DNA of 62,967 nucleotides, the filler included, from Platydemus manokwari (Eukaryota): the NCBI GenBank assembly GCA_037951405.1. It is 5 parts of 5 records of this genome, joined end to end, with 100 filler letters (N's around TTAATTAATTAA, not from the genome) between each part and the next. Parts side by side here need not be neighbours in the genome. Positions count along the whole stretch, not along the records: positions 1 to 13,779 come from JBBMOY011624738.1; 4 more parts are not named here. One strand, 5' to 3'. Within the stretch, counting starts at the first letter, position 1, and every line of letters begins with the position of its first letter. Below, in pieces: positions 1-62,967 of this stretch. A program made the translations under genes and the position numbers. The notes under the pieces were generated by a model. That model was not told the DNA's origin. It did no database searches and saw only the letters and a program-made list of their open reading frames with translations.

Positions 1-11940: not shown

Positions 11941-12885
11941 TATGTTATTTGGGTCATTTATAATTCTAAGGAAAAAAAATTGACATGTGTTATTATAATA
12001 GAGCAATTATAGTAATTACCATAGCATATTGTCAACAACAATAATTTATCATATATGTTTAATAATAAATATAAAATTTATACTAATAATTATAATAATG
12101 TTATCATTCAATTTCTAATACTAATAACTTTAATAAGTTTAAGTGATTTTGGAATATTAATATTATTAACAAAAAATATTATTAATAATAATTTTCACAT
12201 AAAATCGTAATTTAAAATTATTCTGATAATTTATTTAAGAAAAAGAAAAATTAAAAATTTCAATTTCATTATTTATGGTTTTATTTTAATTTCGTGTATA
12301 ATATACTGTTTTTATTAAGGAAAATTTTCAAGTATTTTTAAATGTATTTTTTGGTAATTTCTAATTTATTATTGTTTTGCAGAAATCTAAAACCCTCGAT
12401 CTACTCGATGCCGTTTTCGGAACCAACTCACTGCCGTCACAATGGTTATCACTTGCGGTGCAGCCTGGAAATTGGTAACCGTGGCTATCCGATATCTGAT
12501 TTTGATGATAAGGGAGGATATTTTATTTATTTTCTATATTTTAATATTTTTTTATTTGTTATTTTATTCTTTTTTATTAGGTTTAATGAATGGTAATAAT
12601 AAACAATGATAATAAATAAACAATAATATCTGGGATGTTTTTAGGAGTGAGTTAGATTTTATTATTATATTGCACGATGGCTAAACGTTAGTAATGCTGA
12701 CTTTATCATTATTACTCTCTCTTTTGCATTTACTTTATTATTTCATCAGGGTCGAGATTTTATGAAAATATTTATTTAAGCATTGGCTTTATCTCCGTCT
12801 TAACGTTGGTTCCATTCCGTTGAACTCTTAGCTTGATTTTGTGTATTTTAATTTATTTGATCAACATGATCTGACTGTTAACACA

Positions 12886-13590
12886 TTACTCTGATATATG
12901 ATCTTGCAGTTGCCTAAAACTCACTTCCTGTTGTGTTCTATCTTGCTGTGGTCCTTCCTTCATGCTTATTTGGAGGTCATCTTCTGGTTGGGGATCTTTT
13001 TCCAATTCTGGCATGAATACTTCTTGTATAGTTTCTTCTGAAACTTTCGTAAGTTTTTGGATTATCGCGTGAATATACTCGGTATTAATTAATTGTAAAT
13101 CTTCATAGATCGATGCTGTGTCACACTTGTAAATACCTTGGCATTTGTTCCAGCTGACGGTGTCTAGGTCAATCTCATAGGGTTGGATCAGTGGATATTT
13201 TAATTCTATTTGGAGATCGTGGCCTATCAAAATTTCACCCTTTACCAATACATGCAATTTTCTTATAACTTCATATTCTTTTTATTGGTTCTTGGATTGT
13301 AGTTCATCTAGGCCATGAAATTTTATAACGCGGTGTCTTGGTGTTACTTTCGTGCTTAGTATCACTTTCCAGGTTTTTCACCGTGAACTCCGCATCAGTA
13401 TATAGCAGTTTTCCTAGGATTTCCTGTTGAAACAACGATTCTATTATAAATGACATTCTGTGTTTCAATTCTGCGGGTCCTGGTGTAAAGTTGATATGAT
13501 TGTTTTGCCATTGTAGGCTTTTTGTGGAATTTCCTGATATTCGATGGTAATCCTTGTTGTTGTGCCATTCTTCATCTAAAATTTTTATTT
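12886..13590 (-). pseudogene. Decayed DEDDh (REX/ISG20/Exonuc_X-T-like) 3'-5' exonuclease domain in TE-like sequence
   Basis: ExoI LLYTDAEF (D at 13394-13396). After a frameshift: KVILSTKVTPRHRVIKFHGLDELQSKNQ*KEYEVIRKLHVLVKGEILIGHDLQIEL (ExoII-like GHxL), then DTA and SIYEDL (possible ExoIII). Intronless. Confidence 0.7.
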
Positions 13591-13779
13591 ATATAACAAC
13601 CATGTTTTGAAGACGAGATTTTATCACATTTTATATGGATGATAATTTGTGGTGTCCTCTTTGTAATTTATCACACCAACTGGTGCAAGATATCAAATAT
13701 TGAAAGATATTATTCTGGCTTCACCATCTCAAAATTATTGTACTTATTCAATAGCGAGAACAATTGAAATCGAGCTTAT

Positions 13780-13879
13780 NNNNNNNNNNNNNNNNNNNNN
13801 NNNNNNNNNNNNNNNNNNNNNNNTTAATTAATTAANNNNNNNNNNNNNNNNNNNNNNNNNNNNNNNNNNNNNNNNNNNN
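13780..13879. other. Artificial contig linker N44-TTAATTAATTAA-N44
   Basis: 100-nt spacer with stops in all six frames, identical to the three others. Confidence 0.97.
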
Positions 13880-14182
13880 CTGGTTCGATATTAAGCTTAT
13901 AAAAATTTATAAATATGAATATCTTCTTATCATCAAAAAAAGACGCCTGTAGGGATCTTTTATTTAAATTAGATTTTTCGGTCAATTTTTCACGTCTTAA
14001 ATGTGATGGATAATTCCAAAACGAAAGATTCCCACTTATACTTAGATAATTATTGGATACTTTTTATTAAAATCGAATGGCATACACAATAAAGACTCCT
14101 ATGTATCCCTAACTTCATGAATAAACTGTCTTCTTGTGTTCTCGAAAGTTAAATGGCTAACGCACTATAGTCTAGTAGTCTC

Positions 14183-14705
14183 TGTTAAATTAAAATTATA
14201 ATTTAAATCAAATTACGGACTCAGCTCGTCACGAACAAGGTTAAAAATTACAAATAACCTACAATAGATAAATAATCAAGACACGATTAGCACAAACTTA
14301 AATATTAAATAGAAGACAATTACAAAGACTGGTTTGAAAAATCACGTAAAAATCACACAGAATAGAAGTTACGACGGAAAAAACTGGTAGTTGCTAATGA
14401 AATCTTACTCCTTTATAGGCGTATCGTGTTTGTTCAATTAATGTCCCAGACCACCAATTTTCATCCGATAGAATGACTCACCCGTTATCTGTTAATACAT
14501 TTCTCTTACATCTCTCATTGGCGACTTCAATATTTATTGCCATTTAGCGCCATCAATTATTTAAATATGTATGTGAATTGATATATGGGAAGAATCTGAT
14601 TAATTATTGGTGAGTGTATTTGTTTCATTTGTGTGTATCAATCCTTTGAGTGTTATTTCCCCGATTTCAGTAAATATTTTGATTGTTTTTGTGACCTACC
14701 CAACA
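14183..14705. mobile_element. Possible solo LTR
   Basis: TGTT...CCCAACA ends (same 3' heptamer as the 2116-3433 LTR) and a minus-strand TATAAA near 14412-14417. No target-site duplication found. Confidence 0.3.
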
Positions 14706-15406
14706 TGTGGTTAAATATTACTTATTTATACTATACTTAAAGTTCTATAATGAGAACCTAAAAAAATTTCGAGTTCAATTATTTTATAATCGATTCTCAT
14801 TACTCTTTTGCTGTGATATTTTTGAAAATATTAACATTGATTCTAGAGTCTTCATTTGATTATTTGAGAATTTTAATGTTGAGTTAACATAGCAGATACT
14901 GATAACTTTTATTAATATTTGAACTCATATATTGGTTCAATTTGCAACTATTACTGTAATTAGAAATCCAACAATAATTATACCATTTATGACTTCAAAT
15001 GTTTATAAAATTGGATTGTGTCCCCAAATAACTAAAATAATATATTATTATGATTATGGCATAATAACAAAATTGTAAATAATGAAATTCACTCGAATAT
15101 GATAATGATAATTAATTTTTTGTTTAATTAAGAGTAGGTGTCACCTTTTCTAATCATTTTTTCAAATAAATGACAAATTAGTTAAGTTATAAAACGTTGT
15201 ATCGCCACTGTAATGTGCTTATTACGATTAATCATCAAAATTCATTATTTAATTTAAATTATTTTAAATTCTCATAGGTAACACTGTAACTTATAAAACC
15301 AAACAATTTAATTTTACTAGAAATAAAATCAAGTGTGTTTTAACCATTCCTTTATTACAAAATTTGTAGTGCTAATTTAATTTTAGCCAATGTTATTTAT
15401 TTGATA

Positions 15407-15846
15407 ATGATAATTAGAAAATTATTACAACAAAGCAGATTACATATGTAAATTACTATTATATTTTATAAAATATAAAAATTCTTTAGAAATTATGCCC
15501 TGAATTCTATGAGAGATAGCTCTAGTAGAACATCCATTACAAGAATGCACCGCTCTACTTACGCTCACATGCCAAAAATCAAACTAGTGATGTCCGATGG
15601 ATCTGTTCAAACAATTAGATTCCCTGAACCTAGATTGTCATTTAGGGTTAGAGGTTAATAATTTAAATTCACTACGAATTATGTATTTAGATGCCTTTGG
15701 ATTTAAATAAATGCTCAGAAGAAGAAAAACGAAAACGACTAATCTTACGAATGCCTGTATCTAAAATTACAATTGAAGAAGAAATTTCAACAACCTTCGA
15801 TGTCAATGAATACAGTTATCTTTGGAAAAAGAAGAAAAAATCGTGA
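15407..15846 (+). CDS. MRPL55: Mitochondrial ribosomal protein L55; exons 15407-15447, 15490-15646, 15691-15846 (117 aa)
   Basis: GT-AG introns of 42 and 44 nt keep the frame. The protein DSSSRTSITRMHRSTYAHMPKIKLVMSDGSVQTIRFPEPR...MPLDLNKCSEEEKRKRL...FDVNEYSYLWKK matches the mL55 pattern (R.SxTR.HR..Y, DGS..IR..EPR, MP.DL..LS.EE, Y..FW). Confidence 0.9.
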
Positions 15847-18527
15847 TAAAATAAAAATGTTTTTTTTTCAATTAAATCTTATCTGTGAAATCATTTAAAT
15901 TAAAAATTGAATCAGTCAATTAAAGATTTCAAAATCTGTTGGAAATAGTAAATATAATTTTCTGGTCTACAAAGGCTAAATAATTGAAAAATTCGTTAAA
16001 TGGTTGTCGGGTGTAAAATTTCTGTTTGATAAAATGTTTATATTAGAAAATTTCAGAATTATCTTTTTACTAAATAATTGATAACGTAATTTAAAATATC
16101 AATTTAGGTCTGGAAGATATGGCGTGAAATAAACAAATTTATTCGAAAAGGTCAAAGGGTTTTCAGTTATGTCGATAGTTGATTCCACATGGGTGAATGC
16201 TCATGAAGTGCAAGTTTCTTTTCTAATGTGGCATGATTCTTATAAGCTGAATTAAAGTGCTTGTAGAATATTATTAGTAAATGACTTGCGAATCTTAATA
16301 TTTGAGAATTTAGTGTTAAGATTAAAACGAATTTATTTTTAATTGAATCATTTTATAATTAAATAGATTTTACAATGATAAATATTTTTGCGTAACGTTT
16401 GGGCCGGTCCATGGAAAACCGGTTAGAACGTCTTTAAATAGAATATTTAAGATTTAGGTTTATTTACCCAACAAAACAATATTCAGAGTACATCATGTCC
16501 AGCAAAAAAATTTGTAATAAAAATATTTTGTATCTTTTTGTTTACTTATTTTTATAAGTAGCAAGTAATTTATCAAAAATCGAATGAGATTGGAAATCAA
16601 TACCTGAAGAGTATTGAAGAATGATATTTTATATATGGGTAATTATTATTTTGGATTTATGTATAAACATGATATTTCAAGTCGTTTGACTCAATTGCTT
16701 CAATGAGGTTAATTTGAATTTACTATTTTTATTAAATCTCAGATTGAGTTAAAACACAATAATTACTATTAAAGTGGAGTAACAATGACTACGAGTCGAC
16801 TAAAAAATAAATATATTTTAGTGTGTATATGTGATGTATTGCGCATTGATTTTGATTTATTATAAATGTTAGAAACTGATTGGTAATTTTTCTTCTTTCT
16901 TGATATCATCCTTTTAAGTGGAAATATCGGTTGGATCCTTTAAACAATTAATTAAACTCTGACTCCAAATTAGAAGGCTGATATCATATTTGCTTGTGTA
17001 CTACATTGTGTACTATCAACCAAAAATTGGCTTCTTATTGATAGATTCTTAATAATTTTATATTTAAATCAATTGATTGACACAAATATGAGCAAAGAAG
17101 TATGTAGATGATCAAAAAATGGTTTGCATTTTGGAATGATAAATAAATATCTGCATCAAATATGATAAAATAGTAATTGATTTAATTTAATCTCATTCAT
17201 CATGTTTCAATATTTTCATCAATCGAATGTCGATGGTAAAACGGATTAAGATTTGATCAAATAAAATATTTATTTTTTCATATTGGGCAAATATCAAACA
17301 TCCGATTAAAGGCAAATGTCAAGGGGAAAATATTTTCTTCCACTACATCAATTAAAATGATAAAAATTCACTTTGAACAATATTTACCACCATTGGGAAT
17401 GATATTAGATTTTCAAAATCACACACCAGATATTTTTATTTGATAAGTCCGAACAACAAAGGAACTGATAGAAGTTGTTATAAGTTTTGTTATTGTCTTT
17501 GAGCTTACTAATTGGAAACACCTTCATTACCAGGTGCTATAACAGATGATGTTTTCAAAATTGTTATACAAGACGGTGATGAATGGAAACTTGGAATTGA
17601 TTTATTATTAAAATATTAACATTTTGAATCGTGTTAATTGTAGAGTGAAATGTAATTCTGCATAAAAAACGAAAGTTACACCTTGGAAGCCTTGTTTTGG
17701 CACTTTAAACATTTTCATGCCTACATAGCCTTACAGGCATAGGAATCAGCCAATCATAGTGAAGTTAGATGGTGAATTACAACTGAAAAAAGAGGCATAG
17801 CTACACAAAACACACATATAGGGATTGACCAATACCAATTATGTAAAAACTTAAAAACTCAATAAGAGCACAGAAAAGCAAATATCAAATCAAAATGTGA
17901 TACAACATGACATAAAAAATACACAAATCGCGAGTATAAAAATCGATGTGAAGATAGCCAACTGCCAGTTGGAAGCCAAGTTTGGGTTTAGACTTTGTCG
18001 TTTGGTTATTGTTTATTTTTAATAAATACACAACATAATGATGAAAATAAAATCGGGATTTCATAAGGAACATGGAAACATGTTGAACCCAAATTTCCTT
18101 TAATATGTAGACAAATTGAAGGGGTGTTGTTGCTATAGGTTGTAAAAGTATTTTTCTTATTCGTCATGTAAGCCGCTACTATTTTATAAAGCCTTCGTTG
18201 AAAACGAATAGAAAAATTAAGACACAAAATAATGTATTTGACTACAGTTATTTAAATGAGTTAATACATAAAATCGGATTATAAAATCTTTTAAATTCGT
18301 TTTCAAAAGTCTTACATGTTAGAAAATTTTCCTTTCAAATATGCAGTCAAGATTTTAATTAAAATTTTTATTAATATTTGTGCTATTATAATAAAACATG
18401 CTTGCGACTACATTTTATAAATCATATATTATCACGCACAATGGAATTTTTGTAAATAAAGCATCCTAATGTTTTTTTAATCTAAAAAATCACTTTGTTT
18501 TCCAGGTATTTTTTGAGTTCTTTTCAC

Positions 18528-19022
18528 CTATTCATAGTACAGTCCATGTACTGTAGCTGTGGCATAAATTGTAGCTCCCTCATACACAGCTTCAGCAACG
18601 TTGTCGCCATTTTCCGGATACCATAGTGATCTACTAGCAAAAATTATGTTGGCAGATGATTTATCTCCAATAGAAACGATGCAGACAAGCTTGTACCGAT
18701 TGGAACAGATGTTACTAACACGCATTTTTATGCCATTAGCGATCAATTTACATAGCATGGAACATTCAATACTATTATAAGCCTTTCCGGATAGTTTTTC
18801 TTTTAGATATTCTTCTATTATTTGCTGAACGTTTTTGAAATTAAATTTCTTTTTCGGGTCTGGTATCATTCGATATGAATTTTCTACCGTTTCTGGAATG
18901 TGAATGGCTCTCACTCGACCAAGACTGGCTCTAGTATTGAAAATCGTTGATCGACGTACTCGATTTAGAGTTTTGGATATCTCCAAACTAATAATACTCG
19001 GACGCTTGATTTGTAGATCCAT
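18528..19022 (-). CDS. Tctex1-domain dynein light chain (TCTEX1D-like), single exon, 164 aa
   Basis: ENSYRMIP..KF....VQQIIEEYL...L....Y, RYKLVCIVSIG, ASRSLW...D..A and ATATVHGLYYE are Tctex-1 family hallmarks. Confidence 0.92.
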   Translation of the reverse strand: MDLQIKRPSIISLEISKTLNRVRRSTIFNTRASLGRVRAIHIPETVENSYRMIPDPKKKFNFKNVQQIIEEYLKEKLSGKAYNSIECSMLCKLIANGIKMRVSNICSNRYKLVCIVSIGDKSSANIIFASRSLWYPENGDNVAEAVYEGATIYATATVHGLYYE

Positions 19023-21699
19023 GTTTCGATTGATAAATAAAATAACTGTTAAAATTCAGAATGTTTGTTACAATTAGATCAACTATACTTTAATGTATGT
19101 TGATTTGACGTACTATGAATAAATGAAGAGTGATATTTTAATTAATCCAAGTGATACTGTATTGTAAATGTGATGTTTACATTGTATTTCAGATTGAATA
19201 AAAATTGTAACAATTGATATATTTAGTGTTGTCAAGGAGTTATCAAACTTCATATTTCATCAGTGATTTTTCTATCCAATATATCACAAATTAAATGACA
19301 GAAAATCTATTAAATTTCAGGACTAATTTTGAAACTAATTTCTCCAACTGAAATCTCAAACAAAATTGAAAATTTGTCTCCGTTTTAAAATCGATTTTAG
19401 GACTGCTAAAATTAGTATTGAGGCGTTAATCAATGTTGTTGGTAAGAATCAATAATAATAATAAAATTTCTAAAATAAAATCGCTAAAAAACTAAAATTT
19501 ATTTGTCATAAAGTCTTTTGAGACGAGGTGGCACTAGTCCTCATTTTAATTAGTATTCGTGATATAATTATTGATAATTGTAATTCCCGATTCGGGTTGC
19601 GTCATTTGAATTCTCCTCCAGATCAACATTGTTATTCACTCGTCGTTTTGACTTACCAGTCTCGGAGATTTAGAACTCAACTCCAAGATATGGTTTTTAG
19701 TTTTCTTTAGACTATTTGAGTATTGAGCAATGCGTTTATTAAGAAGCTATAGATGAACTTGATTTGCTTTTTGTCCAGTACGATATTCGATAATACTTTG
19801 TCGTTGTGAGGATCCAAAGACCCGAGAACATCGATACAGATGACATCAATGTGAGTCTCGAATCTTGTTTTATTGCAGATCTTCATGGCAATGCTTCAGA
19901 TATTTGTACAGGTTAGTTTCATGAACAATCAGTACTGCTTCGTCAAATATTGTCAGGTCAACGCGATTCAGTGCATTTTTAGAGTGTTATCCAAAGTTGG
20001 GCACATTCACTATGTCACCTGGATAGATCCATTCACTTTAATGGAATGTTAATGAAAAAGTCGATTGATTGAGAGAATAGTATTTTGACTTGACACCTCG
20101 ATAAAATCGGAATTAGCTGTGCAAAAATCTTCAACCATATGTATTCCAAACTAGTCACACATGCAAGAACTAAATAAGTCAGGAAAGTACAACTACTCAC
20201 AATGAAACAAAATCAAGCAAACCAATAAAGTATTTGATGTAATCCAAAGAAAAATTTTCTGAAGACGCTACAAGTCAGGATAGCACAACAAGAACGCACA
20301 AAATATACCCGAACTGTAACAACTTACGAACAGTGCTAAAGCGAATAAATGGTATAAAAGAAATGTCTGGGAATCTATGGTAATAAGCGATAGATTTGTC
20401 AAAGCCGGATGAAAGAAATCAGCAGGAACAGATAACACGATAGAAATCGGAGAAAGAATAAAAAGAATGTGGACATAAAAAATAAAATGCCTGAGGAGTG
20501 GGGTATATGAAAACATAAACAATAAAAGTGTGTCAAGACATAAATTGTGTCTCAGTTAATTGGATAACTGACCTGGACACATAAGAGGGATATTCCGAAC
20601 CAAGTACAACGAAATCTATATTTTTTTCTTTATATGTATATATATATATATATATTTGATAGGTAGAATTAAAAAATTAATATAAAAAATCGAACTAAAA
20701 TAACTATTTACAAGACGGTAGAGAATATATTCAATTTCATTGACCATAAATTTAGCCCTATGAGAATCAAGAGGCTAATAAACTGATATTAAAGACTAGC
20801 TGAGAAGGGATCTGAGATTAAATTTAATAATGAATTTAATTTTTTTGATGAATTGAATTTGTTTTGATTTTTATGGTTTAAGCTTTAAGAGGGAAATTAG
20901 TGCTCAGATATTACAATCAATTAAATCATTGTTAAGATAACTCAAGCGACTGATACGAACATTCATTTAGTTCTTTGATTTTATAAACATTAATGATACC
21001 TTTTTACTAATCACATTTGGACAAAGAAGAACCGTCTACAAGCAGTTATTTTTCAATTTATCGGAGCCACACATTACCAACAACCTTATTGGCTCAATTC
21101 TAATAATCAAATCATAATGCAGAAAAATATACACTAGAAATATGGTTTCATTTTTGAATAAAAATTAAAACAACTAATTCATCTCAGTCTCCTGTTCAAA
21201 TAATCATTTGTTACATTTACTGAACGTTAAATTATTATGTCCTGATTTCATTGCCTATGTCCTTATTTAAAATGATCCTTTGATTTTCTGTCTCTACAAA
21301 AATTCAGATGTCCATAGAGAATAATTAATATATTCGATACATGTTTTGTTCTTTTTAAGATTTACTGTTTTCGATATTTACCACGTTTTATAATTTATAT
21401 TAATAATTAATTAATTTATTTTTCAATTCATAATAAAATAATTTTATTCATCAATCAAAGTATTTCAAGTCAAAATCGGTGTAAAAGAATTGCCTATATC
21501 AAATCATAGAAGTAAACCTGTAATAAAAAACCCTTTTGATGATGACTAAGAGAATTATCAAATTATTATAGATAATTTTAAAATTTAAAAGATAAATTTA
21601 TTTTCAAGAACTATTAATATAATCGATCAAAACCAACTTTAATAAAAATCATTATTCAAGAGATTTACTGTAAAATGTTGTAGTAAAATATGTTATGGG

Positions 21700-22560
21700 A
21701 AAGTTTTCTTTTCGAGAAAACTATAATAAGTAGCAATATGACGACGACAAATTTAATGGATTTTTAAGGATTAATGCTAAAGAAAGTTTAGGAGAAGAGA
21801 AAATATCAAAGAATTTATAATGAAAACAGATGCAGTTCATAATCATAATCGTATTGTATCATTGGGATTCGATTTCAAAATATGATGTAATTAATGATGA
21901 TTCCATGGAATATAAGCATAAATTACGAAAGGCCTTTACCAAGTAGATAGTATTCGTTAAAAACCTGAAAATGCCGAAAGAGTATTTTCCAGTAAAGTAA
22001 AACGATTCGTCAAAACATTGTGCCATACAAACCCCATCAAAGAAGAATTGACTATATTTTTCGCAGTCCAAATTTTCGGAAGAAATGAAATAAAGAAATA
22101 AAAATACGGGCCATTGACAAATTGATGGAAATAAAGTCTTTATTAAAAGATTAGATGAAGTTTAAGGAAGATATATCAATAATGTTGACATAATAAAGTC
22201 AGACATTGCAAAGAGCAATAACAAAATCTATCATGATTCGATATTACAATGTCAACAGTTAATAAATTTTCAATATAAACGCAACATGCTACACTTATGA
22301 TGAAGAGAGGTTATCCATGTTGGAACAATTAATAATTTTTAAAGACCTCAATATATACAGAATGTTAGTCGCTTTTTATGAATTTGTGGTTGTTAGCGAA
22401 AATTCAAAGTGAATAATTCCAAAAATCCCCAAGAGGTTTGAATATGATTTCAAAAAGAAATTCGTATTGGATCGCGATGCCAATTTTATTTATTTTGTCG
22501 TAAAACATTGTTAAGAGAAATGCGTATAGGGATATAGGGACATGCAATGCCAAAGCATAA
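21700..22560 (+). mobile_element. Highly decayed DNA-transposon-like coding remnant (possibly Sola-type)
   Basis: Broken protein-like frames (ERVFSSKVKRFVKTLC; SNNKIYHDSIL) with only a weak resemblance to Sola transposase motifs. Confidence 0.2.
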
Positions 22561-22836
22561 AAATGAATATTTCACTAACAGAAAAAAGTTACTACCCATT
22601 TATTATTTTTGATATATTCAACGATTTAATATTTTGGGTTCCTCTTGTCTGAAATTTCCCACGTTGTTGTTTATTAATCTAACAGATGTGTTCAAAATCG
22701 AAAATTAATAAATTAATTAATGCCTTAATAAGTAGTGTTTTAAAAAGTAAAGGTTTTATTTAATATTAAGCTCTACGTCAAATAATACAAAAATATTGTA
22801 TTATCAGTATCAATATTTTTGAAGTGTATAGCTTAA

Positions 22837-23405
<569 letters not shown>

Positions 23406-24229
23406 TAAAATTATCACTATAATTTAAATCAAAATAACTGCTACATTAGATTGAAGTATTCAATTCAACACAGTCATCATAGACGTTTACTTTTACATTT
23501 GAACTATTATTTTGAAAAGAATGAGTTTAGATTAGAGAGCCATTAACCTCTTGAAAGTCTTCTAAAGCACTGATTTTAGTTTTTAAATATGAAGTTGAGT
23601 AAATAACATAAATCTCATTTTTATTTTTCTAGTCGGTTTTCAAGTTTTAACTTTCAAGCAGTTTCAATCTTGATCACCTTATAAACACTATCATTCATTT
23701 GCTGTGAAGATTACGATAATTAAATATAATTTATTAAGTTTATTAAACTTTCACCCGCTCTTCCTAAGCAGTCAGTGATTAAATTAAATTTTTGTTAATT
23801 TTTAATATTTTTAAAAATTATTTTTAACATATTTTATACATTTTTAAACTCCAACAAAAGAGAATCGTGTTTATGTTACTTCTGAAATAATATATTTTAA
23901 ACATAAGGAATTATATTTCATACATCAAGAAATTTTATAGAAACACAATATGAATAATTAATTTAATTCAGATATAATCACAGAATCGTAGGTCAAATCC
24001 ATTTAAAAGTTATCTGGCAGCTATTTGTAGGTTCTGGGTGTTCGGATTTACATGTACATGGACATGACAGATCCCTGCCGAGCTTTCTTTCTCAAAATTT
24101 CATTTATATTAATTTGAAGTCTGGACAGCATTCTTATTACCTGGGACAAGGTTCGAATTATGTTACAGGTCATAATGAAATTGAGCATTATTATGTTTTT
24201 TGTAATGTTATTATTGTTACAACACGAGC

Positions 24230-25200
24230 TCCACTTCCCAATAACTACAAGAACTGATCACAAGGCAACCAAATTAATGATGAAAACAAAGAACAGAATT
24301 AAATCTCAAGAATTGCTTGATCTATGTAAGTTGTTGGGTGTTTAGAGAAGGTATTTATCATGGAAATGCAGTTATGGTCTCAAGAAATCCACGTGATACA
24401 CGTTCTCCATATTTGACTAAACATAGGTATCTAAGAGGAATATTTGCAGTAGGGACGGAAATCAAAAGACAATGGGGGTAAATAAAAAAACAAAAAATCG
24501 AAATGACCAAAAATGACAAGTGTAAGATCAAAGAAGACATAAAGAGACAAAATTAGTAAAATTTGCATATCTGCTATTTAAAGAGAAATAATGGAATGCA
24601 CTAATAAGTAGCGTTGTAATAATGAAGCTGGAAAAGTCACGTGATAAATAAAAATTATTTTTAACATAAAATTTTTACAAGCAGAAAAACATTTTGAAAT
24701 CTGTGAAGGAATCATAAAGAGAAGATATAAGTTACGGTGATTAATAAAAGAATGCGGCAATCGTGGGAAAATGATTCAGGACCAATTGATTTAGGAATAT
24801 AATGCACATAAAGTGTTTTAAGAAAATTTGTGTTCTGAATACTGAAAATTTAAGAATTACAATGAGATCAAATATCGAATATGCGCTGAATGCCACTGAA
24901 CAAAAACATGTATTATTAGTCTAGTGAAGTTTATATCTGGAATGATCGCAAGATCACAATGACACGCATATGGTAGAATAGACTGAGAAAAGATAAAGGA
25001 ATTAGGAAGAGAGAATAACAAGGAACAACAAAACGATAATTTAATATTGGTGAAGAAGTTTTGATAAAAAAGGAAATTAGGAAGAAAGAACAAGAAAGAT
25101 GTAAACTTTCATTTGAAGGAAGTTAGAAGAAACGTAGGAGTTAAAAATTATGCAACAGAAAATGCACACTAGCAACAAGAACTGAGAAGAAAAGAAATGA
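24230..25200 (+). mobile_element. Degenerate Gypsy pol (RNase H to integrase) remnant
   Basis: HFPITTRTDHKA (RNase H TDHxAL motif) and IEYALNATEQK (integrase C-terminal core), with many stops. Confidence 0.6.
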
Positions 25201-25532
25201 TTTTAAGGAAAAGGCAGAATTTTTAAAGGATTGTAAAATTATTAAATATTGTTTAGAATTTTAAATTTATAATAATTCTATATTAATATTTATTTTCATA
25301 AAAATATTATTTATTGAAAATATGATTGAACGTTCTTGATATCGACAAGGAAATTCTAAATCAAATAAGAATATATATATAAAATTAAAAAATCAATAAG
25401 TGCCTTGATTGACTTCAAATGAATTTTAATAATATATTTGATATAAAAATATTTATGGGAAAATAATGGCCGTTTGTAAACGTATACTTTAAAATACTAT
25501 AACTCGCTTTAAAATGAACTTTATTAATCAAA

Positions 25533-25632
25533 NNNNNNNNNNNNNNNNNNNNNNNNNNNNNNNNNNNNNNNNNNNNTTAATTAATTAANNNNNNNNNNNN
25601 NNNNNNNNNNNNNNNNNNNNNNNNNNNNNNNN
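25533..25632. other. Artificial contig linker
   Basis: N44-TTAATTAATTAA-N44. Confidence 0.97.
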
Positions 25633-28091
25633 GAATAAAATTGATTATTCCTTATCAGCATAAGAAAATAGTATAAAAGCAGAAAGAAAAGTCAAGAAAT
25701 CGAACACAAAAATAACCAATAAAAACTAAAGAGGATAAAATTAACATTTTAATTAGATAATCTTGCTGTTTGTAAGTGATGGAAGGAAGATACTATAAAG
25801 TATATCATATGTTAAAGTATATGTCAACGAAAAGGATATTCATTATCTTAACTTTACCTAGTTAAATAATCTTTTAAAGTGTCTATCTGGTAAAATCTTG
25901 ATTCTTTCGCATGCTACAGTAAATAGTTTGAGTGAAACTCTTTAACAAGTCAATACAATTATTTATGGTGTATAACATTTACAATGGCATTAAAATTATG
26001 AATTGTGTATAATATTTGTTGTATCTTTAAAAGTCGTTTCGATAGTCTTCACGCTTTTGAATTTAAATTGAGAAAAATTATATCTTATATTGTATAATCA
26101 TGTTGGATTGAGATTGTGATTCAACAATAGTGAAGAACTCACATTCGTAAAAAATTATAGAAGAATAACCCCAACATAATATTTTATTATCAACAAGACC
26201 TTGATAAAATCTAAATTTAATCTCAATCTTAATGGCAATTGATAGTTGTCAAATTTTTTGTATTCTCGGGATTCGAATCAGAAGTCATTTCTTTTTTAAC
26301 AAATCAAATACATCCATTTTTTCAAAAAAATTAAAAATTAATAATTTTAATACTGAACATAACAGTATTATTTTAGCAACATCATTTTATAAATATTAAT
26401 ATGGTAAATTTATTTTTAACATCAATTTTTAAAAATTTCTTTTCAGTTAAATTTTAATTATTTATCGCGTTTTTAAATTAACGTCACAAAAATGATAAAA
26501 TTACAATGGTGATTTAGACATAAAATTGGAGTTCAGATTTGAAGAATTACTTTTAAAATCCTTTAATGGTTATATTTGAAAAGAAAATATGAAGTTATTG
26601 TCTTTTGAAATTTATTGGTATTAAATTGAATAAAATACGAGAATTCTCATAAAATTATTTATTTAATCTTGATTTAGAGATAATTTATTAAACCTTCTTT
26701 TTAAATGATAACCTTAAAAAATTAGTAACATAGTAATCATGGTAATAACAAAAAATTAAGAAAACTTTACAAGTTTCTCATTTACTTACTAAATTTATCG
26801 CTTATTTAAAAAAAACAGTAGAGATTGTTTCATTAACTACATTCGTATGCTTTATTCTTCCATCAATGGCTGACTTTTATGCTTTATTCGAATCATTTAA
26901 ATTTAATATGTCCAAAATTTAGAATTCAATATTATAGCTTTGTTAAATAAATAATTTTTTAACCAATAAAACAAGCTGTAAATAAACCGTGCAAATATAA
27001 AATAAATTTATTTTTTCACGACAATTATTCAAAAATACATAGTTTATATATAAAACGGAGATTTATATTACAATATTAACATTATGCAATGGCTTAAGAA
27101 CAAAACAAATTTCAATGCAGAAAATGTTCATCGGGATTTTTTAAAAATCCGCCAATGTATGAATAGGAAAGATTCTCTCAATCAAATAGAATTTTTTAGA
27201 TGAAATTACAGGCGCCTGGTATGATTTACTAAATTCATTTTTGATCACAACTTTCTATCCATGATTAATTGAAAACAATGGAAATAAATTTTGTAAAACA
27301 GATCTATGAAATCTTATCATTCAACTATCGAAAATAAACCGATGAAAATATCTCACACCAAGCAATTAATTAAGCATTGGGACTAAATCTTAAAAGTTGC
27401 TTATTTCAATTCATTTTTAATTTGATCTAAATATTACGAAGTTTACAAAATAATCTAACCTGGTTTATGTATTCCGACTTAAATCACGTTTAAGTATATT
27501 TTGTGTAACAAAATAAGCTTAATTTATCAAACATTTTTGACCTCGTAGTATTTATTTTCAATAAATATCAGGGCTTGATGAAACGAATGAATGAAAGTTA
27601 TTTTTAAAAAGTATTTGAATTGGAAATACACAGAGGGGATTAGCAGCGTTATTAATGATATCTTATTGTCTAATTAGTATATGCAACAAAGGATTAATAA
27701 TTTATTAAGCATTTCTTGCTTTTTTTAAATAAAAACTCGATATTTTCATTAATTCCTCAAGATTTGGGAAAAGTTAAACATTTATTCAAGGATTTATCAT
27801 TTTTGTTGTTAATCATATATGATATGATACTTTGTAAATCAGGTTTATAATTACGTAATTCTTAATTAATAAATCAATAATTTTTAAATATTTTTGAGCA
27901 TTTAAAATTTCAATTATTGAGTTTCAACTCTTCGAAAGATATAAAAGTTATGTACCGATATTAAGTGATTTTTCGGAAATCGTTATTTAGAGTATTATTG
28001 GTTATTAATTATCCTGAGAATTCCAAGAGACATTTAATCAAATAAATGAAAATACCATCACATGTTTTTATTCATAAGGCATTTTTTAAAG

Positions 28092-28174
28092 CAGGGGTGC
28101 GCAAACTTTATGTATTATTATTATATATTTATTATGTATTATTATATATTTATTATTAGCTACTGACACCCCTA
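28092..28174. mobile_element. Tiny hAT-like MITE remnant
   Basis: Left end CAGGGGTGCGCAAACT resembles hAT-Charlie TIRs, the right end is CACCCCT, and there is an AT tandem duplication inside. No 8-bp TSD. Confidence 0.35.
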
Positions 28175-30047
28175 AAATAGGTCACATAATAGATCATAGC
28201 TCCCATATGAAATACTATTTCAAATGAAATAATTATCTTCTTCATAGCAAGATATGATTCAAATTATGCGTTTTTATTAATTAATAATTTTATCACGACA
28301 CAAAAATGTCAGTTAATTGAAAAAAATAAAGCAACAATAAAATTAAATTTTATATTAAAATTTAAAATTTTAGAGGCCCCCTATATAATGTTTTGCTCTT
28401 AGTTTGCGCATTTCTTTTTTAAAGGATAATAAGCCTGTGTTTGAAATACAAATAAGACAAATGCTATCTGAAAACGAGGATATTTTATTTAGTGTCATAA
28501 TGCAGAAACCTGTTGTTAAGAATAATAATATGCGCGAAATCCGTGCGAAGTCTAGAATATTTAGAGTACTAAAAAATCGAAAAATTCGCAAGAGTGCAAT
28601 TTATTGCACATGATAAATAAAAAAGTGGAATAAACTTGATTTGTAAATTTTCTGGTTTAATGTGCTATTTAATTCGGAATATCAGATATTATCTTAGCAT
28701 TTTAAAATTGAATAGAATTGGTATAACTTTCCATTATTATTGCAATTGTATTTTTCGATTTAAATATTATATCTCATTTTCTGTCTCGATTAGCATACTG
28801 AATGCATTGATAAAAAGAACCAAAATATGAGATTAATTACAAAAAATCCCAAAATTAAATTGGTAGAATATATTCAAATTTATGTTCTCATAAAGATCTT
28901 ATGTATATTGGGCACCGCCCGATTTGTTGAACATACATTCAATATTGAAATGAGATCTAATTAATTGTCCAATAACACTTTCCACTTCCAATGATTTCCA
29001 ATCCATGAAAATCCGTAAAATTCCATCGACATATGATTCTATATGTGTAATTGTTATGAGCATAAATATATTTGAAGAATAAAATAAATATCTGTCCTAA
29101 TGTTCATGTTTTCATGATTTGTAAAGTGAAATAATTGTATATTTGTAAAACTTGTATGTAACTAATCACTTCTTCCACAATTTTCTATGAATTTCTCTCT
29201 ACACACGTAACCGATATAACCGACAAAAATAACCAAAATCTACTAACGTAGATCATTAGTTAAAAGTGAAATAGCGTTCTCAAGTCACACATTTGAATAA
29301 CATGGCTATTGAATTGTTATCAAATATATTTACAAAACAGAGCACAAGTCCGATGTTGTAATATTTGATTATAGTAAAAGATTAACAGAAACAATGTAAA
29401 TATTTCGGCCTGATAATAAAACTTGTTTCATCCACAGAAAATGAGCATAATTCAATAAAATAATTCATGGAATTTTAGAAGAAATAGAGATTAATCGATT
29501 GTGTAATTTTCAAATCTGATAAATGTCTGATTTTCATTGATTTTTAGAATAGAAATATAAATCAGTCTGTAAGCCATGTAGATTACAGCACTACATTCTA
29601 GTAATGGGTGATATTGTGTTTATTAAAAAAAAAAGATCATACGTTATTTTTTATCACATTTTCTATATTAGAGTAATAATAAATAGAAAAAAACAATCAT
29701 TTCTATCATTGACTAGGATTTCCAAATCATCTCATGAAAGATCATTGCAATGTTTTAATTCATTGTTAAAGCAATTGTTTTAATGAAGCAATATTTTACA
29801 ACTTGCCTAAATAATAATTTAGGCTACTTATAATCATCATCATAATAATAAATAATATTATTTGAATAATATAATATATTTTCTTGTAAGTTTTCCGGCC
29901 CTCCCCTTACACCTCAATGTCATAGATTGATTGGATAAAATCACATCAAACCAATGAGAAGATAAAGAGAATATTAATGAAAATATATTTATAGATCAAA
30001 TACATATTTAGCAATCACATTTGAACATCATCAAATTTATAATAACA

Positions 30048-33000
30048 TTAATCCAGTCCCGCTCCAACGGGAGAATATGAATCATTGTCTTGACAATATA
30101 CTTTAGTCGATACTTCATAATCATCATTATAACAATATGATCTCTTCAAGGATCTACGATTATCCCCATTGATTACTGTCGGTACAAATTTTGAACCATG
30201 TGAGGGAGGAGTGTAATCGTCGTCGTCGACTTCATCATAATCATCAACATCATCATTATCATCATCTTCATAAATATCATCGTTATTATTATAGTCATCG
30301 TTGAGGTAGTCAATATGTGTAGTTTCAAATAGATCTGAATCGGTTTGTTTTTGATATTCATCGGAATAAAATTCAGAAGAGACTAATTGATCATCATAAT
30401 CATCTTCTTGATTAATATAATTAACTTTCGATTTGAATTTTCCTCGTTTGCCAGCTGTTTGTTTATTCTTAGCACTGATATTATCATGGCCTGGTAAAAC
30501 AAATGAACTGCATTATTCAAAGAGAATAAGTATTGGTTGTGGTCAAATAAATCTGTGAAGTAGTAAATACTAGAAAAACCACATTTATTCTATCTATGGT
30601 AGAGTTGTATAATAAACCATTACAAATCATACGTGTATGAAAGTATAATATAAAAGCGTATTTTATGCATAAACATTTGCATGTGTGTGTGTGTGTGTTT
30701 GATATGATAGCATATTTAAACAATGTTGTATATGGTAGAGCCAATCAGTTTCTAACGATTTCATATGGAATAACCATTATGGAATAAATTTATAATTATA
30801 TTTATAGATTTATTAGCTTCACATTATAATCAATCTTTACAAATTTATCACCACAGATTATTAGCTCTATAATAATGAGACAGATACATTGAATTATTTT
30901 AAGATAAAAATCTACTGAAATACTAATTAAAGTGGAAATTATTGTTGCAGTAAAATAAAATGAATAGAAATTATAGAAAAATTCATTTAGATTATTATTC
31001 GACAAACAAGTATTCACTGATAAGAGAAGTATAAAATAGTAAATCTTGATCAAATAATAATTAAGTTTTGCGAAAAATGATTGAAATGAATTCCAAACAA
31101 TTGAAATGTTAAGTTGAATAAAGAAATGTTGGTCGGTGTTTAGATAATGTTTGAAATGATATTTCCTTAACAATTATATACAATAATATGCCAATATTAT
31201 GCGATAAAATCATCGATTTAACAATACATCAACAAATCATTCACAATACACTATTTGTTGTTGTGATTATTTGTAAAAATCACTTGGTAAATATTTATTG
31301 ACATCTGATCGTGTTATGGTTGTTTATTATTGTCAACAATTGAAAAATCAATCAATTGAGGTAGAAGAATTGGAGAAAATGAAACAAAAAACTGCTCCAT
31401 TCAACCAAGTTCAGTAGAATTGATAAAAGAAAAATCTCATAACAGGAAATATAATCATGACAGTTGTCAAATATTTCAGCCAGTCAAATCATTACAATAG
31501 TAAAATTATCATAGAAAATTGATTTTCCAAAACATTCCAATTTTAGACTTATAGAACAGCGCATAAATCGATATATTTTTTGCAGAATTTTTTCGATGAT
31601 ATTATTAATTATGTTTTGCGACAAAATTTATCGATTTCATGGTGTAATTGTTATTGGTGATCATATTAATAATAAACGATTGATTATTACGAAATTGAAA
31701 AACCGATTTCATATCCGATACAATGATATCAGAATATATTAATATATATCCCCATCAAATAAGCACACAAAATAATAATGTAAATAATTGATCACAATTT
31801 TTATAAACAGTTCAAATCCCATATGCACATCAAAAATAAAATGGAAATCATAAAGAAAATCTACAATCGATGATATTTTCGAACGAAATTCTCTTTCCTC
31901 CGGTAATAATATTATTATGGATCAAATTGATATATATTAATTTCCATTGATTGATGTTGTAAAAGCAAATAATTGATCTGGGCTTATCTTCAATAATATC
32001 AGTCACGAATTATTAACGAAACAAATCATTAATAGAATGAATTTATCTTCTTGATGGAGATGATTTGAGACCGAATTTGTCAACTAATATTTTTAAATAA
32101 TCAATCGGTTTCCATGGCAACCCGAGTCCAATCATATCATGATAAATCACTAATTTTTGTGTTGCGAAAAATGATTCAAGAAACGTATTAATCGATCGTC
32201 ATTTTTGCGCTGATTTTGAAAGCCATTTAAATCCACATGATATTATCTTTTGCATTTTATAAATATTGATTTTTTATACATTTTTTAAAAAATTTATGAT
32301 AAAATCAATTTTGCTACTATTTATTTATAAATCGTTTAAACCGGAAAGTTTGAGTGTGCTACTTTAAAAGCACAAAATCAACACAAAATATCTGATGATT
32401 TTTGACAAAAATTTATCAGTTTTTAATTAATATTTATATACAAATATAATTCTAAATAATTAACTATGTCAATTAATAATTGTAAAATTAACTCTATAAC
32501 TATAATACAATACTAAACCCAATCATAAAATGTATTACCTTCATCTTCTTCTTGATCTTCCGAATCGTAGAAATTTGCATAACAATCATCTTCATAATAT
32601 TCATCTGATTCGTATTCACCAACTTCTTCGGACCTATTTCAATATTATCGTAAACATTTACCGCATAAAAACACTTTCTTACTCAAGATAACCATCAAGA
32701 TACTTCAAATTTGGAATCATTTCAAATATTTTCCTACGATAGTTTTCACTTTCTGATAATTCACAATTTGATAAATCTAATGTTTCCAAGTTTTGTAATT
32801 GTGAAAGCGGTTTAATGTCGTTAACGGTGCGGAATTTATTATTTGTCAAAAGCAGTTGATTTAGTTTAGAGCATGATTTTAAATGTTCTAATCCACAAGA
32901 AATTCGGTTGTCACTTAAATCAAGCTACAATAAGATCATATTAATATATAAACTTCCATTTTCAATCAAACCTTTTCTAAACTAGGTAAAGAAGGAAAAT

Positions 33001-33217
33001 TTTTCAAAGATATCAAACCAACATTGACCAATGATAATTGGCGTAGATTTTTATATTCACTGGATAGTCCTTCAATATTCATAGCTTTGGAATTGTCCAG
33101 AATAAGTTCAGTAATCTTAAATAGTATGAGGTAATCTTAAAAATGAGAAAAACTATTTACTTCTGCTGGATCTCTATGTCTTAATTCTAATTTAATTCTT
33201 TCACTCAAGTTAATCAT
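30048..33217 (-). CDS. ANP32: Acidic leucine-rich nuclear phosphoprotein 32; exons 33217-33161, 33115-32972, 32924-32683, 32633-32539, 30490-30048 (326 aa)
   Basis: MINLSERIKLELRHRDPAEITELILDNSK...VNVGLISLKNFPSLPSLEKLDLSDNRIS.GLE.L...NYRRKIFEMIPNLKYLDGY followed by an acidic tail. GT-AG introns of 45, 47, 49 and 2048 nt are all phase-compatible. Joining of the last exon is inferred from phase and composition. Confidence 0.9.
32108..32132. promoter_or_regulatory. RFX X-box (GTTTCCATGGCAAC) with adjacent CCAAT box, inside ANP32 intron 4
   Basis: Near-perfect palindromic 14-bp X-box at 32108-32121 and CCAAT at 32128-32132. Confidence 0.45.
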
Positions 33218-34858
33218 TAAAAAATAAAAATTAATGGATTCAGATGTAATAAAATATTTTAAATTATTGTGATGAAAGTTAATGTATTAAGAAATAGCAT
33301 ATTAAAACAATTGATAGTAAAATAATCAAGGTAGTGTTTAATTTGTACAAAATTAGTACTAATATAATATTAAGTCTACAATTATTTTGCAAATTATCTT
33401 TAAAATATTTCACTTTTATGATTTTAAATAAAATCTTTAATATTGAGACTCCTTTACTATTGAAGAATTCGTTATTAATTTGAAAAATATTTCAAAATTT
33501 ATTAATCATGAATTTTTTTAATTAAATTACTTCCACTTATGACGCTATTTCAATTGAATGAATTGACTTGTATTAATGTCAATATTCAAAGAAATTAACA
33601 AATAAATAACATCTGACTTTGGAAAAAATTCAAAATTATACATAAATTAACTCATTAAAAGTTGCATTATTTAATAAAAGAAAAACAAAGAAAGAGAAAA
33701 TGTTGGACTATAATGTAAAATTATTCAATTTTTTAGATTCGAAATATCTTATTTGACAAAAAACTTAGTACTTATTTTGTAATTAAAATAATTCTTAATA
33801 TTATACAAGCATTGTTGAATTTTATAAATATAGGCACCTCAAGACTAAACCGCAAATGATGAGATTAAGATTCAAATCCTTGTAACATATTTTATATAGA
33901 TCCTTATTTTAGTCTTACAATCAATTTAGCTTCAATATTTAGTACATACCAATAACTTTAAAGTCTGTGAAATTAATAAATATTCTTACAATAAAAAACT
34001 CTATTTATTAGAATGATTAATCAGCCATATATAAGCAGTAATTCAGTTTTTGATTTTTCTTTTGATGGGAACTTTATAAATGCATCTTCTTATCAGAATT
34101 TTTTTGTTCAATTTAACTCGTTTCACTATCGTCTTGAATAGTATCTTTGTTTACCGGGATGTTTAAATTGTGCACTTCGACTGATTTTAACACATCTTTT
34201 ATACTCCTGATTTTATAGCATATCACTTAGTTTAACACCATTACCTTTAAATTTATTGTCTTTAAATTTCTCCTACCCACTGACAATTCTGTAAATTTGA
34301 TTTATTGTATATTAAAACTTCTTACCAATAGGTGGAATTAGAGTATTGCATAACGTATGTGCAAAACGATTTTATTAAACACAAGCACACCTTTATAATG
34401 GCCTTTACATTATAAAGCAAGAAAGTTAACAGTTTTTAAAATAATACATTTATACAATGACTGATCGTGTTTTTTGTCTATACACAATCAATCTCCACTA
34501 CGTATTACTACATTGTAGCGTTTCTTATCCGGTACTATTATACTTTATTATCTGATATATATTAGTATTATTGTTATTAAATTATGATATTACTTTTCTT
34601 AACATTATGGCCATCAAATCGTCATTCTCTCTATGACCTGTTACTGCTATTTCTTATTGCTCCCATAATTATTATTCAACGTCTTTTATTCTTACTATCA
34701 TTACTATAATAATTATTGAATTAAAATAAACATATTTATTATCATGCACAAAAATTATTTTATATAATTATCACAATTAATGTTTGAAAAATTATATCTA
34801 TTAAATTCAGATGCAGTTCCACTATACATTGTCAATGTTTGTTCAAATTTGGGTTTTT

Positions 34859-35240
34859 TGTTCTAGCGACAGGGTTACACTTATAGAAAAATGATCTGAG
34901 TAAACAATCGAGATTTGGTCAAGTATTTCGAAGATAGATTGAATTCAGTTGGATAATGTCTTTCAATAAGTTGATTGTTTACTGAATTTGGAATGGGATA
35001 TAGACATTAGTAAATTGAGAATTTTTAAGATGGGGTTGACTTGTTATATGAAGTGAATTGAGAATCGTGAGATTAATTATAAATAATGAGAATTATATGA
35101 GGTAGAGAATTTTTAAGATTGAGATAATTTGTTATTTAAATTAATTTGAAAGGTCCTTAAATATTTTGTATTATTCAACACATAATAGCTTTAATTGAAT
35201 ATTGGAAATTATTCTTGTTTCATAGCTTAACACCTTCCCC
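34859..35240 (-). mobile_element. 3' LTR (~374 bp, TGTT...AACA) preceded by a polypurine tract
   Basis: On the minus strand GGGGAAGG (35240-35233) directly abuts TGTTAAGC, and the segment ends GCTAGAACA at 34859. Confidence 0.5.
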
Positions 35241-38200
35241 GACAAATAAAATTCATTTGATGAGTTTGAGTATGCAGCTTGTACACAATTTCATACTATC
35301 CAACCAGTCAGTACTTCCCATACAAATGCAAAGCACATTTAAATTATGACATCAGATAGTAACAGCCTCATGTTTTACGACCTGATCATTCGACGACAAC
35401 AATTTAATCTTCTTCTAGCCCAGATCACTGGACCACTACTTTGACAATATCAAACTTGAAACTCCATCTTAGTCCATCATCATTAACGGTTCATCAATTC
35501 ACAAATAACAAAAAAACAATAAAAGAATTTTGTCAATACCAACATGGAACGCTACCTTCTAAAACTGGATTGCAGATAGATTTCTCGTCTATATTCTTAA
35601 ACCGCCAATAAAAATTCATAAAATCAATTTAAAATCGAAAAGAAGAATTCTCCCATCACGTCGTGCAGATAATGTGTTTATGTGTAAATAAATATTGATT
35701 TTATTGCAATAACATAATTTAAATGAGGTTATTAACAGTTTTAAAGGAGCAAATATATAAAGATAAATCCAGGACATTTGAGACGAAATTGAATGAATTT
35801 TTCGGAGTCAAAAAGTTAAATTTGATAGCAAGTTCTGTAAAGCAAATTATAAGTCATGAAAAATATAAATTACTATAGTCATAAGAAATTATTTAAAAAA
35901 AACATTGCATAAGTAGACTTGTTTAAAAATTAGGAGTAAATATTGGAAATGTATATCTGTCTAAAAGGAGGTATTGGAAAGTGAATGGTACTTTTTGATA
36001 AATATTTAGATGCCAAAGTTGTTCCGGTTACCTTCACAGAATAAGGTGTGAAATCGGAAACCATAACTTTAAAAGAATATTTTAAAGAAAACAATATGAA
36101 ATTTTAATAAATTTAATAAAAAAAACAAGTTAAAATTAGGAAAGTTATTTAAAAATTAAAAGCAAATACATTAAAAATAAAACATCACGAAAAGCATACA
36201 CTGATAATGAAAAAATTAAATTCTAAAGAAAAAAAATCTTCAAACCATCAAAATAAATTACATTAAAATAACATTTAATCTAACATTTAATGAAACAATT
36301 GACAAGATGAAACAAACCAAAATTCCTGAATTTTACAGAACCATCAATGTTAAAACCCATGAAAACTGGATTAATTAGTCACAAAAGATTCTAACAACTA
36401 AAGTAGATAATTTCAGGATTCTTGTTTAGTTAATAAATTTTTTGGTTCTTGATTTGGTTTTAACAATAAAAAATAAATTTTCCAAACGATTACAAAGCTT
36501 TCTAACTAACAATAAAATAATAAATTTAATCTATAAAAATTCCAATTTTCAGGATTTACACTATTTTTAAAGTTCATAAGAATGAATTTATAAATGAAAA
36601 CTTATCACAGGAAAAATTGTTATTACCAACTTTTATAACATAACATCATATAATTTCTTAATATAAATTTATATGCAATTATGCATATGTAAGTTATTGT
36701 AAACTGTAATTTTTTAAGTAATGGTTTATAAATTTTATTAATATAGATAATTTTATAAATTTTTACATTTCAAAATAATTATGACAAAATAAGAATTCAA
36801 ACCTTATTAAATCAAATGAAAATATAATATTTTAAAGCTAAATCGAGACCTAAATGACTTAAATTGTTTCAGCAACTTGGATTCAATGTAATCTATTGGA
36901 ACAAGAATTTTATTATGCAAAAAGATTAACATATTTATTGTGATATGCATTAATTAGAATCTGATTTTGAATTTACCTTAATAATTCTAGAACCGAAACA
37001 GTTAACTTCCAGAGTAGCATTTGAACTTTAGCATCCGAGTTATGATAATGAATTATATTGATTAATAATAATCTTTGTTTAATTTGTTTTTCATTTGTTT
37101 ATATCTTATTGTTTTCATGAATATTTAAATATTGCTTTTATGTATTTTTTTTACAAAATTTTATATTAAAAATTGTTATTCAATAACAGAACAAGTCGGT
37201 AATTGTAAAACAGAACAAACCCAATAAAATGTTAGCGAAACCACATGGTAACTTTACAATCGGATGAAGGATGAATTATTCAATTAATCGAATTAATTAT
37301 GACGTAACAGAGAAATTTACAAAAGCCATTAGTAACATAAAAAGAGATATTTACATAAAATTTTTTTATGATATATGTAATATTTTACAAAATTCTGTTT
37401 AATTGAACCTCTAATCATGCTATTTGTGAATTTCTAGACATGTTTTCATGAAATAATAAAATGAGTCTCAATTTCTAAAGCTAGAGTTTACAAATCTGCA
37501 TAAGAAAGGGTCAAAGAATCTTCACGAAATTAATAATAATATTTATTATTATCATTATCATAATAATTTTACATAATTTACCGATAATTGATGATTCTTT
37601 AATTGATAATTAGGATTGCATCTTTGATTCAATCTAATCGTTAGTTTTATGAGAGATAAATTTCTAAATTTATCAACGAAACAAATTAAAAATGATAGCA
37701 ATTAAAAAGGATAAATTAAATTTATGAACTCTTTCGGTCAATCTAAGATACAATCATTTAGATTATCAGCTTCAAGTCCTTTCTTGAACAGACGAGGTCA
37801 CATTCACACAGCAAACACTGCTTGTATGGTCTGTTTTGTATAATCCAAATCTCACAATTCATTGATTTAATTCATAAAACTTTCTAACTTTTAACTGCGT
37901 CACTCATCAGCAAGCATTCTCGGTATTGATGTCAATCCCACAATATTGAGTAATGAAATTATTTTATCTGATCGAAATCGGAATGTTTTATTGTTTTCAA
38001 ATATCTATGATCAAGTCTAAATAATTGAAACATGAATCTGTAAAATATGATGATTTTATTTTAAATGCTGACGATTTGTTAATTTATGAGTCTTTCTTGA
38101 TACCTGCATTGTCTCTAAAACTCAAAACAACTTAAAATTAGCCAATAATAGTATTAATAAAATTTCTTTGTTAAACCTGAGATATCTAATTAATGGAGAA

Positions 38201-38607
38201 TTTCTTTAGGAATAGTTTTGATTTGAAGTCTCCACAAAATCTGCAAAAATTAATTAAGTAAATAGAGATATTGTGGCATTGTATTCGTAATTTATTTCTC
38301 ATGATATTGAACAGAGTAAAAACATTTCACTCTTCCTAATATTACCATTGTAAACAAAAGTGCAAAAAAGATTAAAATATAATTTTAATCTATTTAATTT
38401 TCAAATAATGACAAATTTATTTCCATTTGGTTTTTAAATATTTTATAATGAAAATGACACTGAATAACTAATGCCATTTTCAGACGAAATTAAATATGAT
38501 TAATAAAATAGTTCTAACAAAAATACATGACAAAAAAATTATTTAAAATTACAACGATTATTTTTCCGAAAAATGTTACTTAAAAAAGAAAACAAAATTT
38601 GATGTCT

Positions 38608-39822
38608 TTAATGTGTCGTTCGTTTGAAATCAGAAGTTTCCATTAATTTATAAAACATTGAACAGAATTTCCCCATAATACTAGTTTCATCTATACCAGT
38701 TAAGTGGGAATCTACCATTTCTTGTTCTTTATTGAATTCCTGACGAATTATTAAAGGTGTCAATCTGGCACAAATATTTCGACGTATTTTTTCAGTTTCA
38801 CTCGTATTGGCATTTAATTGATCTGCATAATAATTAGTAAGATTCTCCAAATGTTCTATTAGCATTTGAAGCATCTTATGACTATCTATGGGTAAACGCT
38901 TCAAGATTCTCGTATAATCTCTTTGCAAAGTTTTTGATGTAGATCTTTCTAATATTTCCTGCAATTGATACGGTATCAAAGGTTGGGGAGTTTCATTCAA
39001 TAACACTTGGATTAACTTTTCTATTCGGCTAACATTCCATCGTTTATCGTTTGATAATTTTATTTTATGTCCAGCTTGACCTTCCAAAGCTCGCAAAAGA
39101 GTTCCAATGTCAACATCTTTCAGTTCTTTAATTTCATTGCGTTTCTTTTGGCCTTTACGAAACCGCCTATTTTCCACTTCATCAATACATGTTTTTAGAA
39201 GATCACAAGTTAAATTCATTTTGATGCCAAATTCTTCTAGCCAAAAGAACTTTTCATTATCAGATCTAGCTTTCAAAACCAAATCACTGACCATATCTTT
39301 ATCGACCTTTTTCACTTTCAATTGAAATGCTTCGCGTTCTTTAATTTGAATGTAACATATTTCTTTAGAGCTTAAAATAAAATACGATCTCTTGGTAGCG
39401 GGTTTTTTAGGATCAAACAGTGTCAACAAGCTTTCTTTTAAATCCAAAGAATAATTTAGCAATTTCAATGCAACACTGTCATCATTATGAAAAATGTATT
39501 TATGAATTTTTCCTTGTTCTTTAATTGTCTTAGTATCACCATAATCCACTTGCACAAGTTGCTTATTTGTTTCAGCACTTACCTTATCCTTTGAACGTGA
39601 TTTCTTGGGATGGTCATCCATTTTTTTGTTACTTTTTTGTTTGCCATGGTGCAAATCATCTTCATTTCTATAAAGAGTTTTAGAATTAGAATTTTTCAAT
39701 AGTTCATTGGAATAAGTAGGTTTGAGAATTTTTTTTTCGTGTGTTTTTGATTTGATGGGGTTTGTTACATTTAATTGTTTTTCGTCACCTCTGTTAATTC
39801 TCTTTTGATAGAGTTTATTCAT
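38608..39822 (-). CDS. Intronless 404-aa PH-domain + divergent RhoGAP-domain protein
   Basis: PH-like segment: KRSYFILSSKEICY...LVLKARSDNEKFFWLEEF. RhoGAP-like segment: LLKTCIDEVENR...LLNETPQPLIP...LKRLP..SHKMLQMLIEHL...NICARLTPLIIR. This is the longest ORF in the window. Confidence 0.75.
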   Translation of the reverse strand: MNKLYQKRINRGDEKQLNVTNPIKSKTHEKKILKPTYSNELLKNSNSKTLYRNEDDLHHGKQKSNKKMDDHPKKSRSKDKVSAETNKQLVQVDYGDTKTIKEQGKIHKYIFHNDDSVALKLLNYSLDLKESLLTLFDPKKPATKRSYFILSSKEICYIQIKEREAFQLKVKKVDKDMVSDLVLKARSDNEKFFWLEEFGIKMNLTCDLLKTCIDEVENRRFRKGQKKRNEIKELKDVDIGTLLRALEGQAGHKIKLSNDKRWNVSRIEKLIQVLLNETPQPLIPYQLQEILERSTSKTLQRDYTRILKRLPIDSHKMLQMLIEHLENLTNYYADQLNANTSETEKIRRNICARLTPLIIRQEFNKEQEMVDSHLTGIDETSIMGKFCSMFYKLMETSDFKRTTH

Positions 39823-39995
39823 AACAATAGATTTATAAAACTTCTCCGTAAATTCAAAATATAATAATAAGCAAAACTAATTTCTTTAAAGATATTAAAA
39901 ATATATATATATATTTATTTATATACAAAATAAATATTATAAAATCATTTATTTAATATTTAAAATAGCATGATAAAAGAATAGGGTTTATTCAC

Positions 39996-40095
39996 NNNNN
40001 NNNNNNNNNNNNNNNNNNNNNNNNNNNNNNNNNNNNNNNTTAATTAATTAANNNNNNNNNNNNNNNNNNNNNNNNNNNNNNNNNNNNNNNNNNNN
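39996..40095. other. Artificial contig linker
   Basis: N44-TTAATTAATTAA-N44. Confidence 0.97.
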
Positions 40096-40099
40096 AATG

Positions 40100-40131
<32 letters not shown>

Positions 40132-40225
40132 TGATGAAATAAGAATGATAAAAAGTAACTGATTTGTAATAATATTGTTATTAATAATAAATAATAAAAA
40201 AATAACAAAAAATAATATGACTGAC

Positions 40226-40664
40226 ATCTTCTGAAGATAATGTATCCACTATATATGGATCACTAAGAGCTGTGTACATTTTTGCCATACCACTGTTGGG
40301 ACGGTGTATTGCATAAAGAGTGATCTAGAAAATAAAATAAACAATCGATAAACATGTCACACAGAAATTTAATAATTGCTACAATATATTGAGTACTGGA
40401 TTTCAAATGTGTGATATTTAGTTCATGAATCTCATTATGATATGCACTGATCTTGGTTGCCACTTCGATTTTATCGGATGACGGGTTGTTGTATTGGAAA
40501 TCTGGTAAATAAAGTAAATCATAAATCTGTTCATTCATAGGTCGAAAATTTTCAATCGTCATCTCTGACGGAAGAACTCGGTAGAGAATTTTGAATTCAA
40601 TATTTCTTTCTGACTGATAATTCACAGGAACATAAACCCATGTTATGCTAGCACTTGTAGAACT
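40226..40664 (-). CDS. Two internal exons (40664-40383, 40324-40226) encoding a fibronectin type III domain resembling insulin-receptor-family FnIII-1; gene truncated by the contig end
   Basis: SSTSASITW...FKILYR.LP...IENF...LNITHLKSSTQYI|ITLYAI...TALSDPYIVDT across a 58-nt GT-AG intron. This parallels the InR motifs W...F.lfYk..P...tEF and L.gLKPwTQY...gAkSDi.YV.T. Confidence 0.6.
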
Positions 40665-41899
40665 CTGAATTTAATAATTGGTGAAAAATCAGTAGTTTGA
40701 GATCGTGTTAAATATATAGCAAGTGCTTCTCTCTTATAGAATAATATTAATTATTATTATGACAGCAATAAGAAATAATAATAATAATGATAACTACAGT
40801 AATAATAATGATAATAATAATAACAATAATTATAATAATAATTATCATAAGTATTCTTTTTATTAATGTTATTATTATAACTATTATTATTATTATTGTT
40901 ATTATTACTATTATTATTATATAATTTTAATTATAATTATAATGAGCTAAACGATACATAAAAAGAATATTTAATTGTGATTTTAAACTAGCTGATACAT
41001 TTGTAATTAATTTCCAGTAAAATTTTAATTAATGGTAGAATAAGCGTAAACTGAAAGAACTGGATCAACGAATTCATTCCATTCAAAGCTAAATGCTCCG
41101 TCATTCATCTCTGCAATTGTTGATAATTATATGAAGAATCATTAATGGATTATTTTCCATTTATTTTGTCGTTAACGGGAAAAAGATTGATCAATTTACC
41201 ACCGATAATTGGAACAGATGAAAAAATGAGGCACTTAAACTCCATTCGAAATATCTGTGGCAAAATTGCAGTTTTCTGACATTCATTGAAATTTATTTTC
41301 AGATTTAATTTTTTAAAACAATTACAGTGGGAAATATTTGTAGATTTGATTTTTATTATTAATTTTCAAATGAGTTATTATTTTTTATAATAATTTTTAT
41401 ATTTATACCAAATAAAGTATAAATAATTATCGATTATTAAGTATTATCTATGTTGGTTAATCAAATAAATAAATTTCAAAATATTTTCGGACTTTGTTCT
41501 TCCAGAAAACCACATCGAAATAAGCATTCTGTTGAGAATTAAAAACGAAATGTAAGAGAGGATTTTCTTAACTTTATCTCAAAAAATACCGGTGCTGTTG
41601 ATCACAAATTTATCATTCTTCGATATGTCGATTCCAAACAATGAAAAAATAATTAGCCACATTTAACCCGATTAAACTATCATGTGCATTCGATAAGCTC
41701 CTGATGGAAAACGTCAAACATTTCCGTCGAGAATTAAATATTTAAGATAGAAGTTGTCTTGAAAATTACATCGAATACAAAAACATTTAATGACATAAGA
41801 TACCATTACTATTAGCTTCAGGTACGAAAATTGCTGTCAAATGAATTCGACTTGAAAATTGACGAGTAACGTTGGCAATTATTTTAGAGAAAATACCAT

Positions 41900-44000
41900 A
41901 TCTTGAGATCAGATTTTGAAACAGAGAATTGAATCAATAAAAGTATCATTGTTCGTTGTGAAATAAATGAGAGAAAGGAAGGAATTTTTTCAAACACGCT
42001 ATTTAGATAGAAAATTCAAAGAAAGAAAGAATAAAGAAGTAAACAGAAAAATATAAACAAATTGACGTCAATCTCCTTCTTAAATCTGATCGGTGAAATT
42101 TAACGACTAAGAATGTAAATAAAAGTTAAGTGAAGAGGAAAAGTGTAAGTCGTAGATGTTTCAGGAAGCTAGCGGTAGAAAGAAAAATTTAACGAACGTC
42201 AAATATCTAAAAACTGAAATACCACATGATAGAGTGAGCATTTATAACAATAATGAATGAGAGCTATTGAACACTCTTAAAGAGCAGCAATTCTGAACTG
42301 ATATGTTTTTCAAAATACATTAATAATGATAAGATAAAGATGTGGATGGTCTGGAACATAAGATTACAACAGAAAGAAACCATTATACTAAGCAAATTCA
42401 TAGAACGATGCAATCAATATAATGAAGAAGAATATTTTTAGTAGGAATAAAATGGATTGATATTTGGATATTGATAAGAACACTTCAACCGAAACTGATC
42501 GAGTTAAAATTGTAAACTCTCGCTGATGGTAACATAATTTTATTGAAAAAGTGTATTAGAAGGAAAAGGTTCAATTTTTTTGCATTTTCAATTAGACCTA
42601 GTAGTAAGAAACTTTATTGAACACGAGACTCGAACTAAAGGAAAACAATGACATAAAATAGTAAATTCAAGATCTTATAGAAAATAATGTTACTACGCCT
42701 TGCTAAGACGTCAGAAATCCAATATAGTAATGGTTCCAAGAAAGATGAATCAATAATGACGTTCTCAAGATTATTTAAATTAATCGAGAAAACAGACAAA
42801 TTTACTTTTCCATTTATAGATATTGAATCACCGCTTTATTTGTAATAAGCATGATCTAATATCAAGATCGAGGAAACGTGGGACGGGAGGATGCCATTCG
42901 AATTTTGTAGGAATAAAACATTGTTTCAAAGATCATGAATATAACATTTAATGATTTGATCGCTTTAATATCATGGTGTATTTGTAAACAATGAGGATAC
43001 ATAATGCAGGATTCAATTACATTTTGAAGCTGATTAAGTCGTATGGATTAAATGTCAACCCGGCTAATTTCGTTCGTCAGTCTACAAGGCCTACAAACAC
43101 CAAGAAAGGAAGGCAGATTAAGAAAGATTAGCATTAATTTTGGTCTATCAAAGACTTCATCTTAATCATTGATTTGCTTTATGCAATCATGGCAATTCGA
43201 AAAAGTAGTTTTATCAACAGTGATTTGACAAATAATCAGACAACTAATACTATGGATGATTACATGCTGTATTAGCAACAAAAAATGAAAGATATGGCAA
43301 TGTAGTGTTCAACTAAAAATAATTTCTTTTCCAATTTCGAAAAATACGAGCCACTGGTATAAATCACGATGTTTGCTGACATTAGTAATAAGATAATCGT
43401 TAAATCAGAAATCCTTTTACAGAAGCAAAGACAATACCTTCATTAGAAGCTAGATCGTATTAGTAATAAGAATTTCTGAATTATGTTTCGTAACATTCAG
43501 CACTATATTAAAAAATTTATTATCTATATATAATCCGTTCAAACAAAATAAGATTCCATAAGTAGATTTCGTATGGATCAAGAATTTTTGATTAAAACCA
43601 AGTATATGTTAGGTTTTATGAGCAGAATCAACAAACTGATAAGCTTAGTGCAACACAACCAACAACACGAGACCAGTTTGTAAATGCTATTTATTTTTAA
43701 CCATGGTGCTCCAGAATCGTGACTTACAGATTGAAATAAATACTTTAAAGAAAAATGAATGAAAGAATTGGTTATATGTTTAGGAGTAAAACTTCTAATA
43801 TTTCGTAGTCCTCGCAAAGTTCTCATTTACTTTATATGCTACTCCAAAATTAAAATAATAATCGAAAGGTTTAATTAAATCTTAAAAATTGTGAATATCA
43901 ATAAATTTTCAATTTAATCTATCGATTAGATTGAGATTACATCATATTCTTGCACGTTATACTGATGATAATAATAATTATGATTTCAGATTTCGGGATC
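41900..44000 (+). mobile_element. Degenerate Gypsy pol (RT to integrase) remnant
   Basis: VMVP.KKDES...KLIEKTDKFTFP (RT start, ~42725-42820), RMPFEF (~42890) and integrase FNHGAPES*LTD...MKEL...LGVK (~43695-43795). Confidence 0.65.
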
Positions 44001-47000
44001 GTTAAAAAATTTACAATTAATTATGGTTTGATAAGAATAACATAATGAGGTAATACATGGGTATTCAAGGTAGGGTTGTCTAAACTTATAAAGTCTAATT
44101 TTAAACCCTTAGCATCAGAACTCATCAGCATTTAGAAAAATCATTTTCATAACCAATCAGAAATCAGTAACACCGAGGAAGAATATCTTCCAGTATAGTC
44201 ATCTCAGATTATCGAATATCTTATCGGCAATCAATACAAAAATAAAAGCAATGGAGCACTCCAGTTTAAAATATCAACTACACATCGGAACGATTGGAAA
44301 ATATTCCACTACACTACCGATTAATAATAACAACATTCCAAATAGAAAGAGAAGCGAAAATATTTGTTTTACTCTTTCTGTCACATTGGTCTGAAAAGAA
44401 ACAGACGAAAACAAACAATTTATTTTCTTGTAGTTTCTTCGACATTAATATCCAAACATAATATTTCTCAAATACCAATAAAATCTCAATACGATTTCAA
44501 TGCAATACAATGATGAATTTCATCAATGAACTTTATCAGTTTTCGGTTGACAAGAAGAAAATAAATCATCAATAATGATTCCACATAAAAACAATATTCC
44601 CAATTGAATAAAAATTATGATTTAAAGCAAAATCCATACCAGTACTGTGACATTAGTTATTATCGGCCGAAACGGCATGATGTGTTCGAAATTGACAGGA
44701 TCTGACCAGGGGCTACGAATTTTGTCAAAAAAGTTTTTAGAAAAGTTAATCTTTTTTCTCGGAAACTTGAGTTGTACGTACTTGATATTAGGAATACCGA
44801 CTGCTCTGAAACTATTTCATTCGGTAAATATCTTGATATGATAATAATGCAATAATAATGTGATTGTGATAACACATAAAATGAAAATTCATAACTAAGC
44901 CAAATATTGAAATAAAGCCATCATTAGACGCATTATTTCTACAAATGATATCAGAAAAGATAATTGTTAGACAAATTAACGAGACAAATTAAACATTCAC
45001 TGTTGGTGGATTGATAAAATCCAACAGCTGATTCAATAGATTCGGTTGTATCGGTGTTATTTTTGAGATATTTCATAGACGTTAATAGTTTACGGAATTT
45101 CCAAATGTTGTTTGAAAAAATAATTTCAAACAACAATACTACCAAAGAGTGATCATTAATATATTCTCGAATATTATTTTTAGAATCATGGCTAAGATGA
45201 AGTAAATGGGTCGTTTAATGTGGTTTCTTTGCAAAGAATCTTCGAACAAGATTTGATTTTATAATTTAATTTTAAGTATATGTTATATAAAATGTGTCCG
45301 TTTGATTGATCGGTGAGTATATTTAAATGTTTAAGAGTATCATATTGATAACTAATGTTTGGAAGGCAACTGGAAGGCCTCCAATCAACCCGTATCAATA
45401 ATATTTGATCTGGGCATCTTAAATGTAATATGAAGTAATACATCAAATGCAAATTTTGTCTTTATCTTGTGAATGAAAGTCTGAATGATTGTCACATTCC
45501 ATTTTAAGACCGGAAATAAGAAACCAGCTTTATGTCAACAAATTTGGTATCTTTGTAATTTAATACATCATTTAAAACTTTTAGTTTTATAATACCATTT
45601 AAACTAATCACATTGGCATTCTATTTGGGTGCCGCTTTTGTAAATAAAAGAAAAAAAAAAGTTTGCCACATCGAATAGGCTTAAATAAAATTTCAAAATC
45701 GAGTTCCTATTTTAATCGCATCACTTTTCTTACATTCGTGATAGTGTCATCGATATCTTTATAGAATTTCTGAAACTGCATGTCTACGAGATGTCTTTTA
45801 ATACCTTTGATTAAAGTCAAATATATACTTCTTAAAACCGTAATACGACTTACCAAACTAATGGCATAATAATCAATATGATATTACTTTTTCTCATAAA
45901 ATAAAATATAAAAATTTAGATAATCTCTGCAGCAATTTTCATTTATTTGAAATTTGACCTGCTTTCAAATAATCACTTTTTTTCGCAAAGTACAAGTTCT
46001 GGTTTATTTAATTTCGGATTTTAAACAACTAACATTTTTTTCAGATGCTGAAACCAAAAATTCAAAATGATTTCCAAAAATAAAATCAATCTGAACCATA
46101 CAGTTTTTGCAATAAAATCAACAAGTTAAAAATTTTATTTGTAAATCTTTTCTTAAATTTAGTAAAATCATTACTCTCAAATATGTTACTAAAAATAGAT
46201 TAGTTAAATAAACTGAATCAAGTGCATATTTATAAAAACCTCAAAATATTAAATGGAAAAATATTATTATCATTGGTTTTCATTGCAAATGTTCATCCAG
46301 TAATATTGCTTTAATTAAAAAAACAAGCCATTTTATGGTTGAAAGAAGAAGTATATTGAAATTATAATTTCCCTCTTGTAGATTGGTTAATGCTTATCCG
46401 ATAAATCGACAAAAACAACAGATACACACACACACTAATATTGGCGCAATCCACAAATCCGATAATTGTTTAAATTGAATTTCAATAATATCGCATTTAT
46501 TCGAAACTGGAATTATATTTTGATATTTATATCTCATTAATTAGAACTCGGTATTGGTAATTAAAACGGGGGGAAAAAATAACACAACGAAGATATCTTG
46601 CTCATGAAATTAATTATGTTATCATCAGACACGAACAGAAAAAAACCCATTAATAATATTATTTAATGGAAAAATATCGAATCGCAAATTTAGCACGTTT
46701 AAAATAGTCCTTAATGATGAGAAAAAATTATCAATCAAGACATTTTATGTGTATATATTGCAAATATTGATTTTTTTTTCATACTTATATATATTTTTTT
46801 CTTTTTTTCTTCAACTCAATAATTCGTTTTCTTTAATGATTCTCGAATAACAATAATAGCATTGGAAAACTTTTCACGCTACAAATAACATCGCTTCGTG
46901 AAATATATCTGATTTTAATGATAGACTTTGTCGAAACATTGGTCGATGGAAAAGAAAAACTGAAGTCTTATACATAGCAAATTTCAATATTATAGTGACG

Positions 47001-48853
47001 TAATAACCTTAATAATGATTGGTTAGATTAGACTTTAAATTTGAAATAATTTTTTAATTTTTTTAAAATTTACATTAAAAAAGAGAAAAAAATTTTAGGC
47101 TAAATTAAAGGAATTTTTTTACTGAACACCAATTTCATTGGATGAAAATAATAATGAATTTGCACGTCAATGGATTTCAGTATCATCATAAAGAGCGCAA
47201 CGGATAGAAATGATTTGATAAGAAATTAATGATTTTTCTATTAAGCAATTCAACCACCAAAAAATAATTTACATCAAAAAAAATGAGAAAGCAAAATTTC
47301 TCCATCAATTGATACCGTAAAATGAAATCAATTTAAATAAATAAAATTAAAACCATTTCTGTCTGCTGAAATGTTAAAGAGACAATTGAGATTTGTAAAA
47401 TCTCTTAACAGTCCTTGACTTTGGAGATAATTATGGAAATTATGGTCGATGTATTATTATTCATCAGTATGGTTAATTATATTTTATAATCGATTATTTT
47501 GTTATTTATTTGTCCACACAATATTAATATCACGATCGATCAAACAAAAAAACAAGTCATTGACAAAGCAATAAAGAGAGCAAAATGCGATTGCTCGACA
47601 AAATTTAATTGATATTACAAATGAAAAAAATAAAGAAATACAAACTCTAATGGAATCAATTAATTTTTTGACAAAAAAGATTTAAGCTCAAATAAACCGA
47701 TAAACATTATTATTTTTCAATTCATTTTTTTCGTTTTTTTCCTCGGTTTTTCCTCTTTGCAAATGCATGCACAATAATAATTTGCAATTTCGATTTTGCC
47801 TTTCAAAGAAAGAATTTTATTAAAGAGTTGTTTGAAATTGAAAGAATATTGATAGAAGTATTGAACAATATGCTTTCAATTTTGGTTGAGTTTTATTGAT
47901 TTCTTTTTTTGTCATTTACTATTGATGAAGGAAACCTATTTATCAAATGATATGGATCGTAATGAAAATTATGTTCGTTCACTGGTTAATATGCTGACAT
48001 TAATAATGACATTATTGATTTTATTATTAAAGAATGATATTAATAATGAAAACCATAATAAGAAAATTAATAATAATAATAATTATTATTATTATTATTA
48101 TTAATAATAAAATAACAACACTTGGATTTAAAACACATTTGTGATGAATAATATGATGAAAAGGGAATTATAATGCCAACAGCTGTGTCAAGGAACTATT
48201 GGTCTTTCACAACGAATTTGAGCGAGTTAAACAGTTTGATCCTTTATAGAAATTTCATCCTCACATTCATCAGTCCCGTCATTGGGTTCCGAAAATGAAT
48301 GATAATGAATTGATTCCATAAACATATTGAAAGTTTTACCATAATAATATCAAACATACATTCATAATTCATTCAATGTTTTGTCGACCCATATAGTTAT
48401 TCATTCTACACATCAAATAGTGTTGGAACACAAATTTTCAATACTTGGTTGATATGTTTTATTATTGTTATAATTCTTTATGGAGGAAATGCAATCGTAA
48501 ATTTTCATTGACAGCAACTTGGTTGTGATTGATGGGCAGTGAATAAAAATTGATTCGATCTACATTGTACTGTTTTGATTGACATTTCTTTTAAAAAAAA
48601 CCTGGGTATTTTTCGTAAAAATATTTGTAGATAATAAATAATAACGATAATTATAATAATTATAATAATAATTTTTATAATAATTTTTATAATAATAACG
48701 ATAATAATAATAGTAATAATTATTATTATAATTATTAATACTATAATTTTTTTATACGTAATAATAATAGATATATAAATTAATATTTAATTTAAGATAC
48801 ATAAAGATATTTTTTAAATTGTGTTGTGATCATGCTGATTTGTTTCTGACATA

Positions 48854-49847
48854 CTGGGCGGATTCATAAGACTCCCGACTCCAAAACTGCTATAGTATAT
48901 ATGATTTCACAAACTTCTGTTAACAAATATCTCAAGGAAGAAAAAATAAAATCTTTGAAATATTCTTTTGATCAAGCATTTAGAGAAGATGATCCTTGTA
49001 AGAGAGATGAATTTTGTTCTTGGATAATCAACGAAACCAATGTCGATTACCATAGAAAGATTATTTTTTCATATGAATTTTCGTTTTATCTATAAGGTCT
49101 TGTACGAAAACACAATCTCTTTTATTACGCTAAAGAGAATGAACATCGTGTGTTATCGTATCACTTAAATCAACTGGACTGACCATTTGGGCAGCTATGT
49201 CATACGATCTTGTTGCAATCTTCAGTATCAGTCGTGAAACAATAAACGAAGAGCCGTATGTCAATTTTTTTAAATCAAAAGCTGTAGTCCTTCAGTGGAA
49301 ATGACAATCAACATTGGTGTCAACACGATGGTGCCCCGCCTCATTTCAGTATTCCAGTATGACAATGGCTTAATCAACATTTTCCACAGCGGTGGCTTGG
49401 TCGAAGAGGACCAAAGTAATGGCCACCAAGATCTTTAGACCTCACGATATTGGATTTTTATCTATTAAGTTATACCAAAGATCGAGTTTTGCAATCTATA
49501 ACAATTATTCGACCTTGAACGAACTTGAAGAAGCAATTTCACATGAATTAATAGAAGTCGTCAATCAAGAAGTCGTCAGTAAATGTTATTCAAGCTTCAT
49601 TTAACGATGCAATCTCTGTTTGAAGCAAGATGGTGAAGATTTTGTACAGTTGCTATGGAATTGCTTATTATTTACCGTTATTTGTTCTTACTGTTATTGT
49701 GTTTTGTTGTACATTAAAGTTACTCAATACATTTAGTTTGTTCTTACTATTATTGTGTTTTGTTGTGCATTAAAGCAACTCAATACATTTAGTTTGTTCT
49801 TACTGTTTTTTTTTAGTTTTAAAGACGGAGACTTATAAATCGCACGG
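48854..49847 (+). mobile_element. Tc1/mariner DD41D (rosa/Visitor-type) transposon relic with TIRs and TA TSD, internally deleted
   Basis: TA|CTGGGCGGATTCATAAGACTCC ... GGAGACTTATAAATCGCACGG|TA form imperfect ~22-bp TIRs. Transposase motifs: IIFSYEFSF, TIWAAMS, QHDGAPPH, RWLGRRG..WPPRSLDLTILDF, RCNLCLKQDGEDFVQLL. There are 41 residues between the second and third catalytic D. Confidence 0.88.
49681..49808. repeat. 56-bp tandem repeat (~2.3 copies) in the 3' part of the DD41D element
   Basis: Unit tttgttcttactgttattgtgttttgttgtacattaaagttactcaatacatttag is repeated with few mismatches. Confidence 0.9.
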
Positions 49848-50317
49848 TATAATAGAAGATTGACGTTTTATCGTTCGTTATATTAAACATTATCGAGCGC
49901 AGAAAAAAAATATAAAGTATCACTGCAAATAAATCAACCGAGTAATTTGATCACTAAAGATTTTCAATAATAAAGGAAAAATCAAGATTCAAATCTGCTG
50001 AATCGCGCATAAATTTTATTTTTTCTTATCGGTATATAATTGTCCGAAACCTTTCGACTTTTATCAGTGGCTAAAGCGTAATTTTATGGTTAGATCCTTA
50101 GTTCTTTTCTTAAAATTATAAATAGTATTTTTAGCCATGTAGCAAATAATGCCACCAATCCACTCAAGCATTCAATGTAAGTTTTTTAAAGTGATATTAT
50201 CTATTTCAAATATCTCTTGAACATAATTGACTGTTATTATCGATTCCAATAAAATCATTAATTATATTTATTTCCATAAAATACAGAAAAAATGATTTGA
50301 CAATTATAATTTATTAA

Positions 50318-50596
50318 CACGTTGACGGACACTTGCGTCTAATACCGTCAAAGCGAATTTCACTATGTGGCATGGCGGCAATAGACGTCTAAAACGAAAC
50401 GGTCTATTTTGGACAATGCGGCTATAAAGGCACAAATTTACGTTTACAGGCGTACAAATAGAAGACTAGTGTCATGTTTTAGAAACAATTCTTACGGTTG
50501 ACTTTTGTTTTCCTCCTATTATACGACTTGCAGCTTAAGTACGCACATAAAGTATTAAATTTTGTACTTCATTTGTTCCTACTGTCCGCCACTGTG
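50318..50596. mobile_element. piggyBac-type MITE
   Basis: TTAA|CACGTTGACGGACACT ... ACTGTCCGCCACTGTG|TTAT, a 12/16 TIR match with a TTAA-like target and no coding capacity. Confidence 0.5.
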
Positions 50597-51457
50597 TTAT
50601 TAACCATACCTTAGTTTTAACATTCTTTCACTACATGCAATGAATATATAATCAATGCATTATGATTATTTCTATTATTCTCATTTAAAATTATAGATAT
50701 CATGTCATTGAGCTCCAACTATCAATCCATACTGCAACTCGATTTTCAAACAATACTAGATTGATTTCTCACCAACTCTACCTTGACAGTATAATGACGT
50801 ATAATTTGTTTCTCGTCAGAATTTTTTAATTCAGTTTTTGTATTATTAAACACCAAATATTAATCCTGAATTTGTAATTATTTTTGTTTTATTGCTGGCT
50901 TTTTGACTTTTAACAATTATTTTTTGAATCTCAGTTATTTATTTTCATGATTTTTATAAACTTTTATTATATATTGTTGCCAATAATTCGTCATTTCACA
51001 TGTAAAAAAGTGAGTTTGTTGTCGAAAATATCAATTTGGAAATCATTGTTGAAAAATACCTTTAAATCCAGTTACAGGCATATCCTGGGTAGCTTTAATT
51101 CTCATTAATATCAATAATTTGTATTTCGATGAAATTTTAATATTGTCATAATAAGATTCTAGTTTCAATTTGAATCCTAAGGACCAAAAGCATAAACACA
51201 ACACTATTGAATATCGACGTTCAGAAGAGATAATCATTGAATTGAAAATTCTAGAAATACGACAAACTTGTTGCAATGGAAAGTAGATAATAGATTCTTC
51301 CTCTCCTTACTGGAGGAGATACATTAAATGAGATGCACGTGAATCTAATCGGATTTAGGGTTTAGTTTGCATTCTAAATGAAGTGCATCTCTGCTAAATA
51401 ATGCGCCTTTCACACTTTGGTGGTTCCTATAATTTATATCTGTATTCATTCAGTGAT

Positions 51458-51557
51458 NNNNNNNNNNNNNNNNNNNNNNNNNNNNNNNNNNNNNNNNNNN
51501 NTTAATTAATTAANNNNNNNNNNNNNNNNNNNNNNNNNNNNNNNNNNNNNNNNNNNN
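51458..51557. other. Artificial contig linker
   Basis: N44-TTAATTAATTAA-N44. Confidence 0.97.
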
Positions 51558-51841
51558 AATCTTATGATTTTCTCATTCCTTATATAGTATTTTCTAGGAC
51601 GGATTCTGAATAATCATTTTTGTTTATTATTTTCTTTTTTCCTATTGGATTTTAAATTTATTTTACAAATCCGCCTACAATAATAATTTTAATTTATTTT
51701 TCTCCCACATTATTTATTTGATTTTCTTTTTTTCACCCACAATTTAAAATCAGATTTTCGCATACAAATATGCTCGCATTTATAATTATAAATTTTATTA
51801 TTCTTTATTAATATTATTATTATTATTCCGTTATCCAACGA

Positions 51842-51895
<54 letters not shown>
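51842..51895. repeat. (ATT)n microsatellite
   Basis: About 17-18 perfect ATT units. Similar AAT/ATT tracts occur at 40096-40130, 40770-40940 and 48066-48110. Confidence 0.95.
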
Positions 51896-51896
<1 letters not shown>

Positions 51897-53078
51897 TACA
51901 TTTATTTCACACTTTTACTATTATTTTATTCATTTTTCTAACATAATTATATAAATAATATAATTTTTACGAATTTTTAATTTTATTTTTTTTCTAACTA
52001 TAAACATTTTTTTATATTACTTTTCATATAAATCATAAAAAAAATCAAAAAACATACAAATGAATTACTAAACAGTTAATAATCACTAATAAATCAAAAG
52101 TAAAATTAAAGGAGTTAAATGACAATAAATTGTCTTTAAATCCATTGTCTTCGTCAATGTCAACTTTTCATTTCGGCAGGCTTTGATACGGGGATTGGGA
52201 TTGTTTGGAATTGTCTCCTATTTTCATGTAGACTGAAGGAAAAGATTTAGATTATCCTGGAAGCTGAGAACTAGATGATTGAGAATACGAGAATTGAGAT
52301 GTTGATCAAAGTCTTTGAACTATAAATAATGGCAAACATAGCCCAACATAATGTTTCATGAAGTCAGACATAAACTTGTTTAAATTTTTAATTAAACGTG
52401 GTTATCATTGGCCAGAAATTTAAGAACATTGACCCTCATAACAATAAGATCTTACTTATCTCAATACACTTTTGGAGAAGATTTCAGTTTAAAGTTGAAA
52501 CATTTATATTTTCCAGTTAACTCGTCATCGATTCATATTTTACCAATTGATAATTCATGTCCCACCTATTTCGAAGTATTTACATTAATTGAGAACTTCT
52601 TTGTGTCTTTTCACGCTACTAGGACGAAATCGCAATATTTAATCATATAGTGGAGATTAAATTATTGATTGGTGGTTTAGTATTTGTGGATTGTATGATC
52701 AATTTCATTAATTTGTCGCGAGTTTGTATATTATCTTTAGTATGAACATATATAAAGTGTAGACTTTTGATGGCTTCCGATACGCTTTACATAATTTTTT
52801 CCAATTTAACAATTTAAAAACTTAACTGTAATATTAATTTACAATTTATAATTTTTTCTTTCTTGTTGAGGTCTATAAATTAGTATTCAACTTACAGATC
52901 TATAAATTTATGAAATAACTATTCACAAATCAATAATTAATTTGAACTTAAACGCTTTTCTGAAATAAAATTGTTATGAAATCAAACATTTATGATAATG
53001 ATTTGATACAGAACTATTTGCGATTAATTAATTTTGTTTAAATTTATTACTTTATTAATACATTTTAAACAATTCAAA

Positions 53079-54470
53079 ATGGGTTCACCTATGTATGATC
53101 CATTTCATAAAGGTTATCGCATTTTTATCGGTGGTTTGAATCCAAAAGTCACAAAATATGACATAGAAAGGGAATTCGAACGTTTTGGTAAGGTTACCGA
53201 TGTTTGGGTAGCCAGAAGTCCACCAGGTTTTTCATTTTTAATTTACAAGCATGCTGGTGATGCTGAATATGCAGTGGCAAAGATGAATGACAGGTCTTAT
53301 ATTTTTAACTGCAATAATATTAATTAAAATATAGAAAGTTTATGGGTGAACGAATAAAGGTTGAGCATGCTAGAAATCCATCTAACCCAAAATCTCAAAG
53401 GTATGCTATATATAATTATAATTAAAAATAATGTAGCGGACCTAAATCATAATTTACATTTATAAAATCAGCCTCTACGGTTATTCAATGATTCATTATA
53501 TTCTCTACTTCAATAACGACACCATTACTACTTATATTAATCGAATTCAACATAAAATCAGTTCTTCGATATTCGAAACTTCTCACTTATTCATTCCTTT
53601 TTGTGTTTCAGCATGTTTTTGATCAATATTTTAGCAGGTAAGATAAGCCCAAGAAGGACTAATTAATATTTCCTAGGACTAAGGATTTATAAAATTTTCA
53701 AATGTTTATATTAAATTAATCTAAATTTAGAGGGGGTCGGAGCAGGTCACGAGATTATAGAAGAAGTAGATCTCGCGAAAAATATAGAAGTAGATCTCGA
53801 GGTAAATATCGAAGCAGAAGCAGGGATAGGCGAAAGAGATCTAGATCACGCCATCGGGATAGGTATGTTTTAACCTATTTTTATTAATAATATTTTTGAT
53901 AGATCATCCGATGACCGAAAATCAAAAAGAAGGAGGTCTAGGTCAAATCGCAGAAATAAAAGCCGATCACTTTCTTTCAGAAAGAATCGCAGTCGTTCAA
54001 CCTCTGCTAAAAAAGGGCGTAGTAAATCTTTATCAGTGAAAAGAGAGCGTAGTAGGTCAATATCAGGTAAGCCTGATGGTGGTAGATCTACTTTTAATAA
54101 AAGAGATAGAAGTAGTTCTACACCTATAAAAAAAGAAAAAGAATTTAGTAGATCACCATCGATTAGAAAAGATAGAAGTGAAACTGTGTCCGAAAAAGGG
54201 CATAGACGTAAAAGTCATTCATCAAGGCGCCAAACATCGAAATCGAGTTCTAGGTCGTCAGGTGGTAAAAAGAGGACCCCTCCATCACGAGATGCTTCTG
54301 TTGAGAAGATAAATTCTAAACACTCTAGTAAGAAAAGCTCGTCAAATTCCTCTAGAGGTAGGGAAAATTCGAAATCATATTCTCCTGACAAAGATGGTAA
54401 TGACAGTCCGAACAGTATGGTGAATGGAAATCGGTGTAGATCTAGTAGTGCTTGTGGTGAAGAAATATGA
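53079..54470 (+). CDS. SRSF3/SRSF7(RBP1)-like SR splicing factor; exons 53079-53293, 53335-53400, 53731-53862, 53903-54470 (326 aa)
   Basis: RRM RIFIGGL...DVWVARSPPGFSF...GERIKVEHAR followed by a long RS domain. GT-AG introns of 41, 330 and 40 nt are all phase 2. No zinc knuckle. Confidence 0.9.
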
Positions 54471-55179
54471 CAATGTATCTTATAATTGTTATTTTTACCA
54501 TGTGAAGTTTTAGTGTACTGTTATTCATATTTAAATTTGTATTAATAAATATATTACCAGCGCACTATCATGTTTTAATATTTAAAAATTTATCTTAAAC
54601 GATATAATTTGAAAATGCTCATAATGGAATAATTTGGATTAAAATGTTTATTATATTTATAATTATCATTTATTAAATTTTGTTAAAAGCACTGAAATGC
54701 GTTTATATATAATTTTCATTTATGCTCTAATTTTGTAAATAATCAGGTATCGAATCAATAATATGCTATCTATACCGATTTTGGAGTTTCTTTGAATACT
54801 TACCGGTTCTTGTATATGTAAATTTTGTTATTAATGAAATCCCAACGTGTTTGTCAACCTATTATATTGATTTCTTATCTCAAAAACCACTTAAAAAATT
54901 CAGAAAAAATTGAGCCAAGGTTATTTTTCTAAACTTGAATTGATTTATTAATTCAGTTAAATTATTAAAAATTACAAAAGTAGTGTAATAAAGCTCTATA
55001 AGTTATTTAGTTAAACTTAATAAATACTGTTTCGATAGCAGACCACCGATTACAGAAAAGTAAATGTGTAAACTATTAAAACAAAAATGTTTATGGCATT
55101 TTGTATCATTGATTATACGACGACCCCACACAGCAACTGTAAGAAGGAATTGCTTAAAATCTCAAGTTTGTAATTATCA

Positions 55180-55360
55180 GGTATTCTACTATTTCTATAG
55201 CTATGAGATGGCCATAATTATGCAAGGAATTTGTTGTAAAACATCCAATTCTTTAAGAATGCTTATGGCTTATATTTAAGTACTTTTCCACGCGAGGATC
55301 AACAATTAGAAATGCACAAAGAAGAATTTAAAAAAATCAGGACTGTCTCCGCTTATATAC
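55180..55360 (+). mobile_element. Possible pogo/Tigger-type transposase trace
   Basis: ILLFL...DGHNY and FKKSGLSPL resemble the DDE_1 motifs LDGHSSH and FKKTGIYP. Heavily deleted. Confidence 0.3.
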
Positions 55361-58300
55361 TGATCCAGAATATTTTTCAAGTTTTTATAATAATACTGAC
55401 CATATTCAGGTAGCTTGTTAATGAAATCAAATTTCTTAATAACTAAATATTTTATGAGATTTGTTAATTTTTAAAGAATTTATTTATAGAAATACAACCC
55501 GACAAAGATCAGTCAATATTACTATTAAATTATGGTGTGTTGCGATGTTTTTCGATTCGAATATAATACCAGCACTGTGTGCAAATTAGACTGCATATAA
55601 CACTGTCGAATTGTCCTAACAAAATAATATTAAGAAACTTCTATTTACCATAGCAATGTGGTTGTATAAAATATAACTCAAAGTAACTATGGTTTATAAT
55701 TTTTTATTTTTGAAAAATGAAAACAATGTATAACACAAAAAATAAACGAAAGCAATTAATAGTAATCAATGCCCGAAATTGAGTTATCGGCATACTGAAG
55801 CATACGGAGAAGAGGCAAGGTTCGTTAATAAACAAGTGATGGCTTCGACAATATTTTATTAAACTAATATTAAAATTGTTTCAATAATTATTAAGTTAAG
55901 TCTGCTAATGATTTTAGTGAAACATGTTAAAGATGACTGGGTTTTATTATAATAAGAATAAGCTCAAACTGTAAATTTGCAATTTTTAAAAAATATATAA
56001 ATTAATATTGTAGTTTTATCAGAAGGATTTTTAAATAACGTTAAATATATTCCCAAATGTATTCACCCTAGTTCTTCAACTTATCTGGACTCCAAATAGA
56101 TAAGAGGTTGTTGTCTCTTAATCACTCTTTTATTAAAAAAAATAATATTTAAACATATAGAATGATAAAAATAAAATATAGTGAACAAATGCAAAAATAG
56201 AACAAAATAAAATATATTAATCGACAATTAAAAATCTGAATACAATCAATTTAAAATTCTAAAAGCGGTGTTCGCAATTGTGGGAGAAAATGGTGTTAGT
56301 CAAGTAAATAGTAAAGGGCATACCGCTTAGGTGCTCGAGTAAGCTTTTCATTACAAAAAGGAAGGTGGGGAACCTTGAAGTAGAGCTTATATGAGTCTAG
56401 TAGACCTCGAGGCTAAAACTAGCCGTGGGTCGAAAATTTATTGAGCAGTTAAAAAATTTACTTGTGGGATGCATTTTTAAAATCTTCAAATCAAAATTGG
56501 CATATAAAAATATCTTCAGAATGGTGAAATCTGCTGATCAGAATAAAATAACTTCTTCAAATTGCAAATAAGTCGTTTCGAAGTGTGCCATAATTGTGCG
56601 ATGATTGTCTGTTACTGCAAGTATTTATACTATTTTGTGTACTATTATGAGTCATGCATGTTGTTGCTATTTTTGGTAACATTCTATGCTTAATAGCATA
56701 TGTTGCTAATTTTAGCACATGTACAGCATAGGTTACTATTTTTAGTATTAGTGGTTATTTTTAGCAACTAATGCTTTTATTTCTGTTTTCCGTTCATCGT
56801 AAGTTCTATTTTTAGATTTCGATACTGATTTTCCTAATGACCTTAATGTCAATTAGTTTTGATGCAGTAAAACAAATTAAAAATTTTATGAATATTTTTG
56901 TGATTTTTAGCATTATAATTTTCGTTAATTTGAGACTTATTTTCAAAAGTTTTATATTATTATTTCAATTTATTTTATGCTATGGTTGGGTCAAAATGGC
57001 CCATTTAGTTCCCCACATATATGACAAAAATTAAATAAATAATAATTGCTAAAGATTTTTGCAATTCTGCACTCAAATTGATCCTTCAAACTTCCCAAAC
57101 AATTAATCAATCTATTTTAAAAAATTGTTTGATTTATCTTTACCACGATAATCACAGATTGTAAATATTACTCTTGAATATTGATAACTTCGAATATCTA
57201 CTTGCTGTCGCCGAAATTCTTAGATATGAATTTTAACTGGGTGGTTTAACCAGTTGTAGTCTCGATACTTAGTTTCCATTAGTAATTACTAAATTTGCAT
57301 ATTATTTGTTACTTATCTCTCATTTTTGTTTATCAATTATTATTATTATTATTTAATTCAATTTTATTTAATATTAATGCAATAATTATTTAATCGAATT
57401 CCATCTCTTGAAATAAAATATTTTACTTGATAAAACATTTAAGAGCAGAGGTATTGGATAATCAAACAACATTAAATTGAAAGTCAAATGAAATGTAAGA
57501 CAAAATCCTAAATTAATATCCATAATAACGATAAATCAAAGCAATCGAATTTGCCAATCATTTAAATCATTTACATTGACACGGATTCTGAATGAATTTT
57601 ATTGGTTTTCTACTAAGGAATTAACGAATCTGTAGATTTGAATAAATGAATTGATTGAGAGGGTTTAAAGATTGATTCGATTATTGGTTTTATTTATAAT
57701 TGGGAGTTTATCAATAGACATATATATTGATGAAGCTGATACATAAGCTGATAGCTTTTTACACAAAGGGAATTTTAAAAAGTTTCAAATAATGGTTAAT
57801 AAAGCATTAAAATTTTTAATTTATATTTTTTTTCGTTTTATCTGATCTATTTTTTGAAAAATTAAATTCTTAATACATCTTTTTCATGTCTTCTTGTTTT
57901 ATGTCACCTATTCTTCGGTTGATAATTTCTGAAAAATTTTATTCTGGTTTCTGATCAATAAATTTTTAAATATTTTTTATTGTGTTTTAGTTTGTTGATT
58001 TGAACTTATTATTTTTATTAAATTTATTTTTCAACCTAGTTGTTGATTTATTGTTGTTCTGCATTTGATGTTAATATTATTATAAATAATATTATATGAA
58101 TGTTAATATAAATATTATTGTTCTTATGCTATTTGTTTATGTTATTATTTATTAATATTGTTTATTCGTTTAATATTCGACTTATTCTCTTTATATCCAT
58201 TTATTGGTTTTATTATCTTAATTCATCTCCAATATTATTTAATTTAGTGATAATCTTTATATATAACTTTAATTTAATAAATAAGATTATTGATTATCTC

Positions 58301-59849
58301 AAATATTCATGGAGCAAGAATAAAAAAAGCTAAAACACAACAATTGATTGAAACATAATAACTAAAAGATAAATAAAGTTTAAAGTTCAACTGGTAGCAC
58401 ACAATTATTGTTGTTTCGAAGAAATCAACTATACGGAGTTAATAAACATTAACCGACTCTAACCAAGTTTTATTGATTTAATGTAATCTTGTGATCTTTT
58501 ATAATCTTATATATTACTATCTCGTGTCTAAATTGTAATATAATATGACAAGCCGGAATAGTTATCTTATAATAATGTTTATAATATGAAACGAAGCGAA
58601 TTTGTCTGAAATATCTAAATTTATATACTATTAGTGAATAATAAACAGTATAATATAATTGGTTAACTGTAAAGATTTCTTGGAAAAAGTTGAACTAACA
58701 AATAAAATTTTTATAATTAATAATCTATACTATCCAGAGAAATGAATAAACACAAAAAATAAAATTAGATTACTAGATAGTTTTATAAGTAGCCACATTT
58801 TGGAATTATAAGTATTTTAAAATATCGGTAAATCCCGAAATAGTTCACATTAATAATAAACAACCCTAGAATAACAATAAATAATCTCAAAATAAAGAAA
58901 AATGAAAATTTATAAATCATAAATTACCTTACTATAAATTTAATAAAAATACTGTTAAAAAACACAATTCCATGTCCCTAATTAAAATCTGGCCTTGAAG
59001 AAAATTTTTCCAAGATAATTATTTTGAGAAGAAATCAGAGGCAATTATAGTTTCGCGTGAAGTTCTTTAAGCCATTTGATCAATAATCAATCACTGTTCA
59101 TTGGTTCGAATTAAGTTAGTATCATAATGAAAAATTCATTGGCATTTAAACCATTGGTCTTATATTCCTATTTACCAAACAATGTCTCACCATTGCTATG
59201 ATTATGCCCTAATATTACGAAAAGGTTTATAAATCATAAACTTTTCCAAGACGTTAAAATCGTCCTGTGCAGTGTTTAAGCTGATCATATAGAGTATCTA
59301 AAGATTGATGTTTTGTAATTATTTGTGTAGATCAATAAACATGTTGAAATTCAAATTGAGTTGATTATTGATAGAATAGTAAGGGTCATAAACACATTTG
59401 ATTTGTCATTGATAATCATTTATTACTTTTTAGTGTCAGTGTGATTTCCAGAGAAACAATAGAGACTGATAAATAACTAGGATTAAGAATAGTAATTCAA
59501 TTTTTTTGCGATTTTCATAAGCGTCATATTGTAGGTAGAGTGTCGAGACAAAAATAACAATTTAAGGCTGATACACCTGGGTTATAAATTATGATTCAGA
59601 GAAACTGGTTCAAACCACACTAGTGACAATAGATTAAGGAACTCTTGAAAAATTTAAGTATAAGCTTATAAATAAAAAATACAATATAACTTAAACGTAT
59701 CAGAATAATGATAAAGGTAAATTGTTAGTTATTAGAAGTTAGATTTGGTTGCTGTCGGATGATTAGATTGCATTGCATTGTATTTTAAAGATTGGATGTA
59801 ATCAGAATAAAAGATTGGAAATCATATTTTGGAATCGTTTGGTCATTCT

Positions 59850-60230
59850 TTATTAAAAGGATTACCAAAACTATTTAGGCTGCTAAAAATTTCGTCGATT
59901 GTTTTATTGTAGCGTTTATCATAAATTCGATATCAGGCAATAAGTCAATCCAATCTATGTATTTCTTGTTTTGAATACTTGTCATTATTGGATCACGTAT
60001 TGTTCGAAATTGTAACTCGATCAGACCATTGGCACTGTGACGATAAGGACTTGATTGTTTCAATACAATGTGATGCTTTGTCTAGAGTTCTGAAATAACT
60101 TTGGATTCGAAGACTCTTCCTCTATCTGTATATAGCGTTTTAGGGGAGCCAAATTTTAGGATCCATTTATTGGTTAAATAATGGTATGCGTTTGTATTTT
60201 GACTGGTTCTTAAGGGGCTTCAATATCGGG
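59850..60230 (-). mobile_element. Gypsy integrase core remnant
   Basis: KWILKFGSPKTLYTDRGRVFES...SSPYRHSANGLIE.QFRTI...WIDLLPDIEFMINAT, with internal stops. Confidence 0.9.
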
Positions 60231-62967
60231 TATGAAGACCTCGCTATTGGTAAATTAAAAATTAATATTATCTAAGGCCTTAATCAATTGATGACTGAGT
60301 CCTTCGTGATGATACCCAACACTGATCTCGAACGCTGTAATATTGAATCAATCAATCTCCTAAACCCAATTGATCGATATACAATAAGATAGTTTAAACT
60401 AACTCAAATAATTAAACCCAATTGATCGATATAATTTAAAATGTTACGACGTTAATATTGATAATTAATTAACACCCGTCGACAATTTAATTTGCATTTG
60501 TCGACATTCCTCGAATATTTGTTTCGATTACAATGCACTTTTATTAATATATTTTATTATTTACTATAAATTATTTATTTATTATTGCTTATTAGATATC
60601 CGTTTTATTCTTTATTTCTTCAATTATTAAATATTATATTCATTATTTACTCCTTTTATTTTACTATTATTTATAATTTGCCACTTTCCCTTCCCCACTT
60701 TATTTCCCCGCTTCGCTACATTACACGTAAAAGTTTATAGGGATTATTACAAAGTTATTAAAGATTAATATAATAATATAAAACACAAACACCAGAATGA
60801 TATAATTAAATTAATGTCGTAACTATCAGATTAATATTGCAAATATCAGGTCAATTTAATGTTTCAAATATCAAGTCAATGTTGGATTGGATTGAGTATT
60901 GGATTGAGCATTTGGATTCGATTGGTGCGTCCACTGTCAAAGGCTTTATTTTGCATGCTATATATATTTCTCATTATGTACAAATGTTTTATATGTATTA
61001 TTGATGATAAGTGTTGGGTGGGGATCCCAACATATTTCGTAGCACCTCTGCTGTTATTTTCTCATCTTGGTAAGCAACCACTGTCAATGAAATGTATTTG
61101 GTAAAATTATCAATGATTGCCAAAATGCATTGTTTCCTGATCTTGTTCTATTTAATGGTCCGCAGAAATCGACATACACATCTTTAAAAATTTTATTAGA
61201 ATCTTGGTTTATAACATTTTCTTTTGTTTTTCTATACAGTGGTATTCAAATCAAAGGATATTAACTGAGAGGCAAGATAGATTTAAGCTAAATCTGAATG
61301 ATGATATCTATTAACTGACAGAGTGCATGTCGAATATTCTGTGGAATTCAATTTCAAAAAGGCGAAACAATCCGAAAATGACGAACCAATAAAAATACAA
61401 CAACATTCAAGCGAAGCCTTGGTTATCTATTTGAGATAGCCCTAACTTGTCTCAGAATAAAGCTAATATTGACCAATTTAATGTGTTATTTAATTAAAAC
61501 TAATAAATTGGAAGCTCTTAAGAAATATTGTCTTTTTCTAACCTTGTTTAAACAAGCCACATAAATGTGTACATTAAAAGTGTTTGTTGATAACATTATT
61601 TATGAAATTTATTTACGCAACTAATGAGTTAGAAAAAATTTCGATTTTGAATATACTGGAAGTTCAAAAAGGCTAATGAAAGCCTTTAGTTAAACTATAT
61701 TGAATTAAATATTCTAAAATAACTAATGATATAAATGAAAGGTGATTTTTATTTGATTTAAATTATAAAAATATATTAAATCAAGGTCCAGTTATTGTAC
61801 CCAGTGACATATGCTATAAATATTTCTTTATTAATTTCATCATATGAACTGTTGGTTCGGTATACAAATATTTACAAACTTTATTAAATGTACCTTAGCT
61901 AATAAGTTTTCCAATTTGCTAATTATTACAAAGACATTTGGATAAATCAATGGTCAACTAATGAAAATTTAAAATTTATAATGAATAAATAAATGAACCC
62001 AATAATGTGGATATCAAAAATAGAACTAAGGTGTTGCAGATCATCATATTATCTACAGTAAAATCACAAAAGTTTCAAACAATATTATGGAAATACAAAA
62101 CGATACTAAAATTTCAAGTCGATACTATTATACACCAGTGAGACATAATGAGATATTTTTCGATTCAAACCAATCATAAATAATATCGTTCGTTTTAATT
62201 AAAATCTTTAAATAAATATAAATATTATTTCAATCAATTATGCCGATGAAACACAAATCACAGAAATAACAAGGTCAAATGCGCTTCTCCAAATAAATTC
62301 TTGAAATAAATTATTTAACAAAGTTTTAGTTATTATATTGATGACTGTTGAGTGAATAGAAACATTTAACGCATACTCTAACCGGTTTAAATAATCGCAG
62401 CCGATGAATTTCTGTTTCATATTTACTGCATCTGAAATATGAAATTATTATTTCAAATATATTTTTATAAAGATAAAGAGTGATTTTCGGACTGTTAGTA
62501 TGATATGTGAAAAATGACAAGCTCAATTCCGGGATGGAAAGCTTTGCACAAAATTAAATTTTTTCGCAAAATAACTAGGTCACTAGTTTCGTGAAGTTGG
62601 AAGACCTCAAATTATAAACAGCAAAGGCAGATTAAATTAAGAACTACATATATTGGAATTTGATGCCAATAAAACATCATAACTGTAAGATATGCCATAA
62701 TTTTAAGTTGCCAAGACGAAGAAAACAATATACTTATGTGAAACGAGCAAAATAAAATCATAAATTCGTTGTTGGGGACCGTTACAAAAATAAATGGAAA
62801 TATTATAAAAAAATAAATGAATCGAAGGCCTTAGAAGAATATAAGTCGAAATATCGGCCTACTTACACACACACGTATATATATATAAAATAAATAAATT
62901 TATTTATATCATTTTAATAATTTATTCCAATTCCCTTCATCATAGTTTATATGAACCTTCTTATTTT

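Follow-up and report, generated by a model that had tools for sequence, protein, structure and literature searches.

A dead exonuclease gene in Platydemus manokwari, probably cargo of a giant gypsy-like retrotransposon, and the cupin-DEDDh family to which it belongs

A short stretch of the Platydemus manokwari genome recalls a DEDDh exonuclease, and the question that it raises is from which gene it descends and whether that gene belonged to the host or to a mobile element. The window, that is, the whole stretch of DNA that was analysed (62,967 nucleotides, five joined parts of assembly GCA_037951405.1 with filler between them), is AT-rich eukaryotic DNA. The remnant on its minus strand, at 12889-13588, is an intronless exonuclease gene, broken by one stop codon and two frameshifts and further shortened by small in-frame deletions. 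Its parts, in the direction of reading, are the following:

13510-13569, minus strand: final strand region of the cupin-like N-terminal domain, read in a frame of its own ahead of the first frameshift
about 13510 to 13490, minus strand: first frameshift; the family motif stands in a second frame
13385-13489, minus strand: linker (TP...KHR.SFI) and ExoI (D-A-E); family profile 23.9 bits, E 1e-9
13402-13385, minus strand: ExoI, YTDAEF, its D-x-E aligned with the ExoI of the family
13366-13384, minus strand: second break, a frameshift plus a deleted beta strand after ExoI, leaving about 16 columns blank in the alignment with every relative
13171-13368, minus strand: exonuclease core with P-R...HG, stop and ExoII GHDL; phmmer E 2.7e-10 to 5e-4
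13347-13312, minus strand: VTP...HG, in the frame next to that of ExoI
13284-13282, minus strand: in-frame stop
13242-13213, minus strand: KGEILIGHDL (ExoII, with the Asp of GHD present), the frame then being open down to 12889
12889-13170, minus strand: open Q/E-rich remainder, without ExoIII

When the downstream frame alone was compared by phmmer with 1.84 billion representative proteins, 11 matches were obtained at E <= 0.001; the upstream frame, which had no part in that query, independently matches the profile of the relatives (E 1.2e-7), and a control search with the reversed window returned no match, so that the gene can be regarded as real. The core at 13171-13368 is 33-47% identical to 12 relatives, the region 13385-13489 is also matched in tblastn with P0002, P0003, P0006, P0009 and P0011, and the family motif at 13569-13510 scores 8.9 bits, against a maximum of 2.3 in 200 shuffles, with an N-domain profile from which the window copy was left out when it was built. 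Read through with X at the breaks, the window copy gives a sub-threshold match to Pfam RNase_T (E 0.06-0.08), no match in a PDB sequence search, and none among the 657 and 175 candidates of word-seeded protein searches. A weak Pfam match of the upstream frame to CwfJ_C_2 (E 0.015) was rejected as chance. One contig of run X1 (1883 bases) covers 11843-13725 with no difference and, since X1 may be the assembly's own source, this argues only against a scaffolding error.

The preliminary description of this locus had listed the ExoI motif, a V.P......HG segment and KGEILIGHDL, all of which are present, with frameshifts and deletions and with no introns needed to join them. It had also assigned a DEDDh domain, which is borne out for ExoI and ExoII but not for ExoIII, whose H-x4-D gave no profile match in any of the three frames (best -0.5 bits, with shuffles up to 4.0); and the "DTA" which it picked out, at about 13122, is not the post-ExoII motif of the family, this being IRD(L/M/T) about 15 residues earlier. 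ExoIII was lost either by a further deletion near 13181 or by decay in place of a colinear motif. In run X1, a sister contig has extra letters at the second break (near 13370), and 12999-13181 is fitted by a sister contig (30 differences, 2 gaps) whose fit ends there; the full family profile, for its part, runs colinearly through 12889-13170, but without the H or the D. Whichever way it was lost, the window copy has no detectable ExoIII and is therefore dead, does nothing itself, and can be called DEDDh only by family membership. It is a fossil, and its worth is that of a pointer to the family.

The relatives collected number 18, none of them with an informative name. The PF00929 cut-off is passed by 9 of the 11 first phmmer matches, H-x4-D is found in 14 of the 18 relatives (the region is missing from the other four), and an intact DEDDh set (ExoI, ExoII, and ExoIII with its His) is present in relatives as well as in the active open reading frames (ORFs) of two metagenomic elements, L001 and L003 (see below). 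Against PDB, the best matches of the relatives' profile are ISG20L2 (E 6.7e-21), ISG20 (3.9e-15), SDN1 (1.4e-13) and PAN2 (1e-7), in agreement with the REX/ISG20-like assignment made previously. These four are the best matches of the family nuclease domain both in sequence and in structure; they are host enzymes, 17-24% identical in structure alignments, and the PDB matches cover the nuclease part only. AlphaFold models of P0002 (mean pLDDT 72) and P0006 (mean pLDDT 90, pTM 0.88) align with ISG20 at Z 18.2 (rmsd 2.7, 163 aligned) and Z 18.5 (2.2, 161), respectively, and at Z of about 18 they show a predicted ISG20-like DEDDh domain with an RNase T-like fold.

About 170 residues before ExoI are common to all full-length members. 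The N-terminal extension remarked upon in the preliminary description is indeed a conserved folded domain, not noise, but the part quoted there is off-frame, the motif frame being that at 13569-13510. In the two models this domain aligns with ALKBH6 at Z 9.6 (3.6, 136) and Z 9.3 (3.5, 127) and, tied with AlkB, with small cupins at Z 9.1-9.8, moderate values which come from whole-protein models; cupins and the N-terminal domain of vaccinia C16 are also among its Foldseek matches. As modelled, the domain has a double-stranded beta-helix fold, cupin/AlkB-like. AlkB-type 2OG-Fe(II) dioxygenases have a conserved HxD/E...H iron triad. The 16-row alignment of the N-domain, judged on columns and not by superposition, contains no conserved H-x-D/E, and has one conserved His (14 of 14 rows) and one invariant Glu; because the alignment lacks an HxD...H triad, we read the domain as a probably non-catalytic beta-helix domain. 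The intact family protein has three parts: the beta-helix domain, cupin/AlkB-like but lacking the iron triad; a DEDDh exonuclease, apparently of the ISG20/REX clade; and an acidic tail, which is variable. In the ESM Atlas the only matches were under 0.8 by features (P0002 residues 1-180; P0006), and the structure rows concern the nuclease part. The BFVD gave giant-virus DEDDh proteins and cupins and no single match spanning both domains, a result which excludes none. The family was found in none of 370, 1 and 41 candidates from viral contigs and in none of 21 from prokaryote genomes.

The element context of the family comes from a scan of metagenome contigs, in which 4 of 426 pattern candidates were confirmed (L001-L004). 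L001 and L002 are one element, with 9 differences in 6568 bases. The polyprotein frame of L001 is at least 2368 aa long (3-7106; the contig begins inside it) and is ordered as PR-RT-RH-IN, a second PR, ankyrin repeats and two hydrophobic segments. Behind it, on the same strand, stand separate ORFs of 491, 443 and 204 aa. The 443-aa ORF is a DEDDh protein with D-E-D-H-D intact (PF00929, 45.6 bits), and the 491-aa ORF is a paralogue that has kept the N-domain and has no catalytic motifs; they score 7.8 and 26.9 bits, respectively, with the N-domain profile (shuffle maxima 6.0 and 7.8), and have invariant P, H, S/T, E and S columns in common. The same dead and active pair occurs in L003, a diverged element on a contig of 2.7 kb (N-domain 18.9 bits; E 1e-10 to the tail of the dead ORF), on which no pol was found. 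A comparison of the two active ORFs, that of L001 with that of L003, gives a pN/pS of 0.27 for the nuclease domain and of 0.50 for the N-domain, pS being close to saturation; the dead and active pair is apparently under purifying selection. L004 is an ordinary host-like REX, without a match to the N-domain profile. L001/L002 supports a gypsy retroelement as the carrier of family members, and the earlier idea of a retroelement with a REX/ISG20-like nuclease holds to this extent, but the nuclease is a separate downstream ORF and not an in-frame domain.

Other features of L001 may be recorded here. The polyprotein runs on for about 1,150 aa beyond the integrase, including the second aspartyl protease, the ankyrins and a hydrophobic segment, then a region of about 400 aa without an assigned domain and a C-terminal hydrophobic segment; a membrane protein in frame with pol is possible. 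The spacers that precede accessory ORFs two and three each hold a two-copy tandem repeat, at 8767-8944 (89 bases) and 10577-10700 (62 bases), and these are possible promoters for subgenomic transcripts. No long direct repeat (LTR) lies within the contig. The third accessory ORF is as follows:

10906-11517 of L001: 204-aa frame whose C-terminal part has a weak ubiquitin/SUMO-like match (E 0.04-0.1)

By eye, its helical N-terminal half seems TFIIS/Med26-like.

Several known systems resemble this arrangement in part. L001 shares with Burro/GYPSM1, the planarian giant gypsy described in PMC6431247, a PR-RT-RH-IN polyprotein of great length that has ankyrin repeats, accessory ORFs that stand apart from it, and an ORF with ubiquitin/SUMO likeness (a weak match in L001), whereas an exonuclease or cupin ORF, which L001 does have, is not listed there. 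The likeness is one by description, and gag, MATH, BIR, BCL2, env and the LTRs lie off the L001 contig. In bdelloid rotifers, according to PMC5408684, the Juno/Vesta LTR elements and Terminons carry a separate DEDD 3'-5' exonuclease ORF3 which, as in L001, stands downstream of gypsy pol; that enzyme is RNase D-like DEDDy, while the present one is REX/ISG20-like DEDDh, with a cupin-like domain and in a dead and active pair. Giant orchid gypsy elements (PMC9289625) have an extra AlkB (2-ODD) ORF with the double-stranded beta-helix fold also seen in our N-domain, but the orchid AlkB is an active m6A demethylase; in the present family HxD...H is not conserved, and an exonuclease is joined to the domain. 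DEDDy ORFs behind rotifer gypsy pol and an AlkB ORF in orchid gypsy elements are therefore already known. In a literature search, no description of Burro-like elements with a DEDDh or cupin-DEDDh ORF was found; the original Burro and Repbase GYPSM1 annotations, which may label these ORFs, stand outside that search. By term search, "exonuclease" is absent from PMC11410931, PMC13524379, PMC13238120 and PMC8532177, and in PMC6338049 it occurs once, citing rotifer work among others; the passages found on planarian LTR retrotransposons and DEDD concern rotifers. A cupin-DEDDh cargo of retroelements is apparently undescribed.

To what, then, did the window copy belong? It is a family member by both domains, 36-39% identical to P0002 and P0006 and 32% identical over 101 aa to the active ORF of L001. 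Its status as cargo is inferred from family membership, the absence of introns, the diverged sister copies of the gene within run X1 and a decay of the dead-element type, and on these grounds it is probably the dead accessory-gene fragment of a giant gypsy-like (Burro-like) LTR retrotransposon. The intronless structure and the REX-clade exonuclease domain would also suit a processed pseudogene of an ordinary host REXO4, REXO1 or ISG20L2 gene; this origin is largely excluded, as the family N-domain motifs are present here and missing from the host-like L004, to which the window copy scores 27.7 bits against 43-85 for catalytically intact family members.

The surroundings of the window copy bear on the other possible origins, and comprise these features:

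3851-4000, minus strand: decayed gypsy RT fragment (tblastn, E about 5e-5 to 1e-3), 9 kb from the window copy
8096-8785, plus strand: C2H2-like zinc finger and phospholipase A2 (PLA2)-like domain, in two in-frame stretches with one stop between them
11196-11739, unstranded: high-copy non-coding repeat downstream of the gene, an unrelated insertion or neighbour
13780-13879, unstranded: scaffold gap, lying some 190 bases upstream of the first codon with a match
59890-60162, minus strand: integrase fragment (tblastn E 4e-10), 46 kb from the window copy

The gap stands where pol would lie by the layout of L001, and the 5' context of the window copy is unassembled. The setting "among retroelement debris" given in the preliminary description is weak, the nearest remnant being the gypsy RT fragment, 9 kb off and across a gap; and of the adjacency to gag/RT/IN that it brought up, L001 shows the pol part, its nuclease ORFs lying behind pol, whereas around the window copy, up to the 13780 gap on the upstream side, neither pol nor an LTR nor any DNA similarity to L001-L003 was found. 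Nine frames read through stops at 3300-5702, 10300-11702 and 13880-14802 gave no Pfam match.

The lack of a neighbouring pol or LTR would be in keeping with the window copy being a pseudogene of a host-domesticated or expanded intronless nuclease family, related to the retroelement but off it. Read depth over the gene, only about 1.5-2 times that of the flanks in run X1, means that close copies are few, which also fits such a family, as do its closest relatives, several of which are long intact ORFs without readable context (17 of the 18 relatives have a contig on record, of 0.9-3.8 kb or of a size not shown, and gene context can be read for none of the 18). However, the relatives are scattered over many clades at 27-64% identity and are mostly singletons, as in transposon families and not as in one conserved gene, and all three confirmed loci with the N-domain (L001-L003) show the element layout, so that we consider a domesticated origin improbable. 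A tree of 19 rows, which omits P0010, P0012, P0013 and P0019 because they are partial or redundant, contains three long branches, resolves neither its backbone nor the position of the window copy (80/33 support with P0006), and its host side is one unnamed host-like row, with no named REXO1, REXO4, ISG20 or PAN2.

Had the gene instead been carried by a different mobile element (a Polinton/Maverick, for example, or a DNA virus), with a family common to several element classes, a counterpart would be the rotifer DEDDy ORFs, which are reported to be common to LTR elements and Terminons (PMC5408684), and a local hint would be the Polinton-type PLA2-like remnant at 8096-8785, whose Pfam E of 0.0035 is below the cut-off. 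That remnant lies on the opposite strand, 4 kb off and beyond a gap, and gypsy is the only element context seen for the family; such an origin is accordingly very improbable. The zinc finger and PLA2-like stretch resembles PLA2X remnants of Polintons/adintoviruses. The gypsy-like retrotransposon thus remains the preferred source of the window copy, with the link of the family to pol provided by one element, L001/L002.

As to what the intact proteins do, the active enzyme would trim 3' ends of single-stranded RNA, the cupin/beta-helix domain would be a binding module for RNA or a partner, and the dead paralogue would serve as a scaffold or decoy. Some viruses use DEDDh nucleases against RNA-based immunity. 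If the gene is indeed cargo, counter-silencing, by degrading small RNAs or immunogenic element RNA, may be the most likely job, though we place it just short of even confidence; we prefer it because SDN1, a small-RNA nuclease, and the antiviral ISG20 are among the nearest relatives of solved structure, and because BURRO1, a piRNA/SMEDWI-2 target, is kept down by SMEDWI-2 (PMC8532177). Maturation of RNA, primer or cDNA ends that belong to the element itself is nearly as probable, and the processing of such ends is the role suggested for the rotifer DEDDy ORFs (PMC5408684). Some other manipulation of the host is unlikely. A more specific proposal, rather doubtful as it stands, is that of a giant gypsy lineage with a dedicated counter-silencing module, in which a pseudo-AlkB/cupin reader and an ISG20/SDN1-like DEDDh nuclease, in an active and dead pair, would degrade PIWI- or Argonaute-associated small RNAs. 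If true, this would be a transposon-encoded small-RNA nuclease acting against the host piRNA pathway, and it bears on how very large retrotransposons persist despite a strong piRNA system. As a candidate for such a role the family enzyme is concrete, compact (about 350 aa) and well modelled, and it comes with a partner domain that is conserved and with a dead paralogue.

The rest of the window offers some minor observations. Over the repeats at 10516-10651 and 11196-11739, summed contig depth is 3,000-18,500, against about 40 in the neighbouring bins; they occur in many internally deleted variants, give no Pfam match in the three plus frames, and are candidate MITE-like elements. Four identical spacers (44 N, a 12-base TTAA repeat, 44 N) are artefacts of scaffolding and not sequence:

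13780-13879, 25533-25632, 39996-40095 and 51458-51557: spacers

An uninterrupted frame of 175 aa at 18531-19055 (minus strand) encodes a Tctex-1 dynein light chain domain (E 4e-21), and host genes are found at 38611-39876 (minus strand; RhoGAP, E 3e-6) and at 53028-54467 (plus strand), the latter for an SR-like protein with an RRM (E 2e-11) and an RS-rich part.
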